Part shown: positions 1 through 64,000 of the stretch, one piece after another
Layout: the number at the start of each line of letters is the position of its first letter
How positions within the stretch are numbered: position 1 is the stretch's first letter
Origin: a virus
DNA: 64,000 bases
Strand: one strand, 5' to 3'
Virus record (IMG/VR): IMGVR_UViG_3300037424_000906
Location: 39,780-103,779 of that record
The notes under the pieces: model-generated
Seen by the model: the letters and a program-made list of their open reading frames with translations, nothing else
The model's database searches: none
What the model was told of the DNA's origin: nothing
Made by a program: the position numbers and the translations under genes

Positions 1-2
1 CT

Positions 3-935
3 GAAGCCGCTTGGGACCTCAACAACCCCATCCTCCCCTTGGAGCGCTGCGAACAGATCATCGCCATGATCCCCGAGGTCCCAGGCAGCCAGTGCGTTGC
101 TAGCTACCTTCACGACCAGTTGCGCGAAGCCAGAGAGCAGCAGGCGCGTAACTCGATTGCCGCCCGGGAATGGAAACCTGGGCAGCCCCTCCCTGGGCGC
201 ATTGACCAAGGTCCAGAACGACAGCTCATCAGGTATCTGCGAACCGAACTCGTCAGGTACGGCCTGAACTTCGCTGTTGCCGGACAACAGCTTGACGGCG
301 GCAGCGTGGCACTCAACACTGCGCTGGTTGCCGGATCGGATGTGATCGCGCTCGCCGCGAAAATCCACGGTTGGTGCGAAAGCCACGGCTGGATTGACGG
401 ACCGGACCGGAAATGGCTTGCGGACCTGATCGACGAGGGACTGCGGTGCGGCATCTACCGTGCCGGCCTCTGGTACTACGAACCCGGCGGCAAGCGGAAG
501 TGGTCTGACCAAGGCTGGGAAGACGTGACCGCGCTGCTTCGCGAAACTGATGACGGCCCGGTCGTCATGTCGCACTCGGTCACCGACGGGTTCCCGAACC
601 TGGACATCGCCGAGTGGGACCCGGTCGTCGACGCCGGCTGGATGCCCGAGTGGGCTGCGGATGATGCTGGTCGGGCCGAATGGGATGAGATGTCCGGCGA
701 CGATCAAACCTCCTACCGCTACGAACACGCCAACAAGCAATGGGCCGAACTCTCCGACGACGATCAGTGGCGGCTTGGCATGGAAGGTCTGCGAGCAAAG
801 CGGCCGTGGGCGCGGATCGGCCCCGACACCCTGCGAGCGGAAACGTTCGGACCTGCGGTGACGGTGTACGACCTGCTGGCCCCGGACCGCGATCAGCGGG
901 TGCTGGCTGCGTGCGCCAGCGAAGAGCAGGAGTGA
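3..935 (+). CDS. Hypothetical phage protein, 5'-truncated
   Basis: Frame open from the window start; Trp/Asp-rich; GTGA coupling to the next gene. Confidence 0.75.
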   Translation, partial: EAAWDLNNPILPLERCEQIIAMIPEVPGSQCVASYLHDQLREAREQQARNSIAAREWKPGQPLPGRIDQGPERQLIRYLRTELVRYGLNFAVAGQQLDGGSVALNTALVAGSDVIALAAKIHGWCESHGWIDGPDRKWLADLIDEGLRCGIYRAGLWYYEPGGKRKWSDQGWEDVTALLRETDDGPVVMSHSVTDGFPNLDIAEWDPVVDAGWMPEWAADDAGRAEWDEMSGDDQTSYRYEHANKQWAELSDDDQWRLGMEGLRAKRPWARIGPDTLRAETFGPAVTVYDLLAPDRDQRVLAACASEEQE

Positions 936-1255
936 CGAGCGAGCAGCGGAAGGATCGCCCCTCTGTAGGGGAGGTCGCGTTCGTGTGCACCGACGATGGC
1001 CGACACCCGGAAGCCGCGCTCTTCCACCTCCACGAAGCGGACGGGCAGATCGTGGTGAAGGGCATGCCCAGGGGCGGGCCCGCTGTCGGCGGGCAGGATT
1101 CGCCGTTGGTGCAGTTCCTCGAATCCGGCAGGGTCGCATACAGGTGTCACCTCTGCGCAAGGCCGCGGTCGTGGGAGTTGACTCCGGAGGGCATGCGCGG
1201 CTGGTACGACGACTACGCGCAAACGGAGGAGCGGAAGGTTTATCTGTACTCGTAG
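932..1255 (+). CDS. Small Cys/His putative Zn-binding protein
   Basis: GTG overlaps previous stop, AGGAG SD; CTDDGRH and CHLC motifs. Confidence 0.6.
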   Translation: MTSEQRKDRPSVGEVAFVCTDDGRHPEAALFHLHEADGQIVVKGMPRGGPAVGGQDSPLVQFLESGRVAYRCHLCARPRSWELTPEGMRGWYDDYAQTEERKVYLYS

Positions 1256-1437
1256 CCGCGCCTTCCTTAACTACCGTTCAGTTCGGGTGCCAGAAAACGC
1301 GGGAAAACACGGGCTGAGACCAACTGCCCAGCCAGGTCGGCATGATGCTCGCCGAGCACCGCGACTACATGTTCCCCGACGCCGAACCTGATACGGTTTG
1401 ACTCAAGTCTTCGGGTACGAGAACCGTGCAACGCGTC

Positions 1438-1477
1438 AGCCCCGCCAGTCCTTCGGGATCGGCGGGGCTTCGTCGTG
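1438..1477 (+). terminator. Hairpin terminator
   Basis: AGCCCCGCC...GGCGGGGCT stem with TCGTCGTG tail; same 3' arm and tail recur at 2108-2125. Confidence 0.55.
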
Positions 1478-1609
1478 GGTGCCATGACCGTCCCGGCGGT
1501 AGGCAGCTACGATGATCACGCCAACCGCGCACGGCATCGTAGAGCTCGGGCAGGCTCCTCCGGAGATTCGTCTCTACAGGGAGCGGATTTTCCCTGTCCA
1601 GGAGTTCCG

Positions 1610-1777
1610 ATGCCGAGCCCTACCGGCCGTCTGGCCGATCCGCAGTGGCGACACGAGCGCGCCAAGCTTGCCGCTCAAGCCCGCACAACCCCCGATTACT
1701 ACATCGCACGGCTTGAAGAGGCCGCGTCAGACCTGACTGACGAGCAGCGCGGACGCCTTGCCGCACTCCTGCGGTAG
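1610..1777 (+). CDS. Small helical protein (paralog of 1869-2078)
   Basis: AGGAG SD; DP.W/FR..RA..AA..RT..DY/F.IA.LE...SDLT.E.R.RLAALL shared with the neighbour. Confidence 0.75.
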   Translation: MPSPTGRLADPQWRHERAKLAAQARTTPDYYIARLEEAASDLTDEQRGRLAALLR

Positions 1778-1868
1778 TCTCGTGGGTGCGGCAACCGTAC
1801 GGGTGGCGGAGTTCCCCCGTTGTAATCGCTCTCACCGGGGCGCGAATTCCGCACGCACGGAGAGCTTG

Positions 1869-2078
1869 ATGCCCCGCAATCCCGAATCGCCCGTACAGGG
1901 CGCCATCACAGACCCCGACTTCCGCCGACGTCGCGCGGTGCACGCAGCCAAGTCGCGGACCGGAGTCGACTTCCACATCGCACAACTCGAAGCGGTCGTG
2001 TCGGATCTGACAGCTGAACGGCGGGCGCGGCTGGCCGCACTGCTGTCGTCAGCCGAAGGCAACGCGAGTCGACACTGA
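1869..2078 (+). CDS. Small helical protein (paralog of 1610-1777)
   Basis: GGAGAG SD; aligns with the upstream ORF. Confidence 0.75.
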   Translation: MPRNPESPVQGAITDPDFRRRRAVHAAKSRTGVDFHIAQLEAVVSDLTAERRARLAALLSSAEGNASRH

Positions 2079-2083
2079 TCACT

Positions 2084-2125
2084 GAAGCCCTGTCGTTTCG
2101 TGAGGGACGGCGGGGCTTCGTCGTG
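2084..2125 (+). terminator. Hairpin terminator
   Basis: GAAGCCCTGTCGT...ACGGCGGGGCTTC stem after stop codon, GTCGTG tail. Confidence 0.6.
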
Positions 2126-2203
2126 CGCGCTGCCATGCGGGCAGTGCCGGGCGTTACAGTGGTCACGTGGATTGCGGCACCTTCCGTTGATCGCGGAAGG
2201 GCT

Positions 2204-2261
2204 GGGGGCTCGGATCGAAACCCACGCCGCTGGGTCTGGTTGAACCAGAGAGCCTCCACCA
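2204..2261 (+). ncRNA. Truncated tRNA-like element (acceptor stem plus T-like arm, ends ACCA)
   Basis: GGGGGCTC/GAGCCTCC stem followed by ACCA; TCTGG-TTGAA-CCAGA arm; no canonical D or anticodon arm. Confidence 0.45.
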
Positions 2262-2262
2262 A

Positions 2263-2332
2263 GGGGATAGCGCACGGTGCGCAGGCCGACCTGGCAAGGC
2301 GGCCCCGCTCGGTTCGACACCGAGTGTCTCCA
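2263..2332 (+). tRNA. tRNA-like element with 11-nt anticodon loop (no assignable anticodon)
   Basis: 7-bp acceptor GGGGATA/TGTCTCC; short D arm GCGCA-CGG-TGCGC; GGCCG/CGGCC stem; T arm CTCGG-TTCGACA-CCGAG. Confidence 0.6.
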
Positions 2333-2397
2333 CGCGAGGGGAACCGCCGTGATCGGGCGGGGGAAACCGAGCCGCTCAGGGCTGATCGCCTGGGCGC

Positions 2398-2470
2398 GGG
2401 AACGTAGCTCAGCGGAAAGAGCGCTCGGCACCCGCCGGGAGGACGGTGGTTCGAGCCCATCCGGATCCCA
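2398..2470 (+). tRNA. tRNA-like element with shortened anticodon loop and imperfect acceptor stem
   Basis: TAGCTCAGCGGAAAGAGC D arm; CTCGG-CACCCG-CCGGG; AGGAC variable loop; GGTGG-TTCGAGC-CCATC T arm; ends CCCA. Confidence 0.65.
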
Positions 2471-2481
2471 CGGTCTGCGAC

Positions 2482-2700
2482 GGAGCGTCGAGACGTCGGC
2501 GAGACCGGCAGATGCCGTATCCGCGAGGACGGTGGCGGCGGCCGGACGGCGCACCAGCCAACCGGCCGCCGATCAGCTCAGGACGGAGCCTGGGCGAGCA
2601 GGAACTGAGCCTGGACAGCGAGCAGCCCCCGCGGGTAGAGGCGAGGGCTGTTGTTGGTGGCGCCGGGCGTTACGCAGCGTCGGGCTCCGACAGCCGCTCC
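2482..2700 (+). ncRNA. About 220-nt rod-shaped structured RNA; Ms1/6S-like candidate
   Basis: Nested pairing GGAGCG/CGCTCC, GTCGG/CCGAC, GGCGCACCAGCCAAC/GTTGTTGGTGGCGCC with a central bubble and internal hairpin. Confidence 0.45.
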
Positions 2701-2846
2701 ACGGACTGAAGCCGCTCGACTCGAATGCTGTAGACGAGATCACCCTTGTCGTCACGGAAGTTGACGAACGCGCCGTCCTCGCAGTAGCCCTCCGCCTCAA
2801 CGGTGTCGGTGTCCCTGTTGATGTCACGGACGCGGAACTTGTACAT
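2670..2846 (-). CDS. 58-aa hypothetical protein (not in ORF track)
   Basis: AAAGGAG SD right after the terL stop; MYKFRVRDINRDTDTVEAEGYCEDG... Confidence 0.65.
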   Translation of the reverse strand: MYKFRVRDINRDTDTVEAEGYCEDGAFVNFRDDKGDLVYSIRVERLQSVERLSEPDAA

Positions 2847-2861
2847 GGTTGTGCTCCTTTG

Positions 2862-4298
2862 TTAGGTGGTGCGGATACTGGGGCGGGACTTCGGGTCGCG
2901 GTACTCGCAGAGATAGCGCATCGTGTCTGCGCCATGATCATTTTCCTTGACGGGCTCATCCTTGGTCTTGCCGCCATCCCGGATATCCCAGATGTAGGCG
3001 GGCAGCTCCTCGACCGTGCACGTCGGCTTCTTCGCATCCGCCAAGTCCTGATCGCGGCGAACCAGGGCGTTGCGCAGGAACACCAATCCTGGCTTGCCGT
3101 CCGCTCGCCTACGGAACCTGACCTGGGTGCGCTCGATGCCTTCCTTGACCTTCTTGCCCGCAGCCCGGGTCGGAAGGTTCAGCTCCTTCGCGAGCGTTGC
3201 CCGTCCCTCGGCATCGTGGTCACACACCACGGCCTTCGGCTTCGGCTCGGTCCAGATACGCCCCGACGAAGCGACATCACCGCGGCGCCCGACGTGGCTG
3301 GGGTCTGCCACCGAGACGCATGCCATGATGTCGGCCGCGTGCTGGTCAACGGTCTTGTGGGTGTGGTAGATCTCCCGGTACAGGACCAGCTGCCCGTCGG
3401 GGGTCTCCGCCCACATCTGGCAGCAGAACGGATTGACGAAGCCGAAGTCGACTGCCCAGAACCGAGGCCAGTTCTCGGGGATGTCCGCAACGGTCAGTTC
3501 CCGTCCGAGTTCGGCCTTCTTCTCGGCGGCGTTGGGGATGATGTCGTCCAGGTCAACCAGATGAATGCTCGGATCGAACTCGTCGTAGATGACACCCTCA
3601 GCGGCAGCCCACAGCCCATCGCGTAGTCGCAGCCGGCGCACGCCAGTGAGGGCTTCTAACTTCGACATGTAGTCGGCGCCGCGCTCGGTCAGGGACCCGT
3701 CGGTGTTGACGTAGGCGGGGTTGTCCCTGTGCGTGGAGTGCATCATCTTCATCGCACCGCGGTCGGCGCGGAGCTTCAGGAAATGCAGGGGCGCCCCGGG
3801 GTTGCAGGCGGCGACGATCTGCTTGTAGGTGGGGGCGTTCCCTCGCAGGCGTGTGATGAGGGTTTCGAGGGCCGTCTCCGTGATCTCGGTGGCCTCGTCA
3901 ATGGCTATTCGGTCGAATTCGGACGAAAGGAATTTTTCGGGACGATCGAGGCCCCCAACCAGGATCACCGACCCGTTGCTGTACTTGTACGCGGCGGGCG
4001 CGCGGGCGCTGCCCCCGAACCACGACACGATCCCGGCGCCGAGCGCTTCCAGGATGACGGCGCGCTCGAACGTCACCAGCGTCGTGCCGGTTAGGGAAGC
4101 GTGAGTCTGCCGCACCAGAAGCGACCGGACGCCGGGCACCATAAGGCACGTTATGTGCAATTTAAACAACATTGCGAGGCTCTTACCGGTTCCTGCCGCG
4201 CCAGCCAGGAGAACTTCCGCAGAACGATCCTTCATGAACTCCAGTGCCGCGCCGCGCGGTTCGTAGCGAACGACGACCCCGGTTCCGGTGCTGCTCAT
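2862..4298 (-). CDS. terL: Terminase large subunit (PBSX-like)
   Basis: Walker A GAAGTGKS, Walker B IAIDEA, ACNP coupling motif, nuclease AVDFGFVNP and DHGADTMRY. Confidence 0.95.
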   Translation of the reverse strand: MSSTGTGVVVRYEPRGAALEFMKDRSAEVLLAGAAGTGKSLAMLFKLHITCLMVPGVRSLLVRQTHASLTGTTLVTFERAVILEALGAGIVSWFGGSARAPAAYKYSNGSVILVGGLDRPEKFLSSEFDRIAIDEATEITETALETLITRLRGNAPTYKQIVAACNPGAPLHFLKLRADRGAMKMMHSTHRDNPAYVNTDGSLTERGADYMSKLEALTGVRRLRLRDGLWAAAEGVIYDEFDPSIHLVDLDDIIPNAAEKKAELGRELTVADIPENWPRFWAVDFGFVNPFCCQMWAETPDGQLVLYREIYHTHKTVDQHAADIMACVSVADPSHVGRRGDVASSGRIWTEPKPKAVVCDHDAEGRATLAKELNLPTRAAGKKVKEGIERTQVRFRRRADGKPGLVFLRNALVRRDQDLADAKKPTCTVEELPAYIWDIRDGGKTKDEPVKENDHGADTMRYLCEYRDPKSRPSIRTT

Positions 4299-4519
4299 CG
4301 CCGATCCCATCCCGGCGGGAACATCAGCTCATCCAGCGGCACACCTGACTGGGTGTTCTCGATGTCGATGGACATCATCTGATGGGCAGCTTCCTGGAGC
4401 AGGCAGAGGAAGACCTTCGCCTGCACGGAGGTGATACGCATCTGCCGCTGCATGACGTACTGGCTGAGGGCTGCGTACTCGCGGGCTAAGTCGGCGTCGA
4501 TCGGGTCTGGGCTGCTCAC
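4295..4519 (-). CDS. Hypothetical protein
   Basis: 4-nt overlaps on both sides within the leftward operon. Confidence 0.6.
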   Translation of the reverse strand: MSSPDPIDADLAREYAALSQYVMQRQMRITSVQAKVFLCLLQEAAHQMMSIDIENTQSGVPLDELMFPPGWDRR

Positions 4520-4947
4520 AGCTCTCCCGCGTAGGCGTTGAACGCGGCACGGAAGATGCCACGTATGGCCTGGCCGAGGGCTTCGTCTGCGCAGCGGTCA
4601 CACCCAGGTCCGGTGCAATCAACCTGCGGGATGTAGGGGTACACCATGCCGGGATGCCAGCGGCCGGCGAACGGCATCCACCCAGGGTGCCGCTCAGTCT
4701 CGATGCACCGTGCCCGGCGGCAGTAGCGGATGGTTGCGCGGCCGAACCCGTTGTAGTACGGCCCCCAGTCGTGGCCTTGGTCGCAGAGGGCGGCGAGCAC
4801 GGCGGCTTGCTGCTCGGCTTCATCGGCTGCTAGCAGGAGGGCTGCCGCGTGCTTGCGTGCCGCGTCGGGGCTGAAGCTGTCGGGTCCGTCTTCTGCTTCG
4901 CGGTCGCCGAGGTAGACGAGACCGCGATCTGCCCAGACGGCGCTCAC
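4516..4947 (-). CDS. Hypothetical protein, Cys/His putative Zn-binding
   Basis: CDQGHDW...CRRARC and CTGPGCDRC; coupled to neighbours. Confidence 0.65.
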   Translation of the reverse strand: MSAVWADRGLVYLGDREAEDGPDSFSPDAARKHAAALLLAADEAEQQAAVLAALCDQGHDWGPYYNGFGRATIRYCRRARCIETERHPGWMPFAGRWHPGMVYPYIPQVDCTGPGCDRCADEALGQAIRGIFRAAFNAYAGEL

Positions 4948-5309
4948 GCTGACCACGTCCGCCGGTAGATCCGGCCGCCTACGTACCTGTATTGGTAGCG
5001 GCCTTGGCCATCACGTACTCGTTCACGGCGAGGCGTTCGCCTGTGAAACAGGGTGGCACCAGCAGGATGAGGGAACTCGACATCCGCGCCGAAGTGGAGG
5101 GCCGCGTCTTCCGCCGCTAGCGGGATCACGATGAACGTGGGCGCCCTGCTGGTGGTGCACGTGCTGCCGTTGAACGGTCCGCCGACTATGAGAACGGGAA
5201 ACTGGCGGGCTCTCGGCTGCTTGCACATACCGTTGCAGCGGTTAGGCATGCCCTGCCTGTGGTCCTGGTGGCGTTGCCCGCCGTTCCTGCTACGCCGGAC
5301 GATGCTCAC
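4944..5309 (-). CDS. Hypothetical protein (GGPxxG motif family)
   Basis: LIVGGPFNG and C-terminal YRYVG typical of small actinophage proteins; coupled. Confidence 0.55.
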   Translation of the reverse strand: MSIVRRSRNGGQRHQDHRQGMPNRCNGMCKQPRARQFPVLIVGGPFNGSTCTTSRAPTFIVIPLAAEDAALHFGADVEFPHPAGATLFHRRTPRRERVRDGQGRYQYRYVGGRIYRRTWSA

Positions 5310-5743
5310 CTGCCCACCTCGATGCGGTAGCCGCGGGCGATGGTCTCCACGACCTGGCCCAGTAGATGCCATTGCAGGCTCAGGCTCGGGTCGAACATGC
5401 GCTCGCGGTTGTTGGTGAGTTGCTCGAACCGGTCGAGGAGTAGGCGGTGCGCAGCAACCATGGCAAGTGCGGCAGCTGGCCCATGGAGAGCGATGTGCTC
5501 GGCCTGATTGGGTCCGTGTCCGCCTTCGTCGTAGATGTGGATGTCGTGGCCGACGACGGTGGCGTGCGAGCAGGTGTCAGCGGCGCATTCGGCGGCGTCT
5601 TCGCATGGGTCGGTGGGGCAATGCTCGTCGCAGCGATGGTGGCCGACATGCCAGTTGCCGCTCGCTCCGGGGCTGATGGCTGCGCGTGCTACCTGCTCGA
5701 TGTGGTCAAGCTTGGCCCGCAGCGCGGCGATGAGGTCGCTCAC
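5306..5743 (-). CDS. DUF6221/Ead-Ea22-like protein, copy 1
   Basis: LIA.LRA.LD..E..A.AA..G.W...AEHIA.H.P...L..VAA.R.LL. Confidence 0.75.
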   Translation of the reverse strand: MSDLIAALRAKLDHIEQVARAAISPGASGNWHVGHHRCDEHCPTDPCEDAAECAADTCSHATVVGHDIHIYDEGGHGPNQAEHIALHGPAAALAMVAAHRLLLDRFEQLTNNRERMFDPSLSLQWHLLGQVVETIARGYRIEVGR

Positions 5744-6129
5744 ATCGGCACCTCGATGCCGTAGCCCTGGGCGAGCGCCGCGACCAGTTCATCGGTGCTG
5801 GGCATCCCCGATAAGGGCTCGATACCGTACTTGTCCCACTCAGCGTCCCACCCGTCGCACGACTTCACCCAGTCGAGGATCTTCCGGTCGGCTGCTACTC
5901 GCCCCAGCACCCGGGCCGGGTCGTGACGGGCGATGTGCTGGCGGATTTCGCCGTCGTACCAGCAGCCGTCGTGCGGTCCGCATGCGACCCGGCCGCCATA
6001 CGGGGTGGTGACGAATTCGCCGCGCTTGCCGCCGTCCTCCCAGGTGCCGCCATACGTCTCGGCTGTCGCCTCCGCAATCCGCTCATCCTCGTCGATCGCG
6101 GCCCGGAGCTTGGTGATGAGGTTGTTCAC
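5740..6129 (-). CDS. DUF6221-like protein, copy 2
   Basis: LRAAIDEDERIA...HIARHDPARVLGRVAADRKIL. Confidence 0.8.
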   Translation of the reverse strand: MNNLITKLRAAIDEDERIAEATAETYGGTWEDGGKRGEFVTTPYGGRVACGPHDGCWYDGEIRQHIARHDPARVLGRVAADRKILDWVKSCDGWDAEWDKYGIEPLSGMPSTDELVAALAQGYGIEVPM

Positions 6130-6635
6130 TGGGGTACCTCGATTTCATGGCTTTCGGCCAGCAGCACTAGCGTCAGGCACGGGGCCAGCGTGTAGCCGGG
6201 AACGAAACCTTCGGGTAGAGCACCGGCTTCACCGAATGCCGGGCTCCACGGAGTGGGGTCTTCGGGTCGGCAGGTGGGGCACACCCAGTTTTTGCCCTGG
6301 TCGTCGGCAGCGTGCGGCCACTCGACGTGATCCCACACGGGTGTGTGCAGCTTCAGGATTCCCACCTCGGCTGTCACCCGGAAGAAGGTGCGGGACGGGT
6401 TCTGGCGGGCGATGTGTTCGGCGTTCGCTCGCGGGCGTGGGAAACGAGACCCACTGAACAGGCGGGTGTTGGCTACCTGCTCCCCACGGGGGAACTCTTT
6501 CGTCGGGCAGCTGGGGGCGCAGACGATCTCGCGGCCGGGCTCTCCCTGAACCGTCCAGGCGCCAGCGGTGGCGGACAACGCCAACCGGCCTTCCTCGCTG
6601 ATCGCGTCCCGCAGCCGGGCGATCAGGTCATCCAT
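6126..6635 (-). CDS. DUF6221-like protein, copy 3
   Basis: LIARLRDAI...AEHIARQNPSR...LH...CPTC...PCLTLVLLA. Confidence 0.75.
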   Translation of the reverse strand: MDDLIARLRDAISEEGRLALSATAGAWTVQGEPGREIVCAPSCPTKEFPRGEQVANTRLFSGSRFPRPRANAEHIARQNPSRTFFRVTAEVGILKLHTPVWDHVEWPHAADDQGKNWVCPTCRPEDPTPWSPAFGEAGALPEGFVPGYTLAPCLTLVLLAESHEIEVPQ

Positions 6636-7092
6636 GCTCGGCCTCCGTGTCGTCGCGTTCAGGGATGGGCTCAATGACTGGGCGCTCGCAGTCCTCGTCG
6701 ATGGCGATCGGGATGCCGAACAGATCGCGCAGACCAGATGACAGGCCGGCGGGGAAAGCGGCGTACCGCTTCAGCCAGGCGGGCGTTTCCGGGTCAACCT
6801 CCAACGTGCCAGCGCGCAGCGCGTCGAGGTCGGCGGTTGACATGCGGCACCGCATCGGCTTTTCCGGCGGCGGGTCGAGGCTGGCAACGAGATCGGCGAG
6901 CTGCCTGAGCGTGAACGGTTTCGGTGGTGGCAGCGGCGGCAGGTCCGTGGTGATACCGAGGTTCCTCAGCATGTCGTCTATGCCTGTCGCCAGTTCCTGC
7001 CCAAACAGCGGCGGCGGTTCCCACAGGAACGGCCTGATCAGTCTCGCGTTGACCAGATCCCGCACTGCGGTGAAATCGTCCTCGGCAGTCAC
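6628..7092 (-). CDS. Hypothetical protein
   Basis: GGAGG SD, GTG coupled; C-terminal LFGIPIAIDE. Confidence 0.65.
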   Translation of the reverse strand: MTAEDDFTAVRDLVNARLIRPFLWEPPPLFGQELATGIDDMLRNLGITTDLPPLPPPKPFTLRQLADLVASLDPPPEKPMRCRMSTADLDALRAGTLEVDPETPAWLKRYAAFPAGLSSGLRDLFGIPIAIDEDCERPVIEPIPERDDTEAEHG

Positions 7093-7448
7093 GGTGCCTC
7101 CAACCTGGGCGCGGTGGCGGTGTCGTCGATGACAATCGGGCAGCCGTACAACGCAGGCGAGCGCCCGCCCGCGTAGATGCGTAGGCGCTGCTGACGCTGA
7201 TGCAGCCACCTGACGAACGCACGCTGCTCGCTGGACATGACCACCCGCCAGTCGCCAGCAGGCCGGTTCGCGACTTGGGCGATGAACGCCAGCATGCCGG
7301 TCTCGAACTCCTCCTCGGCACGGATGCGGGCGAGGGCCTCACGGGCGTCGTCGTCGGTCACCACCTGCCCGTCGCCGATGATGGCGTCGTCCATCCGCTG
7401 CAGGTAGCCGCGCATGAACTGCACGTTGAAGTCTTCCTGGAGGGTCAC
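7089..7448 (-). CDS. Hypothetical protein
   Basis: Coupled; C-terminal LYGCPIVIDD. Confidence 0.65.
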   Translation of the reverse strand: MTLQEDFNVQFMRGYLQRMDDAIIGDGQVVTDDDAREALARIRAEEEFETGMLAFIAQVANRPAGDWRVVMSSEQRAFVRWLHQRQQRLRIYAGGRSPALYGCPIVIDDTATAPRLEAP

Positions 7449-8008
7449 TGCGGCTCACCGGAACCATCAGCGGCCGGGCCAGCCGGCGACCGGTTCGCGA
7501 AGTAAGGGGAACGCTGCAGGAACCCGGCATCCTCCTCGGGCTCGCTGCACATCCACTGAACAGCGGAGCTCACCACATGCTGCAGGATCGGCGCCCCGTA
7601 CGACTTCGGAACCGGCGGGGCTGCCGGGTAGACCCGGAACCGGTCTAGGTCAACAACGAACGTGCCCGTGACAGTTCGCTTCCGCATCCGTGGCGGCCGA
7701 CGCCGTGCGAGCCAGCCCATCCACCACCTGTCGCAGTACTGGCGCTTGGCGTGCTGCCACCAACTGTCCGGGGTCTCGAAGCCGTACGCGCGCGTGGTCT
7801 CGACCTGCTCGGGCGGCAGGTTCTGGGTCCACGCTTCAGTGCTGAGCGTGAGCAGCAGGTCATCGGCGAAGAAGCTGTTCATCGACGGGTTGGCTTCGAC
7901 GCGGAGCTGTTCAAGCATGTGCCCGCTGATGCGGTGGGTGGCGGCCAGTTTGCGCAGGTGAAGAGTGATGGTCCCGAAGCTGATGGGCGCGTTGAAGCCG
8001 GGGTTCAT
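7445..8008 (-). CDS. Hypothetical phage protein
   Basis: P.SWWQH.K...W motif common in phage ORFs; coupled. Confidence 0.65.
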   Translation of the reverse strand: MNPGFNAPISFGTITLHLRKLAATHRISGHMLEQLRVEANPSMNSFFADDLLLTLSTEAWTQNLPPEQVETTRAYGFETPDSWWQHAKRQYCDRWWMGWLARRRPPRMRKRTVTGTFVVDLDRFRVYPAAPPVPKSYGAPILQHVVSSAVQWMCSEPEEDAGFLQRSPYFANRSPAGPAADGSGEPQ

Positions 8009-8427
8009 GCCGGGCCGTCCTTGTCGGCGAGGCGGTCGAAGACCAACACGTCTGCCTGGAAGTAAGTGCCGACCCGCCGGTACCGGTACTCGCCTGCCGT
8101 GTCGAGCCATAGGGTCCCGTCGGGGCGCTTGTGGGGCATGTCCAACTGATCCCACAGGTCACCAGAAACGCCGATGCGGTTGTCAGCTTGCGAGACCGTG
8201 ATGGTGCCGTCGTCGGCCTGGCTCATGACGGCGCTGCCATACCTGGTGATCTCGGGGTATGTGTACGCGGAAGGCGCGCCGACCACCACGGTCACATCGG
8301 CAGGCGGGAGGAGTATGTCCTCTCCAGTGCGCGGGTTATGCCAGATGAAGCCCTGCCCGTACATGTCGATCGTGCGGACAAGGGTGCGCAGCTGCTCGAC
8401 GGTGAGACCGTCCAGGTTGTGGGTCAT
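8005..8427 (-). CDS. Hypothetical protein
   Basis: GAGGAG SD, coupled. Confidence 0.65.
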   Translation of the reverse strand: MTHNLDGLTVEQLRTLVRTIDMYGQGFIWHNPRTGEDILLPPADVTVVVGAPSAYTYPEITRYGSAVMSQADDGTITVSQADNRIGVSGDLWDQLDMPHKRPDGTLWLDTAGEYRYRRVGTYFQADVLVFDRLADKDGPA

Positions 8428-8900
8428 GACGCCCACTCCTCGCGCCAGCCGGGACGGTCCGCGTACGGGCGGGCAAGGAGGCGAACGGCTCTACACGCTG
8501 AGCCATCAAGCCAGATGTCACACGCCCTGCAAGCGCGATGGCTCGTGCCAGTGAGCCGGTAGGCCAGGGAAGTCGGCTGCGACGTGAGAGGTGGCACGAT
8601 TTCCATGTCGGGCACGATGTGTAGCTCGTGCATGTCGAGCAGTTCCTGCTTTGCCGTGAGTTCGTCCAGCACTCGCCTTGGGTTCCAGGTGGCGATGTGC
8701 CAAGCGTCGGTAGCTCGTCGGTCTTCATGGTCGGGGCACTGCTCCAATTCGCAGATGAGGTGCCCATCATCGAAGCCGAGCTGCTCGACGCCAACGTGCC
8801 TGGTGCCGTAAGCCGTCCACGGGCCGGGCGTTGCGGCATGGGCGGCTTGCTCGTCGGCGTCCAACTGCTTGCGAAGCCAGGCGATCAGGTCGGCGCTCAT
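8424..8900 (-). CDS. DUF6221-like protein, copy 4
   Basis: AWLRKQLDADEQAAHAATPGPW...HIATWNPRRVL...LLARPYADRPGWREEW. Confidence 0.85.
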   Translation of the reverse strand: MSADLIAWLRKQLDADEQAAHAATPGPWTAYGTRHVGVEQLGFDDGHLICELEQCPDHEDRRATDAWHIATWNPRRVLDELTAKQELLDMHELHIVPDMEIVPPLTSQPTSLAYRLTGTSHRACRACDIWLDGSACRAVRLLARPYADRPGWREEWAS

Positions 8901-8908
8901 TGCATGCG

Positions 8909-9418
8909 TCAAGACAGATCGCCGTCGTCGAAGTCGTCGAAGTCCGACTCTTCGGCGTAATCGAAGAGTTCCCGCTCGACACGGCCAAGGAGCCATCCGG
9001 GATGGTCGCGCATGACGCCGAGGCGGTCCGCGACATACGTCTGACGGTCACCTTCGGCGTTCGCGACCCTGGCAAGGTTTCTCGTGGACTGGCGGGCCCA
9101 CTCGATCAAGTCCCGGTCGGTGGCGTACTCCATCCAGATCCGTTTGCCGTCGCCGAGCGAAAGGATCGCCTCCGGGTGGAACATCCCTGACGGTTTGCCG
9201 GGCTTCGGGTTGCGCTTCTTCGCGAACCCGGTGGCCAAACTCTTGGCGAGCAGGTCAGCCCCGGCGTCACGGACGTGTCCCATGACCGATTCGTCGGCGA
9301 GGCGTGCCCTGATTTCGTCGACGAGGTTCTTGTTGTCGAACCGTCCGGTTACTTGGTCTGTGACGGCTCTTGCGGCTTGGACGACCAGTTCCCGGAGGCG
9401 TGCGTCTGCGGTGCTCAC
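8909..9418 (-). CDS. ParB-associated hypothetical protein
   Basis: GTGA coupled to the ParB-like gene; acidic tail. Confidence 0.75.
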   Translation of the reverse strand: MSTADARLRELVVQAARAVTDQVTGRFDNKNLVDEIRARLADESVMGHVRDAGADLLAKSLATGFAKKRNPKPGKPSGMFHPEAILSLGDGKRIWMEYATDRDLIEWARQSTRNLARVANAEGDRQTYVADRLGVMRDHPGWLLGRVERELFDYAEESDFDDFDDGDLS

Positions 9419-10215
9419 TGAAGTCCGCGTTCCTTCCAGGTGTCGGCCATCTGCTGGAGGGCGGTGATGGCATCGTTGATGACTTCGCGGGTGATGGTCC
9501 GCCCGGGTAGTACCTCGTCGGGGTCGTATTCGGCTGCGGCTGGCGTGTCCCGGGTTTGGGCGAGGGATGGGACGATCTCGCACAGCAGATGTGTCGCAAC
9601 GCGTCGTCGGCGTTTTTCTTCCTCGGCGCGGGCTTTGCGTTCAGCCCACGCGCCAGGCAAGGTCAGTTCGCCTTCGATGACGCGGGTGGCCAGCTCTGGG
9701 TCTTCGGCACGCAGGCGGGCTAGCTGGTTCTCGACGGAGTCGGCAGCAGTCTTGCGCTCGCGGGCGACCTTGTATGCCTCGTCGAGACCGGACGCTCCGG
9801 CAATCACCGCGTCCACTAGGTCCGGAGCATGATCCAGAACCGTTTTCGCGAACGCCACACGGGAATGACTAACGCCTTGGTTTGTTTCAAACCAACGCTG
9901 TGGTTTGCCGGAGACTACGGCGCCTTTTGCTGCCACCATGGCTTGCTGACCCTTGGTCAGGTGCCGCCGAGCGATATTGACCGACAGTGCGTACCCGTCT
10001 GGGTCGTCGCCGTTGTAGGTAGTGAACTCCGGCTCGACCCCGGCCAACTTGCACGCGGCCAGCCTGTTGCGGCCGTCGAGCACCCTGCCCTCACCGTCGA
10101 GGACGACCGCCTGTAGTAGACCGCGCTGCCTGATGTCGGCGGCTAACTCGCGCAGTTCGTCGTCGGCGAGCATCGGGAAGAGGTCGGCGACCGGGTGTAC
10201 ATCGAGCGTGCTCAA
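9415..10215 (-). CDS. ParB/Srx N-terminal domain protein
   Basis: HPVADLFPML...LAADIRQRGLLQ...VLDGRNRLAAC...SVNIARRHLT; GAAAGGA SD with TTG start. Confidence 0.88.
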   Translation of the reverse strand: MSTLDVHPVADLFPMLADDELRELAADIRQRGLLQAVVLDGEGRVLDGRNRLAACKLAGVEPEFTTYNGDDPDGYALSVNIARRHLTKGQQAMVAAKGAVVSGKPQRWFETNQGVSHSRVAFAKTVLDHAPDLVDAVIAGASGLDEAYKVARERKTAADSVENQLARLRAEDPELATRVIEGELTLPGAWAERKARAEEEKRRRRVATHLLCEIVPSLAQTRDTPAAAEYDPDEVLPGRTITREVINDAITALQQMADTWKERGLQ

Positions 10216-10280
10216 GCGAACGTTCCTTTCGGTTGGTTGGGTGGTAGCGGCCGGATCGGCCAAGGCTCCGGGCTGCTGGC

Positions 10281-10517
10281 TCACGCCGATACCTCGCCCG
10301 CCGTGCCGCCGGGCACCTTCCGTTCGGCTTCGACGTGAGCGTCCACATCGGCCCAGGCGTAGCGACACAAGCCGCCGGCGTACGTCCAAGCGGGTCCGAC
10401 GCCTCTGCGTCGCCAGCTTCGCAGCGTGGTCGTCTCGATGTTCAGGTACTCAGCTACCTCGTCAGGTGTGGCCAGCGGTTGCCTCGGCGTCCTGCCGGGT
10501 TTCTCGGATGAGGCCAT
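10281..10517 (-). CDS. MerR/excisionase-like HTH DNA-binding protein
   Basis: ATPDEVAEYLNIETTTLRSWRRRGVGP...RY...DVD. Confidence 0.85.
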   Translation of the reverse strand: MASSEKPGRTPRQPLATPDEVAEYLNIETTTLRSWRRRGVGPAWTYAGGLCRYAWADVDAHVEAERKVPGGTAGEVSA

Positions 10518-10652
10518 GGCGCTCCCTTCGGTGTTTCCGCGTGACCGTGCGGGTTGGTGCGCGATAACGCGTGATGTGGGGCGTGGAAGTGCGTGCTGCC
10601 GCCGTATTTCTTGGTTGCCGTAGCGAAGATCAGCCGTCGCACCAGTTTCATG

Positions 10653-10678
10653 GTACTGACTGATCAATCAGTTAGTAC
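10653..10678. promoter_or_regulatory. Palindromic operator in the divergent region between the terL operon and the virion operon
   Basis: GTACTGACTGAT-CA-ATCAGTTAGTAC, 11/12 arm match; AT-rich. Confidence 0.6.
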
Positions 10679-10707
10679 GGTCACCACCAGGGCGCTACGC
10701 GGCAGGG

Positions 10708-10911
10708 GTGACGGGCATGGTGATCGAAGGCATGCAAGGGCTCGTTGTGCGGCCCGGCGACACCCTGCTCATCGCACTGAACCGCAGGCTCAACGACGAC
10801 GAGTTCGCGGACATGCGAGACCGACTCCGTGGAGAGTGTCCCCAGTTGGACAAGGTCCTCTTCGTTGAGGACGTAGCCGCGCTCGCCGTGTACAGGCCGG
10901 ACGCGTCATGA
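10708..10911 (+). CDS. Small hypothetical protein
   Basis: VVRPGDTLLI motif; ATGA coupling. Confidence 0.65.
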   Translation: MTGMVIEGMQGLVVRPGDTLLIALNRRLNDDEFADMRDRLRGECPQLDKVLFVEDVAALAVYRPDAS

Positions 10912-11165
10912 CGATGGCCGCGCACGCAGCGCCCCGGACCATCCGCAACCCGCTGCCCGCCATGCTCGCCCGCGCGCGAACCGCCGCAGCCAAAGCCAAA
11001 GCCAAAGCCGTCACCCTCCGCTCCGCCAGCCTCCAAATCAGCGGACTCGCCCTGCTGTCCGTATCCGCAGGCCTGCTGTCCATCCCCGCAGGCATCGCAG
11101 CCGCCGGCGTCTCGTGCTTCGTCCTGGAGTTCCTGACGTCCACGCCGCCCGGCAGTCGGCGGTGA
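10908..11165 (+). CDS. Small membrane protein preceding the portal
   Basis: Two hydrophobic segments; GTGA coupled to the portal. Confidence 0.7.
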   Translation: MTMAAHAAPRTIRNPLPAMLARARTAAAKAKAKAVTLRSASLQISGLALLSVSAGLLSIPAGIAAAGVSCFVLEFLTSTPPGSRR

Positions 11166-13213
11166 GGAGCTTGCTCGGCACGATCGTCGACAAAGCACCG
11201 GTACCGCTCGTCTCCCGCAGCGCAGCCCTCACCGGCGGACGCCACGCGTACGCCCCGCGCGGACAGCAAGCTCAACTACGTGCCTACGGGTCCAACGGCA
11301 CCCTGTTCGGGATCGTCAACCGCACCTCGACCGCAACCGCTGCGGTCAACTGGCGGCTGTGGCGCAAAGCCAAAAGCGGCAAGAAAGAAGACCGCACCGA
11401 GGTCACCTCGCACGCGTGCATCGACCTGTGGAACAAGCCCAACGAGTTCTTCACCAACAGGCTCTTCGTCGAAACGGAACAGCAGCACGTCGACTTGACC
11501 GGCGAAGGCTGGATCGTCATCGCCAAGAGCCCGCAGATGAAGAATCTGCCGCTGGAGCTGTGGCCGGTCCCGCCGCACCGGATGCGCCCGGCGGTGTCGC
11601 CGACCGACTACCTGCTCGGCTACATCTACACCTCACCCGACGGCGAAGAAGTACCGCTCGGCAAAGAGGACGTCATCCAGATGCGGATGCCGGACCCCGA
11701 CAACATCTACCGAGGTCTCGGCCCGGTGCAGGCTTTGATGCGGACCCTGGATTCGCAGCGGTACAGCGAGGAATGGAACCGCAACTTCTTCGTCAACGGC
11801 GCTGAGCCCGGCGGCATCATCGAGGTTGAGGAAAGACTCGGAGACGACGAGTTCAACGAGTTCCGCGACCGTTGGGCCGAAGCACACCAGGGCATCGACA
11901 ACGCGCACCGTGTGGCCATCTTGGAAAACAAGATGAAGTGGGTCGACCGCAAATACACCATGCGCGACATGCAGTTCGTCGAGCTGGCCGAGGTCGGCGA
12001 CAACAAACTGTTCGTCGCGTACGGCGTCTCCAAGTCGATGCTCGGCGTCACCGAAAACGTCAACAGGTCAAATGCCGAGTCCGGCAAGGTCATGTTCGCC
12101 GAGTACCTGACGATTCCCAGGCTCGACCGCATCAAGGACATGCTGAACTTCCAGCTCCTGCCGAAGTACGGACCCACCGCCGAAGGCTTGGAGTGGGACT
12201 ACGACGACCCGGTACCGCCGGACGCTGAAGCACGCGACCGCGAGCGGGAGTCGAAAGCCAACGCCACGGCCGCGTACGTGTCGGCTGGGTTCACCGGCGA
12301 GTCCCTGATCAAGCCGCTTGGTCTGCCCGAGGGCATGGTGTGGGAGAAGCCCGAACCCCCGGCACCCGCGTTCGGTGCCGGGCAGCCCGGTGGTGGCAAG
12401 CCAGCTACCAAGCCGGCCGCGCCCGCGCCCAAGCCGAAGTCGGTGCTGGAGCTGTCGTGGCTCAACGCTGCCCCCGCTCCCGAGCCGGTACAGGTCGATG
12501 ATCCGGAACTGCAGCAGGTGCAGGACGACTGGGAGAAGGCGCTCGCCGCGCTCCTGATCGTGTGGGCTGGCATCAGTGCCGCACAGCAGGCGGAGCTACT
12601 CGCCCAGATCACTGCGGCGATTGCTGCTGGCACCGTGGTTGCGCTGGCCGCCTTGGTCGTGTCGACCGCGGCTGCTGCCACGGTCCTTTCGGCGGCGATG
12701 GCTGCGATGGCGTCGACCGCCGCGAAGCAGATGGTTAAGGAAGCTGCCGACCAGGGCAAGAAGCTGCCTGTCCCGAAGGCGTTCCCCGGCCTGAAGCCGG
12801 TCGCTGAGACAGTTGCCGAGCTCCTTGGTCAGGGTCTCGCGCAGGCGGCCGGGCGTGAAGCGGTGCGCGTGTACGCCCCTGGCGTCGCCCCGGAGCAGGT
12901 TGCCGAGCAGGTTGGCGAGCACCTTGCCGGGCTGTCGGATGCGTACCTGCGTGAGCAGCTGGGCGCGGCGATGACGCGGGCGCAGAACGTCGGTCGGCTG
13001 GAGACGGTCAAAGACGTTCCACAAACGATCTACGCAAGTTCAGAAGTTTTAGACCGGGCGACCTGTAAGCCATGCAAAGACATCAATGGAACCGTTTTCG
13101 ACACCTGGCTCGACGCCTGGAAGGCGTATGCCGGCGGCCCCTACCACGCATGCCTCGGACGTAACCGCTGTCGCGGCACCGTCAAGGCCACCTGGAACGA
13201 GGCGGCCGGATGA
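11162..13213 (+). CDS. HK97-type portal fused to a Mu F-like head morphogenesis domain
   Basis: LWNKPN, LTGEGWI, YRGLGPV, NFFVNGAEPGGII, DMQF; C-terminal LDRATCKPC...CLGRNRCRG. Confidence 0.92.
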   Translation: MRSLLGTIVDKAPVPLVSRSAALTGGRHAYAPRGQQAQLRAYGSNGTLFGIVNRTSTATAAVNWRLWRKAKSGKKEDRTEVTSHACIDLWNKPNEFFTNRLFVETEQQHVDLTGEGWIVIAKSPQMKNLPLELWPVPPHRMRPAVSPTDYLLGYIYTSPDGEEVPLGKEDVIQMRMPDPDNIYRGLGPVQALMRTLDSQRYSEEWNRNFFVNGAEPGGIIEVEERLGDDEFNEFRDRWAEAHQGIDNAHRVAILENKMKWVDRKYTMRDMQFVELAEVGDNKLFVAYGVSKSMLGVTENVNRSNAESGKVMFAEYLTIPRLDRIKDMLNFQLLPKYGPTAEGLEWDYDDPVPPDAEARDRERESKANATAAYVSAGFTGESLIKPLGLPEGMVWEKPEPPAPAFGAGQPGGGKPATKPAAPAPKPKSVLELSWLNAAPAPEPVQVDDPELQQVQDDWEKALAALLIVWAGISAAQQAELLAQITAAIAAGTVVALAALVVSTAAAATVLSAAMAAMASTAAKQMVKEAADQGKKLPVPKAFPGLKPVAETVAELLGQGLAQAAGREAVRVYAPGVAPEQVAEQVGEHLAGLSDAYLREQLGAAMTRAQNVGRLETVKDVPQTIYASSEVLDRATCKPCKDINGTVFDTWLDAWKAYAGGPYHACLGRNRCRGTVKATWNEAAG

Positions 13214-15777
13214 ACGCCATGCAGGCGCCGATGACGGGCGCGATGATCGCCCTCGCCCCCAGCATCCAGGACGCAGCCCGGCTCGCTGTTGACGGCGGCG
13301 AATGCCCGACCCAACTGCACACCACCCTCGTCTACCTCGGCGAAGCGGCCGACATCCCGGATGAGGCGCGCGCGCAGATCCTCGACGCGGTCCAGGCGTA
13401 CGCCGAAGGCCGGGCACCTATCGAAGCTGACGGCTTCGCCCTGTCCGTGTTCAACCCCGGCGACGCGACCGACCGCGAAACGTGCATCGCCCTTGGCCTG
13501 TCCGGTGCCGGGCTCGACCCCGCGCATGACGCCATCCTTGCCGCAGTCACCGATGTTGCCGGGCTGGACCTGCCGCCGCAGCACGCGCCCTGGACACCGC
13601 ACACAACCTTGATCCACACCGACGACGTTGCCCAGGTTGCTGCGCTCACCGACAGGGTTGGGCCTGTCACCTTCGACCGGATCCGGGTTGCGTTCGCCGA
13701 CGATGTCGTTGACGTGCTGCTGGGCAAGGTCGTTGACGAGCCTGACGACACGAACCGCACGGAGGCACCCGCAGGCGGCACACCGACGAACGCGGACGTG
13801 ACGGCACCGCGCGCCGAGTACAACCCCGGCCAGCCCCGCGACCACCGCGGCTGGTGGACCGACGGCATGCCCGAGGTAATCGCCTCCGACACGGTGAAAC
13901 TCCTCGGCGGCGACATCACCGTCCAGGGTGTGGCCCGCGACGACGAAGACCACGGCTGGATCCGCATCTCCGACGGCACCTACACCGCGAACGTCGGCGG
14001 CTCGTACGCCACCGCACTCGACCTCCGGATGACCGACCTGCGCGAAGAGATGGACGTTGGGGAAACCCAGCGGGTCATCCAGGGCGAACGTCAGGAAGAC
14101 GGCTCATACCTGTCGGTGCCGCTGTACGCGGTGACGAAAACCGGCCGCGCCCGATACGAACTGAAGATCGCCAACCCCGACGACACCCTCGAAAGCCTCA
14201 CCGAACGCCGTGGTGTGGAAATGACGTACAAGCAGTTCCAGGACGTCGTCGACTCCGCGCAGATGATGTCAGCCGCTCGCCGTGTGAGCACCGACGGTGG
14301 CCCCGTCGACTTCTACCCGGACGGTGACAGCCGTGTGGGTGTGCGGGTCAAGGACGTCCACGGCGATGTCCGCGAAATGTCGTTCAGCGACAAAGAGTGG
14401 GCGAAGATCTCCCACTCCATCGACGTTGTGCGGGTAGGTCAGGACGAGACCGAGCAAGCCCCGGACGATGCCCCGGACGACTGGGATTTCACCCCCGTCT
14501 CCGAGGTCCAGATCCCCACCAGCGTGGGCATGCTCGTTGTTGTCCACGCCGATGATCGGCTGACGATCGCGCCGTTGAGCGGCGACGACTGGCACATCAC
14601 CTGGCCTGCGGACCGCCAGCACCCGATCTGGGAAGCGCTCGACGACGTCGAGACCACCGTCGGCGTCGACAAGCATGCCACCAACACGGCCCGGCTGTTG
14701 CCGATCCGTGCTTTCACCATGCCCTCGGGCGCAGACAGGACAGACATGGGCAGGGCAACTCGTGCCCGTGAAGCACGGATGCGTGCGCGGGCCGACCAGC
14801 AGACGTGGTACCGGATCGAGAACAAGACCAGCCCGGACACGGCGGAGGTCTACCTGTACTCGGAGATCGGGATGTGGGGTGTCTCCGCCGACATGTTCGC
14901 GCGGGAGATGTCCGAGGTCAAAGCCAAAACCATCAACCTGCACATCAACTCCCCAGGTGGGGAGGTCTTCGACGGCGTCGCGATCTACAACACGCTGAAG
15001 AACCACCCCGCCCGCATCGAAGTGAGCATCGACGGCCTTGCCGCGAGCGCGGCCAGTTTCATTGCCTGCGCCGGGGACCGGATCGTCATCATGCGACACG
15101 CGCAGATGATGATCCACGACGCTGCCGGGTTCTGCATGGGCAACGGCAAAGACATGTCGTCCATGGCTGACCTGCTCGAATCGCTGTCCGACACCATCGC
15201 CGACATCTACATGCAGCGCGCCGGCGGCAACATCGCCATGTGGCGTGAGCGCATGCGGGCTGAAACCTGGCTCAACGCCCAGGAAGCCCTAGCGCTGAAG
15301 CTCGTCGACGAGGTTGCCGGAAACCCGCTGGAGCCGGACGCGAAACCGAAGTCGGAATGGGACCTCACCGTGTTCGCGTACGCGGGCCGTGAGCACGCGC
15401 CCGCACCGGTGCTGGTTCCGGTCGCGATGGCCGATGGGCCGACCGACTCCGCGCCCGAGGCCACCGACACCCCCGCCGCCGAAGCTGTTGCCGACGAGAT
15501 GCCCGTAGATGCCCAGGTCGAAGCGGTCACCGAACAGGCCGGTCAGCCTGCGGACGGTGAAGCAACGGCCGAAGTCGAAACCGGCGCATCCGCCGTCGAG
15601 CCGCTCGCTACCGCGCCGACCCCCGAACCCGTGATCGCGCAGGCATCCGCCTGGGCGACGCCCGCATGGCTCGACACCCCCGCCGACCCGTGGCAAAGCC
15701 TCGTCGCCGGACTCACCAACACCGAGCCGTCCACAGCGGACGACCAGCTCGCATCTGCCCAGGAGGCAAACAAGTGA
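13210..15777 (+). CDS. 2H phosphoesterase (Acb1/LigT-like) plus unknown domain plus ClpP-type prohead protease
   Basis: LHTTLVYLG and PHTTL (two HxT motifs); INSPGG, GLAASAASFI, MMIHD, ETWL. Confidence 0.9.
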   Translation: MNAMQAPMTGAMIALAPSIQDAARLAVDGGECPTQLHTTLVYLGEAADIPDEARAQILDAVQAYAEGRAPIEADGFALSVFNPGDATDRETCIALGLSGAGLDPAHDAILAAVTDVAGLDLPPQHAPWTPHTTLIHTDDVAQVAALTDRVGPVTFDRIRVAFADDVVDVLLGKVVDEPDDTNRTEAPAGGTPTNADVTAPRAEYNPGQPRDHRGWWTDGMPEVIASDTVKLLGGDITVQGVARDDEDHGWIRISDGTYTANVGGSYATALDLRMTDLREEMDVGETQRVIQGERQEDGSYLSVPLYAVTKTGRARYELKIANPDDTLESLTERRGVEMTYKQFQDVVDSAQMMSAARRVSTDGGPVDFYPDGDSRVGVRVKDVHGDVREMSFSDKEWAKISHSIDVVRVGQDETEQAPDDAPDDWDFTPVSEVQIPTSVGMLVVVHADDRLTIAPLSGDDWHITWPADRQHPIWEALDDVETTVGVDKHATNTARLLPIRAFTMPSGADRTDMGRATRAREARMRARADQQTWYRIENKTSPDTAEVYLYSEIGMWGVSADMFAREMSEVKAKTINLHINSPGGEVFDGVAIYNTLKNHPARIEVSIDGLAASAASFIACAGDRIVIMRHAQMMIHDAAGFCMGNGKDMSSMADLLESLSDTIADIYMQRAGGNIAMWRERMRAETWLNAQEALALKLVDEVAGNPLEPDAKPKSEWDLTVFAYAGREHAPAPVLVPVAMADGPTDSAPEATDTPAAEAVADEMPVDAQVEAVTEQAGQPADGEATAEVETGASAVEPLATAPTPEPVIAQASAWATPAWLDTPADPWQSLVAGLTNTEPSTADDQLASAQEANK

Positions 15778-17228
15778 AGGGCAACATCGCAATCAGCCCC
15801 GGGCAGCGGCACAAGCTGGCCTGCCTCGGCATCAGCCGCCGCCGCCTCGGCCGGGTCTACAACCGGGCGCTGTCGGTCCCGAGGAACTCGGCAGAGCTCG
15901 CCGAGATGATCGCCGACACGGACCGGGCGAAGGAAATCTTTGCTTCGCCTGAGTCCGCGACCGCGTTCATCACCGACTATGCCGCCGCGCAGCAGGCGCC
16001 GCCCACCGACCTCAGCCGGCAGATCACCGAGGAAGCTCAGCGGGTCGTCGCGCAGATGCTGCGCGACAACGACCAGAAGGACGACAAGGACAGCATCAAG
16101 CGGCTGAACCTTGACCCGCAGCACCGTCCGACCGGCATGTCCAACTCGCACAGGCAGGCGACTCGGTACAACCCGCGCGCGGCCGGTGCACCGCTGGACA
16201 ACATCTTCGGCTCGTTCGAGGACTACGTGCGGGCCACCTGGCACCGGAACAAGTCCGCCGACGCCGTGGAGAAGATCGCGCAGATCCGTAACGCAACCAG
16301 CTCCGTCGTCCCGTCCGAGGGCGGTTTCCTGGTGCCGGAGGTGTTCCGCAGTCAGCTGCTGCAGCTGTCGCTGGAGACGTCGGTGGTCCGGCCCCGGGCA
16401 ACGGTCGTGCCGATGGAAGCACCCCGCGTCCCGTTCCCGATGATCGACTCCACGACGAATGCGGGTTCCGTGTTCGGCGGCATGATCGCCTACTGGGGCG
16501 AGGAGTCCGCGGCATTCACCGAGTCCAGCCCCCGGTTCGGTCGCGCCGTCCTCGACGCCAAGAAGCTGACCGGGTTCGCGTTGGTGCCCAACGAGCTGCT
16601 CCAGGACTCGTTCACGTCGTTCACGGCGCTACTCGAAGGCCTGTGGCCGAAGGCGCTCGCCTTCTTCGAGGACCTCGCGTACATGACCGGCACCGGTGTC
16701 GGCGAACCCCTCGGGTTCATCGGCGCGGGCAACGCCGCGTCCATCGCGATCACGAAGGAAGCGGGCCAGACCGCCAACACGATCAACACCGAGAACGTCA
16801 TCAACATGTACTCGCGGATGTTCCCGGCCAGCCTGAACCAGGCCGTGTGGTACGCGTCGCCGGAAACCCTCGTCCAGCTGTACACCCTGTCCGTCAACGT
16901 CGGCACCGGCGGCGCACCCGTGATGCTGCTGAACATTGCCGGCCCGGGTCCGATGACGATCCTCGGCCGTCCGCTCGTCATCACCGAGAAGGCGTCCCAG
17001 CTGGGTACCCGTGGTGACCTCGTGTTCGCGGATCTCAACTATTACCTCATCGGCGACCGCCAGATGATGTCCATGGATCAGTCGACGGACTATCGGTTCG
17101 CGAACGACCAGACGGCGTACAGGATCTTGCAGCGCGTCGATGGCCGGCCCTGGCTCCAGTCCGCCATCACTCCGGCCAACAGCGGTGACACCTTGTCCGC
17201 TTTTGTCGAGATTGAGACCCGTTCGTGA
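15774..17228 (+). CDS. Major capsid protein, HK97 family
   Basis: AGGAGG SD; EGGFLVPE, W.GE, AKKL...NELLQDS, GTGVGEPLG, ILGRP, RVDG. Confidence 0.93.
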   Translation: MKGNIAISPGQRHKLACLGISRRRLGRVYNRALSVPRNSAELAEMIADTDRAKEIFASPESATAFITDYAAAQQAPPTDLSRQITEEAQRVVAQMLRDNDQKDDKDSIKRLNLDPQHRPTGMSNSHRQATRYNPRAAGAPLDNIFGSFEDYVRATWHRNKSADAVEKIAQIRNATSSVVPSEGGFLVPEVFRSQLLQLSLETSVVRPRATVVPMEAPRVPFPMIDSTTNAGSVFGGMIAYWGEESAAFTESSPRFGRAVLDAKKLTGFALVPNELLQDSFTSFTALLEGLWPKALAFFEDLAYMTGTGVGEPLGFIGAGNAASIAITKEAGQTANTINTENVINMYSRMFPASLNQAVWYASPETLVQLYTLSVNVGTGGAPVMLLNIAGPGPMTILGRPLVITEKASQLGTRGDLVFADLNYYLIGDRQMMSMDQSTDYRFANDQTAYRILQRVDGRPWLQSAITPANSGDTLSAFVEIETRS

Positions 17229-17449
17229 TCACGGCGAAGGTTCTCTGCACGCAGGTCGTCACCTCCGGCGAAGGCGACAGCCGTCAGGCCGGGCTCACGT
17301 TCTCGCCCGACTACGCCGACGGCCGCAACAAGGACTGGTCCCTCGCCACCCCGCACCTGTCGCTGTCCATGACCGTGCGCGGCACCGTCGCGGACAAGTT
17401 CAGCAGCGGCAGGGCGTACGAGCTCCAGTTCGTCGAGGCCACCGACTAG
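17225..17449 (+). CDS. Small conserved phage protein
   Basis: N..W..ATP motif; coupled to the capsid gene. Confidence 0.65.
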   Translation: MITAKVLCTQVVTSGEGDSRQAGLTFSPDYADGRNKDWSLATPHLSLSMTVRGTVADKFSSGRAYELQFVEATD

Positions 17450-17549
17450 CCAACCTGGCGGGCTGCCGCAATCAATCCCGGCAGCCCGCCACCACCCGGG
17501 TCGGCAGTGTCGCCCCGAACCGGACACATGAGACGAAAGAAGGAAAACC

Positions 17550-18056
17550 ATGGCACAGAACGGCCTGGGCGCGGCGTTCAACGTCGGCTCGGTCACGATC
17601 CCCACCGACGCGGTTGCCGGTGCGATCACCGGCGCCCGGATTTCGATGAAGGATGCCGCCTGCTGCTCCTTCGTCGTCGTGACGACGGGCGCCAGCACCG
17701 ACATCACCGACGTGGATCTGCAGGAACACACCGCATCGACGGGTGGCACCTCGCAGGACCTGGACGTCGTCGCCACCTACTACTACAAGTCGGAGACGAC
17801 TCTCGACGGTGACGAGGCCTGGACGAAGGGCACGCAGACCGCCGCGTCGGAGATCACGAACGTGGGTGCGGCATCCGAGGAGCTGCTCCTCGTGGTCGAG
17901 GTTCGGGGAGAGCAGTTGTCCGCCGGCTATGACTACGTGTCTCTCAACGTGCCCGACCTGGGCACGAACGGTACCCGACACGTCGCGATCGTGCCGGTCC
18001 TGACTGGGCTGAAGGTGCAGCGCGCACCCGAGGCTCTGGCCGCCCCCCTGTCCTGA
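17550..18056 (+). CDS. Putative capsid decoration protein
   Basis: AAGGA SD; beta-rich Thr/Ala/Val composition; position after the capsid gene. Confidence 0.6.
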   Translation: MAQNGLGAAFNVGSVTIPTDAVAGAITGARISMKDAACCSFVVVTTGASTDITDVDLQEHTASTGGTSQDLDVVATYYYKSETTLDGDEAWTKGTQTAASEITNVGAASEELLLVVEVRGEQLSAGYDYVSLNVPDLGTNGTRHVAIVPVLTGLKVQRAPEALAAPLS

Positions 18057-18128
18057 CGTAACGGCCGCCCGGCCGACGTGCCGGGCGGTCTCCAACAAGG
18101 GTCTTAAACCCCGAAACGGAGACACCAC

Positions 18129-20351
18129 ATGGCTTCCACGCAGGGCAAGTTCTCGCCCCTGTTCTCCCGCAAAACCGCAGGCGGACCGTTCACGATCGCC
18201 GGTATCGACCAGGTCCCCGGAGACGTGTTCTTCGTCGACTCCGCCGCAACGTCCGCATCGGACGCGGCAACGGCCGGTATCAGCCCCGACCTGCCGTTCG
18301 CGACGCTGGCGTATGCGTTCTCGTCCGACCGGGTCACGTCTGGTGACGTCGTCTATGTGATGCCCGGCCATGCGGAGGACGTCGTTGCCGCCGGGTCGAT
18401 CACGATGGACATCGCCGGGGTACGGGTCGTCGGCCTAGGCCGAGGCACGTCACGGCCGACGTTCACTTTCAAGACCGCGACGACGGCAACGTGGCTGATG
18501 TCGGCTGCGAACGTGGCCGTCGAGAATGTGCTGATCACGACCAGTGGTGTCATCAACATCGCGTCGGCGATCACCGTCACCGGCGCGGACTGCTCACTGA
18601 CCAATGTTGAGATCCGTGACAGTGCAGCCGATTCCCAGTTCGACGACACGATCATCATCGGGACCGGCGGTGCCCGCTGCCGTGTCATCCGGCCGATCAT
18701 CCGATCGCATGCGTCCGGTGACGCTGCCCAGTCGGGAATCCTCATCTCCGCCGCCGTCGACGGGGTCGAGATCGACGACCCGAACATCGACGGCCTGTAC
18801 GCGACCGGGAACATCGAATCGACCGCCGCAGCCACGAACACGATCATCCGCCGCCCGATCCTGCGGCAGCGGCACGCCACCCAGGACGCGGTAATCAACC
18901 TGCACGCATCCAACACCGGGTTTGTCGACGCCGCCCGCATCCGCACCGCGACGAACGACACCGCCGGATTCACCGGCGCATACGTCGGCGCTGCGATGCA
19001 GTTCTACGACATGCTCGTCGTCAACGCCGCCGGTACTGCCGGCTCCTCGCCGGGTACCTTCGCGGTCCCCGACGTGGCCGACGTGCCCGGCAGTGTCTAC
19101 TTCGTCTCCTCGACCGCGACTGGTGCCGCAGACTCGGCGGCGAACGGCACAACGAAAGAGCTGCCGTTCGCGACCCTCTCCTACGCGTTCTCCTCCGACC
19201 GGGTCACCTCGGGCGACACCGTGTATGTGATGCCCAGCCACGCGGAGACCGTCAACGCGGCCGGTGACATCACCATGGACATCGCCGGAGTGACCGTCAT
19301 CGGCCTCGGCAGCGGCTCCAGCCGGCCGACGTTCACGTACGCGACTGACACCGCATCGACGTGGCTGATCAGCGCCGCGAACGTCACGGTCAAGAACGTT
19401 CTGATCACCGCGACCGGGACGATCGACGTCGTCAACGCGATTGCGGTGACCGGCGCCGACTGCCTCCTCGAAGACGTTGAGGTCCGCGAACCGGCTTCGA
19501 CGACACAGTTCGTGGACCCGCTGATCATCAGCACTGGTGCCGCCCGCTGCAGGGTAGTCCGCTACATCTGCCGCTCGCACGCTTCGGGTGACGCGATCCA
19601 GTCCGGAATCCTCATCTCCGCCGTTGTGGACGGTGTTGAGATCGACGACGCCCAGATCGACGGCCTCATGGCCACGGGCTGCATCGAGTCCACCGCCGCC
19701 GCGACGAACACGAAGATCCGACGCAGCGAGCTGCGGCAGCGCCACGCGACGCAGGCCGCAGCAGTCAACCTCCACGCGTCCAACACCGGCATCGTGTCTC
19801 GCGCCGTGGCGTATGTGACGCTGTCGACGGCGCCCGGATTCAACGGCGCCTACGTCGGAACGTCGGCGGTGTTCGACCAGTGCCGGGCTGTCAACACGGC
19901 TGGGTCGAGCACATCCGAGCCGCTGCCGGCACTGGGCCGGCGGGTCGCGAAAGCGACCGGCACGCTCGCCGCGACCACGGTAGCCCTGTTCACCGTTGCC
20001 GGAGGCCGGGTCGGTATCACCGCCATCTACGGCATCGTCGACACCGCAATCACGGTGGCGAACAGCTACAAGCTGGTCAGCAACCCGACCACGGGCACCA
20101 CCATGGATCTGTGCACGGCCACTGACCTCGGCACCAACGACACCCCGGCTGGTGCGGTGCTGTCTATGGCGTCACCGGCGGCGGCGATCACTGGCGGCTC
20201 GAATACCACCGTGTCCACGATCTCCCTGGCTGGGATCGTGCCCATTCCGGTGGGTCAGATCGAGTCCGTGTCGGCTGGTACCGACGGCGAGATCACTTGG
20301 GTCGTGTACTGGGTTCCGTTGGACTCGGGCGCAACGCTGGTGGCCGCCTGA
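18129..20351 (+). CDS. Virion protein with two tandem right-handed beta-helix-like repeats (putative head fibre or spike)
   Basis: 291-aa duplication starting 18207 and 19080; FV.S...PFATL.YA...GD.VYVMP.H.E beta-helix cap. Confidence 0.75.
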   Translation: MASTQGKFSPLFSRKTAGGPFTIAGIDQVPGDVFFVDSAATSASDAATAGISPDLPFATLAYAFSSDRVTSGDVVYVMPGHAEDVVAAGSITMDIAGVRVVGLGRGTSRPTFTFKTATTATWLMSAANVAVENVLITTSGVINIASAITVTGADCSLTNVEIRDSAADSQFDDTIIIGTGGARCRVIRPIIRSHASGDAAQSGILISAAVDGVEIDDPNIDGLYATGNIESTAAATNTIIRRPILRQRHATQDAVINLHASNTGFVDAARIRTATNDTAGFTGAYVGAAMQFYDMLVVNAAGTAGSSPGTFAVPDVADVPGSVYFVSSTATGAADSAANGTTKELPFATLSYAFSSDRVTSGDTVYVMPSHAETVNAAGDITMDIAGVTVIGLGSGSSRPTFTYATDTASTWLISAANVTVKNVLITATGTIDVVNAIAVTGADCLLEDVEVREPASTTQFVDPLIISTGAARCRVVRYICRSHASGDAIQSGILISAVVDGVEIDDAQIDGLMATGCIESTAAATNTKIRRSELRQRHATQAAAVNLHASNTGIVSRAVAYVTLSTAPGFNGAYVGTSAVFDQCRAVNTAGSSTSEPLPALGRRVAKATGTLAATTVALFTVAGGRVGITAIYGIVDTAITVANSYKLVSNPTTGTTMDLCTATDLGTNDTPAGAVLSMASPAAAITGGSNTTVSTISLAGIVPIPVGQIESVSAGTDGEITWVVYWVPLDSGATLVAA

Positions 20352-20442
20352 TGGCTGACGTCGCCGACCGGATGGGGAAGGTCCCGGCTCACGCCGGGGC
20401 CCGCCCCGCCCCCGGCATGTCCGGACGTGCGGCGGTGCGGCC

Positions 20443-20820
20443 ATGACCGTGATGAGGCAGACGCCACCGGTGACGGTGTACGCATCCGCCGCACGCACCG
20501 CCACCCCCACCGCCGTCACAGTCGGGTGCGGACCCAACCGGGGTTTGCACCTGGTCATCGACGTCACCGCGATCACCGCATCACCGTCGGTGGTCCCGAC
20601 GATCGACGGCTACGACCCGCTGTCCGGCATTTACTACAACCTGCTCACCGGCTCGGCGATCACCGGAACCGGAACAACAATTCTCAAGATTTACCCCGGT
20701 ATCGCCACCGTCGCGAACGGCGCCGCAAGTGACGTCGTTCCGGAAACGATCCGCATCACCATGACCCACGCAGATGCGGATTCGATCAGCTACTCCGTCG
20801 CAGCCCACCTGGTCGGCTGA
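20443..20820 (+). CDS. Beta-sandwich structural protein
   Basis: SAARTAT...LVIDVTA motif; virion operon. Confidence 0.65.
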   Translation: MTVMRQTPPVTVYASAARTATPTAVTVGCGPNRGLHLVIDVTAITASPSVVPTIDGYDPLSGIYYNLLTGSAITGTGTTILKIYPGIATVANGAASDVVPETIRITMTHADADSISYSVAAHLVG

Positions 20821-20821
20821 C

Positions 20822-21667
20822 ATGACCGACTACTTCCACACATTGGACCGGGGCAGCGACACGCAGGTCTTCACCGCGACGGACACATGGACGAAACCGT
20901 CCGGGGCCCGGATCGTCGAAGTCCTCCTCATCGCCGGCGGTGGTGGCGGGGCCAGTGGTCGACGTGGCGCTGCCGGAACCGTCCGATGCGGCGGTGGTGG
21001 CGGCAACGGCGGGTCGGTGACCGCATACCGGTTCCTGGCATCAGCTCTGACCGCAACGGTCGCGGTCACGATCGGCACCGGTGGTGCCGGTGGTGCCGCG
21101 CGTACGTCGGACGACACCAGCGGTGCCGCAGGCGGTTCGGGTGTCGCCACAACGTTCGGTGCTTTCGCCCGGGCGGCCGGAACATTAACGGCTGCGGTTG
21201 GCGGCACGGCCTCGGTTGGCACCGGTGGTGTCGCCGGATCCGGATCAACGGCGGGCACCCCCGGTGGGGCCGCGTCCACGTCCGGCGGTGCCGGTGGCAC
21301 CGGGGCCAGCATTTCCGCTGCGATAACCGGCGCCGGTGGTGGCCCTGGCGGTGGCATCACCTCTGGTGACAGTGCGAGTGCCGGCGGGACTGGCGGCTCG
21401 AACTACGTCGGCACTGGCGGCGGCACCGGCGGTGTCGTCGACACCACCGTGCCGACTGTTGGCACGGCTGCTACCGCCGGTCAGGCATTGGGTGGTTGTG
21501 GTGCGGGTGGTGGTGCCGGGTCGATCACGACCGTGGCGCAGTCCGGGGTTGCCGGCGGCCTGTACGGCGGCGGTGGCGGTGGCGGTGGTGCGTCTTTGAA
21601 CGGCAACAACTCCGGTGCCGGTGGTGCTGGTGCTGACGGCGTCGCTCTGATCGTCACCTACTTCTGA
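20822..21667 (+). CDS. Glycine-rich fibre-type virion protein
   Basis: FT..DTWTKP.GA..VEV.LIAGGGGG...GGAGADG.ALIVTY. Confidence 0.8.
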   Translation: MTDYFHTLDRGSDTQVFTATDTWTKPSGARIVEVLLIAGGGGGASGRRGAAGTVRCGGGGGNGGSVTAYRFLASALTATVAVTIGTGGAGGAARTSDDTSGAAGGSGVATTFGAFARAAGTLTAAVGGTASVGTGGVAGSGSTAGTPGGAASTSGGAGGTGASISAAITGAGGGPGGGITSGDSASAGGTGGSNYVGTGGGTGGVVDTTVPTVGTAATAGQALGGCGAGGGAGSITTVAQSGVAGGLYGGGGGGGGASLNGNNSGAGGAGADGVALIVTYF

Positions 21668-21678
21668 GGAGGGTTCGT

Positions 21679-21843
21679 ATGGCTTTGCTGATCTGCGTGA
21701 AGTGCACGACCGCGTACACGGTCGGCGCGCCCGCGTGCCCGCACTGCGGGGGCAAAAAGGCGGTGGAGCAGGGCAGCAAGGGTGATCCGACGCTGACCGT
21801 GCCCGTCGTGGAAGCACCCGTCCAGCCCGTGACGGAGGTGTGA
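21679..21843 (+). CDS. 54-aa Zn-ribbon protein (not in ORF track)
   Basis: AGGAGG SD; CVKC...CPHCG. Confidence 0.7.
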   Translation: MALLICVKCTTAYTVGAPACPHCGGKKAVEQGSKGDPTLTVPVVEAPVQPVTEV

Positions 21844-21844
21844 C

Positions 21845-22555
21845 GTGAGCCCGAAAATCACGCTGCACGGTGGGCCGTCCCACGAAGGCGACCCGCCGCG
21901 GCCATCACGTCGATCGTTCGGTGCCGCGCTTGCTGCCGCCCGGGCAGGGCAGGACGCTCCGCCCGCCGACGCTCCCGCATTGCTGCCGCCGCAGGCCGAG
22001 CCGGTCACGGTGAAGTTCGACCTCACGAACACCGACGAACGGCTCGCCGCACTGATTCGCAGGGTCGTCCGGGTCGACAGCGGCACCGTGGGTGACTCTA
22101 GCGACGCCGCGAAGGTCGACGGCGGCACCGTAACCGGCCCGGTTGTCATCACCCAGGACGACCCGGCCGAGGTGTACGCGACCGGCGGAGTCCTGACCCA
22201 CACGTACATCGTCGGCGAGCAGGGTCCCGAGCCGATCGGTGCCGCCGACCTGGAACGCCTCGACCAGTGGCTCACCGGGCCAGACGAGCCGATGGGCGGC
22301 GTTGAGGCCCCCGCCGACAGCACCATGCACGAACCCGCCACCGAGGTAGAGGGAGGCGAACAGCCATCTCCTGGTACCAGCTCCTCGACATCCTCCGCGA
22401 AGCGCAAGACGACTACCGCGCCCAAGAAAGCGCCCCGCCAGTCGCGTGTTCGTACGACGGCGAACCCCTCGAAGCCGGACCTCGAGGTGGTCTCCACTGC
22501 CGATTCTGCGGACGCACCGCCGACGACCTCCGTTATTGACCCGACCGACGCCTGA
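21845..22555 (+). CDS. Low-complexity Pro/Ala/acidic protein
   Basis: GGAGG SD, GTG start; operon position. Confidence 0.55.
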   Translation: MSPKITLHGGPSHEGDPPRPSRRSFGAALAAARAGQDAPPADAPALLPPQAEPVTVKFDLTNTDERLAALIRRVVRVDSGTVGDSSDAAKVDGGTVTGPVVITQDDPAEVYATGGVLTHTYIVGEQGPEPIGAADLERLDQWLTGPDEPMGGVEAPADSTMHEPATEVEGGEQPSPGTSSSTSSAKRKTTTAPKKAPRQSRVRTTANPSKPDLEVVSTADSADAPPTTSVIDPTDA

Positions 22556-22570
22556 AAGGAGGTGTGACCG

Positions 22571-23632
22571 ATGGCAATCTCAACGCCTGTCTACGTGACC
22601 AGGGAAGAAGTCAAGGCAGCCCTTGACATCAAGGAAACCGCCCGCAGCAACGGGCAGGTTGATCGTGCCATCGAGTCCGCCTCCCGCAGCATCGAAGGGT
22701 TCCTGCACCGCAAGTTTTATCCCCAGGTCGCGACCCGCTACAAAGACTGGCCCAACAACCAGTACGCCCGCCCGTGGCGGCTGTGGCTCGACGCCGACGA
22801 ACTGATCAGCATCACCACGCTCACCTCCGGCGGCGACACCATCGTCGCCGCCGACTACTTCCTCGAACCGGCCAACACCGGCCCGCCGTACACCCACATC
22901 GAAATCGACCTTGACGGCACCGCCTCATGGGGTGGCGGCGACACCCACCAACGCAGCATCGCCATCACCGGCGTGTTCGGACACAGCGCCGACGAAGCCC
23001 CGGCTGGGGCGCTTGCCGAAGCGTTGGACACCACCGAAACCGCTGTGGACGTCACCGACTCGGCGCTGATCGGCGTCGGCCAGATCATCAAGGTCGACTC
23101 GGAACGGATGCTCGTCACCGGCAAAACCATGATGGACACCGCCGTCAACATCGACGCCGCAGACAGCCTCACCGCATCCAACGCCGACGTGTCCATCACC
23201 CTGTCCACCCTCACGAACGCACCCGTCGTCGACGAGATCATCCTCATCGACTCCGAACGCATGCTCGTCGTCGACATCGCCGGATCGGTCCTGACAGTGA
23301 AACGGGCATGGGACGGATCCGTCCTCGCCATCCACGCGGCCAACGCCGACATCTACGCCCCGCGCCGGCTCACCGTCACCCGTGGCGCACTGGGCACCAC
23401 GGCGGCTACGCACGCCGACACGACCGCGGTCGTCAAGCACGTCCCGCCGGCCCTGGTGTCGGAACTGTGCCTGGCCGAGACGCTCAACACCCTGATCCAG
23501 CGCACATCCGGATACGCGCGCACCACCGGGTCCGGGGAGAACGAACGCGAAACGTCGGGCCGTGGGCTGAGGCAGATCCGTCAGGACGCGTGGATCGCGT
23601 ACGGGCGCAAAGCTCGGATGCGATCGATATGA
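22571..23632 (+). CDS. Head-to-tail adaptor with inserted repeat domains
   Basis: YVTREEVK.ALD...AIESASR.IE; two IDSERMLV repeats; VPPALV.ELC. Confidence 0.8.
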   Translation: MAISTPVYVTREEVKAALDIKETARSNGQVDRAIESASRSIEGFLHRKFYPQVATRYKDWPNNQYARPWRLWLDADELISITTLTSGGDTIVAADYFLEPANTGPPYTHIEIDLDGTASWGGGDTHQRSIAITGVFGHSADEAPAGALAEALDTTETAVDVTDSALIGVGQIIKVDSERMLVTGKTMMDTAVNIDAADSLTASNADVSITLSTLTNAPVVDEIILIDSERMLVVDIAGSVLTVKRAWDGSVLAIHAANADIYAPRRLTVTRGALGTTAATHADTTAVVKHVPPALVSELCLAETLNTLIQRTSGYARTTGSGENERETSGRGLRQIRQDAWIAYGRKARMRSI

Positions 23633-24021
23633 CCACGTACACGGTCAACGTCAACGTGTCCGGGCCCATCTTCGACGGCCGCGCCCAGGCCGCCATCGAC
23701 GACACCCTCGCGGAAACGGTGTGGGAGTTGGCGAAGGAAGGCCGGGGCATGCTCGGCGTCCGCTTCGTCCGCGACTTCAAAGAGCCGACCGGCTACTACG
23801 AATCCCGGGTTGAGGCGCAGAAGGTCACCCGCGAGCTGGCCCGCATCCACGACAACGGTGTGGTCTACGGGCCGTGGCTGGAAGGGACCGGATCCCGCAA
23901 CTACCCGGTCACCCGGTTCAAGGGCTACGGGATCTTCCGTGAGGTCACGCAGGAACTGCAGCGCAAAGCGCCCGAGGTGTGCACGCGGATCCTCGCCCGG
24001 CATATCGGGGAGATGGGCTGA
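23629..24021 (+). CDS. HK97 gp10-like neck/tail completion protein
   Basis: PTGYYES, VYGPWLEGT..RN. Confidence 0.75.
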   Translation: MTTYTVNVNVSGPIFDGRAQAAIDDTLAETVWELAKEGRGMLGVRFVRDFKEPTGYYESRVEAQKVTRELARIHDNGVVYGPWLEGTGSRNYPVTRFKGYGIFREVTQELQRKAPEVCTRILARHIGEMG

Positions 24022-24479
24022 TGGCACTCAACACGCAGGCAACCATCGACGCGCTCATGTCGCACGCCCAGGCGTTGGGTCTGTTCGAGCAGTTCGTCGG
24101 CCACGAACCGATCTCCGCCCTCGGCAACGGACTGACTGGTGGGACGTGGGTCAGTGAGATCCAGCCGTACGCCAAGGCGTCCGGTCTGGCAAGAACGGCC
24201 GCGGTCTCGGTCTACGCCGTGCGCCTGTACACACCGGCCGCCCAGCAACCACTGGACGCGATCGACCCGGCCTTGACGAACGCCACGGACCTGCTGATGG
24301 AGGCGTACTCCGGTGACTTCGACCTCGGCGGCAACGTCCGCAACATCGACCTGCTCGGCGAATCGGGTTACCGCCTGCTCGCGAAGGCTGGTTGGCAGAC
24401 GCTCGGCGACATCACCATGCGAATCATGAACATCACTGTCCCAGTGATCATCAACGACGCCTTCACGCAGGCCAGCTAG
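24021..24479 (+). CDS. Putative tail terminator
   Basis: Position; DFDLGGNV motif. Confidence 0.7.
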   Translation: MALNTQATIDALMSHAQALGLFEQFVGHEPISALGNGLTGGTWVSEIQPYAKASGLARTAAVSVYAVRLYTPAAQQPLDAIDPALTNATDLLMEAYSGDFDLGGNVRNIDLLGESGYRLLAKAGWQTLGDITMRIMNITVPVIINDAFTQAS

Positions 24480-24488
24480 GAGGATGAC

Positions 24489-25238
24489 GTGGCAAAACAG
24501 TCGGGACTTGGGGACAACTGCTATGTGGCCGGATACGACCTCAGCGGCGACATCGGTTCCCTGTCGAAGATCGGCGGCGGGCCGAAGCCGCTGGTCGTGA
24601 CAGCGATCGACAAAAGCGCGTTCGAGCGCATCGGTGGTATCCGTGACGGCGGCCTGGAGTACATGGCGTTCTTCAACGACGCCGCGAGCCAGGCCCACCC
24701 ACGACTGTCAACGCTGCCCCGAACCGATCAGATCGTCACGTACTGCCGGGGCACCACATTGGGCAATCCGGCGGCGGCGTGCGTGGCCAAGCAGCTCAAC
24801 TATGACGGCACCCGAGGTGCGGACGGGTCCTTCACCTTCACCGTGCAGGCGCTCGCGAACGCGTACGGGCTGGAATGGGGTCGACAGCTCACCGCAGGCA
24901 AACGCACCGACACGGCGGCAACGAACGGGACTGGCGTCGACTTCACCTCGGCGTCCACGTTCGGCCTTCAGGCGTACCTCCACGTCTTCTCCTTCGTCGG
25001 CACCGACGCCACTATCAAGATCCAAGAGTCGTCGGATAACGGCGCCGACGTCTACGCCGACGTGACCGGCGGCGACTTCACCGCAGTCACGGTAGGCCCG
25101 ACATCTCAACGCATCGCCACATCGGCGACGCTGGCCGTGGAACGGTACCTGCGGGTTGTCACCACCACTTCGGCCGGCTTCACATCACTGGTGTTCTCGG
25201 TGACCGTGATGCGCAACCTGACGGCGACGGCCTTCTGA
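24489..25238 (+). CDS. Tail-tube-like protein with extra C-terminal beta domain
   Basis: AKQSGLG...TAIDKSAFERIGGIRD...FFND, paralogous to 26419-26841. Confidence 0.7.
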   Translation: MAKQSGLGDNCYVAGYDLSGDIGSLSKIGGGPKPLVVTAIDKSAFERIGGIRDGGLEYMAFFNDAASQAHPRLSTLPRTDQIVTYCRGTTLGNPAAACVAKQLNYDGTRGADGSFTFTVQALANAYGLEWGRQLTAGKRTDTAATNGTGVDFTSASTFGLQAYLHVFSFVGTDATIKIQESSDNGADVYADVTGGDFTAVTVGPTSQRIATSATLAVERYLRVVTTTSAGFTSLVFSVTVMRNLTATAF

Positions 25239-25681
25239 TGGGGCGCCCACTCAACCGCATCGTCCCGAACTTGCCGGCTGCGGCGTACAAGACCTATGGC
25301 ATCAGGTCACCCATGGCCACGCACTTCCGGCCTGCGACGTGTGCGGAGGTCGACTGTCAGCCCTACCAGTTCGGTTGGGTTACCACGGTTCCGGCTGGGT
25401 CGCAGGACGAGGCGGTGATTCGCCGTGCCGGCCGACGCTTCTTCGAGGAGCGGGTGGGCGGCGGGTTTATCCAGTTCAAGTTTCCGCCCGGGCAGTCGTG
25501 TTTCAAGGTGTCGACGCATCGGGTGTCGTTGCAGCGTCCGGAGAACTTCGTGGTGCTGGGCGGTGACTGGAGGGGAAACCCGACGGGGTCGCCTGCGGTG
25601 AAGCACACCAAGCCGGAGTTCTGGATCGAAGACTTCGCGGGGCACCAGGACAGGCTGAAAACCGCCCGGGAAAGGGGGTAA
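25238..25681 (+). CDS. Conserved hypothetical tail-region protein
   Basis: ATCAEVDC..Y..GW, F.PGQ.CF...H, GDWRGNP. Confidence 0.7.
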   Translation: MGRPLNRIVPNLPAAAYKTYGIRSPMATHFRPATCAEVDCQPYQFGWVTTVPAGSQDEAVIRRAGRRFFEERVGGGFIQFKFPPGQSCFKVSTHRVSLQRPENFVVLGGDWRGNPTGSPAVKHTKPEFWIEDFAGHQDRLKTARERG

Positions 25682-25722
25682 GCGATGTCGTTAATGGACA
25701 AAGAATCCACTAGAATTGGTCT

Positions 25723-26370
25723 ATGGTCCCCGATTCTAGAGCCTGCACAAAGTGCAGGCTTGACAAGCCCCTGTCCGAGTTCTCTAAGGCACCTCGCGGC
25801 AAGTACGGACGAAAGGCTTCCTGCAAGGCGTGCGACGCGGCGCGCTTCCAGGCCGACTACGTCCCCGCAGTGCCCGACGAGCAGGCCAGGCGCAAGCGAT
25901 ACACCGGCCGTCAGGACGGTCCAAAGACTTGCAACAGATGCCATGTTGCAAGAGATCGAACAGAGTTCCACTCGGGCCATGAAGGCAAGTACGGTCCTGT
26001 CCTCAAGAGCATTTGCAAGCCCTGCCATGCTGCCGCCACCCGTGAGTGGTACAGCCGGAACAGCGATCAGAGCAATACGAACCGCCGCAGGCTTCAACTC
26101 AAGAAGGACTACAACCTCACGCCCGAACAATATGAGGCAATGGTCGTTGCGCAAAACGGCGTCTGCGCCATCTGCAAGAGGCCAGAAAGAACCAAGCGCA
26201 ACGGGAAAGTCATGCGCATGTCCGTCGATCACTGCCGCGAGACGGGGCTTATCAGGGCACTCCTGTGCCATTCATGCAACCGTGCGCTCGGCCTCCTCGG
26301 CGACAGCGTCGAACACATGCGCAAGGCAATCGAGTACCTGCTGCTGCATCGCGCAAAAGCAGTCGAGTAA
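25723..26370 (+). CDS. Endonuclease VII-type HNH homing endonuclease
   Basis: Two CxxC...CKxC repeats; QNGVCAIC...VDHC..TG.IRALLC.SCN.ALG. Confidence 0.9.
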   Translation: MVPDSRACTKCRLDKPLSEFSKAPRGKYGRKASCKACDAARFQADYVPAVPDEQARRKRYTGRQDGPKTCNRCHVARDRTEFHSGHEGKYGPVLKSICKPCHAAATREWYSRNSDQSNTNRRRLQLKKDYNLTPEQYEAMVVAQNGVCAICKRPERTKRNGKVMRMSVDHCRETGLIRALLCHSCNRALGLLGDSVEHMRKAIEYLLLHRAKAVE

Positions 26371-26418
26371 CGGAGGGTGGCCACTACTGCCCTCCACTTA
26401 CCAAGGAGGGCAGTAGCC

Positions 26419-26841
26419 ATCTCGAAGGAATCCGGCCTTTCGTGGACCTCAATGTCCATTGACGACAGTGGTGGCACGCTACGTGATCTCAGGAATGACA
26501 TCACGACGTTCAACTTCAGCACCCCGCGCGCCGTGCAGGACACGACCGGCATCGACAAGTCGGCGATGGAGCGGCTGTTGCTGCTCGCGGACCTGTCCTT
26601 CTCCTGGTCCGGGGTGTTCAACGACGGCACGAACGCGTCCCACGACGTTTTCAAAACCGCGCCCTCCACCAGCGTGGCCAGGGAGATCCTCCTCAACGTG
26701 TCGGGGCAGATCCTCGGCACCACACCTCAGGTGACGGTGCTGCTGACCGACTACGCACTGACGCGTGCGGCGGACGGATCACTCACCTGGCAGGTGCCGG
26801 GGGTCCTTGCCGGCGGCGAAATTCCCACGTGGACCACGTGA
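26419..26841 (+). CDS. Major tail (tube) protein; probable ATC start (alternative GTG at 26377)
   Basis: SKESGL...RAVQDTTGIDKSAMERLLLLAD...GVFND; AAGGAGG upstream of ATC. Confidence 0.75.
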   Translation: MSKESGLSWTSMSIDDSGGTLRDLRNDITTFNFSTPRAVQDTTGIDKSAMERLLLLADLSFSWSGVFNDGTNASHDVFKTAPSTSVAREILLNVSGQILGTTPQVTVLLTDYALTRAADGSLTWQVPGVLAGGEIPTWTT

Positions 26842-26934
26842 TCACGTTGGGTGGCCTCCGCAAATACATGGAGGCCACCCACTGCCGCCAGGCCTGTTCC
26901 AACAAGAAGCGTTCACAGGAAAGTGGGGCCTGAT

Positions 26935-27399
26935 GTGGCCGGTTACGTACGCAAGAACCTGAAGCTGGTCTTCGACGATGAGGAGTTCGAGGGCCTGGTC
27001 GTCTTCGCCCGGCGACTGAACATCGGCCAGCTCCTCGACCTGACCGCGTTGCAGAGCTTGAAGGATCTGGCCGACGACTCGCCGGAGGTTCGCGAAAAGC
27101 TCCAGGAGGTCTTCAACCTCCTGGCGTCGCTGATCAAGTCCTGGAACCTCGAAGAGCTTGAGGACGAGGACGACGACGACGACGACAGCCCACGCAAGCC
27201 CGTACCGGTGACCGGTGAGGCGCTCGCTGCGCAGGACCTCGGGTTTGTCATGGCCATGGTCAACGCGATCCAGGACGCGTCCGCTGGTGTGTCCGCCCCT
27301 TTGGGACGGAGCTCATCCGCTGGGCAGCAGTCCCTGGAGGCGTCGATGCCGATGGAGATCGCGTTGCCGAACCAGGAGAGCTTGCTGACGCCCGCCTGA
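26935..27399 (+). CDS. Tail assembly chaperone (short form)
   Basis: Between tail tube and tape measure; IKSWNL motif. Confidence 0.8.
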   Translation: MAGYVRKNLKLVFDDEEFEGLVVFARRLNIGQLLDLTALQSLKDLADDSPEVREKLQEVFNLLASLIKSWNLEELEDEDDDDDDSPRKPVPVTGEALAAQDLGFVMAMVNAIQDASAGVSAPLGRSSSAGQQSLEASMPMEIALPNQESLLTPA

Positions 27400-27524
27400 T
27401 TTTGGGCCTCTGCGACCGCTTCCACTGCCTTCCGTCACACCTGCTCGCCGAGGACGCGAACCTACTCCGCCTGTTGAAGATCGAACACCTTGGACGCCGA
27501 GAGGAGGGGTCTGCTGATGAGTGA
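27297..27524 (+). other. Programmed -1 frameshift (CCCTTTG) and extended chaperone frame
   Basis: In-frame C-CCT-TTG; -1 frame gives ...LILGLCDRFHCLPSHLLAEDANLLRLL..., stop overlapping the TMP start. Confidence 0.75.
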
Positions 27525-29913
27525 CGGCTACGTTGAGATTCGCATCAAAGGCACGAACGCCTCCAAGCCTGCGTTCAAGGAAGCCGAAGCCGACGCCAAA
27601 GACCACGGGAACAAGGTCACCACGATCCTTGGCCAAGCAGGCGAGCGTGCCGGTGAGGCCCTGGGCGAGGGCATCAAGCGCGGCTCGGACGGCAAGCTTC
27701 GTGATGCCAGAGGCAGGTTCGTCAAGGAAGGCAAAGGCCTCGGCGAGGGTCTAGGCGAGGGCATCAAGGACGGCCTCGGCGACGGCGTCAACGCGGGCAC
27801 CTCGATGTTCGGCCGCTTCCTGGACACCATCGTCGGCATGGCGTCGGTCACGACGGAAGGCGTCGGTAAAACACTGGCGTCGCTTTTTCCTGCGGGCGCG
27901 TCTTTTCTCGGCCTCACTGCGGCAACGGGCGGCGTGAACCTCCTCGTCGGTGCGTTCTTGCTGTTGGTCGCTGCTGCTGCGGCAGCGCTCGCGGGGCTGA
28001 TCGTGCTGGCGCCGACGCTGCTCCTGATCGGCGGTGCGGCCGGATCGGTGACAACCCTGCTGGTAGGGCTCGGCGGTGCGGTCGCGGTGCTGGGTTTGGG
28101 CCTGGGTGGCCTGTCGGATGCGTGGACCGCGTACGGCCTGTCCGCCAGCGGTGGTGGTGTGTCCTCGGCCGCTGCCGCACGGCAGGTGGTGCAGGCGCAG
28201 CGTGAGGTGAAGTCCGCGACCCTCGACCTCGCGGACGCGCAGAATGCTGCCCGGCAGGCGCAGGAGGCGGTGACGCAGGCGCGGCTGGATGAGTCGGAGC
28301 GGCTCAGTGACCTGCAACGGAATCTGGCGTCGGCACAGCGGGATGAGGAAGGCGCGATCCTCGCGGTCACCCGGGCGGAGCAGCGTTTGCGTGAGGTGCG
28401 CCGGCAGCCGGGTCGTACCGCCCTGGACGTGAAGGAAGCCGAGCTTGCTCTGCGTCAGGCTGTGGGCGCGGTCGATGACATGCGGGACCACGTCGATGAC
28501 CTGAGCAAGGAGCAGGCTGCCGGCGCGAAGAAGGGCGTCGAAGGCAGCGACGCGGTGCAGTCCGCTCTGGAGCGTCAGAAGCAGGCGCAGCGCAGCCTGG
28601 AGCAGGCGACGTGGCGGCTCGCCGACGCGCAGAAGGCTGTTGCTGAGGGTGCGGGCGGTGCGGCTGGTGGGGTGGACAAGTTCGCGGAGGCGATGGCGAA
28701 GTTGTCGCCGAACGCGCAGGCTTTGATCAAGACTTTGATCGCGTTGAAGCCGAAGTTCGACGAACTGAAGAAGTCGACGCAGGACCGGCTTCTTGAGGGT
28801 ATCGACACCTCGGTCAAGGATCTGGCTACGAAGTGGCTGCCGACGCTCGGCCCGATGTTGGGTGGGCTTGCTGGCAGCTTCAACAAGGTTGGCAAGTCGC
28901 TGCTTGATTCGCTGGGCAAGAAAGATTTCATCGAGAACATCTCCACCGCCATGGCCGGGTTCGGGCGGTTCGTGGAGCGTGTGGGTGGGGCGATCTCGGG
29001 CCCGCTCGTGGACGCGTTCGGCCGTCTGGCTGCCGCGTCTGCGCCGTTCTTGGAAACCCTGGGCGACAAGATCGCCGGTTTGGTGGAGAACTTCTCTGCG
29101 TGGATCAAGACCGCTGACGAATCCGGCTCCCTGACGTCGTTCATGGAGAGTGCGTCGAGGGCGCTCTCGGATATCTGGTCGATTGGCGGCCTGACGATTG
29201 ACATCCTCGGTGAGATCGTGTCGACCTTGTGGCCGGGTTCAAAGCGGGAGTCGTCGACCTTCCTCGGTGGTGTGATCGTTCGGATGCAGGAGTTTCGGGA
29301 CTGGCTTGCTGATCCGGAGAACAAGCAGAAGATCCAGGACTGGATTGAGCGCATCCAGGATTTGGGCAAGGCCGCTTTTTGGGTGGCTGACAAGGTCGGC
29401 GGTTTGATCGACATGGTTAGTGGTTGGGTCGACAGGGTCAGTGAGTGGGCTACTGCGGTCGGCAAAACCAAAGACAAGATCAAGAAAAATGCTTCCGGTC
29501 TGTTCGACGGGCTGAAGGACGCGTTCAAATCCGCCCTGAACTGGATCATCGACCGGTGGAACGGGCTGCGATTCACACTGCCCAGCGTCAACCTTTTCGG
29601 CAACGAAATCGGTGGCGGCAGCATCGGCACCTCGCACATCAACCGCTTCGCCCAAGGCGGTATCGGCGGCGGCCTGGCCTGGGTCGGCGAACGCGGACGT
29701 GAACTCGTCAACCTGCCGCAAGGGTCGCAGGTCATCCCCCATGGAAGCAGCGAAGCCATGGCTGCGGGCGGCGGGGGTGGGGGTGCCCGTGAGGTGCGTC
29801 TGATCATCGAGCTGCGTAACGCAACAACCGAGGTCGCGAACCTCATTCGGAAGATCGTCAACGTCGAAGGCGGCGGGGACGTCTCCGTCGCGTTCGGGAA
29901 AGCATCGAGGTAA
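27517..29913 (+). CDS. Tape measure protein
   Basis: GGAGG SD; hydrophobic segments, coiled coil, KLSPNAQ, FAQGG...WVGERGRELV. Confidence 0.92.
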   Translation: MSDGYVEIRIKGTNASKPAFKEAEADAKDHGNKVTTILGQAGERAGEALGEGIKRGSDGKLRDARGRFVKEGKGLGEGLGEGIKDGLGDGVNAGTSMFGRFLDTIVGMASVTTEGVGKTLASLFPAGASFLGLTAATGGVNLLVGAFLLLVAAAAAALAGLIVLAPTLLLIGGAAGSVTTLLVGLGGAVAVLGLGLGGLSDAWTAYGLSASGGGVSSAAAARQVVQAQREVKSATLDLADAQNAARQAQEAVTQARLDESERLSDLQRNLASAQRDEEGAILAVTRAEQRLREVRRQPGRTALDVKEAELALRQAVGAVDDMRDHVDDLSKEQAAGAKKGVEGSDAVQSALERQKQAQRSLEQATWRLADAQKAVAEGAGGAAGGVDKFAEAMAKLSPNAQALIKTLIALKPKFDELKKSTQDRLLEGIDTSVKDLATKWLPTLGPMLGGLAGSFNKVGKSLLDSLGKKDFIENISTAMAGFGRFVERVGGAISGPLVDAFGRLAAASAPFLETLGDKIAGLVENFSAWIKTADESGSLTSFMESASRALSDIWSIGGLTIDILGEIVSTLWPGSKRESSTFLGGVIVRMQEFRDWLADPENKQKIQDWIERIQDLGKAAFWVADKVGGLIDMVSGWVDRVSEWATAVGKTKDKIKKNASGLFDGLKDAFKSALNWIIDRWNGLRFTLPSVNLFGNEIGGGSIGTSHINRFAQGGIGGGLAWVGERGRELVNLPQGSQVIPHGSSEAMAAGGGGGGAREVRLIIELRNATTEVANLIRKIVNVEGGGDVSVAFGKASR

Positions 29914-29917
29914 GGCA

Positions 29918-30436
29918 ATGGCCCACCGCTATCGCAGTTGGAACGGACCCGCTCCGACTACCGCCGCGCAGGTCGCGGTCACGACAGGCACCGTCATCAA
30001 GACCATGCTTCAGATCGCCACTCCGGCGACCAGGCAGCTGACGCTGATCAGTTGGGGTTTCTCGCTGACCGCACCACCGGCGACGACGAGCACCGGCATC
30101 GTGGAACTGCTCGACACCGATGTTGCCGCGACGGTCACCGCCCATGTGGCGGCAGGCGTGCAGCCGCTTGTGCCGGGCCAGCCGGCATCGCTGATGACGT
30201 TGGGAACGGGGGCGACGGGCTACACCGCCACCGCCGAGGGTTCGACTACCGCATCGCGGGTGCATGACGTAATTGAGGTGCCCGGCCTGACCGCCGGCGG
30301 TGATGGTATTGCGCCGTACGTGTTCCAGTGGATGCCGGATGAGCGGCCGATCATTGCCGTGTCCAGGTTCCTGCGGGTGCGGGTGACGTTCGCCGCAGCC
30401 GTTTCGATGATCACCTACGTGACCTGGGACGAGTAG
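29918..30436 (+). CDS. Putative tail protein
   Basis: Follows TMP; beta-rich. Confidence 0.6.
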   Translation: MAHRYRSWNGPAPTTAAQVAVTTGTVIKTMLQIATPATRQLTLISWGFSLTAPPATTSTGIVELLDTDVAATVTAHVAAGVQPLVPGQPASLMTLGTGATGYTATAEGSTTASRVHDVIEVPGLTAGGDGIAPYVFQWMPDERPIIAVSRFLRVRVTFAAAVSMITYVTWDE

Positions 30437-30438
30437 TA

Positions 30439-32586
30439 GTGGCGTCGACTGCGGCACGGTGGGCGAACTGGGTACGGCGCGGCCGGCCCGGCGCGAGCAT
30501 GCCCGGACCGCTGTCTGCCGTCACGTTCCCTACGTCGCCCTTGCGCCCCCGGGGTCGCCTGGCTCTGGGCGCCGATCTGTCTGCTGACCCTTTGACGTGG
30601 ACGTGGACGGACATCACCACGTACATGCGCTGGGATAGTGGGGTCGACACCTCGGATGGGCGCGGGGATCATTCGTCGCTGGTCACTACCGGATCAACGT
30701 CTGCGACGCTCACCAACGACGGCCGGTTCAGCACCCGGAACCCGTTCGGCCCGTACTGGGGTTTGCTGACGCCGAACACGCCGATTTGGTTGGAGTTGGA
30801 CGCGGGCGCGGGCATGTACACGGTGGTGCAGCATTTCGTCAACGAGTGGCCGACCAGGTGGGCGCCGGGCGCTTTGGACTGTGTCACGCCGATCAAGTGC
30901 TCCGGCGTCCTGCGCCGGTTGCAGAAAGGCGACGCTCTTGCCGATCCCATGGAACGCGCCATTTTCGCCGAGTCCGGTTTGCTGGGTTACTGGAGGATGT
31001 ATGACCCGGTCGGGTCGACTGGTTTCGTGTCCGCGCTGCCGGGTGGCGGCCCGCCGATGTTGGCGGCCATGGTGGAGCCCGATTATGCGGTCGTTACCCA
31101 GCCACCGGGCGGCGGCGAAGATCTAGCTGCGAGACTCAATGACTCCTATGTGCAAACGCAGGTAATGAACGTCGCGGCCCCTTGGTCGTTTGAATTTTCG
31201 CTGAGGCGTCCCGAGGACGCAGTTGACGATTATCCGATCTTGTATCTTTCGTTTCTCCTGGACGGGGTCTCGACATTACTTGGCGTCACGGCTGCACCGG
31301 CTGCGGATGCAACCACTGAGCTTTGGTATCACTACTACGTCACTGGCGAGCAGGTCGGATCTGACGCGGTGATCAGTGCTTGGCGCAACGGCGAGGCCCG
31401 ACCGGGCGTAACATACGCAGGACAGACGCTGGGTTCTTTGAATCGCCTGTCCTCGAATACGCAGTCCGCGTTGGATGACTACAGCCTGGCCGAGGTTGCC
31501 GTCTATAGCGGCACAGCCGCGGACTACGCAACACACTCCAGTGCCCTGCAAGCGCATGTCGGCGAAATGGCCCATGAGCGCATTATCCGCGAGTGCGGCT
31601 ACTCGGGTATACCGATCCAGTGTTCGGCCGCCCAGTCCACAGTGCTGGGTCCGCAGCCAACGGGAACATTGATTGACGTTCTTCGCGACGCCGAGCGCGC
31701 AGACATGGGCGTCCTCTACGAGGCTGGCTGGGGGCTTGGGTATCAGCCGCTCCGGGACCGATATGACGCACCGGTCAGCATGGCGTTGGACTTCGACGAG
31801 GGCCACGTAGACGGCGAGCCGGAACCGGCAGATGACGATGCAACTCTGGTGAACCGCTGGAAAGTCACCCGCGATGGTGGCTTGTTCGCGGTAGAGGAAG
31901 ACGAGACCTCGCGACTGGGGATCCAGGCCGGTGGGCCCGGTTTGTACGCGGACTCGGTCACCGTCAACGTCCAGAGCGATGACCAGTTGCCGCATCACGC
32001 CCGGTGGCGGATACACCGCGACACCCTCGACGAAGACCGCTGGCCGCAGATCGATTTCAACTTCGCGACCATAGGCGGCCAGGCGCTGATCCCAACGTGG
32101 GTGACGTTGGGCTACGGGGCACGAATCACCCTGGACAACCCGCCACCGCAGGTCAACCAAGCTCAGATCAACCTCGTCATCGAAGGCAAAAGGCAGTTCT
32201 TCAACAGCCTGAAGTGGACGGCAAGCATCAACGCCTCGCCGGCGTCCACCTACCAGGTGGCCCGGTATGGGACGTCGCCGCAGTACATCCGCTACGACAC
32301 CCGCGGCTCGACGCTGACCGCCGACGTGTCCGACAGCGCCACCAGTTGGTCGGTGACGGTCGCATCTGGATACCCGCTGTGGGTGACCACCGCGACGCAT
32401 CCCGACCGTTTCGCACCGGCAGGGCAGCCCATGTACCTGCTCGTCGGCGGCGTCGTCTACGAGTGCACGGCCATCGTCGGCGCGTCATCACCGCAAACGT
32501 TCACGGTGGTCCGCCTGGCCACCGACAAGACACATCTGGCCGGTGCCCCCATCCGGGTCTACCAGTCGCCGATCTACGGGCTCTGA
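30439..32586 (+). CDS. Minor tail/baseplate protein with LamG-like insert
   Basis: WTDIT, GR, L.N.DGRFS..NP.GPY; LLGYWRM.D. Confidence 0.8.
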   Translation: MASTAARWANWVRRGRPGASMPGPLSAVTFPTSPLRPRGRLALGADLSADPLTWTWTDITTYMRWDSGVDTSDGRGDHSSLVTTGSTSATLTNDGRFSTRNPFGPYWGLLTPNTPIWLELDAGAGMYTVVQHFVNEWPTRWAPGALDCVTPIKCSGVLRRLQKGDALADPMERAIFAESGLLGYWRMYDPVGSTGFVSALPGGGPPMLAAMVEPDYAVVTQPPGGGEDLAARLNDSYVQTQVMNVAAPWSFEFSLRRPEDAVDDYPILYLSFLLDGVSTLLGVTAAPAADATTELWYHYYVTGEQVGSDAVISAWRNGEARPGVTYAGQTLGSLNRLSSNTQSALDDYSLAEVAVYSGTAADYATHSSALQAHVGEMAHERIIRECGYSGIPIQCSAAQSTVLGPQPTGTLIDVLRDAERADMGVLYEAGWGLGYQPLRDRYDAPVSMALDFDEGHVDGEPEPADDDATLVNRWKVTRDGGLFAVEEDETSRLGIQAGGPGLYADSVTVNVQSDDQLPHHARWRIHRDTLDEDRWPQIDFNFATIGGQALIPTWVTLGYGARITLDNPPPQVNQAQINLVIEGKRQFFNSLKWTASINASPASTYQVARYGTSPQYIRYDTRGSTLTADVSDSATSWSVTVASGYPLWVTTATHPDRFAPAGQPMYLLVGGVVYECTAIVGASSPQTFTVVRLATDKTHLAGAPIRVYQSPIYGL

Positions 32587-32601
32587 GGGGAGTGAGCTGA
32601 A

Positions 32602-33177
32602 GTGGCAGGTTCAACAGGCCAGGTCCTGGCCGGGAACTTCATCCTGGCCGAGGATTTGCAGGCCGAGATCGATGAGGCCATGTCGTGGGCGCAACCACTG
32701 TCGATCATCAAGGCGGCGACGGGTGCGACCCGCACGTCCACGACCACATCAACCGACGACTCCGAGCTGACGCTGACGTTTCCAGCCGGAACAGCAGGCC
32801 GCACCTACGAATTCTTCATGGACCTGATCCTCCTCTCGGCGGCAAACGCCGCTGGGGACTTCCGTGGGCGGATCGCATGGACGAACACAGCCTCCGTGCG
32901 CATGTTCCTGGCCGGTCTCGACCCGGCACTCGCTTCCGGCTCCGGCGGAGATTTCAACGGTGTCGCGGCGAACTCCGGCAGCCTGGACGTGGCAACACCA
33001 ACCGATGAGCTGGCAATCGGCTGCTCGACCACGGCGACACTGTCGCGGCTGCACGGCTACCTCGTCACGGACACCGCTGACGTCGTGGCCATCCTTCAAT
33101 GGGCGCAGCTGGCCAGCAACGCCAACGCGACATCGGTGCTGGCGGGCTCCCGCTGGACCGCTCGCAGGGTTGCGTGA
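32602..33177 (+). CDS. Putative tail fibre/receptor-binding protein
   Basis: DDSELTL, LQWAQ...T.VLAGS motif; last tail gene. Confidence 0.65.
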   Translation: MAGSTGQVLAGNFILAEDLQAEIDEAMSWAQPLSIIKAATGATRTSTTTSTDDSELTLTFPAGTAGRTYEFFMDLILLSAANAAGDFRGRIAWTNTASVRMFLAGLDPALASGSGGDFNGVAANSGSLDVATPTDELAIGCSTTATLSRLHGYLVTDTADVVAILQWAQLASNANATSVLAGSRWTARRVA

Positions 33178-33187
33178 GGTGGCGGAC

Positions 33188-34216
33188 ATGGCAGCCCAGT
33201 ATCCCGACATTCCATACGATGGCCCGCCGAAGAGCTACGGGAAAACAAGCTACCCGAAACGCTACATAGCCATCCACAACACCAGCAACGACGCCACGGA
33301 CACCGGCGAGGCCGACTACGCGCAGCGCCGGACAGACGGCACCAGCAGCCACTACTACGTTGACGCCAACTCGATCACACAAAGTCTCACCACCGAACTC
33401 GGTGCCAACCATGCCGGTTCGACGACCGGCAACCGCCACGCGATCTCGTACGAGATCACCGGAGTCAACGGATGGTCACGCGCCCGGTGGATGTCATCGG
33501 TTGCCTGGTCCTTGCTGGCCCGTCAGATCGCCCGCGACTGCCGCAAGCACGGCATCGTGCCGCAACTACTCACCGTCGCTCAGATGCAGGACGGCAAAGC
33601 GACCGGCATCGTCACGCACGACCTGATGCGCCGGGCGTGGCACGGCACTACGCACACCGACCCGGGCCCCAATTTCCCACTCGATCACCTGCTCGCGCTG
33701 GTTAAGGCGGAGCTGGACGGAGGAATGACCATGGCCGATTACGGCAAGTACGGCAAACCCAAACTCATCACCGACGCCAAGCTCGGCGACCGCCCCTCGG
33801 ATCTCCTACTCGCAGAGATGTGGACCGAGTCGCACCTGGGCTGCGGTGCCTACGGCACTCCGCCGGCCCGAGGCGGGCTGATCGCCCGCCTGGACCGGAT
33901 CGAGGACGGGCAGGCGGCTTCGGCAGCACGGGAGCAGGCGTCGGCTGCCCGGGAAATCTCGGCGGCAACGTCGATCGACCTGCTGTCTGCGGCGGTAACC
34001 GCACTGGCCACCGGCGGCGGGGTGGACTCGGCGCCGATCCTGGCTGAGATCCACGAGGTGGCCGGGCAGATCGGCGAGCTGCAGGCGGAACTGGATGCGG
34101 CCAACGCCCGCGCGGATGCGGCTGCCCAGCGCGCGGAAGCGGCCGAGGCGCACGAGAACCAGTTGCTGGCGCAGGCGTACGCCGCCGCGAGCACGGACCC
34201 CCGCCCGGCCGGCTGA
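33188..34216 (+). CDS. Endolysin, N-acetylmuramoyl-L-alanine amidase
   Basis: IAIHNT, SSHYYVD, NHAG, SYEI, VTH, HTDPG.NFP; C-terminal coiled coil. Confidence 0.9.
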   Translation: MAAQYPDIPYDGPPKSYGKTSYPKRYIAIHNTSNDATDTGEADYAQRRTDGTSSHYYVDANSITQSLTTELGANHAGSTTGNRHAISYEITGVNGWSRARWMSSVAWSLLARQIARDCRKHGIVPQLLTVAQMQDGKATGIVTHDLMRRAWHGTTHTDPGPNFPLDHLLALVKAELDGGMTMADYGKYGKPKLITDAKLGDRPSDLLLAEMWTESHLGCGAYGTPPARGGLIARLDRIEDGQAASAAREQASAAREISAATSIDLLSAAVTALATGGGVDSAPILAEIHEVAGQIGELQAELDAANARADAAAQRAEAAEAHENQLLAQAYAAASTDPRPAG

Positions 34217-34497
34217 TGCTGGATGTCATCGCCCCGTTCGCGGTTCCCGGCGGCGCTGCCGGGATCGCACTGGCCACGGTATGGCTGGTGCTGACCGGCA
34301 GGCTCATCCCGCTCAGCACCGTCGACAGGCTCCTCGAAGTCAAGGACAGGGAACTGCAGACGGTCACCGCCGGGTACGAAGCGGAGAAAGCCCGCAACGA
34401 GCTTCTGTCCCGGCAGGTGAACGAGTTGATGGAGCTTTCACGGACCACGGTCGGGATCGTCAACGCGATCCCAAGAGCAAGGGACACGGCCGCATGA
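34216..34497 (+). CDS. Holin-like membrane protein
   Basis: One TM segment, GRLIP, coiled coil; coupled to the lysin. Confidence 0.7.
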   Translation: MLDVIAPFAVPGGAAGIALATVWLVLTGRLIPLSTVDRLLEVKDRELQTVTAGYEAEKARNELLSRQVNELMELSRTTVGIVNAIPRARDTAA

Positions 34498-34694
34498 GGT
34501 GGCCACGGCGGCGGGTGCGGCTGCCCGCTGTGGACCCCGAGGTGTTGCGGTCCGCGCAGGAGTCGGTGCGGCGGCTGGAAGAGACACGTGAGCAGATGGG
34601 GGAGGTGGACCGCATGGTCCAAGCGCTGAAGGAGATACGAACTCGGAACAACTTCGCGGGCATGATCGCGGCTGCTTGGCGTGAACACCGGTGA
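34494..34694 (+). CDS. Small lysis-cassette helical protein
   Basis: R.RNNFA..I motif; ATGA/GTGA coupling. Confidence 0.7.
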   Translation: MRWPRRRVRLPAVDPEVLRSAQESVRRLEETREQMGEVDRMVQALKEIRTRNNFAGMIAAAWREHR

Positions 34695-35014
34695 CGCTCC
34701 TGACCGAGGTGTTGCGGGTGACCACCCTGTTCGGGGTGATCACGTTCATGGCCACCTATCACCTACTGGCCCCATGGTGGCGGTCGGAGATGGGCCGAAA
34801 CATCATGACGCTGGCAACGTCGAGTGCCCTGTTCCTGCTGCTGGGTGTGCTCCAGCAGGTGTTCGGGCCCGACTACCCCGGCCAGGAGCTGCTGCGGGTG
34901 CTGGCCTATGCGGGCATCGGCGCGGCCTGGTGGTGGCGGTGGGTGGTCCTGATCAGGGTCCAGGTCGGCGGGCGGGACACCATGCCGGAAACAGCCGATC
35001 AGGCCAGTCACTGA
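34691..35014 (+). CDS. Putative 3-TM holin
   Basis: Y....PWWRSEMGRNIM; three hydrophobic segments. Confidence 0.75.
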   Translation: MTLLTEVLRVTTLFGVITFMATYHLLAPWWRSEMGRNIMTLATSSALFLLLGVLQQVFGPDYPGQELLRVLAYAGIGAAWWWRWVVLIRVQVGGRDTMPETADQASH

Positions 35015-35029
35015 ACCGAGGAGGAAACC

Positions 35030-35281
35030 ATGCCGGACCCAGCACCAACTCAGACACGCCACCCGTGGCGGGCAACCGCCCGGACCGTGTTCGCGGCAAC
35101 GGTGGCCTTGCTGTCGCTGCTGCCGTATGCGGCTACGACCGCGGGCATTGATGCGACACCGGCGGTAGCTCAGACCCTCGTCGTTGCGGGCGCTATAACG
35201 CGCGTGCTCGCGATGCCGGGCGTTGACGGGTGGCTGCGGAGGTTCCTGCCGTGGCTGGCCGCTGAGCCGAAAGCGAAGTGA
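35030..35281 (+). CDS. Putative 2-TM holin
   Basis: TQTRHPWRATART...ITRVLAMPGVD.WL. Confidence 0.8.
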   Translation: MPDPAPTQTRHPWRATARTVFAATVALLSLLPYAATTAGIDATPAVAQTLVVAGAITRVLAMPGVDGWLRRFLPWLAAEPKAK

Positions 35282-35329
35282 CCGTGATCGCTGGCGCGCC
35301 CGAGGAGATCACCCCGGACGCCTGATCTA

Positions 35330-35380
35330 CGACGAGGACGCCCCCGCTTCCCGTGATGGGAGGAGGGGGCGTCCTCGTCG
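35330..35380. terminator. Bidirectional hairpin terminator
   Basis: CGACGAGGACGCCCCC...GGGGGCGTCCTCGTCG between convergent genes. Confidence 0.8.
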
Positions 35381-35385
35381 CGTCG

Positions 35386-35889
35386 TCAGTTAATGCTGAC
35401 CAGCGAGCAGGTTTGGCCGCCTTTGGCGTCGAGGTAGACGGTGGTCGACTCGGACGCGGTGGAGCCGCCCGCGATGGTGGACACGTAGTCGATGCCGTCG
35501 CCTACCCGCGATCCGCCGGAGTCTTTGACCTCGAACTTCGCGATGAAACCTTCGCCGCTGGTGCCGTTGTTGGTGACCTTGTAGCTGATCTCTGCGGTCG
35601 GCAGGAGATCGCCGTCGGAGATCTTGCACGAGGTGATCTCCACGGTCGGATCAGGCGTCACCCCGTCACTGAACCCGGACAGGACCGGCGACAGGAAACA
35701 CAGCGCGATCGGGCCGACGCAACACACCAGGATGATGCCGGTGATCACCGCGAACAACGCGCCGACGGAGAGGTTGAGGAACTTCTTCGACCCGTCTCCG
35801 GACTGCTTGATGTGCATGTACGGCGGAGGCCCAGGATGGTGCGGAGGTACGGGCGGGTAGGGCGGTCCGGACTGCGGCGGGTAGCTCAT
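35386..35889 (-). CDS. Membrane-anchored Ig-like (FxLYD-like) protein; possible exclusion moron
   Basis: Pro-rich N-terminus, TM with CC, VTNNG...F...F...D..G.RV. Confidence 0.7.
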   Translation of the reverse strand: MSYPPQSGPPYPPVPPHHPGPPPYMHIKQSGDGSKKFLNLSVGALFAVITGIILVCCVGPIALCFLSPVLSGFSDGVTPDPTVEITSCKISDGDLLPTAEISYKVTNNGTSGEGFIAKFEVKDSGGSRVGDGIDYVSTIAGGSTASESTTVYLDAKGGQTCSLVSIN

Positions 35890-36061
35890 GGCGGTCCTCA
35901 GCGTGTGGGGCGGCGCGGCGCGCTGCATGAAGCGTCCATCCTCCAAGCCGTGTTGGCGGACGTCGATGGGCTGTTCGGGCGGGCGGGTTGACAGATCATT
36001 GGTCAACGGTGGACAGATGATTCGTCAATCTGCCCACGCGCACGAGTGGGGGAGGTCCGCG

Positions 36062-36292
36062 GTGGCTCGTATGCCGGGCAGGGTTGCCCGCCCGTGGTGC
36101 CCGGTGTGCCGTACACCGCCGGGCCCGGATTGCCCATCGCGTAGCCGCTCGCCGCGGCAGGTTCGCCGGGATCTGGCGCGTACGCTGAGGCGCGAGGTTC
36201 AGGGTGCAGGCGTAGCTCAGCTTGGCCAGAGCACGTCACACCGCCCGAAGGAGACGAGGTCGCCGGTTCGAATCCGGTCCGCCTGGCCCTGA
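36062..36292 (+). CDS. Small basic Cys protein reading through the tRNA-like element
   Basis: GGAGG SD; MARMPGR...CPVC...DC, Arg-rich. Confidence 0.5.
   Translation: MARMPGRVARPWCPVCRTPPGPDCPSRSRSPRQVRRDLARTLRREVQGAGVAQLGQSTSHRPKETRSPVRIRSAWP
36206..36289 (+). tRNA. tRNA-like element with expanded anticodon loop
   Basis: CAGGCG/CGCCTG acceptor; TAGCTCAGCTTGGCCAGAGC D arm; CGTC-15 nt-GACG; GCCGG-TTCGAAT-CCGGT. Confidence 0.65.
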
Positions 36293-36396
36293 ATCCTCTA
36301 CTTCCACCCTGACGCCTGATAGCCTGCTCGTGCCCGGAGGGCTGGCGGTGAGGTGCTCCGGCACGGTCTACACCTTGGCCCTATGGCCAGCACGAA

Positions 36397-36432
36397 CGAA
36401 ATGCCCCGGCTCTCACGAGTCGGGGCATTTCG
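36397..36432. terminator. Bidirectional terminator
   Basis: CGAAATGCCCCGGCT...AGTCGGGGCATTTCG. Confidence 0.8.
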
Positions 36433-36443
36433 CTGTTCGTGGG

Positions 36444-36686
36444 TCAGATGGGCCGCACGGTCCCAGTTGCCTGGTCGTACCCGAGCCGGCTGTATGCCTT
36501 GTCCCTGTGTCGACGAACGTGCAGGGCGATTGCGTCGAGGTTGACGGTGGTGCCCTCGTTCTTGAGCCGGTTGACGCCCTTCAGGGCGGCGTTGTCGGCG
36601 TTCCCAGCTTCGACGGCGTATGCCGCGATGGTCTGCCCAGACAGGTAGGTGGTGTCGATGCGGACGGTGTACTTGTCCACGGTCAC
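36444..36686 (-). CDS. Hypothetical protein
   Basis: GAGGAG SD; coupled to the HicB-like gene. Confidence 0.6.
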   Translation of the reverse strand: MTVDKYTVRIDTTYLSGQTIAAYAVEAGNADNAALKGVNRLKNEGTTVNLDAIALHVRRHRDKAYSRLGYDQATGTVRPI

Positions 36687-37189
36687 TCCTCAGTGGTCTT
36701 GCGGGGTCGGCCGCTTTTGCGGTTCCACCGCTGCTCGAACTTGACGATGCTGTCGCGCGTCCAGACCCGGCCGCGGCTGGTCTCGCCGATTGCCGCAGGG
36801 AACTCCGGGTGCGTGTCGGCAAGCTCGGCGGCGCGCTGGCGGGACACTTCCAGCAGTTCGCCGATCTCGGTGGTGCCGAGCAGGTCCAGGGTTCGCGGGT
36901 GTGCGATTTCCTGCTGGTAGATGTCTTCGGGCAGGACCCGAATCTCGGTAGGGTCGCCCGGCGTCCCGAAGGTAGCGGTGTGGGCTTCGCGGGCGGCACG
37001 TAGGGCTGCGTCGGTGGCCTGCCGCAGGGTGGCCGCCTCCACCGTCATGCCCAGGCGCACGTGGGTGCCGTCCGCAGTGACGAACCCGTAGCCGGGCAGG
37101 TCTGCGAGGCTGTCGTGCTGGTCGTCGGTGAGTTCGGCGGGTGGCTGCGGGTAGGCGACGATGGCCGTCCATCTGGTGGTGTGTGTCAT
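36683..37189 (-). CDS. HicB-like antitoxin with C-terminal AlpA-type HTH
   Basis: TVEAATLRQA; LLGTTEIGELLEVSRQR...FP.......GRVW; follows the HicA-like gene. Confidence 0.65.
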   Translation of the reverse strand: MTHTTRWTAIVAYPQPPAELTDDQHDSLADLPGYGFVTADGTHVRLGMTVEAATLRQATDAALRAAREAHTATFGTPGDPTEIRVLPEDIYQQEIAHPRTLDLLGTTEIGELLEVSRQRAAELADTHPEFPAAIGETSRGRVWTRDSIVKFEQRWNRKSGRPRKTTEE

Positions 37190-37268
37190 GCTGGGGTTCT
37201 CCATCTCTTGCTTCCGTCGAGGTTCGGATGGTGGTGGGGCCACGGTGCACTCGTGGCCCCACCTGCTT

Positions 37269-37472
37269 TTAGTTCCCCTCGGGGAACTTCAGCCCAAAAC
37301 CGCGCAGCGTGTTGACCATCGTTCGCCATTCGGCAACGGTGATCGGGGTGCGCTCAAACGTCAGCGTGGCGATCTCCTTGCCGAAGACCCACGTGCCGTT
37401 GCGGGTCTGGCGGACCCAGAATCCCTGACGAGCCGCTGCCGCGACGATTTTGTCCATCCGGTCGTTTCTCAT
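37269..37472 (-). CDS. HicA-like small protein
   Basis: A.RQGFWV.QTRNG.W.F...TP.........LR.FG; GGAGG SD. Confidence 0.6.
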   Translation of the reverse strand: MRNDRMDKIVAAAARQGFWVRQTRNGTWVFGKEIATLTFERTPITVAEWRTMVNTLRGFGLKFPEGN

Positions 37473-37721
37473 TTTCACCTCCATCCCTTGCTTCCGTCAA
37501 GACTTATCTTATCGAAAAGCCCTGCGTTGAGCAAGGAAATCTAGGGAAGTGTCAAGGACACGACAACAAAGCGGCCCGCCTCCCAGTGGGAAACGGGCCG
37601 CAAGATGTCCGCGAAGTTGTCTGCAATCCCAGGCATCTTGACCTGCTGCTACGCGGTTATGTTCGGGTTTTTGTCCGTCAACATGTCCGCGCTGCTGTCT
37701 GCTCTTTCGGCTCCAACACGC

Positions 37722-38156
37722 TCACTCCCACGCTCCCGACCGCTGGACCTTCAGGAGCATGTCGGCAGGGTAGACCTCGCGCACGTAGCCGACCCACGGC
37801 CCCTCGGTGATGACGACCTGCGGCACGTCCGGGTTGTCGGTCGGGCCGATGATCCGGCCGATGCTGTCGCGGTGCCAGGACAGGGCCACGTGGTCACCGA
37901 TGTGCACCTGCTCGCCGTTGTCGGCAAGCCAGCTGGGCGCATCTGCCGGCGCGGGGCGACTGGCTCTCAGCCTGTCGTGGATGGTCTGCACGACCATCGT
38001 GGACGAGTTCCAGTCGTGAGCCCGGTTGGCGGCGTAGACCTGCTGGATTTCGTCGGCCTGCAGGGCAGACCCTTCGTGCCAACGTTCCTCGTCGAAGCCT
38101 TGCCAGTCGCGTTCGAGCACGTCACGCTCCCTAAGGTGGGAAGGTGTGACGGTCAC
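37722..38156 (-). CDS. Hypothetical protein with SH3-like C-terminus
   Basis: NGEQVHIGDHV...GRI; start uncertain. Confidence 0.5.
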   Translation of the reverse strand: MTVTPSHLRERDVLERDWQGFDEERWHEGSALQADEIQQVYAANRAHDWNSSTMVVQTIHDRLRASRPAPADAPSWLADNGEQVHIGDHVALSWHRDSIGRIIGPTDNPDVPQVVITEGPWVGYVREVYPADMLLKVQRSGAWE

Positions 38157-38317
38157 CCGGTTGCGGGCGGGTGACCGTCGCACCTGTTCCGGACGGATCG
38201 CGGTAGACGAGCTGCGCCTAGCTTTGGGGCGACGCCCACCGCGACCGTGCAATGACGGTACGTGCCAGCGGCGGGCATCTATTGGTACGTGGTGTACCGG
38301 GTTACATGGCGTAACCC

Positions 38318-39535
38318 CTACGGCTCGAACTCGACCCGCTGGGCGAGTGCTTCCGCCGCCGCCCTGATCGACGCCCCGCCCTCGGTCACCAACCGGTCAA
38401 CCATGTCCCGGGCTGCCGGCGAGAACCGCACACACTCCGGTGACACGTTCACGGCCTGCGTGAGGAGCAGCAGCGTGCCTTCCCGGGATCCTTCCAAATC
38501 GGTGCCGCGTGCCAGCTCGATGTAGTGCCTGGCACGGCGCTCGATGCTCGGGATCGACGCGGGGTCCAGGGATCGTGCCCGCCGCTGCGCCTGGTCGGGG
38601 TCGCCGAGGTCCACGGACACCATGACCGCGACAACGTCAACGAGGACCGGGCCGACGCGCGTCCACGGGTGTACGTACCCGGCGGGTAATGCCCGGCGCA
38701 CGATCTCCGCTGCCGTGTCCCATTCAGCCCAGGCGCCTTGGTCGCCGTTGCGGCCCCGGGTGAGGGCTGCGCACAGGTGCAGGTCCGCGAACATGGCAGC
38801 CCACTCCGGTCCGCCGGCGGCAACCCTGGGCTCGATGAGGGCTTTGGCTTCGGCGAGCCGTTCGATGGCCTCATCGGAGCGTCCGACTGCCCGCAACAGG
38901 TGGGCGGCGTACCAGGATGCTCCGGCGATGGTGAGGGGGTCGTCGGCGTCGAGGGCGGCGCTCATGGCCCGGTCGCAGGTGAGCCACACCAACTCCCGGT
39001 CGCCGTGCCAGGCAAGGTACGCCTGGGCGAGGTGGTAGGACTCGGCGAGCATGGCCAACGATTGGCGCCGGGTTGTGCCTTCGTGGAGGCGGGCCGCTCG
39101 TTGTGCTTGGTCGAGGAGTGAGGGCAACAGCGCCCCGGTTTCGGTGCGCTGCCTCGGGGAGGTGTGCCAGGTGCGCCAGGCGGCGTCTACGGCACCGCGT
39201 AGGTATTCGGGGGTGGGTGCGTCGCCTTCTACGGTGAGCCGCCAGCTGGTGCCGGTGAGGGCTTGGCGGACTTCGGGGACGCCGGGGTGGGCTTGGCGTC
39301 CGGTGAGGCTGAGTTGGACGGTGGGTCCGTAGAGGTCGCCGAGGTCGCGTACGCCGAGGTGTGGTGCCAGTTTTTGGGCGGCATTGAGGGTGAGGCTGCG
39401 GCGGCCGGTTTCGACGAACTTGATCAGGGTGGCGCTGATTCCGGCGAGACCGGCGAGACGTTCGCGGGAGAGTCCGGCACGCCTGCGTAGGGCTTCGACT
39501 CGGCGGCCGACTTCGGGGTCTGGCTGCTGTGGCAT
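38318..39535 (-). CDS. XRE-family HTH regulator with helical/TPR-like C-terminal domain
   Basis: GRRVEALRRRAGLSRERLAGLAGIS...KFVETGRR; GGGAG SD. Confidence 0.88.
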   Translation of the reverse strand: MPQQPDPEVGRRVEALRRRAGLSRERLAGLAGISATLIKFVETGRRSLTLNAAQKLAPHLGVRDLGDLYGPTVQLSLTGRQAHPGVPEVRQALTGTSWRLTVEGDAPTPEYLRGAVDAAWRTWHTSPRQRTETGALLPSLLDQAQRAARLHEGTTRRQSLAMLAESYHLAQAYLAWHGDRELVWLTCDRAMSAALDADDPLTIAGASWYAAHLLRAVGRSDEAIERLAEAKALIEPRVAAGGPEWAAMFADLHLCAALTRGRNGDQGAWAEWDTAAEIVRRALPAGYVHPWTRVGPVLVDVVAVMVSVDLGDPDQAQRRARSLDPASIPSIERRARHYIELARGTDLEGSREGTLLLLTQAVNVSPECVRFSPAARDMVDRLVTEGGASIRAAAEALAQRVEFEP

Positions 39536-39775
39536 GGCTACTCCCGTCGCGGGGTACATGGTGTACCACCAACGGTAAGGCCGGGCGTGGTGTGATCGCC
39601 AGGATGCTGATGTGTCAGGTCTTGGGGCATGCCGTGCGCCCGCCGTGCCCGGATCGGGGGTGGCAAGTTCGCTGATCACCGCAGGGTAGAATTTGAGGCA
39701 CAACAACAAAAAAGCGGGCCCGGCAGGTGCTGATACACCAGATGCCAGGCCCTTGATCGCCCTGGGAGGCGACCC

Positions 39776-40708
39776 ATGAAAAGCGTAGACCCTCCTCCGC
39801 CCCGAACGGATGTTCGGTTGCTGCTGCCAGCTCCGCTTGGCCCGCCCGAGATGAGCACTCCGGTTCTGCCGGCGGATGAGCGCGTGGAGGTCAGCTTCGG
39901 GCCCGATCGTGACCTCAGGCCAGGAGGCCTGTTCCCTGGGACGATCCTCTCGGCAAAGGACGACCGCGGACGCGTCCTCAGCGGCTCAGACCTTCGCGTC
40001 TATCTCGCGTTGCGCACCCTCCACAGCCCTGTTCCCGGTGATGACCCCCGCGTCGCAGAGATCGCCAGCAGGGCCAACGTGTCTCTGTCTGTCACTGGGA
40101 AAAGCATTCTGCGGCTCCGCGAGATGGGGTTACTCAAGAACCCTCGGCACTCCGACACCAAGCCGGAGCCTGTAAACCGCGTGCGCAGGGTGATCAGCAA
40201 CGAAGAAGGCCCGGTACTCACGTCTGGCAGGCCGGTGCCGATCCAAAAATCGACTCGGACGACGGAGGGCTTGTCGCTGGCGCAAGGGCCGGTCCCGGTT
40301 CTTCGCCAAGTCTCTGCTCCCCGACGAGTTCCAATCAATGCGCGGCGAACGTGTGTGTATAGGCACTACGACGCTGATGATGTGCTGCTCTACGTTGGGA
40401 TGACCAGTACGCCGTCAACGCGTGAGACGAGCCACGTAGCGTCTGCCATCTGGCACGGCCTGAGCAAACGGCGAACCGAGACCTGGTACCCGAACCGGCG
40501 CGATGCTGAACAGGCCGAGACTGAAGCGATTAGTCGTGAGTACCCCCTGTTCAACATCGACGGCAACGTGACCGAGGAGTCGCAGCGCCGCGTGTGGATC
40601 TACCTCAATGGCAAGGAACTGCTCGCGCTCTGGGACATTCACCAGCGGCGGATCAAGTTGGGCAGTAAGCCGAAGCGTCGCAGCAAGAAGCCGAACCACG
40701 CGGCCTGA
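39776..40708 (+). CDS. Winged-HTH plus GIY-YIG domain protein
   Basis: LRVYLAL...EIASRANVS...LRLREMGL; VYRHYD....LLYVGMT...R...H...E.EAI..E.PLFN. Confidence 0.8.
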   Translation: MKSVDPPPPRTDVRLLLPAPLGPPEMSTPVLPADERVEVSFGPDRDLRPGGLFPGTILSAKDDRGRVLSGSDLRVYLALRTLHSPVPGDDPRVAEIASRANVSLSVTGKSILRLREMGLLKNPRHSDTKPEPVNRVRRVISNEEGPVLTSGRPVPIQKSTRTTEGLSLAQGPVPVLRQVSAPRRVPINARRTCVYRHYDADDVLLYVGMTSTPSTRETSHVASAIWHGLSKRRTETWYPNRRDAEQAETEAISREYPLFNIDGNVTEESQRRVWIYLNGKELLALWDIHQRRIKLGSKPKRRSKKPNHAA

Positions 40709-40762
40709 AACGCGGCTGGACCACCGCCAACCTTGGCGGTGGTCCAGGGCGGGCCGGGCGGT

Positions 40763-40963
40763 TCAGGCCGTGTAGCTCGGATGCAGCGGCTTCGCAGTAA
40801 CCCCGGCCGGGAGCGGCACGGCCGTGTAGGTGCTGGTCGTACCGAACTTGCTGTGGGCGATCCGTGTGACGTTCGCCGTGACCTGCTGGGCGGTGGCGAG
40901 GTCGCCGAAGGTGCCGTAGTGGCCGAGGACGATGCCCCGGTTGGTGCTTCTGATCGTGTACAT
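40763..40963 (-). CDS. Hypothetical protein
   Basis: GAGGAG SD. Confidence 0.6.
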   Translation of the reverse strand: MYTIRSTNRGIVLGHYGTFGDLATAQQVTANVTRIAHSKFGTTSTYTAVPLPAGVTAKPLHPSYTA

Positions 40964-40972
40964 CGGGGCTCC

Positions 40973-41179
40973 TCAGATGTCGAGGGTCGGAGTGGTGGCG
41001 TGGGCTGCGTGCTGGGCGCGTAGTTCGGGCGACGGGGTCAGGTGCGCGTTCTTGCACCACGGGTCGGGGCAGTCGTGCCAGACGCCGCACCACTTCTGCT
41101 CGTAGGTCGCGTTCGTCATGTCGCGCAAGACCATCGGTCCGTGCCCTCGGGCGCACTCAGGTGCGGTTGGCTGCGTCAT
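40973..41179 (-). CDS. Small Zn-ribbon protein
   Basis: C..GHGPM...EQKWCGVWHDC...C; AAGGAG SD. Confidence 0.7.
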   Translation of the reverse strand: MTQPTAPECARGHGPMVLRDMTNATYEQKWCGVWHDCPDPWCKNAHLTPSPELRAQHAAHATTPTLDI

Positions 41180-41219
41180 GGCTGCTCCTTCGGTTCGTGC
41201 GGATGGGGGTGGGCGCCGT

Positions 41220-41540
41220 TTAGCCTGCAAGTTCGCCGGCCAGTTCGGGAAAGCAGCGCCGCACTGCGGTCAGCGCCCAGGCGTCGAACGCCTCATCTTC
41301 ACCAGCGGGGACGTCGTCATAGAAGGAGCACTCGAACCCGCCCATGCCACCGCGCTTCAGCACGTTGCGGATCGCGTCCTCGACCTGCTTGCGGGTGAGA
41401 TCGTCGGGCAACTCGTCGGCGTCGTGGTCGGTGGAGTAGTGGTAGATGAGGATGCCCTGGAGCAGGTGTGCGTCCAGTTCGAATTCCAGGCGCACCTTGG
41501 CGATCTTCTTCGTGCCCCTGCGCCAGTTGAACTTGATCAC
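41220..41540 (-). CDS. Hypothetical protein
   Basis: GGAGG SD, coupled. Confidence 0.6.
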   Translation of the reverse strand: MIKFNWRRGTKKIAKVRLEFELDAHLLQGILIYHYSTDHDADELPDDLTRKQVEDAIRNVLKRGGMGGFECSFYDDVPAGEDEAFDAWALTAVRRCFPELAGELAG

Positions 41541-41731
41541 ATCTCCTCCACTCGGGTGATGTCTTCGTCGGCGATCGCCTCGTAGGCGTGGTTCTTGATG
41601 TGAAGCAGGATGTGCGGGGCTTTGCCCGGGACTTTCACGGCACCGACGAGCACGCCGATGACCGTGCTGCCGTCCGGGCGCGTGACGCACACCCGCTTGT
41701 TGAGCATGGCGACGAGGCTCCAGCGGCTCAT
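41537..41731 (-). CDS. Small Sm/SH3-like hypothetical protein
   Basis: RV.VT..DG.TV.GVL pattern; coupled. Confidence 0.55.
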   Translation of the reverse strand: MSRWSLVAMLNKRVCVTRPDGSTVIGVLVGAVKVPGKAPHILLHIKNHAYEAIADEDITRVEEM

Positions 41732-41961
41732 CGGGTGCCTCGCTCCGCGACCCAGGCCAGGCCGAGATCGGTCAGCGCGTAGTTGCGGGTGCCCGAGCCG
41801 ACCTTGCGGAGCAGCCGGTCACGGACCAGCTTCCTGGCCACGGTCAGTTCGGAGCCGGACAGGTAGCGGTAGGTGCCACCACAGCGGGTTGCCCCACGCA
41901 CCGCGTTCAGCACGATCGCGCCAGCCTCGGTAACGTCGGGTAGCTGCGGAACGGTGGTCAT
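41728..41961 (-). CDS. Small winged-helix-like protein
   Basis: ARKLVRDRLL...YALTDLG. Confidence 0.6.
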   Translation of the reverse strand: MTTVPQLPDVTEAGAIVLNAVRGATRCGGTYRYLSGSELTVARKLVRDRLLRKVGSGTRNYALTDLGLAWVAERGTR

Positions 41962-41995
41962 CGTGGTCCTTCCGGTTAATGCGGGGGTGGGTGGG

Positions 41996-42538
41996 CTAGT
42001 GGGTTGCCGAGTGCTCTCGGGCGGCGCGGGAGGCGTAGGAGTGCTCCTCTATGCGCGAGGACTTCCACGGGCAGTCCATGCACCGGGCGCGGTAGAGCGT
42101 TCCTGCCGGGTTCCACACGTAGGTGCCATCCGTGAGCCGGACCTTGCGGTCCAGCCCGATGCTGATCACCTCGGTGCGGTGGTGACCGACCAGGACGATC
42201 GTGAAGTCGTGCGACTCCTCGGCGCTCATCGGATGGCCGGGGCACTCACGCGGGGCGTCCGGGTTCCGGTGCCGATCGATGCAGTCGGCGGCGCAAATGA
42301 TGAGCCACCCGCCCTGCTCGGTGAGCAGTACCCGCCCCTCCGAGCGTCCGCCACCAACGGGCTCGACCGCGTTGACCCAGACCCGAGCAAATCGGCGGTC
42401 CGCACGCTCCGGCCGCACCTCGGCGCCCAGCTTCAGCGGGCGCAGTGCCGCCGCCGCTTCGGTCTTGGTCGCGTACCGCTTGATGTCCGCGCCAGCGTGG
42501 TCACGCATGTCGCGCAGGTTGAGCGGGGTGCTGGACAT
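41996..42538 (-). CDS. Hypothetical Cys/His protein
   Basis: GAGGAG SD; ARCMDCPW...A.EH. Confidence 0.6.
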   Translation of the reverse strand: MSSTPLNLRDMRDHAGADIKRYATKTEAAAALRPLKLGAEVRPERADRRFARVWVNAVEPVGGGRSEGRVLLTEQGGWLIICAADCIDRHRNPDAPRECPGHPMSAEESHDFTIVLVGHHRTEVISIGLDRKVRLTDGTYVWNPAGTLYRARCMDCPWKSSRIEEHSYASRAAREHSATH

Positions 42539-42630
42539 CTCGGCTCCTCGAGTAGTTGGTTGACGGCCATCGTCAGGGGCGACCTCATCGCCCGACGCGC
42601 CTGCCTCTCGGCGGTGCGTTTCGGCCTTGC

Positions 42631-42852
42631 TCAGTCCTCGTAGCAGTAGCAGCCGTCGCAGTTCATGCAGACTCCGCAGCCCTGGCACTTGGACGACAGG
42701 TGGCAGCCGCAGATCGGGTTGCAGTCGTGCTCGCTGGACCAGTAGGCCGGTCCACCGGCGGTGCCCTGGGCGTGATTGCGGACGTACTGGATCGTGCCGT
42801 CCCAGTCGGTGCTGGAGTGGTCGTACTGGACGCCGAGCGGGTCGTGCGGCAT
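42631..42852 (-). CDS. Small Cys-rich protein
   Basis: GAGGAG SD; C-terminal cluster of nine Cys. Confidence 0.65.
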   Translation of the reverse strand: MPHDPLGVQYDHSSTDWDGTIQYVRNHAQGTAGGPAYWSSEHDCNPICGCHLSSKCQGCGVCMNCDGCYCYED

Positions 42853-42961
42853 GGCTTGCTCCTCGGGTGGTCGGGGTGGTTCGGAGTGGGCGTTTGGGAG
42901 TCGAACCCGGTGGTGCACCTGTCGCCCCTGGAGGGGCGGCCGTGTGGCCGCCCCGGTCCGG

Positions 42962-43438
42962 TCAGCGGGTGTGAAGTTCGGCAACGGGGATCAGCTCGAC
43001 GTAGTCCACGTCACCGGTCGGCCAGTAGCCGGCGCTGTTGTGCCGGTAGCAGGTCCGGACCGCGCCTCCCGCCTTGAACCAGATGCGGTGGGTCGGCCCC
43101 GTCGCGCAGGTGTCGCACTCGGCGTGGCGCTCGTAGGCCACGCGCAACTCGGTCGCCTGGTCAATCTGCCCGTTCACCGTCAGCGCCTCGGCGTGTACGT
43201 CGTCCATGTCGACGCTGAGGATGGCGAGCACCTTCATGCCCTCGATGGTCAGGCGTCCGAGGCGCTCGGATGCGCTGGAGAAATCCAGCAGGCCGAGCCG
43301 CACCAGAGCGTGCATGGTCGCGCGGTATCCGAAGACTTCGTTGCCGTTCGTGCCGGTGAGGATGGTGTAGCGCTGGGTCTTGGTGAGCTTGTCCGCGATC
43401 TGGCTGGCGGTCTTGGTGGCGGTGCTCGACTGCGTCAT
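42962..43438 (-). CDS. Winged-helix plus Zn-finger protein, leaderless
   Basis: ATMHALVRLGL...LTIEG; CDTC...CYRH. Confidence 0.65.
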   Translation of the reverse strand: MTQSSTATKTASQIADKLTKTQRYTILTGTNGNEVFGYRATMHALVRLGLLDFSSASERLGRLTIEGMKVLAILSVDMDDVHAEALTVNGQIDQATELRVAYERHAECDTCATGPTHRIWFKAGGAVRTCYRHNSAGYWPTGDVDYVELIPVAELHTR

Positions 43439-43534
43439 GAGACAAGTATTGCAAGATGTCTTGGCTTCCACAAGTTATTGGCCTAGTACTTTCGGCCATT
43501 TGTACTTAGCCAAGTACATTGCTAAACTACGGGC

Positions 43535-43786
43535 GTGACAACCATCAACGACGTCAAAGCCGCCTACGCCAAAATCGAAGAAGCCGAGGTCAACTACCGG
43601 GCCACCTTGCGCCAAGCCCTCGCAGACGGCGTCATACAGGCCGACCTCATGCGAGCACTGGAACGCAACCGGGAAACCCTGCGCCAAGACGCCATGCCCG
43701 AAGAAGAGCGAACTGCGCTCCGCACCAAAGAACTCGAACGCCAGCGCGCTCGACGAGAAGCGGCAAAGACAGGCGGCCGGAAGTGA
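43535..43786 (+). CDS. Small HTH regulator, divergent and leaderless
   Basis: A.ADGV.QADL.......RET.R; TGTACTT-N4-AAGTACA palindrome upstream. Confidence 0.7.
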   Translation: MTTINDVKAAYAKIEEAEVNYRATLRQALADGVIQADLMRALERNRETLRQDAMPEEERTALRTKELERQRARREAAKTGGRK

Positions 43787-43791
43787 CCAAC

Positions 43792-44151
43792 ATGGGAAAG
43801 ATCGGCAAGGACCGCGACCTGCCAGCGGTCACTCAACCGCCAGAATTGACAGATGACCAGAAAAGGTTCGTCGGCTCCGCCACCTACCGCGAACTCATGC
43901 TGGAGTCCATCGCGATGCATGTGCGGTACTCCCTCCACCCGGAGAGCGGATACACGCGCACCGACTCCAGCATGGCGGCCACCGCCAAGCAGATACTGAT
44001 CTCCCTGAACGCCCACAAAACGAAGCGATCTGGCGTCGAGGTGCCCGTGGCCTACGTGTTGTACAGCGTGCGCAAAGAGGTCGAGGAGCGGGAGAAGCGA
44101 TTCCGCCCGGCACCCTCGGCGTGCGCAACGGATGCGGAGGACGCGTCATGA
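43792..44151 (+). CDS. Hypothetical protein
   Basis: Follows the HTH gene. Confidence 0.5.
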   Translation: MGKIGKDRDLPAVTQPPELTDDQKRFVGSATYRELMLESIAMHVRYSLHPESGYTRTDSSMAATAKQILISLNAHKTKRSGVEVPVAYVLYSVRKEVEEREKRFRPAPSACATDAEDAS

Positions 44152-44236
44152 CCCCGCAAACCCCTGCGACGTAGATCCCCATACGTGCACGACGACGCCC
44201 CGGCCTGCAACAGGACCGGGGCGTCTGCCGTACGGG

Positions 44237-44698
44237 TCAGAAAATGTACGGGGGCTGCGGCTCCGGGTCGGCATCCCGGACCACCTTCGTCCAGTGGTGT
44301 CCGAACCTGCCGAAGCCATCCTCGCCCCCGTGGACGAACCCAGACCGGTAGTGCGGGTTGCGGGCGTCGTCGGCGACGTAAGCAACCTGCCGCTGATCGG
44401 CGTGGTGCCGGGTACGCGCGGCGACCAGGGCTGTGAACACGCCCTGCCGCCGGCTCTCCGCCATCACGTAGTGGCTTTCGCCCTGGACGTAGCCGCGCAG
44501 TTGCCGGGCTGCGACCCAGCCGAGCACCTTGTCGTCCGGGGTGAACGCGACCCACCAGGTCTTGTTCGGGGCCATGGCTATCGTGCCGTCGCTCTCGGAG
44601 CGGATAGTGGCGACCATGTCCGAGTTGTTGAACACCGGGTTCGTGAGCTCCCAGAACCTTTCGTCGGCGGTGGTCAGGTGCAAGATTTCGTAGTTCAC
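44237..44698 (-). CDS. GNAT-family acetyltransferase
   Basis: YV..ESRRQGVFTAL motif A; Y...GF. Confidence 0.8.
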   Translation of the reverse strand: MNYEILHLTTADERFWELTNPVFNNSDMVATIRSESDGTIAMAPNKTWWVAFTPDDKVLGWVAARQLRGYVQGESHYVMAESRRQGVFTALVAARTRHHADQRQVAYVADDARNPHYRSGFVHGGEDGFGRFGHHWTKVVRDADPEPQPPYIF

Positions 44699-44715
44699 GT
44701 CAGGTCCTCTCGTGG

Positions 44716-44925
44716 TCAGTTCGTGCCGCCGGCGTGCTCCGCGGCGTCACGGGCGGCGAGCAGGCGCAGCGCATCGGCGATGACCGCGCGGGCGCCGGGG
44801 TTGTTGTCGGCGATGAGGTCGGCGATGACCTGGTCCGCGCTGGCGTCATCGCTGGCGGCCTGGGCGGCGGCAAGCTGGTCAAGACGCGGGGTCAGGTACG
44901 TACGGATGGGATCGGGCTCGGACAT
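44716..44925 (-). CDS. Small helical protein
   Basis: AAGGGAG SD. Confidence 0.55.
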   Translation of the reverse strand: MSEPDPIRTYLTPRLDQLAAAQAASDDASADQVIADLIADNNPGARAVIADALRLLAARDAAEHAGGTN

Positions 44926-45020
44926 GGGTGCTCCCTTGCTGGGGTCGGGCTGGAATGTCTGCTTGTAATACAGGTAACCCAACAGGGCGGGCCCGGAGCA
45001 AACGCTCCGGGCCCATTGGG

Positions 45021-45527
45021 TCAGTGCAGGCGCAGTGCCCGCAGTCCCAGGTTGAGGTAGGTCTCGGCGGACGGAACACCGATGCCCATCTCGGCGGCGA
45101 TCTCCCGGGCGTTCATGCCCTGGAAGGCCCACATCTCCAGCGCCTTACGGCGGGAGGGCGGGAGCTCGGCCAGGGCCGCCATGACGTACAGGGCGGTGTC
45201 TGGGTCGCCCATGGACAGCCCGGCGTTGACCATCGTCTCCTCGACATTGTCGGGCCGGTCCGCGAACTCCTCGGCGTAGCCGACCAGCTGGGGGCGGCGG
45301 CGGGTAACCATGTCCAGCACCTGGTAGTGCACCGCCCGGCGCAGCCAAGTCTTCGCGCGGCCGGGGTGCAGCGCGTCGTACCGGCCCAGGGCCATCTCGA
45401 AGACGTCCTGCACGGCATCCTCGGCGTCGGCGTGCGACAGGCCTTCCGCGATCGCGACCCGCACCAGGTAGGCGCGGTGCTCGCGGAAGAGGTCTTCCAC
45501 CGTGATGAAGGTGAATGGCTCGGCCAC
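45021..45527 (-). CDS. ECF-type RNA polymerase sigma factor
   Basis: DAEDAVQDVF, TWL (region 2); ALAELP...R.AL.M..FQGM...EIAAEMGI (region 4). Confidence 0.9.
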   Translation of the reverse strand: MAEPFTFITVEDLFREHRAYLVRVAIAEGLSHADAEDAVQDVFEMALGRYDALHPGRAKTWLRRAVHYQVLDMVTRRRPQLVGYAEEFADRPDNVEETMVNAGLSMGDPDTALYVMAALAELPPSRRKALEMWAFQGMNAREIAAEMGIGVPSAETYLNLGLRALRLH

Positions 45528-45565
45528 TTTGACTCCCTCTGTTGAGTTTTCAATCCCCCGTGCTT

Positions 45566-45605
45566 ATGTAGATAGTCTACATCTTAAAATGTAGAGCGTC
45601 TACAT
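45566..45605. promoter_or_regulatory. Tandem palindromic operator pair
   Basis: ATGTAGA-N3-TCTACAT at 45566 and 45589, upstream of the sigma gene. Confidence 0.8.
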
Positions 45606-45629
45606 TTAAGGGTGTCGGTTGTGCGACAC

Positions 45630-46268
45630 TCAAGAACGAGACGGCCCGCTCTTCCGGTCCGCGACACCCTGGTCATATACGCGCCTGGCAGCCTGGCAGA
45701 CATCACACTGGCACCCACGGTTGTAGCCAGACATCCCATGGCTCGGCGGCTCCGCAGCGCCCTGCCGAATCGCCTCACGCTGGCGACCGAGCGCCGCCAC
45801 CCGCGCAGCCCGAACAGCCTCGATACTCCGCCCGGTCGGGCCCCTCTTCGCCTTGCGCGGGGCCATGTAGCCCGACTTGCAGATGGCAGCGACCCGCCAC
45901 GACTTCAGACCGGTGATCTCGCAGATCTCCGACCGCGGCACCAAGTCGCGGTCGGCGCACTGGATCGCGGCATCACGACGGTCCCTAGCTGCGATGTACG
46001 CAGCTTCGACCGCCGCCACCTCGGCCGCCACGCTCGGCAGGTCATGAAGAGGCCCTGGCCACACCAGGGTGTTGGCAAGGTTGATTTTCCGGATGCCCGC
46101 CCTGCTCAGGCCGAAGATCTTCGCGCAAGAGATCTCCGAGATCTCCTGAGCCCTGGCCAGCTTGATCATCCGGTTGCGGTAGACGACGGCCGCACCTAGA
46201 CGGTCTTTGTGCTCACGGAGGGACCGTGCCCGGCGGCGCAGGATACCCAGGTGCTCCTCCCTCGTCAC
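45630..46268 (-). CDS. Tandem-HTH plus HG..GY..GC.C..C Zn-finger protein
   Basis: Two RN/D..I..A......EI..I.GL repeats; HGMSGYNRGCQCDVC. Confidence 0.7.
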   Translation of the reverse strand: MTREEHLGILRRRARSLREHKDRLGAAVVYRNRMIKLARAQEISEISCAKIFGLSRAGIRKINLANTLVWPGPLHDLPSVAAEVAAVEAAYIAARDRRDAAIQCADRDLVPRSEICEITGLKSWRVAAICKSGYMAPRKAKRGPTGRSIEAVRAARVAALGRQREAIRQGAAEPPSHGMSGYNRGCQCDVCQAARRVYDQGVADRKSGPSRS

Positions 46269-46624
46269 CGCTCCCCGAGATCTTTGAGCAGTGTCATCCG
46301 GTCGATGCCCGTCCGCCTTGCCGCCGCTGACCGGTTGCTGCCGTCAGCCCTCAGCATCACCGCGAGCTGACGACTGGCCGCCAACTCCAACGCCATACGC
46401 GTTCGCGTCGCGGTGAGAATCCGGCCGGCGTCGTCCGGGTCGACCTCGCCCAGGATGTACTGCATCGCCGCGCTCATCGCCGCGGTCCACAGGTCGATTT
46501 CGTCGGGGTCCGGGTAGCGGACGTCGATCCGGTCGGACTCCTCGCGGAGCCGGTCAACCTGATCGGCGGTCAGGGCGGGACGCCCCTCGGGGCCGAGCCA
46601 GATCATCAGGTCGTCGCGGGTCAT
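46265..46624 (-). CDS. HTH regulator (C-terminal HTH)
   Basis: GGAGG SD; SAAARRTGIDRMTLLKDLG. Confidence 0.75.
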   Translation of the reverse strand: MTRDDLMIWLGPEGRPALTADQVDRLREESDRIDVRYPDPDEIDLWTAAMSAAMQYILGEVDPDDAGRILTATRTRMALELAASRQLAVMLRADGSNRSAAARRTGIDRMTLLKDLGER

Positions 46625-46635
46625 GGGGTGCCTCC

Positions 46636-46959
46636 TCAGGCGTAGATGCGGGCGATCAGCTCGTCGCTGACCGGGGTGACGGAGACGATCCGGGTGGGGC
46701 AGACGAGCAGCGCGCCCGCGTGGGCATCCTCGTCGTCCTCGTGGGAGTAGTAACCGTCCAGCTCTACGACGACGCAGTCCTCGTCTACCCAACCGGATGC
46801 GGCCTGGAAGTAGGTGATGAGTCCGTCGATCGAGCCGCAGACTGAGACGCCGTGGCGGGCGGGCGCCCATTCGTCGGACCAGTTGCGCGACTCCCAGGTG
46901 CTCTCGTCGAGCAGGTCGGCGAGGTTGCGGGTTGCGGACTGGATCCGGAAGAACGTCAT
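46636..46959 (-). CDS. Hypothetical protein, leaderless
   Basis: Start codon lies within an operator; FRIQ...GVSVC. Confidence 0.7.
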   Translation of the reverse strand: MTFFRIQSATRNLADLLDESTWESRNWSDEWAPARHGVSVCGSIDGLITYFQAASGWVDEDCVVVELDGYYSHEDDEDAHAGALLVCPTRIVSVTPVSDELIARIYA

Positions 46960-46996
46960 GTAGACAGTCTACATCAAATATGTAGACCGTCTACAT
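46958..46996. promoter_or_regulatory. Second tandem palindromic operator pair
   Basis: ATGTAGA-N3-TCTACAT at 46958 and 46980. Confidence 0.8.
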
Positions 46997-47081
46997 TAAT
47001 AGGTGTCAGCTGCACGACACCACCCACACGCAGCAACGCCCCGAACCTGACACAGGCCGGGGCGATTGCTGAGCCGGGAGA

Positions 47082-47573
47082 TCAGTTGATCGGGCCGAGG
47101 ACCACCGCGAGCAGCTCATCACCACACGGCTCGTGCGGGTCGTACGCGTCCTCGGCCTCGTCCGGAGTGAGCGAGTAGGTGTCACCCGCCCACGTGGATC
47201 TGGGCACGTACCAGGCAGCCTCCACGGGCAGGGCGAGCGGCGAATAGCCGTTGCCCTCAGCGTCCTTCGCCAGCACCACCACGGCGTCATCAGGCATGTC
47301 TGCGAGCAGCATGCGCAGCTGGGCAACCGTGATGTGGTAGTCCTGCCGGTGATGGCTGGTGGTGTTGGTGGTGCGAGCCAAGCCGTTGAGGCCGGTCATG
47401 ACCGGCCGTACGGGCGGCTTGTCCTCCTCCCGCAGCTGGAACCGTGGAGCACGTAACCCTGCTGTTCCCGGGCATCGGCCCAGCTGCTTGGGCCCGCCGT
47501 GCAGCTTGCGCTGGTTATCGCATCGGGCGCAGCGCGCGTCCGGCCCCGGATCTGGCAACCTGCCGCCTACCAC
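47082..47573 (-). CDS. Conserved phage protein (D.EGN.YSPL family), possible N-terminal Zn finger
   Basis: TVAQL...L..MPDD..VVLAKDAEGNGYSPL...VVL.P.N; start uncertain (47573 or 47399). Confidence 0.65.
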   Translation of the reverse strand: MVGGRLPDPGPDARCARCDNQRKLHGGPKQLGRCPGTAGLRAPRFQLREEDKPPVRPVMTGLNGLARTTNTTSHHRQDYHITVAQLRMLLADMPDDAVVVLAKDAEGNGYSPLALPVEAAWYVPRSTWAGDTYSLTPDEAEDAYDPHEPCGDELLAVVLGPIN

Positions 47574-47971
47574 GACACCCCTACCGCCCGCGCGAGCATC
47601 CGCAGCCGGCGTTCCACCCGGACATCCCTGCCGCAGTTGCAGACGTCTCCGGCATCGTCGTCGGCGCAGGTTCCGCCGTCGACCTCCTCGGTGGCCACGG
47701 CGCAGGTGAACCAGCTGTCGCCCTCGACGACCAGGTGCGTCTCGGCCAGGACGTCGTCGAGCGACTCGCGGAGAGCGGCAACCTGCTCCAGCGCTACGTG
47801 CGGGCTCCAGCGGGCCATGTGTTTTGCGTCGGCGGTGTCGAAGTGGTCCATGGACCACAGGTCGCGGGCGGTGAACCAGTGGTTCGGGTCCGGGTGAAGC
47901 GCTGCCGCGGACTGGGCTAACCGCTCGGTCTCGGCGAGCGCGGCCCGGATCTGCCCGGCAAGGTCGCTCAC
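47567..47971 (-). CDS. DUF6221-like protein, copy 5
   Basis: IRAALAETERLA...DAKHMARWSP. Confidence 0.7.
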   Translation of the reverse strand: MSDLAGQIRAALAETERLAQSAAALHPDPNHWFTARDLWSMDHFDTADAKHMARWSPHVALEQVAALRESLDDVLAETHLVVEGDSWFTCAVATEEVDGGTCADDDAGDVCNCGRDVRVERRLRMLARAVGVSW

Positions 47972-48399
47972 CACGCCACCTCCGGTAGTTCAATGCCGTA
48001 CCCAGCGGCGAGCTGCACGACGATCTCGTACATGGCGGCACCGTGCTCGATCTGGGACCGGTCGCCCGCCTCCGCGCGTTCGTCGTACTTCGCGCAGTGG
48101 GCAACGGCGTGGTCGAGCAGGCGGCGGTCAACTGCTACCTTCCGCAGCTCGCGCTTCGGGTCGTGGTGGGCGATGTGCTGAGCCTGTTCGCCCGTCACGC
48201 CGCCTGGCTTACTCATCAGGTTGATGCCAGAACCCCACGGAATGTTCGGGCTGTCGACGCACTCCCCGTGGTCTTCCCACACCCCGTCGTCGAGCCTCGC
48301 GCCGGAGTCGATCGCATCGGGGTGGTTGAGCGCGGCTGAGGCGAGACGTTCAGTCTCGTCCATCGCGGCCCGGACGCGGGTAACCAGGTCATTGTTCAT
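47968..48399 (-). CDS. DUF6221-like protein, copy 6
   Basis: RAAMDETERLA...HIAHHDPKRELRKVAVDRRLL...LAAGYGIE. Confidence 0.8.
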   Translation of the reverse strand: MNNDLVTRVRAAMDETERLASAALNHPDAIDSGARLDDGVWEDHGECVDSPNIPWGSGINLMSKPGGVTGEQAQHIAHHDPKRELRKVAVDRRLLDHAVAHCAKYDERAEAGDRSQIEHGAAMYEIVVQLAAGYGIELPEVAW

Positions 48400-48656
48400 G
48401 ACGGATCCTTCGTCTCGCCAGCGGGCGGGTACTCGACACCGGGCACGATTCGGTCTGCCAGGTCCGGCCGTTCGAGCTTGAACCGGTCAGACCCAGCAGT
48501 CTCGTCCTCGCTTACCAGCGGGCGCAGGTAGTCGTAGAGCAGGGCCAGGTGCTCCATGCGGGCTGGCGGCTCGATGATGCGGCGCGTCTCCTCCTGCCAC
48601 CGCCAGGTCGGGCTGTCCACGGCCGGGGGCGGGTTACTGCTCGTCTCGTTGCTCAT
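48396..48656 (-). CDS. Hypothetical protein
   Basis: GAGG SD; ATGA coupling. Confidence 0.5.
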   Translation of the reverse strand: MSNETSSNPPPAVDSPTWRWQEETRRIIEPPARMEHLALLYDYLRPLVSEDETAGSDRFKLERPDLADRIVPGVEYPPAGETKDPS

Positions 48657-48776
48657 AGCCTCATCATCTCGCTCAACTCGGGTTGGAACCTCGGTCACTA
48701 CTTCCAACTCCCGGGGCGGTCCGGTTGGAACCTCGCCCGGGTTGCCTACCGCGCAAACATCGGCAACAGTTGACCC

Positions 48777-49001
48777 ATGACGACCAGTGTGGAACTGCGC
48801 ACCACGCAGACGCAGGATGTGTCCGCCGTACGCGCCCAGGTCGCCGCGCAGGTAGCCAAGCTACGTGCAGCGGCGCAGGCCGTACTCCTCGTCGGTGGCA
48901 CGCCCGACCTCGTCCAACAGACTGTCACCGCCGCGATGGCCGACACGCACCTGATGCCGTCATCGATCCAGAACCGCGCCCTCATCGAGGGTGCCCCGTA
49001 A
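48777..49001 (+). CDS. Small hypothetical protein convergent on traB
   Basis: High-GC codon bias; shared hairpin at 49017-49048. Confidence 0.55.
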   Translation: MTTSVELRTTQTQDVSAVRAQVAAQVAKLRAAAQAVLLVGGTPDLVQQTVTAAMADTHLMPSSIQNRALIEGAP

Positions 49002-49061
49002 GCGCACTCGTGCGACGAAGGGGCTGGCGCTACCGTGCCGGCCCCTTCTCCGTGCTTACTA

Positions 49062-51176
49062 CTACGGGACAAAGTCGGCATGAACGTAGAGTCCCTGGAC
49101 CCCCGGCTTGCACAACACGCCATCGTCGACGAGCTCCGCCAGGTACTTCTGCCGGGTGTCGCGGTGGACTGTCATCCCTTCCCGGTCCATGGCTTCGCCG
49201 ATCTTGCCGGACTTCACGCCGTCCGCGCCGAACGAGTGCACGAACGCGACAATGAACGACTTGGGAGCGTTGGTCGCGGCTTCGATGATCGCCCCCATCA
49301 GCGCCTCGTCTCCGGTCGTGCCGGTGCGGTCGGCGTAGTCGTCCGCCCCGGCCTGGATCAGGTCGGAGAATGTCGGCTCCGCAGTGGGAGCGGTGCTGGC
49401 CGGCTCGACCTCGAACCCGTCTACGATCTGGTCGAGCTGCGCGTCGAACCACTCCTGACCGCGTTTGCCGACCGCGGCCCGGCCCGTGATCCGCATGAGC
49501 TTCTCGGCTGCCGCCTGTGCCGCTCCCAACGCGCTGTTGATGTCCAGCGGTTCCCCGCTGACCTTTCCCGCTGACACCGGGGCGTCGTCGTCTCCGTGGC
49601 TGTCGTCGGGCATGCCGAGGCTGATCAGGATGTGCCTGGACCTGTGCCACCGCTTCGTCCACCGGTCTCCCGCGATCTTCAGCGCCCGCGGGTCAAGGTC
49701 GGGGTGGTGGTGCTCGGTCGCGGAGCTCAACTCCACGATCTGGTCGGGCTTGAGGTTGTAGCCCATGTACTGCACCGGGGGTGCCTTCTTGATCCGGATG
49801 AAGGCGTTCCCGGGGTACTGCAGGTCGTCGGAGGACAGATTGCGGTTCCAGCCCATGACGTACGCGATCTCCTCGTCCCCACCGACCGTGGCGCAGATCC
49901 GTACGGACGACTGGGCTCGGATACCGGGCGGGATGACGTCGCCGGTCCCCCGCAAGCCGGTGAAGTGAACGTTGAACCCGGAATCGCGGCCGACGCGCTG
50001 GAGCTTCTCCAGGAGCGCCCGCAGCTGGTATGACGGTCCGGACTCGCCGACGACCTCGGCGCCTTCGTCGACGAAGACCTCGAACGCCGGCAACGTCCTG
50101 CTGATCGGCAGGAGTGTGGCGTTCGCCTGCCTTTTGACCTCGAACGCGGACTTCTTCCGGTCGAGCGCAATGTCGATGAGCATCTGCACTAGCAGAATGC
50201 CTTCTTGGACGTTGTCGGCGACAGCGCCGATGACCGCCTTCTTGACTACGCCCATCGCGAGCGGGTACAGGAACGGCATGGCCAGGCTGCCGGCGTTGAG
50301 GTCGATGACGACGCTGATCGAGTCCACGTTCGTGGCACATTTGCCGATCATCGTGGTGAGGACGGTTGTTTTGCCTGACCCCTTCTCTCCGATCGTCAGG
50401 CTTGAATCCTGCCGGAACCCGACGTAGACCTTCTGCCCGTTCTTGTAGACGCCGATGTCTTTCGGGTCGTTGACCGAGGTGGGGCGGTAGTCCCTCGGGA
50501 ATGGGGCTTCCACGGCCAGGGCGTTCACGGTCATGACGTCCATCAGGACCGCGCCCTGGTTGACGCCGACCCGGAACGTCACCGTGCAGCCCAGGTCCAG
50601 CTTCGCCGCCCCGGCCAGGCTTTGCCCGTAGGGGGCAAGGTTCTTCCATGTCACCCCGGGCGGTGGGTCCATGTCGAATGTGTAGCCGGTGTCGTCGGGC
50701 CACGCCTCGATACCGACGATCTTCACCTTGTATCGGGTGAGAGACAGGATGCGCTGCGCCCATTCCGCGGCCATCTCCGAGCGGTCTGCGGCGCGGCCCT
50801 CGTCTGGGGCTGGGTCGACGAAGGCGGAGACGGCGTTCGGTGTGAACGCCGGCGAGAGGATGCCTGCAGCTAACGCAACGCTGGGCAGTGCGGTCCAGAC
50901 CCAGAAGTTCTCGGGTCCCCCCTTCAGGAGCCAGACGACCCACGCACCGGCGGCGAGGAAGCAGCCAATGCGGAACCAGACGATGCTGGGTGCTGTGCCG
51001 AGGCGGCGGCCGAAGACGTACGTGGCGGTTGCTGCTGCCAGCGTTGGCAGTAGCGGGGCGGGTGATGGCATGTCGGTGGCGAGGCCGAGCAGGCCGAGGA
51101 GCACAGCCCCGAGTGTGGCGTTGATCGGCCCAGAGATCGGGCCGTGGTTGAAGGTGCCGACTTCACGAGCCGTCAT
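49062..51176 (-). CDS. traB: FtsK/SpoIIIE-family conjugative DNA translocase (Streptomyces TraB type)
   Basis: N-terminal TM segments, Walker A GEKGSGKT, Walker B VFVDEG, C-terminal winged helix; neighbouring Spd-like and GntR genes. Confidence 0.85.
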   Translation of the reverse strand: MTAREVGTFNHGPISGPINATLGAVLLGLLGLATDMPSPAPLLPTLAAATATYVFGRRLGTAPSIVWFRIGCFLAAGAWVVWLLKGGPENFWVWTALPSVALAAGILSPAFTPNAVSAFVDPAPDEGRAADRSEMAAEWAQRILSLTRYKVKIVGIEAWPDDTGYTFDMDPPPGVTWKNLAPYGQSLAGAAKLDLGCTVTFRVGVNQGAVLMDVMTVNALAVEAPFPRDYRPTSVNDPKDIGVYKNGQKVYVGFRQDSSLTIGEKGSGKTTVLTTMIGKCATNVDSISVVIDLNAGSLAMPFLYPLAMGVVKKAVIGAVADNVQEGILLVQMLIDIALDRKKSAFEVKRQANATLLPISRTLPAFEVFVDEGAEVVGESGPSYQLRALLEKLQRVGRDSGFNVHFTGLRGTGDVIPPGIRAQSSVRICATVGGDEEIAYVMGWNRNLSSDDLQYPGNAFIRIKKAPPVQYMGYNLKPDQIVELSSATEHHHPDLDPRALKIAGDRWTKRWHRSRHILISLGMPDDSHGDDDAPVSAGKVSGEPLDINSALGAAQAAAEKLMRITGRAAVGKRGQEWFDAQLDQIVDGFEVEPASTAPTAEPTFSDLIQAGADDYADRTGTTGDEALMGAIIEAATNAPKSFIVAFVHSFGADGVKSGKIGEAMDREGMTVHRDTRQKYLAELVDDGVLCKPGVQGLYVHADFVP

Positions 51177-51237
51177 GGTCTTCTCCTGGAATGTGGCGGT
51201 CGGGACCACCAGGCGGTGGTCCCGACCGGTGGATGGG

Positions 51238-52518
51238 TCAGTTGTCCTTCAGGAAGGTGCTCACGTCGGCGCGCGCCTCAGCGGCGAGGGACACGCGCGG
51301 GTCGCTGGTCTTCTTGTCCTCTTCGGCGTGCAGGGCCTTGAAGCCCGGGTACAGGGCCTCGGAGATCCCTACCAGCGTTCCGGCTGACTTGGCCAGCGTG
51401 TTGAGGGTGTCCTTGATGCCCGGGTGCAGGATCTCGAACTCCTCGCCGTGTTTGGCCACGGATGCGAGGACGGCCGCGAAGTCCTCGACGACCTGCGGGA
51501 GGGACTTCAGGTCCTCGCCGAACTTCTGCAGGCTGGCGCGGTGGTAGCCGGATGCTGCGTTGCGTGCGTCCTCGGACGCCTGCGAAAACGGGTACGGGCC
51601 GGGCATCGTTCCTCCTGTGTTGGCCTTGGTGCGGGTGGTTGGGGTTTCTTCGTCGAAGATGCTGGTCTTGATCCGTGGCTTCGCGTCTTCGGCCCAGTCG
51701 TCGGGGGGCGTGAGCTCGATGGGGTCGACCTGCGTCACCTGCTCGTCTCTGCGTCGCGCACGGACGACGTCGGCCGGGGTCTCCTCCTGTCCCTCCTTCT
51801 TGTCTTTCTTGCCTTTCTTCTCCGGCTTCGGCTCCCAGGCGAGTCCGTCTTTGAACGCCGCCCAGAACGGGCTGGACGGCGATTCGCCGCGGTGGCCACG
51901 GCGAATCGGTGCGCCGGATCCACCGCCAGGCGCGAACGTTTCGCGCCTTCCACGACGACCTGGTGCCGGTGTGCCGACACGGCTGCCGACACCGGTTCCC
52001 GGCGTGCCGGCTCCGCCTTTCGGCTGTCGCTGCCGCCACCTGGCCAGCGGGCCGGTTCCCGGGCCAGTGCCGGAGCCAGTGCCACTCTTGGACTTGAGGC
52101 CCAGCATCCGGCGTAGGCCGCGGGGGGAGCCGGTGCGGGTTCCGCCGCCGGAGCTGCTAGAGCCGGAGCTGCCGGAGCGGCCGGAGCCGGGCAGGCCGCC
52201 GCTACGCGGGGATCTGTTCGTCCAGCTGCGCGTCCTCGGCCCTGATGCGCCGTGGCGGTTGCGGCGGCGAAAGTAGTGCCGGGCAACGACTCCGACAACG
52301 AGCACGGCGACGTTGGCGAGCGCGGCCAGCCACATTCCCAGCCACAGGAACAGGGCCAGCTCGACACTGCCGAGTAGCAGCGCGGCTGTGAGTATCTCGG
52401 TGCCGGTCGGACGCCATCGCCGCGCCGCCCGGTTCGGCGCTGTTGCCGTTGCGGGCGCGGTAGGTGCTGCGGTCGGTGCCGGGTTCGTGGCGGTGCCGGG
52501 CTGAGCGGGTGCGGTCAT
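51238..52518 (-). CDS. TraB-associated membrane protein (AICE/Spd-like)
   Basis: Two TM segments, Gly/Ser/Arg linker, helical C-terminus; directly upstream of traB. Confidence 0.7.
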   Translation of the reverse strand: MTAPAQPGTATNPAPTAAPTAPATATAPNRAARRWRPTGTEILTAALLLGSVELALFLWLGMWLAALANVAVLVVGVVARHYFRRRNRHGASGPRTRSWTNRSPRSGGLPGSGRSGSSGSSSSGGGTRTGSPRGLRRMLGLKSKSGTGSGTGPGTGPLARWRQRQPKGGAGTPGTGVGSRVGTPAPGRRGRRETFAPGGGSGAPIRRGHRGESPSSPFWAAFKDGLAWEPKPEKKGKKDKKEGQEETPADVVRARRRDEQVTQVDPIELTPPDDWAEDAKPRIKTSIFDEETPTTRTKANTGGTMPGPYPFSQASEDARNAASGYHRASLQKFGEDLKSLPQVVEDFAAVLASVAKHGEEFEILHPGIKDTLNTLAKSAGTLVGISEALYPGFKALHAEEDKKTSDPRVSLAAEARADVSTFLKDN

Positions 52519-52553
52519 GGTTCTCCTCGTATCCGGCGTGTCTGACGGGCGGG

Positions 52554-52799
52554 TCAGGGGCGCGTGTCGGCGCGTCGGGCGAGCGCGTGGGCACCGAAGG
52601 ATGCGCCGGCGAAAACGATGACGGCACCCAGGACCGGCGCGAAGAGCCCGTTCCAGCCCTGAGCGCCTGCGATCATCGCGGCAAGCAGGAACGCGGTGGT
52701 TCCGGCGAGGCCGGAAGCGATGTTGGCGCCGACACGCAAGTTACTCCCGCCCTGGGCCCCGTCCTGGGGGCTGCGGGCGGGGCTGGTGTTCTGGGGCAT
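52554..52799 (-). CDS. Small 2-TM Spd-like protein
   Basis: GGAGGAG SD; two hydrophobic helices. Confidence 0.65.
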   Translation of the reverse strand: MPQNTSPARSPQDGAQGGSNLRVGANIASGLAGTTAFLLAAMIAGAQGWNGLFAPVLGAVIVFAGASFGAHALARRADTRP

Positions 52800-52812
52800 G
52801 GGCTCCTCCGGA

Positions 52813-52941
52813 TGTCGGGTTGTCGGTGTCGGACTGTCGGAGTGTCGGGCCGAGTAGCGGGGTGGTGAGGCTTTGAGCTGGGGAAACTGGGGTGGGAGGG
52901 GGTGGTTGAGACTGTCGGACCGACACTCCGACACTCCGACA
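52813..52941. repeat. clt-like cluster of TGTCGG repeats, mostly 8-bp period
   Basis: TGTCGG at 52813, 52821, 52827, 52835, 52843, 52913; CCGACA at 52920, 52928, 52936. Confidence 0.75.
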
Positions 52942-52960
52942 AAGACGCGCCCTGCGCTGG

Positions 52961-53095
52961 TTAGTTCTGCGTGCGCCACCGGTCGTCGTACACGCCGTCG
53001 TCGTCTTCGTTGTCGCCGTAGTCGTCGTCCGGCTCTTCCTTGACGTAAACCGTCTCGGCCTTGCCGTCCTCGTCGTAGCGGGTCTCGTAGCCCAC
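52961..53095 (-). CDS. 44-aa highly acidic peptide
   Basis: GAGAGG SD; MGYETRYDEDGKAETVYVKEEPDDDYGDNEDDDG... Confidence 0.55.
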   Translation of the reverse strand: MGYETRYDEDGKAETVYVKEEPDDDYGDNEDDDGVYDDRWRTQN

Positions 53096-53204
53096 GTCAG
53101 TGCCTCTCGATCGGTGGTTCCGGACGCTGGTGCTGGTGCCGCGCTGGCTTGGCGTCCACCGCACCCCACCGGCACGCGGCTGGTGGGGCACGGAAGCTGC
53201 CAGG

Positions 53205-53351
53205 TCAGCGGCTCTGCGTGGCACCGCAGGAGCAGGTGGAGATGGTGGCCACGACCTTGCCGTTCCGGTCCCTCTCGACGTGGGAGAAGGCGAAGCGGTG
53301 GACGTGGGCGGGCGTGATGGGGGTCGTCTTGCGGAACGGGTTGCCAGCCAT
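53205..53351 (-). CDS. 48-aa HxH...CxC peptide
   Basis: GGGAG SD; HVHRF...CSCG. Confidence 0.55.
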   Translation of the reverse strand: MAGNPFRKTTPITPAHVHRFAFSHVERDRNGKVVATISTCSCGATQSR

Positions 53352-53451
53352 GCTGTTCTCCCTGTCGGGTCGGGGTGGGGGTGGTGCTGGTCGTCTGCGA
53401 TGGCGGGCACCGCGTCGGGCCGTGGTGATGAGCTCGGCCCGCGCGAAGCCG

Positions 53452-53652
53452 TCAGAAGGCTTCGGGGTGCTCGATCCAAGCGACAGCCTGGACGGGGATG
53501 AGCACGGTTCCGGTGTCGGCGTTGAGGCGCAGGACTCCGCCCGTCCCCCTGAGCCAGCTCTCCACGAGCCGTACGTTTTGGCTGCCGACATCGAAGGTGT
53601 GCCGCTCGCCGTTGAGGAGTACGACCGTCATTCGGGGCTGGGCGGTGGGCAT
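53452..53652 (-). CDS. Small hypothetical protein
   Basis: GGAGG SD; beta-rich. Confidence 0.6.
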   Translation of the reverse strand: MPTAQPRMTVVLLNGERHTFDVGSQNVRLVESWLRGTGGVLRLNADTGTVLIPVQAVAWIEHPEAF

Positions 53653-53691
53653 GGGTTCCTCCGGTGGGTGTCGTAGGTGTCGTACGAGTTG

Positions 53692-54804
53692 TCAGGCGGA
53701 CGTGGTGCGCTGGTCGGCGTTCACCTGTTCGTCGGCGAACAGCACGCCGAGGAGGTCGTCCGCGTCCTGCTCGAACGTGGAGGCTGGCCCGCTGATGGAC
53801 TGCTGGTTCGTACGAGCACCGTTTCCGCTGGAAAACGGTGCGACGTCGGTATGCCGCTGCTCGCCGTCCGGACCTGTCGCGAGCGTGTTCGCCTTGTACT
53901 TCGCCACGATCGGCGACACCGTGTTGGGCTTGATGAACAACTGGTACTGGGCCAGCCACCGCACCACATCAATCGGGCGGGCGTGAGGACCGAACTGCGG
54001 CAGGTCCAGGGCGTAGCGCACACAGGCGGAGATGCTCACCAGTTGCCGCATTGCCGTCGCATGCTCGTCGTCGATGTCGGCGGGGATCAGCTGCGATGGC
54101 ATCGCAGACACCGGGCGGCTGATCGCATCGATCCTCGGCGGGTACGGGCCTGGTCGTCCGATGCCGGGCTGCGACGGCTGTACCGACGTCGGCATGATCT
54201 CGCCGACGATGACCGAACGTCGGGCATCGTCGGCTGCGAGCGCGAGTGCGAGGTCGGTCGCCCGTCGTGCGGTGCCCAGCTCGACCGTACGATCCCGCCA
54301 CTCGGCAACGGTGCGTCGTACACCGTTGGCGTACGCGTACGTCACGATGCCCTTACGACGTGCCCGACGGTCGGCCCGACGCTCGCGGCGCTTCCGCCGG
54401 AACTCTGCGAACACTGGCGCGTATCGGTCCTTGACGTCGGTGTGCCACAGGATCAGCGACAGGATTGCCGCCGCAGGCAATGCGATGGCGAGGGTCAGCG
54501 TCGGGTCGTGTGCGTGGTTGTAGATCGCAAGGGCGGCGGACAGGAGCGCACCGAGGCTGACGCCGACCCGGGTGAGGATGTCGGTCTCGTCGCGGAGCCT
54601 GCCCCGGGTGGAGTACGCCGCGAACGTCACCGCGAAACCCTCCAGGAACAGCGTCAGGCCGATCGCGGCGGGCAGCCACAGGCCGGCCCGGTAGAAGCTG
54701 TCAGCGGTGTTGTAGCCGACTGCGATCACGCCGACGCCGTACATGGCGCGGATGAGGATCCGGTACCCCCAGTGCAGGGGCGGCTGGTCGGTCTCGGTGG
54801 TCAT
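53692..54804 (-). CDS. DUF2637/SpdA-SpdB-like membrane protein
   Basis: Four TM segments with N..H motif, basic linker, helical C-terminus; GAAGGA SD. Confidence 0.7.
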   Translation of the reverse strand: MTTETDQPPLHWGYRILIRAMYGVGVIAVGYNTADSFYRAGLWLPAAIGLTLFLEGFAVTFAAYSTRGRLRDETDILTRVGVSLGALLSAALAIYNHAHDPTLTLAIALPAAAILSLILWHTDVKDRYAPVFAEFRRKRRERRADRRARRKGIVTYAYANGVRRTVAEWRDRTVELGTARRATDLALALAADDARRSVIVGEIMPTSVQPSQPGIGRPGPYPPRIDAISRPVSAMPSQLIPADIDDEHATAMRQLVSISACVRYALDLPQFGPHARPIDVVRWLAQYQLFIKPNTVSPIVAKYKANTLATGPDGEQRHTDVAPFSSGNGARTNQQSISGPASTFEQDADDLLGVLFADEQVNADQRTTSA

Positions 54805-54852
54805 CGGTGTCGTGTCCTTCTCGGTGAGGTGGCGGGTCGGGCGGGGCTGGGG

Positions 54853-55123
54853 TTAGACGGCGCCGATCTGGACCGGCATGGACTCCACAGAGTGGATGCG
54901 GAACCCGAGGCAACTGACCGCCTCGTGCTGGACCGCCCACAGGCCGGCGGCGATCAGCCCGGCCTCGTCGCACCGCCAGGACGCGATGGGCTGACCCTTG
55001 CCGACGAGGTAGGCGTTGATGTGGGAGGGCTTACCGGCGTGCGGGTCGCAGTGGGGCGGTGACCATGTACCGGGCGTCGGTTTTCGGCGGGTCGATGATG
55101 GTCGGCAGTTTGGTGGTGGGCAT
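54853..55123 (-). pseudogene. Small gene apparently frameshifted at the C4 run (55053-55056)
   Basis: GAGG SD and ATG give 30 aa then TAA; the +1 frame continues HCDPHAGK... to 54853. Confidence 0.45.
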
Positions 55124-55177
55124 GGCGGGTCCTCTCGGGTGGGATGAGCCGGGAGCACGTAGCTCCCGGCGGCTGGG

Positions 55178-55327
55178 TCAGCGGCAGTTCTGGGGGCTGG
55201 CCTTGAGGTTGTCGATCAGGCGCTCCTGGCGGGCGCGCACCGGGGAGGTTGGGCTGAGCGCCTGCATGGTTTTGCGGGCGGAGGCGAGCTGGGCGGCGGT
55301 CTTGGTGGCGCTGCTGGTCTGCGGCAT
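55178..55327 (-). CDS. 49-aa peptide
   Basis: GAGG SD; MPQTSSATKTAAQLA... Confidence 0.55.
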   Translation of the reverse strand: MPQTSSATKTAAQLASARKTMQALSPTSPVRARQERLIDNLKASPQNCR

Positions 55328-55355
55328 GGGTGGTCCTCTCGGGTGGGGGTGGGGG

Positions 55356-55871
55356 TCAGGCGGCGTTGGCGAGCTGCCCGGTGAGGGCTTCAGCGGCGGC
55401 GCGGCGGTTCGCGGCGAGCATCTGGCCCCACGGGGATAGCGGCTTCTCGCGGCGTCCGGCGGTGAGCGGGGTGACGGTGGCGAGAGCGGGCACGAGCTCG
55501 ACGGCCGGGGCGGTCACGGCGGCGGGTTGCGTGGTGGCGACGAGTTCGGCGTAGTCGGCCTTGAACGCGTTGTCGTTGCGGATCTCCTGCGGGGTGCGGA
55601 GCTTCTCGCGCAGTGCCCGGAGCTTGCCGATGGTGCCGCTGCTGCGGTAGTAGGAGTGCCCGCCCGCGTAGTTGCGTAGGTCCTCATCGGCTGCCGTGCG
55701 GATCGCTTTGATGCAGCGCTTGCACAGCTGGGCGGCGGTGGCGTTCGCGAGGGGGATGGAGCTGGTGTAGATCGTGACGCGGTCGCCGGCACCGCAGTGG
55801 GCGCGGCCCTTGATGTCGAGGTGGAGCTTCGCGGTGGGGGAGGCGGTTACCGGGGCAACGATCGCGGTCAT
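55356..55871 (-). CDS. Hypothetical H..C..CxxC Zn-binding protein
   Basis: KLH...AHCG...LCKRC; GGAGG upstream. Confidence 0.7.
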   Translation of the reverse strand: MTAIVAPVTASPTAKLHLDIKGRAHCGAGDRVTIYTSSIPLANATAAQLCKRCIKAIRTAADEDLRNYAGGHSYYRSSGTIGKLRALREKLRTPQEIRNDNAFKADYAELVATTQPAAVTAPAVELVPALATVTPLTAGRREKPLSPWGQMLAANRRAAAEALTGQLANAA

Positions 55872-55883
55872 GCCTCCACCATA

Positions 55884-55919
55884 GTTCATAGTGCTATTGC
55901 ATGCAACAGTACTGTGAAC
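55884..55919. promoter_or_regulatory. 36-bp imperfect palindrome at divergent promoters
   Basis: GTTCATAGTGCTATTGCA|TGCAACAGTACTGTGAAC, 15/18 match. Confidence 0.7.
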
Positions 55920-55928
55920 ATATAGTGA

Positions 55929-56318
55929 GTGAATCACCAACATCCCGATCTCCCCAAGCACCGCCCACCCGCCTACGCTGAGCGCATGGCAAAAGAGGAG
56001 TCTGCAGTGAACTACGAGCTGGTCGAGGTACTCGGCCGCATCCTCTGCAGACAAGCCCTCACGCACGTCGACCCACTCGAACGGGCCGCCGCACTCGACG
56101 AGCTAAGACCCACGGCTGACGCGCTGCACACCTACCTCATCGAGAAGCGCGGAGAGGTCATGAGGCAGGCACTCGAACGGAAGCAGACGACCAACGTCGC
56201 ACTCGCCAAGCGGCTCAGAGTGTCCCGCGCCCGAATCACCGCGATGATCAGCGACGGGAAGAAAGCCAAGGCGAAGCGGGAAGCTGCAGCTGAGGATGGT
56301 CGGGAGCCAACCAGCTGA
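55929..56318 (+). CDS. HTH regulator, probable repressor of the transfer operon
   Basis: NVALAKRLRVSRARITAM; divergent across the palindrome. Confidence 0.7.
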   Translation: MNHQHPDLPKHRPPAYAERMAKEESAVNYELVEVLGRILCRQALTHVDPLERAAALDELRPTADALHTYLIEKRGEVMRQALERKQTTNVALAKRLRVSRARITAMISDGKKAKAKREAAAEDGREPTS

Positions 56319-56328
56319 AAGGCAGCCA

Positions 56329-56901
56329 GTGGCCAAGGCGCCCCCGAACCACCGACCCTGCACACATCGCCTCATCTACCGCCTGACGTGCGACGATTAC
56401 AACCAACTGATTGCTCGCGCCGAAGGACGGTGTGACCGTTGTGGCGAGGAGTCACGCCGACTCTGTGTAGATCATGACTACGGCATCGGGTCGCACGCAG
56501 TACGTGGATTCGTGTGCAACCGATGCAACACGATCATTTGCAAGGTCGAAACCTTCGACCGGCGAGTTGGTCCCGACGACGCCACGCTTGCCTATCTGGC
56601 GAACCCGTTTCACTCGCTGATCTCGTTCGACATCATGGACACGCGCGAGGCGAAGCTGCTTTTCAGGATGAGACCCGCGCCCCGGCTCGACTGGGCTTAC
56701 TACAACAGGTCCCAACCCAGAATGATCGACATCACAGACGCTCCCGAGACCCTCGGCATTTCGTTCGACGCTGTCGAAGATCTCAGGCTTCGGGGCCGGT
56801 TGCCGACGGTCAAGGTTGGAGGCAAGACTGTGGTCCGTCACACGGCGCTACGGCAGCTGAAGATGCTGATGCCCTACCAGCCCATACGTGCGGGCGGTTA
56901 G
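56329..56901 (+). CDS. Endonuclease VII domain plus excisionase-like HTH
   Basis: GRCDRC...VDHDY...VRGFVCNRCN; ETLGIS...V..L...GRLPTVKVGG. Confidence 0.8.
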   Translation: MAKAPPNHRPCTHRLIYRLTCDDYNQLIARAEGRCDRCGEESRRLCVDHDYGIGSHAVRGFVCNRCNTIICKVETFDRRVGPDDATLAYLANPFHSLISFDIMDTREAKLLFRMRPAPRLDWAYYNRSQPRMIDITDAPETLGISFDAVEDLRLRGRLPTVKVGGKTVVRHTALRQLKMLMPYQPIRAGG

Positions 56902-57134
56902 TTTTCACCGTGTCTTCGGGCGCCCGTGGCAATCCGACTACGGGCGCCCTGCGTCGCCCAACGCCCAGCCCTCAGGCCACCGCGACCCATCCTGGGGCAC
57001 CTCGGCGGCAGTCGGCACGTCAGCCTGAGCGGCAGCGGCCCGGACAATGCCCGCAGCCTCCCAGGCGGCCTTGCTCGCATCCGCCCACCGATCATCACGC
57101 ATCCGCCTCGGGCCTCGCTGTAGCCGGCCCGCGC

Positions 57135-57347
57135 TCACCACAGAAAGCCCGCGAACACCAGGGCCACGAACAACAGCAGCGGCAACCATGCCGCAACCCG
57201 CACGACGGCAAGCAGCAGCCGGCGCGACCGGCGAGCACGCGCCTGTGGGGGAGCGGGAGGCCCGGCGCCGATCCGGAACGCGGTCACCCGGGGTGGGGCA
57301 GGTGGGGCTGGTGGGGCATGACCGATCCGGATCGTCGCGGAAGTCAT
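57135..57347 (-). CDS. Small Pro-rich membrane protein
   Basis: C-terminal TM; coupled to 57344-57484. Confidence 0.55.
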   Translation of the reverse strand: MTSATIRIGHAPPAPPAPPRVTAFRIGAGPPAPPQARARRSRRLLLAVVRVAAWLPLLLFVALVFAGFLW

Positions 57348-57484
57348 GGCGCGCTCTGGTCGTCGGCGTGGTCCTGCTCGGTCCAGCCACGCATGCGGTC
57401 GGCCTGCGACATGCGCACGTCGGCCAGGTAACGAGCCCACGCGCGGGCAAGCGTGCCGCGCAGGGCAGTAATGCGGTGGCGCAT
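57344..57484 (-). CDS. 46-aa peptide (not in ORF track)
   Basis: GGAGGAGG SD; ATGA overlap. Confidence 0.5.
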   Translation of the reverse strand: MRHRITALRGTLARAWARYLADVRMSQADRMRGWTEQDHADDQSAP

Positions 57485-57913
57485 ACGTCCTCCTCCAGGG
57501 ATGAGTGTGCCCTGCCCGGTCGCCTCTCACCGCACCGCGGCCCGCCGGGCAGCGCAGTACAGCTGGGCAACGACCGGGCAGGGCGCCGGGGCAGGTTCAC
57601 CACATCTTTGGACCGCTTCCCGCCCCGGGTTCCCGGACCGTCATGGCGGGCGAGGCCTGTCAGCCAATCCGGGGTCTCTGCCCGAGGTGGCCGGCCGCTC
57701 GATGAAAGTACGCCGGCCACCTCGGGTGTCCCCTCCGCCGGGGAACGCGTACGGGGTACGCGGACAGGAGCGGAGGGGGTGCGTGAGCCACTGGTTGTCG
57801 ACTCCGGGGACTCGCGTGTCAGGTTATTCGAATAAGATGGACAAGTGCAACTAGCTGTAGCGGTCAAAGAAGCAGTCATGGTCGAATCGGGGCGTCGACT
57901 CCGGAGGTTCACC

Positions 57914-58150
57914 GTGTCTAAACCGCTGCCCATGACCACTGATCAGATCATCGAAGACATCACCGCCCGCATCGAATCGGGCGAGCTGGAACCAGGCGAC
58001 CGATTGCCGACATACGCCGACCTACGCACCTTGTACTCGGTCGGGCACGGCACCGCCGCGCGGGTGATCCTGCTGCTGAAGGAACGCGGCCTCGTGGTCG
58101 GCCTCCACGGCAAGGGCGTCTACGTGGCCGAAAGGAAGAAAGAGCAGTGA
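57914..58150 (+). CDS. GntR-family winged-HTH regulator (Kor-like)
   Basis: QIIEDI...I.SGEL.PGDRLPT...GLV....GKGVYV. Confidence 0.88.
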   Translation: MSKPLPMTTDQIIEDITARIESGELEPGDRLPTYADLRTLYSVGHGTAARVILLLKERGLVVGLHGKGVYVAERKKEQ

Positions 58151-58902
58151 CGGAGGCGGAGCGTTTCTGGGTGAAGGTCACTGGGGCAGACGTTGCCGAA
58201 TGCTGGCTCTGGGTTGGGGCGAAGAACCCTCAAGGCTACGGGCGCTTCACCGCCATGGCCGAGGGCCGCAACCGCACTGTCGCGGCCCACCGTTGGTCAT
58301 ATCAGTACATGCGGGCCGAGATCATTCCGTACAACCTCTGCCTCGACCACCTGTGCTCCAACCCGCCATGCGTGAACCCCTGGCACCTGGAGCCAGTGAC
58401 GTGGGGCGTGAACTCGCGGCGGTCGTCCCAGCGAGGCCGGGCTCACGGTGCCTACATGAACCCGTCGGAGGCTCCGGCCAACCACAAAAATACCTCTCCC
58501 ATGTACATGCGGGTCGTGGCGGACCTCCGTAGCCGCCATGCGGAGGGAACTCTTGACTTCGAGGTCACGCCTCAGCAGATTGCCCGTCGCACGAACCTGA
58601 CGATGTCCAGCGCCGAAGCAGCCGCTTCGTGGCTTGCTGCCGAGGGGATCGCGGATTCGTGCTGGCTGCGGTCGAGTAAGCCACGGGAAGCCGTTGGCGT
58701 GGTTCGGGAAGTGCCGCACATCCCTTCACCCCGGGGCTTAATCAGGCTTGAGGGAGATCCAGGCGTCACCCTCGCACTACCGGATGGTCAACTCCTCTGG
58801 GCTAGCACCGAGGAGTACGACTACCGAGACCGTGCCGAGTTCGAGGCCGAGATTGCAGAACTAGCTGCAGCCAAGGCCGGCATGCCCTTGCGTGAGGCGT
58901 GA
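58147..58902 (+). CDS. HNH endonuclease fused to a GntR-like HTH
   Basis: RFW.KV...CWLW.G....GYG.F...AHR...DHLC.NP.CVNP.HLE.VT..N; P.Y.RVVADLR. Confidence 0.85.
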   Translation: MTEAERFWVKVTGADVAECWLWVGAKNPQGYGRFTAMAEGRNRTVAAHRWSYQYMRAEIIPYNLCLDHLCSNPPCVNPWHLEPVTWGVNSRRSSQRGRAHGAYMNPSEAPANHKNTSPMYMRVVADLRSRHAEGTLDFEVTPQQIARRTNLTMSSAEAAASWLAAEGIADSCWLRSSKPREAVGVVREVPHIPSPRGLIRLEGDPGVTLALPDGQLLWASTEEYDYRDRAEFEAEIAELAAAKAGMPLREA

Positions 58903-58986
58903 CCGGCATGGTTAAGCGATGGTCGTCAACCTGTTGCCCCTAGGGCCCTAGGCCCCTACCTTCTGAAACGTTCATAGCCTGCGCAA

Positions 58987-59400
58987 GTGCCTGCCGCTGC
59001 GCTCGATCGCGCTTCCGGCGTCTCCCTATACCGACAGCTCGCCCAGGATCTGCGCCGCCGCATCAAGGCCGGCGAGTGGGCGCCGGGAGGACGTCTGCCG
59101 TCGGAGGCTGTGCTGTGCCATGAGTACGACCTGGGCCGGGATGCGGTCCGGCGTGGGTTGGCGATTCTGCGTGACGCGGACGTGATCGTCACCCGGTCGG
59201 GTCAGCAAGCCCGGGTCGCGCAGCGTAGCGACGACGGTGAGGTGATCGTGCTGCCGCCGGGTTCGGAGTGGTGGGCGCGCCTGGCAACGTCGGAGGAGTG
59301 TCGCGAAAACGGCTGGCCGCTTGGGTCGATAGCGGTCGTGGTCCGTCGTGGTTCTGTGACCAGGTTGTTCGGGGCGCATCTGCACAGGTTCCGGACCTAA
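58987..59400 (+). CDS. GntR-family regulator
   Basis: LYRQLA.DLR.RI.AGEW.PG.RLPSE..L..EY. Confidence 0.88.
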   Translation: MPAAALDRASGVSLYRQLAQDLRRRIKAGEWAPGGRLPSEAVLCHEYDLGRDAVRRGLAILRDADVIVTRSGQQARVAQRSDDGEVIVLPPGSEWWARLATSEECRENGWPLGSIAVVVRRGSVTRLFGAHLHRFRT

Positions 59401-59754
59401 CACCTGTCTGGTTACCGACAGTGATGGACTGGGTGTCCGGTTTAGTGAAGGTGAACGCGAACGGGTGACGACGCCCGCCGACCCTTGACGGATGTCGATT
59501 CCGGCAAATACTGGCATCGGGGACATCGATCATTAAGCCATGACTGAAACACTCCCCCGAACGGTCAGGTGTCCTAACCGGTGAGATGCGACGTAACAGC
59601 CACGTGAACAACCGCAGGTCAGATGATCGCGTGATCGTTCAACCCTCACGGACAGTGCATATGCAAATGCATCCGTGAAGAGCATGCTGAAACCTCGTTC
59701 ATTCAGGTCACTCAGGTCCGGGCGGGGGGCCTGTCTCAACGAGGAGGCAGCAGG

Positions 59755-60210
59755 TTGCAGCACAACAAGATCGAGGCATACTCCAAAACCGCCGTCAGCG
59801 TCGGAGTCATCGGACTCTTCGTCGTCGGTACATGGGCCCTCGCGGGGACCCCGAAAGCTTGGTCTCCAAGCTGGTACATTCTGGCCGCCTCGCTCTTGAT
59901 CGTCACCTCCACCCTCCTCGGCGGCTGCTGTGGACTGCTGGCCTCCTGGGTCGGAGGGCTTCTCGCAAGTCTGTGCACCGATCTTGCAGGCAGAGAGCGG
60001 GACTGGCTACGCCGCAACGGCGAGCTGTCCACCGCGCTGGAAGACATCACGGCGAAACTGTCCTCGATGGCCACGACACTGGCAGCCGTTGAGCAGCGGC
60101 AGACGGACGGGTATCTGTGCGCGTATGTCGACGGCATGTCGGGTCGGGAGCCGGCGGTGAAGCGAGGGGCACTACACCTCGTACCGCAAAGCCCGTTCGA
60201 TCAGGACTAG
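59755..60210 (+). CDS. Membrane protein with coiled coil
   Basis: GAGGAGG SD, TTG start, two TM segments. Confidence 0.65.
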   Translation: MQHNKIEAYSKTAVSVGVIGLFVVGTWALAGTPKAWSPSWYILAASLLIVTSTLLGGCCGLLASWVGGLLASLCTDLAGRERDWLRRNGELSTALEDITAKLSSMATTLAAVEQRQTDGYLCAYVDGMSGREPAVKRGALHLVPQSPFDQD

Positions 60211-60254
60211 CTGCATGCGAAACTGGCCGCGGTCGTCCGATGCGATGACCGCGG

Positions 60255-60497
60255 TCAGTCTTGTTTGCCCAGCACCGCCTCGGCGAGCTCGGCGTCGATT
60301 ACGGCGGCAAGCTGGCCAGCTGCGGCAGCTTCAGTGGCGGTGAACGGCGGAAGGCTCGCGGCGATCTGGGCCGCTCGCTCCTGGAGCTCGGCGTCGGTCC
60401 ATGGCGTCAGGCGCCGTGCGGGTCGGATTCGGGGCTGGGGAACGTCGTCAGATGTGACGACTGTTGCGCCCTGGAATCTTTCGACTGTTGCGGTCAC
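60255..60497 (-). CDS. Small protein; candidate recombination directionality factor
   Basis: Leaderless, next to the integrase, shares its promoter sequence with cro. Confidence 0.55.
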   Translation of the reverse strand: MTATVERFQGATVVTSDDVPQPRIRPARRLTPWTDAELQERAAQIAASLPPFTATEAAAAGQLAAVIDAELAEAVLGKQD

Positions 60498-60539
60498 GTC
60501 ACAAAGCTACAGCCCTGCCGGGTGTTGCGCCACCGTCAC
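60486..60539 (-). repeat. Copy of the cro promoter/start (inverted repeat of 62857-62911)
   Basis: GTGACGGTRGCGCAACACCCG..GCTGTAGCTT..GTGACGTGACCGCAACA in both. Confidence 0.85.
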
Positions 60540-60542
60540 TTT

Positions 60543-62012
60543 TTATTCGGTTGGCCGATCGTTGCGGACTGGTTCAATGACCACCCGATCCGGGTCAAAG
60601 CGTCGGGGTGCGCGGCGGTCAAGTGGCATAATCAGCACTTTCTTGCCGCGTAACGCTCGTTGGATCATTGCTCTTCTCCGGTCAGTGGAGGAGTTGTCCC
60701 ACCGCAACTGCCACTCAGAGTGTGACGCCATGGTCATTTCAGGCGTCACTTCTTCCAGCGTGGGCATGTCGCCGAGCCGGGCCAGCTGCGTACGTAGCTC
60801 ATCTAGGCGCCGGTCGAGCGGTCCTACGGCAGCGTCATGCCTGGCGAGGTCCATCTCTCCGCGCCCCAGTCTGGCTGCCAGTTCGGTTGCCGTGTGTTCG
60901 ATCTCGGCTATCTGCTTATCAAGATCGTTCTTTTGTTCGCGGGCACTCCGCAAGGCGGCCTCAACCGCCGTGGCATGTCGAGGGTCGGCAAGGATGTTCA
61001 CGACGATCTGACCCATGTACTTGTCGAGTTCACGCTGGTCAATGGAGAGACGGCCGCATCCCTCACCCCGGCGCGGATGGCACCAGTACTGTCGGCGAAT
61101 CTCCCCGTTGGGGTAAGGCGTCAGGTTGCCGCGAGGTCTGCCCGTAAGCCGGTTCTGGCATCGCCCACAATGCACAAACGCAGAGCACAGGTAGATCGGG
61201 GAGACCGGACGCCCGTGCCGCCGAGCCGCATAGATGGCGCAGATCCGTTCCCAGTCACCCTTCTCCAGAATCGGGGCGCCCGGCATTGTCGCGACAATCT
61301 CCCCCTTGTGCTCAACCAAGCCCGCGTTACGCGGTCTGAGAATGACCTGGCGCAGCGCGACCAGGTCCCAGGCGTTGCCGTAGGAAGTGAGGACGCCGCG
61401 GGCGTTCAGATCCACAGCTATGGCGCTCTGGGAGTCCCCAGTGAGCAACCGGGCTGCAATGGAACGCAGCTCTTCGGCCTCCGCCCGGCGGTGGGTTACC
61501 CCGTCCTGCTCGAATCCGTACGGGCGGACGGTGTGGTTGGACTCTCCAGACATGGCCTTGAGCCTCTTGCCCCTGCGGACGCGGGTGGAGAGCCGATCTG
61601 ACTCGTAGGCCGCACTGTTCATCTGCTCCCGGAAGTGCTTCTTGCCGGATGCGCTGGTGAGGTCATATTCGCCTTCGGAGTCCAGGATGATCAGACCTCG
61701 TTCGGCGGCTGCGATCAGCCGCTCGCCTTCGGCTGGGCGGCGGCTGAATCTGGCGAGGTCGAAGACGACGGCACCGCCTGTCTCCCCGACTTCAAGCCGG
61801 CGCATGAGTTCGTCCCAGCCCGGTCGTTTAGCGCGAGGGTTCCAGGCGGAGCGCCCTGGGTCGCTGAGGGTCTCGCCGACGAGAGCGCCGCGCTCGATGA
61901 TGCGTCCCTTGCAGTCCTGTGCTTGCCCCTCGGAGGAGCGTTGGCGTTCGTCTCCTAGTCGGCTGGTGCGGGTATAGATGTCGAGGATGAGTTCGCCTTT
62001 AGGTTTCGCCAT
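60543..62012 (-). CDS. int: Large serine integrase
   Basis: IYTRTS, D.GRSA, RPG, DLARFSR; recombinase domain; CGRC...YWC....C Zn ribbon; coiled coil. Confidence 0.95.
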   Translation of the reverse strand: MAKPKGELILDIYTRTSRLGDERQRSSEGQAQDCKGRIIERGALVGETLSDPGRSAWNPRAKRPGWDELMRRLEVGETGGAVVFDLARFSRRPAEGERLIAAAERGLIILDSEGEYDLTSASGKKHFREQMNSAAYESDRLSTRVRRGKRLKAMSGESNHTVRPYGFEQDGVTHRRAEAEELRSIAARLLTGDSQSAIAVDLNARGVLTSYGNAWDLVALRQVILRPRNAGLVEHKGEIVATMPGAPILEKGDWERICAIYAARRHGRPVSPIYLCSAFVHCGRCQNRLTGRPRGNLTPYPNGEIRRQYWCHPRRGEGCGRLSIDQRELDKYMGQIVVNILADPRHATAVEAALRSAREQKNDLDKQIAEIEHTATELAARLGRGEMDLARHDAAVGPLDRRLDELRTQLARLGDMPTLEEVTPEMTMASHSEWQLRWDNSSTDRRRAMIQRALRGKKVLIMPLDRRAPRRFDPDRVVIEPVRNDRPTE

Positions 62013-62033
62013 GGATTCCCCTTTTCCGCTTGG

Positions 62034-62077
62034 GTCACTAATCGTACATCGACCTGGGTCAGTGTTTGATTAGTAAC
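62034..62077. other. Candidate attP
   Basis: 21-bp imperfect inverted arms (16/21) around central TG at 62055-62056, just upstream of int. Confidence 0.6.
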
Positions 62078-62164
62078 AACTCTCTGACCAGCAGGTTTAC
62101 TGACAAAGAAAGCCCCGGATGCGAATGTTCGCGTCCGGGGCAAGGTCTTGGCGGCGACGGACAG

Positions 62165-62668
62165 TCAAGCGGGGGAGGCCATGCCTTCCCCTGTTTCGCG
62201 TCCTGGTGGTGGTACTTGGCGCCGCCGCTTGAATAGCTTTTCGTCCTCGGCGAGCTGCGCGAGATACCGCTCGCGGTCGTGCCTAAGGTTCTGTCGGTGC
62301 CGGTTCAGCATCGTGTCCCGGTCGTCTTCGTCAATGTCAAGCGCCATGATCTTCTGTACGACGACGTCGTCCGGATCAAGGTCATGTAGGCGCGGGTCTC
62401 GTGCGGGTAGCGCCGGCGGCTCTTCGTCGCTGGCGAGTAGGCCAGCGGCGGCCAGCGCGAGCCGTGGGTCAACCTTGAGTACGGCGGCGACCTTCTCGAC
62501 GAGTTCGACGCTTTCGGGCTTCTGCTTGCCGGTCTCCCAACGCCATACCGTCTCCCTGGCCACCCCGACGAGAGTGGCTAGTGCCTGCTGGCTCATCTTC
62601 GCGGCCTTGCGTTCGCGCGCGACGAACGTGGCCCAGTCGTCACGTTCGATGCCCCGAGTGTTGCGCAT
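62165..62668 (-). CDS. Immunity repressor (XRE HTH), leaderless
   Basis: MSQQALATLVGVARETVWRWETG; TACTCT -10 six nt upstream of ATG. Confidence 0.88.
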   Translation of the reverse strand: MRNTRGIERDDWATFVARERKAAKMSQQALATLVGVARETVWRWETGKQKPESVELVEKVAAVLKVDPRLALAAAGLLASDEEPPALPARDPRLHDLDPDDVVVQKIMALDIDEDDRDTMLNRHRQNLRHDRERYLAQLAEDEKLFKRRRQVPPPGRETGEGMASPA

Positions 62669-62856
62669 ACGCAAAGAGTAAAGACCATAGTCGGGTCCCC
62701 ACCTGGGGTGGGACTGTTGCGGCCCCGTCTCGTGATGGCCACGCAACGTTGCGCGCCGTGCCCTTCTTGTGGCTGTTACCTGCTTCTCTCCGCGTTGCAT
62801 AAACGCAACACTAGGGTTCATCAATGTCTGCCGCAAATCATCCGAACGGGTGAGGT

Positions 62857-62911
62857 GTGACGGTAGCGCAACACCCGATCCCGCTGTAGCTTGTGTGACG
62901 TGACCGCAACA
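62857..62911 (+). promoter_or_regulatory. Early promoter/operator with CGCAACA sites
   Basis: TAGCTT -10 ahead of leaderless GTG; CGCAAC motif clustered 62659-62936. Confidence 0.7.
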
Positions 62912-63256
62912 CTTGATGGACTGGCAGACGCAACAGACGTCACACCCGCAAGCACGCTGCGGTTCGACGTCATCAAGCCCCGCGCCGCCCAGATCCTGAA
63001 AATCCCAGTCGAAGACGTCAGCGACATTGTTCTCGGTGAGCTGTTCGGTGTCAGCCGCGAAACGGTCTGGCGCTGGAACGCAGGGCGCTTCGGGCCCCGC
63101 GGGACCAGGCTCCGCGACATGGCGAATTACCTCGGCCTGACGGTCGAGGAGATCGTGGCAGCCAAGGCGCCGTCCACTCCGCCAACCACCCCGGTCCGGC
63201 CCGCTGCACCGACCACGCCTACCGCGCCAGCCCGGCCGAAGAAGGCTGCGGCATGA
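62900..63256 (+). CDS. Cro-like HTH protein
   Basis: LFGVSRETVWRW, recognition helix matching the repressor; divergent. Confidence 0.85.
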   Translation: MTATLDGLADATDVTPASTLRFDVIKPRAAQILKIPVEDVSDIVLGELFGVSRETVWRWNAGRFGPRGTRLRDMANYLGLTVEEIVAAKAPSTPPTTPVRPAAPTTPTAPARPKKAAA

Positions 63257-63352
63257 GCGGGCGGTCCAAGTGAGCGCGGGCGGCAACGACAGTTGCCCGT
63301 TCCCGCCACCCCCGCCCCCACCGCCACCCACGAAGTTCAGAGAGGAGCAGTC

Positions 63353-63871
63353 GTGAACAGGAACTTTGCGACCGACATGCGGGCCGTCATGGACGCCGAG
63401 ACCGCCCATGGTCCGTACACCTCGGCGCTCATCGCCGAGCAGATCGTGGAGAAGCTCCGCGCCACCGACCCCGATCTGCTTCAGGGCTGGCTTGACATGC
63501 AGGCCGTCGGCTTCCTTCGTCACGCAATCAACCTGCGCGACTGCTCTCAGCGTTCTCATGCTCGCGCCACGGCTGGCCGCTCAGTCTTCCGCGATGCCGC
63601 CGATGCGGCCGACGACGGCGACGCCGGACCACTGAGCGCGTTCCTCGCCACGGTCTACGTGGTGGAGGACGGGTCGCGGGTGCGGCTATCGGAGATGCGG
63701 CAGCCGGAGCTGATCTACGCAGCTGACGACTACGGCAAGCGGGCCGCCGAGAACCTCCTCCAGGAGGCGTTCTTGCGGGCCCTCGCGAAGAAGGTCGGCA
63801 CGGGCCGCGTGTCTGACCACTACGACGACTCGAAGCTCACCGAGTTGTGGCTGAGCATCACGAGCCGCTGA
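63353..63871 (+). CDS. Hypothetical protein directly preceding the 48-bp array
   Basis: GAGGAG SD, GTG start; stop codon is part of array unit 1. Confidence 0.8.
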   Translation: MNRNFATDMRAVMDAETAHGPYTSALIAEQIVEKLRATDPDLLQGWLDMQAVGFLRHAINLRDCSQRSHARATAGRSVFRDAADAADDGDAGPLSAFLATVYVVEDGSRVRLSEMRQPELIYAADDYGKRAAENLLQEAFLRALAKKVGTGRVSDHYDDSKLTELWLSITSR

Positions 63872-64000
63872 CTACCCTGCCCCGCCCATTTCTGCCCCAG
63901 CCGACCCCGCACGAATCGACAATCCTACCCCGCCCTGCCCCCGCCGCCCCAAGCCCACCCGACCCGACTACCCGTGCCTTCCCAGCCCGTGCCAACACCT
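63869..64000 (+). repeat. 48-bp-unit array with internal 5-nt NNCCN lattice (truncated)
   Basis: YGAC heads at 63869, 63917, 63965; CC at positions 3-4 of most following pentamers. Confidence 0.75.

What the first reader, a model, noticed from the sequence alone, without database searches (positions are those of the whole stretch)
63353..64000. 48-bp-unit array on a 5-nt lattice: candidate non-CRISPR guide-RNA array
Seen: units start at 63869, 63917 and 63965: TGACT ACCCT GCCCC GCCCA TTTCT GCCCC AGCCG ACCCC GCACG AAT / CGACA ATCCT ACCCC GCCCT GCCCC CGCCG CCCCA AGCCC ACCCG ACC / CGACT ACCCG TGCCT TCCCA GCCCG TGCCA ACACC. Length, the GAC head and the CC phase are fixed (19 of 22 pentamers; the rest keep the second C), while intervening bases vary freely, unlike slippage repeats. 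The array starts at the stop codon of the second gene of the Cro operon. Inference: an RNA in which a polymerising protein binds each constant dinucleotide and the variable bases encode a target in a gapped code, reminiscent of recently reported phage pentamer-repeat/Cas7-like (VIPR-type) systems. The effector may lie beyond the window, and only 2.7 units are visible.
Basis: partly seen in the sequence, partly recalled or inferred. Interest (0 to 1): 0.85.

Follow-up and report, generated by a model that had tools for sequence, protein, structure and literature searches.

The report
Phage VIPR guide array, C-type
The C-rich 5-base-step repeats at the window's end are the first part of a guide-RNA array belonging to a VIPR system (a CRISPR-related, phage-borne system first described in 2026), whose lone Cas7-like protein gene lies at the other end of the same contig; it is a real but already published kind, here with an unusual C-based scaffold.

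Summary
Observation confirmed; first reading supported. Window 63869-64000 holds 2.75 units of a head-plus-pentamer array: head (C/T)GAC-NN-CCC, then NN-c-Y-C steps. C occupies 22 of 22 lattice positions. Lag-5 autocorrelation beats all 5000 shuffles, and there is no 3-nt signal. The window ends at the contig end. The array resumes in lattice phase at the contig start (G000:C1:1-236) and runs up to the RBS of a 222-aa gene. That protein folds as a Cas7-type RAMP and is homologous to the characterised SUSP1 Vipr (hhalign 94%, E 1.4e-7). The order gene A (window 63353-63871), array, RAMP recurs in actinophage and prophage loci. Arrays in 31 loci all have the C lattice on the RAMP-sense strand. 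Read with the published 1-nt-skip rule, relatives' guides match rival phages' genes perfectly and wobble-aligned, including a terminase Walker A and the RAMP gene of this very phage. No target was found for the window's own guides. It differs from published VIPR in three ways: cYC/NN instead of GGY/NN on the sense strand, G-contacting residues replaced, and a short 5' head instead of a structured 3' tail. Two tRNA-flanked arrays argue that the C-rich strand is the RNA. This scan had already flagged this family, including this genome's other end.

The parts
63869..63916 (+). Array unit U1, 48 nt: head TGACTACCC (TGA is the stop codon of gene A) followed by 8 NN-cYC steps
   Evidence: the head and lattice logo from 103 units in 12 arrays is
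63917..63964 (+). Array unit U2, 48 nt: head CGACAATCC followed by 8 steps
63965..64000 (+). Array unit U3, first 36 nt, cut by the contig end. It continues in lattice phase at G000:C1:1-27. Outside the window follow units U4-U8 and a terminal head (G000:C1:28-225), then the RBS and the 222-aa RAMP gene (G000:C1:240-908).
63353..63871 (+). Gene A, 172 aa: a conserved partner gene placed immediately upstream of the array (candidate accessory, Vap-like). Helical, with no known fold or family.
   Evidence: 118 homologues. It is found directly upstream of the array in the 19 loci with a gene A match, including this genome. AF2 model pLDDT 88. No PDB fold match. No Pfam, PHROG or PADLOC family.
62891..63256 (+). 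Cro-like HTH gene, first gene of the rightward early operon that carries gene A, the array and the RAMP gene
   Evidence: weak HTH_31, HTH_3 and HTH_26 matches below the Pfam cut-offs; PHROG transcriptional regulator and repressor families
62165..62668 (-). CI-like HTH repressor, divergent from the cro-like gene (context: immunity region)
   Evidence: HTH_31 at 2e-9 and HTH_3 at 4e-9
60543..62012 (-). Large serine recombinase (integrase); context showing a temperate phage
   Evidence: Resolvase, Recombinase and Zn_ribbon_recom domains

Best explanation
Window 63869-64000 is the promoter-proximal end of a VIPR-type guide-RNA array of at least 8 units. The array lies inside the early rightward operon of a temperate actinophage: cro-like gene, gene A, array, RAMP gene. 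Most likely mechanism (inferred): the operon transcript is read in the C-rich sense, and protomers of the 222-aa Cas7-like RAMP polymerise along each unit, one per 5-nt step. Each protomer holds the fixed c-Y-C triplet and exposes the NN dinucleotide. The head (C/T)GAC-NN-CCC contains a shortened 3-nt step that resets the phase, so it ends one filament and starts the next; unit lengths are therefore 5k+3, and the exposed linker is probably where the RNA is cut. Each unit's 6-12 NN pairs read double-stranded DNA with one target base skipped per step, so in a gene the skipped base can fall on the wobble position. The complexes bind, and probably silence, conserved genes of rival phages. The sequence features, the RAMP fold, the homology to Vipr, the synteny and the relatives' guide-target matches are shown here. 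Transcription, strand, processing, protein-RNA binding and silencing are inferred from the published SUSP1 and P. fulva VIPR work (bioRxiv 10.64898/2026.04.26.720920 and .720927). The confidence given is for 'VIPR-type guide array'; given that, I put about 0.8 on the C-rich sense strand being the RNA.
For: (1) Lattice and heads. In 103 units from 12 arrays the third triplet position is C in 91-97% of units at every step, and the NN columns are near-uniform. In the full set of 133 parsed units, 64 have length 5k+3 and 37 have 5k+4.
(2) Effector: the AF2 model of G000:C1:240-908 has pLDDT 91.8. The listed Foldseek PDB hits are all Cas7-type RAMPs (type VII Cas7 at E 3e-8, Csm3, Cmr4, gRAMP). VIA-align gives Z 10.3 to Csm3. 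Profile-profile comparison with the SUSP1-type Vipr family gives probability 94% and E 1.4e-7 over 133 columns, including helix 1 and the G-loop.
(3) Synteny: gene A, array and RAMP gene lie on one strand in IMG/VR, metagenome and prophage loci (Nocardiopsis, Streptomyces MAG, Jatrophihabitantaceae MAG). In 29 deduplicated loci, plus Mae-JY09 and L113, the C lattice is always on the RAMP-sense strand.
(4) Gapped code: among guides with 16 or more specified bases, perfect matches occur only with the 1-nt skip rule, apart from one 18/18 hit under skip 3 that was not inspected.
- The L018 guide matches 18/18 on the Walker A codons (VRGPHGLGK) of a rival's terminase large subunit.
- The L023 and L009 guides match 16/16 on the PTDPKVAEGWLK codons of the RAMP genes of 27 and 14 other loci, including this genome at C1:327-361.
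- In these cases the skipped bases are third codon positions. L023's own RAMP gene escapes through a Lys-to-Arg codon.
- Wobble-aligned vipr-targeting guides are described in bioRxiv 10.64898/2026.10.15.759431.
(5) Strand: in L042 two arrays exactly fill gaps between same-strand tRNA genes. In SUSP1 the vrRNA arrays are on the vipr-sense strand. The array leaves no intergenic room, running from the stop codon of gene A to the RBS of the RAMP gene.
(6) Changed specificity: the SUSP1 residues that contact G1 and G2 (D177, W178, R138) align to Ala, Ser and a non-basic stretch in this family, while the G-loop glycines and the residue aligned to R179 are kept.
Against:
- None of the window's own seven full guides has a convincing target. 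Local best matches are at background level. Exact IMG/VR scans gave 0 hits for U1, U2, U3 and U6, and chance-level numbers of hits for the three 16-base patterns (U7, U8 and U1 without its last pair).
- The enrichment in the number of guides with hits is modest: 6 guides against 0-3 in the controls, in a database of about 0.5 Mb. The many hits on RAMP genes come from only two guides.
- The fixed triplet is not GGY on the sense strand. In the published systems the invariant part is a 3' tail; a 5' head fits that layout less well than the antisense reading does.
- The strand argument rests mainly on one tRNA-embedded locus plus operon context.
- No promoter or terminator calls help.
- The two contig ends are only inferred to be adjacent.
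Confidence: 0.8

Rival explanations
1. It is a VIPR array, but the RNA is made from the opposite (G-rich) strand. Units would then read (NN-G-R-g)n and end in a short invariant 3' tail, GGG-NN-GUCG. That would be a canonical-like GGN/NN vrRNA with a 3' tail, encoded antisense to the RAMP gene.
For: On the minus strand the invariant base is G, followed by a purine, close to the 'NNNGG' variant named in the methods of 10.64898/2026.04.26.720920. The constant motif would sit at the 3' end of each unit, as the published tail does. Two of the four SUSP1 tails begin GGGTAGT, like the reverse complement of CGACTACCC. The target search cannot tell the strands apart, because both DNA strands are scanned.
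Against: The arrays in L042 lie between same-strand tRNA genes with no spacing. SUSP1 arrays are sense to vipr. In all 31 loci the C strand is the RAMP-sense strand, and the array sits inside an operon with no room for an antisense promoter or terminator. The G-contacting residues D177, W178 and R138 are not conserved. A G-rich RNA with GGG every 5 nt would be prone to form G-quadruplexes (general knowledge).
Confidence: 0.15
2. It is a DNA-level repeat element, not a guide array: iterons or operator-like protein-binding sites (the CGACTNCCC heads every 33-53 bp), or an i-motif/G-quadruplex tract that regulates the downstream gene.
For: Conserved 9-nt heads at semi-regular spacing resemble iterons. 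A CGAC-containing repeat cluster of another kind lies elsewhere in the window (about 52817-52960). No RNA has been shown.
Against: This does not explain the strict 5-nt lattice between heads with hypervariable NN, the unit lengths quantised as 5k+3, the constant pairing with a RAMP gene across 35-100% protein identity, the tRNA-flanked arrays, or the perfect wobble-aligned 1-nt-skip matches to rival genes.
Confidence: 0.03
3. It is a translated proline-rich C-terminal extension or small ORF; frame 63847-63999 is open to the end of the window.
For: An open frame runs through the tract, and most frames of most arrays lack stop codons.
Against: The lack of stops is expected in DNA with about 55% C. 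Autocorrelation at lag 3 is negative while lag 5 is strong. Unit lengths are 5k+3 or 5k+4, not multiples of 3, and vary between loci. Gene A ends at a conserved stop inside or just before the first head. Some arrays sit between tRNA genes.
Confidence: 0.01

Closest known systems
Type II VIPR of Escherichia phage SUSP1 (Vipr + vap1 + four vrRNAs); bioRxiv 10.64898/2026.04.26.720920 and 10.64898/2026.04.26.720927; genome KT454805
   Same: A lone small RAMP homologous to Vipr (hhalign 94%). Arrays built of 5-nt steps, 3 fixed and 2 variable. Arrays on the RAMP-sense strand. A phage-borne two-gene module. Relatives' guides obey the 1-nt-skip rule and are wobble-aligned, and they target rival phages, including rival vipr genes.
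   Different: The fixed triplet is c-Y-C, not GGY. D177, W178 and R138 are not conserved. There is no roughly 35-nt structured 3' tail; instead there is a 9-nt head on the 5' side. Units abut directly and are shorter (33-63 nt against about 100 nt). The partner gene A lies upstream of the array and has no recognisable DNA-binding fold. The hosts are actinobacteria.
'Staggered' vrRNA arrays with 1-nt overlaps (fig. S18 legend of 10.64898/2026.04.26.720920)
   Same: Units follow each other without spacers. In the 5k+3 units the last lattice C of one unit is the first C of the next head, which is a 1-nt overlap.
   Different: Only the legend could be read. Its sequence motif, strand, VIPR type and hosts are unknown to me, and the paper says this array type was not confirmed by RNA sequencing.
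Non-canonical VIPR-like 5-mer arrays (GAC/NN, CAC/NN, WGT/NN, TGH/NN) in bioRxiv 10.64898/2026.10.21.760802
   Same: Vipr-like folds next to 5-nt arrays whose fixed triplet is not GGY. This shows that the family tolerates other triplets, some ending in C.
   Different: cYC/CCC is not among the examples named in the text, and the full list (Fig. S10A) could not be read. Those sequences were oriented by embedding, not by transcription.
CRISPR-Cas class 1 crRNP backbones (Cas7, Csm3, Cmr4)
   Same: The same RAMP fold, and one protomer per fixed step of the guide.
   Different: No CRISPR repeat-spacer array, no other cas genes nearby, a 5-nt rather than 6-nt step, and a gapped rather than near-contiguous guide.

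Membership tests
VIPR (Vipr + vrRNA) | Stand-alone small RAMP (RRM core, thumb, G-loop) outside any cas operon | tested here: met
   AF2 pLDDT 91.8. Foldseek top hits are Cas7, Csm3 and Cmr4 at E down to 3e-8. VIA Z 10.3. Terminal loop GIGASRSQGFGRY. The neighbouring genes are not cas genes. PADLOC gives only weak Cas6 G-loop hits.
VIPR (Vipr + vrRNA) | Sequence homology to a characterised Vipr protein | tested here: met
   Family profile A1 against SUSP1-type Vipr profile A3: hhalign probability 94%, E 1.4e-7, 133 colinear columns. Against the single SUSP1 sequence: E 7.8e-4.
VIPR (Vipr + vrRNA) | Adjacent array of tandem 5-nt repeats with three constrained and two hypervariable positions | tested here: met
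   In the window C fills 22 of 22 lattice positions. Across 103 units the invariant C is at 91-97% and the NN columns are near-uniform.
VIPR (Vipr + vrRNA) | Fixed triplet is GGY, on the strand of the vipr gene as in SUSP1 | tested here: not met
   The sense strand reads c-Y-C; the antisense strand reads G-R-g. In SUSP1, GGY is on the vipr-sense strand.
VIPR (Vipr + vrRNA) | Residues that hold the two guanines (SUSP1 D177, W178, R138) are conserved | tested here: not met
   They align to Ala, Ser and a non-basic stretch. The residue aligned to R179 and the G-loop glycines are kept.
VIPR (Vipr + vrRNA) | Repeat tract followed by an invariant structured 3' tail | tested here: not met
   The only constant element is the 9-nt head (C/T)GAC-NN-CCC, which lies 5' of the tract on the sense strand. 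Neither strand folds better than shuffled sequence (z +1.3 and +1.5). No Rfam family matches.
VIPR (Vipr + vrRNA) | NN strings match natural targets under the 1-nt-skip rule, wobble-aligned in genes | tested here: inconclusive
   Met for relatives' guides: 18/18 on a terminase Walker A and 16/16 on RAMP genes, with perfect long matches essentially only under skip 1. Not met for the window's own guides, for which no target was found.
VIPR (Vipr + vrRNA) | vrRNAs are expressed, processed and bound by Vipr | not testable with these tools
VIPR (Vipr + vrRNA) | Accessory vap gene in the locus | tested here: inconclusive
   Gene A (window 63353-63871) lies directly upstream of the array in 19 loci but has no known family or fold. 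Homology to vap1-6 could not be tested because no sequences were at hand.
CRISPR-Cas | Repeat-spacer array (about 25-40-nt identical repeats with unique spacers) together with cas1/cas2 or an effector operon | tested here: not met
   The only constant element is 9 nt. There is no spacer-like contiguous variable block and no cas operon in the neighbourhood.

The most novel reading that the evidence does not exclude
This actinophage clade is a VIPR lineage that has switched its scaffold letters. The guide is the C-rich sense RNA with a c-Y-C fixed triplet, read by a RAMP in which the guanine-holding residues are replaced. Units are delimited by a 3-nt phase reset (the CGAC head) rather than by a structured tail. 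If so, it is a second, orthogonal protein-RNA code for gapped DNA recognition, one that can also be released from tRNA operons by tRNA-processing enzymes.
Probability: 0.55. Interest if true: 0.65.

Novelty: new variant of a known kind. Interest (0 to 1): 0.5.

Why it matters
VIPR is a minimal RNA-guided DNA-binding system (a protein of about 20 kDa plus a short RNA) first reported in 2026. A large, well-populated clade (1814 protein clusters at 90% identity, 599 at 50%) that uses a different fixed triplet with matching changes in the base-contact residues would do three things. It would show how the protein-scaffold code evolves. It would offer an orthogonal scaffold for multiplexed use. It would extend inter-phage guide warfare to temperate actinophages, with guides aimed at a terminase P-loop and at rivals' own RAMP genes. 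For this window in particular, it explains an otherwise odd C-rich tract and shows that the contig is broken inside the array.

Tried and rejected
- Plain Fourier power at period 5 was not significant. This was abandoned as a test because each head shifts the phase by 3 nt; lag autocorrelation and head-anchored occupancy were used instead.
- The open-frame test is uninformative: C-rich DNA lacks stop codons.
- Pfam, PHROGs and a PDB sequence search gave nothing for the RAMP. PADLOC gave only weak Cas6 G-loop hits.
- Promoter and terminator scans were empty. Folding of either strand showed no structure. Rfam had no match.
- Targets of the window's own guides. The local database gave only background matches. 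Exact IMG/VR scans found nothing for U1, U2, U6 and U3. U7, U8 and the shortened U1 gave 25, 12 and 7 hits, about what chance predicts and mostly in low-GC phages. One U8 hit (16/16, wobble-aligned, in a tape-measure gene of a GC-rich phage) is kept only as a lead.
- The 'second array' that my script called at window about 52817-52917 (-) is a different CGAC/CCGACA repeat cluster without a 5-nt lattice.
- Gene A has no fold match: no Foldseek PDB hit at E <= 0.001, VIA best Z 4.9, and weak BFVD hits to uncharacterised actinophage proteins.

Full report
**1. What is in the window**

Positions 63869-64000 are 55% C. They split into units that start at 63869, 63917 and 63965. Each unit opens with a head, (C/T)GAC-NN-CCC, and continues in 5-nt steps of the form NN-c-Y-C.
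- Anchored at the heads, C fills 22 of 22 lattice positions. A pyrimidine precedes it in 20 of 22 and a further C in 15 of 22. The 22 intervening dinucleotides take 13 values.
- C autocorrelation is 0.33 at lag 5 (0 of 5000 shuffles reach it), 0.32 at lag 10, 0.47 at lag 48, and negative at lag 3.
- Global Fourier power at period 5 is not significant, because every head shifts the phase by 3 nt.
- The stop codon of ORF 63353-63871 is the TGA of the first head.

**2. The array does not end at the window**

The window is G000:C1:39780-103779 of a 103,779-bp IMG/VR record, so base 64000 is the contig end.
- The first 236 bases of the same contig carry the same heads and lattice.
- The two ends join in phase: 36 + 27 nt make a 63-nt unit (5x12+3) with C at every lattice position.
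- Joined, the array has at least 8 units: 48, 48, 63, 38, a 13-nt stub, 53, 43 and 42 nt. A last head is followed at once by AGGAG and a GTG start.
- I infer a circular or permuted genome whose assembly broke inside the array. Units could be missing at the break.

**3. The gene after the array is a Vipr-like RAMP**

- G000:C1:240-908 encodes 222 aa ending in GIGASRSQGFGRYEV. It has no Pfam or PHROG family.
- An AlphaFold2 model built on 62 homologues has pLDDT 91.8.
- The listed Foldseek matches in the PDB are Cas7-type RAMPs (type VII Cas7 at 3e-8, Csm3, Cmr4, gRAMP). An independent all-against-all aligner gives Z 10.3 to Csm3, and its top rows are almost all CRISPR RAMPs.
- I fetched phage SUSP1 (KT454805) and located its VIPR locus, vipr at 28474-29061 on the minus strand. 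The gene fits the residues named in the structure paper (H17, E71, M72, R138, D177, W178, R179).
- Our family's profile against a profile of 39 SUSP1-type Viprs gives hhalign probability 94% and E 1.4e-7 over 133 colinear columns, from helix 1 to the G-loop.
- The family is large: 1814 clusters at 90% identity and 599 at 50%.

**4. The module is conserved**

- In IMG/VR, metagenome and genome collections the order gene A, array, RAMP on one strand recurs.
- Hosts named in the records are Nocardiopsis, a Streptomyces MAG and a Jatrophihabitantaceae MAG. A gene A homologue lies in Micromonospora tulbaghiae.
- The neighbouring cro-like gene and the downstream gene are not conserved with the module, so the trio moves as a unit.
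- In a more distant branch (RAMP 50-56% identical) the array follows the RAMP gene, after a hairpin. SUSP1 has a similar hairpin between its genes and its downstream array.
- The only cultured phage with this clade in the phage collection is Microcystis phage Mae-JY09 (35% identity). It has the same CGACTNCCC-headed array after the gene.
- Over 103 units from 12 arrays, the lattice C is at 91-97% at each step, the base before it is C or T, the base before that is C in about 55%, and the NN columns are near-uniform. In the full set of 133 parsed units, lengths cluster at 33/34, 38/39, 43/44, 48/49 and 53/54 nt; 64 are 5k+3 and 37 are 5k+4. In the 5k+3 units the last lattice C is the first C of the next head.
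- The clade is rare in sequenced genomes: 2 of 401 sampled from the class.

**5. Does the gapped code hold?**

I read each unit's NN string with 0, 1, 2 or 3 skipped bases. I scanned about 0.5 Mb of related loci on both strands with the arrays masked, and added reversed, swapped and shuffled guides as controls.
- For guides with 16 or more specified bases, perfect matches appear only under the 1-nt skip, apart from one 18/18 hit under skip 3 that I did not inspect and suspect is an unmasked array copy.
- Under my thresholds 6 guides score with skip 1, against 0-3 in each of eight controls.
- The L018 guide matches 18/18 on codons VRGPHGLGK. This is the P-loop of a rival's terminase large subunit (phrog_2 at 3e-39).
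- The last guides of L023 and L009 match 16/16 on the PTDPKVAEGWLK codons of the RAMP genes of 27 and 14 other loci. These include this genome at C1:327-349 and 338-361.
- In these cases every skipped base is a third codon position.
- L023's own RAMP gene differs at one targeted codon (CGC in place of AAG), so the guide spares its owner.
- This mirrors what is published for SUSP1-family guides that target vipr (10.64898/2026.10.15.759431).

The evidence is good in quality but small in quantity. Most hits trace to two guides on a conserved site.

**6. The window's own guides**

- Seven full guides were decoded. None matches its own genome above background, so there is no sign of self-targeting.
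- None has a convincing target in the related loci.
- Exact scans of IMG/VR gave nothing for U1, U2, U3 and U6, and chance-level counts for the three 16-base patterns.
- One U8 hit is wobble-aligned in a tape-measure gene of a GC-rich phage. I keep it only as a lead.
- Exact-match scanning is a blunt tool; the published work accepted matches of 80%.

**7. Which strand is the RNA?**

This decides whether the scaffold is C-type or a canonical G-type.

For the C-rich sense strand:
- (a) In L042 two arrays fill exactly the gaps between same-strand tRNA genes of a 15-tRNA cluster (4390-4489 and 4567-4878). Each starts right after one tRNA and ends at the 5' end of the next.
- (b) SUSP1's vrRNA arrays are on the vipr-sense strand.
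- (c) In all 31 loci examined the C lattice is on the RAMP-sense strand, whether the array lies before or after the gene.
- (d) The array runs from the stop codon of gene A to the RBS of the RAMP gene, with no room for its own signals.
- (e) The residues that hold the two guanines in SUSP1 are replaced, while the rest of the G-loop is kept.

For the G-rich antisense strand:
- The constant motif would then be a 3' tail, as published.
- The triplet would read G-R-g, close to a named variant.

I put about 80% on sense, given that it is a VIPR array. RNA data could not be obtained.

**8. Mechanism**

- Shown here: the lattice, the heads, the RAMP fold and its homology to Vipr, the synteny, and the relatives' target matches.
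- Inferred from the SUSP1 work: protomers bind one step each, hide the fixed triplet and present NN. The target is double-stranded DNA read with one base skipped, and binding represses transcription.
- My own inference: the head contains a 3-nt step (GA-C) that puts the next filament out of register. This both punctuates the array and exposes a linker for cleavage.
- The module sits in the early operon beside the immunity region: serine integrase, CI-like repressor and cro-like gene. If the RNA is sense, it would be made with the early lytic genes.
- Gene A is a helical protein with no known fold. Its role is open.

**9. Comparison and novelty**

- The kind is published: three Doudna-lab preprints from April to October 2026, and a language-model survey that lists non-canonical 5-mers.
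- This clade meets the protein and array criteria. It fails three features of the characterised type: GGY on the sense strand, the guanine-contact residues, and a structured 3' tail.
- It may correspond to the 'staggered' arrays mentioned in a figure legend, or to one of the 21 non-canonical clusters. I could not read those figures or tables.
- Earlier notes of this scan had already called this family a VIPR with C-phased guides, on the other end of this same genome and on other genomes. I re-derived those points independently here.

I therefore class it as a new variant of a known kind, of moderate interest.

Noticed in passing
window about 52817-52960 (-): An intergenic tract in the conjugation (TraB-type) module holds three GTGTCGGA direct repeats and five CCGACA units in inverted orientation. 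It shares the CGAC core with the array heads but has no 5-nt lattice. It probably holds regulator-binding or clt-type sites.
   Followed up: partly
L042:4390-4489 and 4567-4878: C-lattice guide arrays exactly fill two gaps in a same-strand cluster of 15 tRNA genes. Both end in CCCAGCCCGT right at the next tRNA's 5' end, which suggests release by tRNA-processing enzymes.
   Followed up: partly
L113:2340-2410 (G335:C22): A distant RAMP homologue (E 1e-43) is followed by an array that contains 12 identical GCCAA pentamers in tandem. This could be a degenerate guide or a slippage product.
   Followed up: no
L091:2429-3600 (Microcystis phage Mae-JY09, PP395641.1): This is the only cultured phage in the collection with this RAMP clade. 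The gene is annotated as hypothetical. It is followed by about 10 CGACNNCCC-headed units and a perfect 11-bp hairpin. The region shown is strikingly GC-rich for a Microcystis phage.
   Followed up: partly
L028:2-1612: The largest array seen: 39 units in two blocks upstream of the RAMP gene.
   Followed up: no
G000:C1:66-78 (outside the window): A 13-nt stub unit (CGACTACCCGAAT) repeats the head and end of its neighbours, apparently a small duplication inside the array.
   Followed up: no
G000:C1:327-361 (outside the window): This phage's own RAMP gene is a perfect 16/16 wobble-aligned target of guides carried by two other phages (L009 and L023), so the phage appears to be prey as well as hunter.
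   Followed up: yes
L096:5571-5593 and L100: Window guide U8 matches a tape-measure gene (codons IIGPANKF) of a GC-rich uncultured phage 16/16 in wobble register. This is within chance expectation for a 16-base pattern in IMG/VR.
   Followed up: partly
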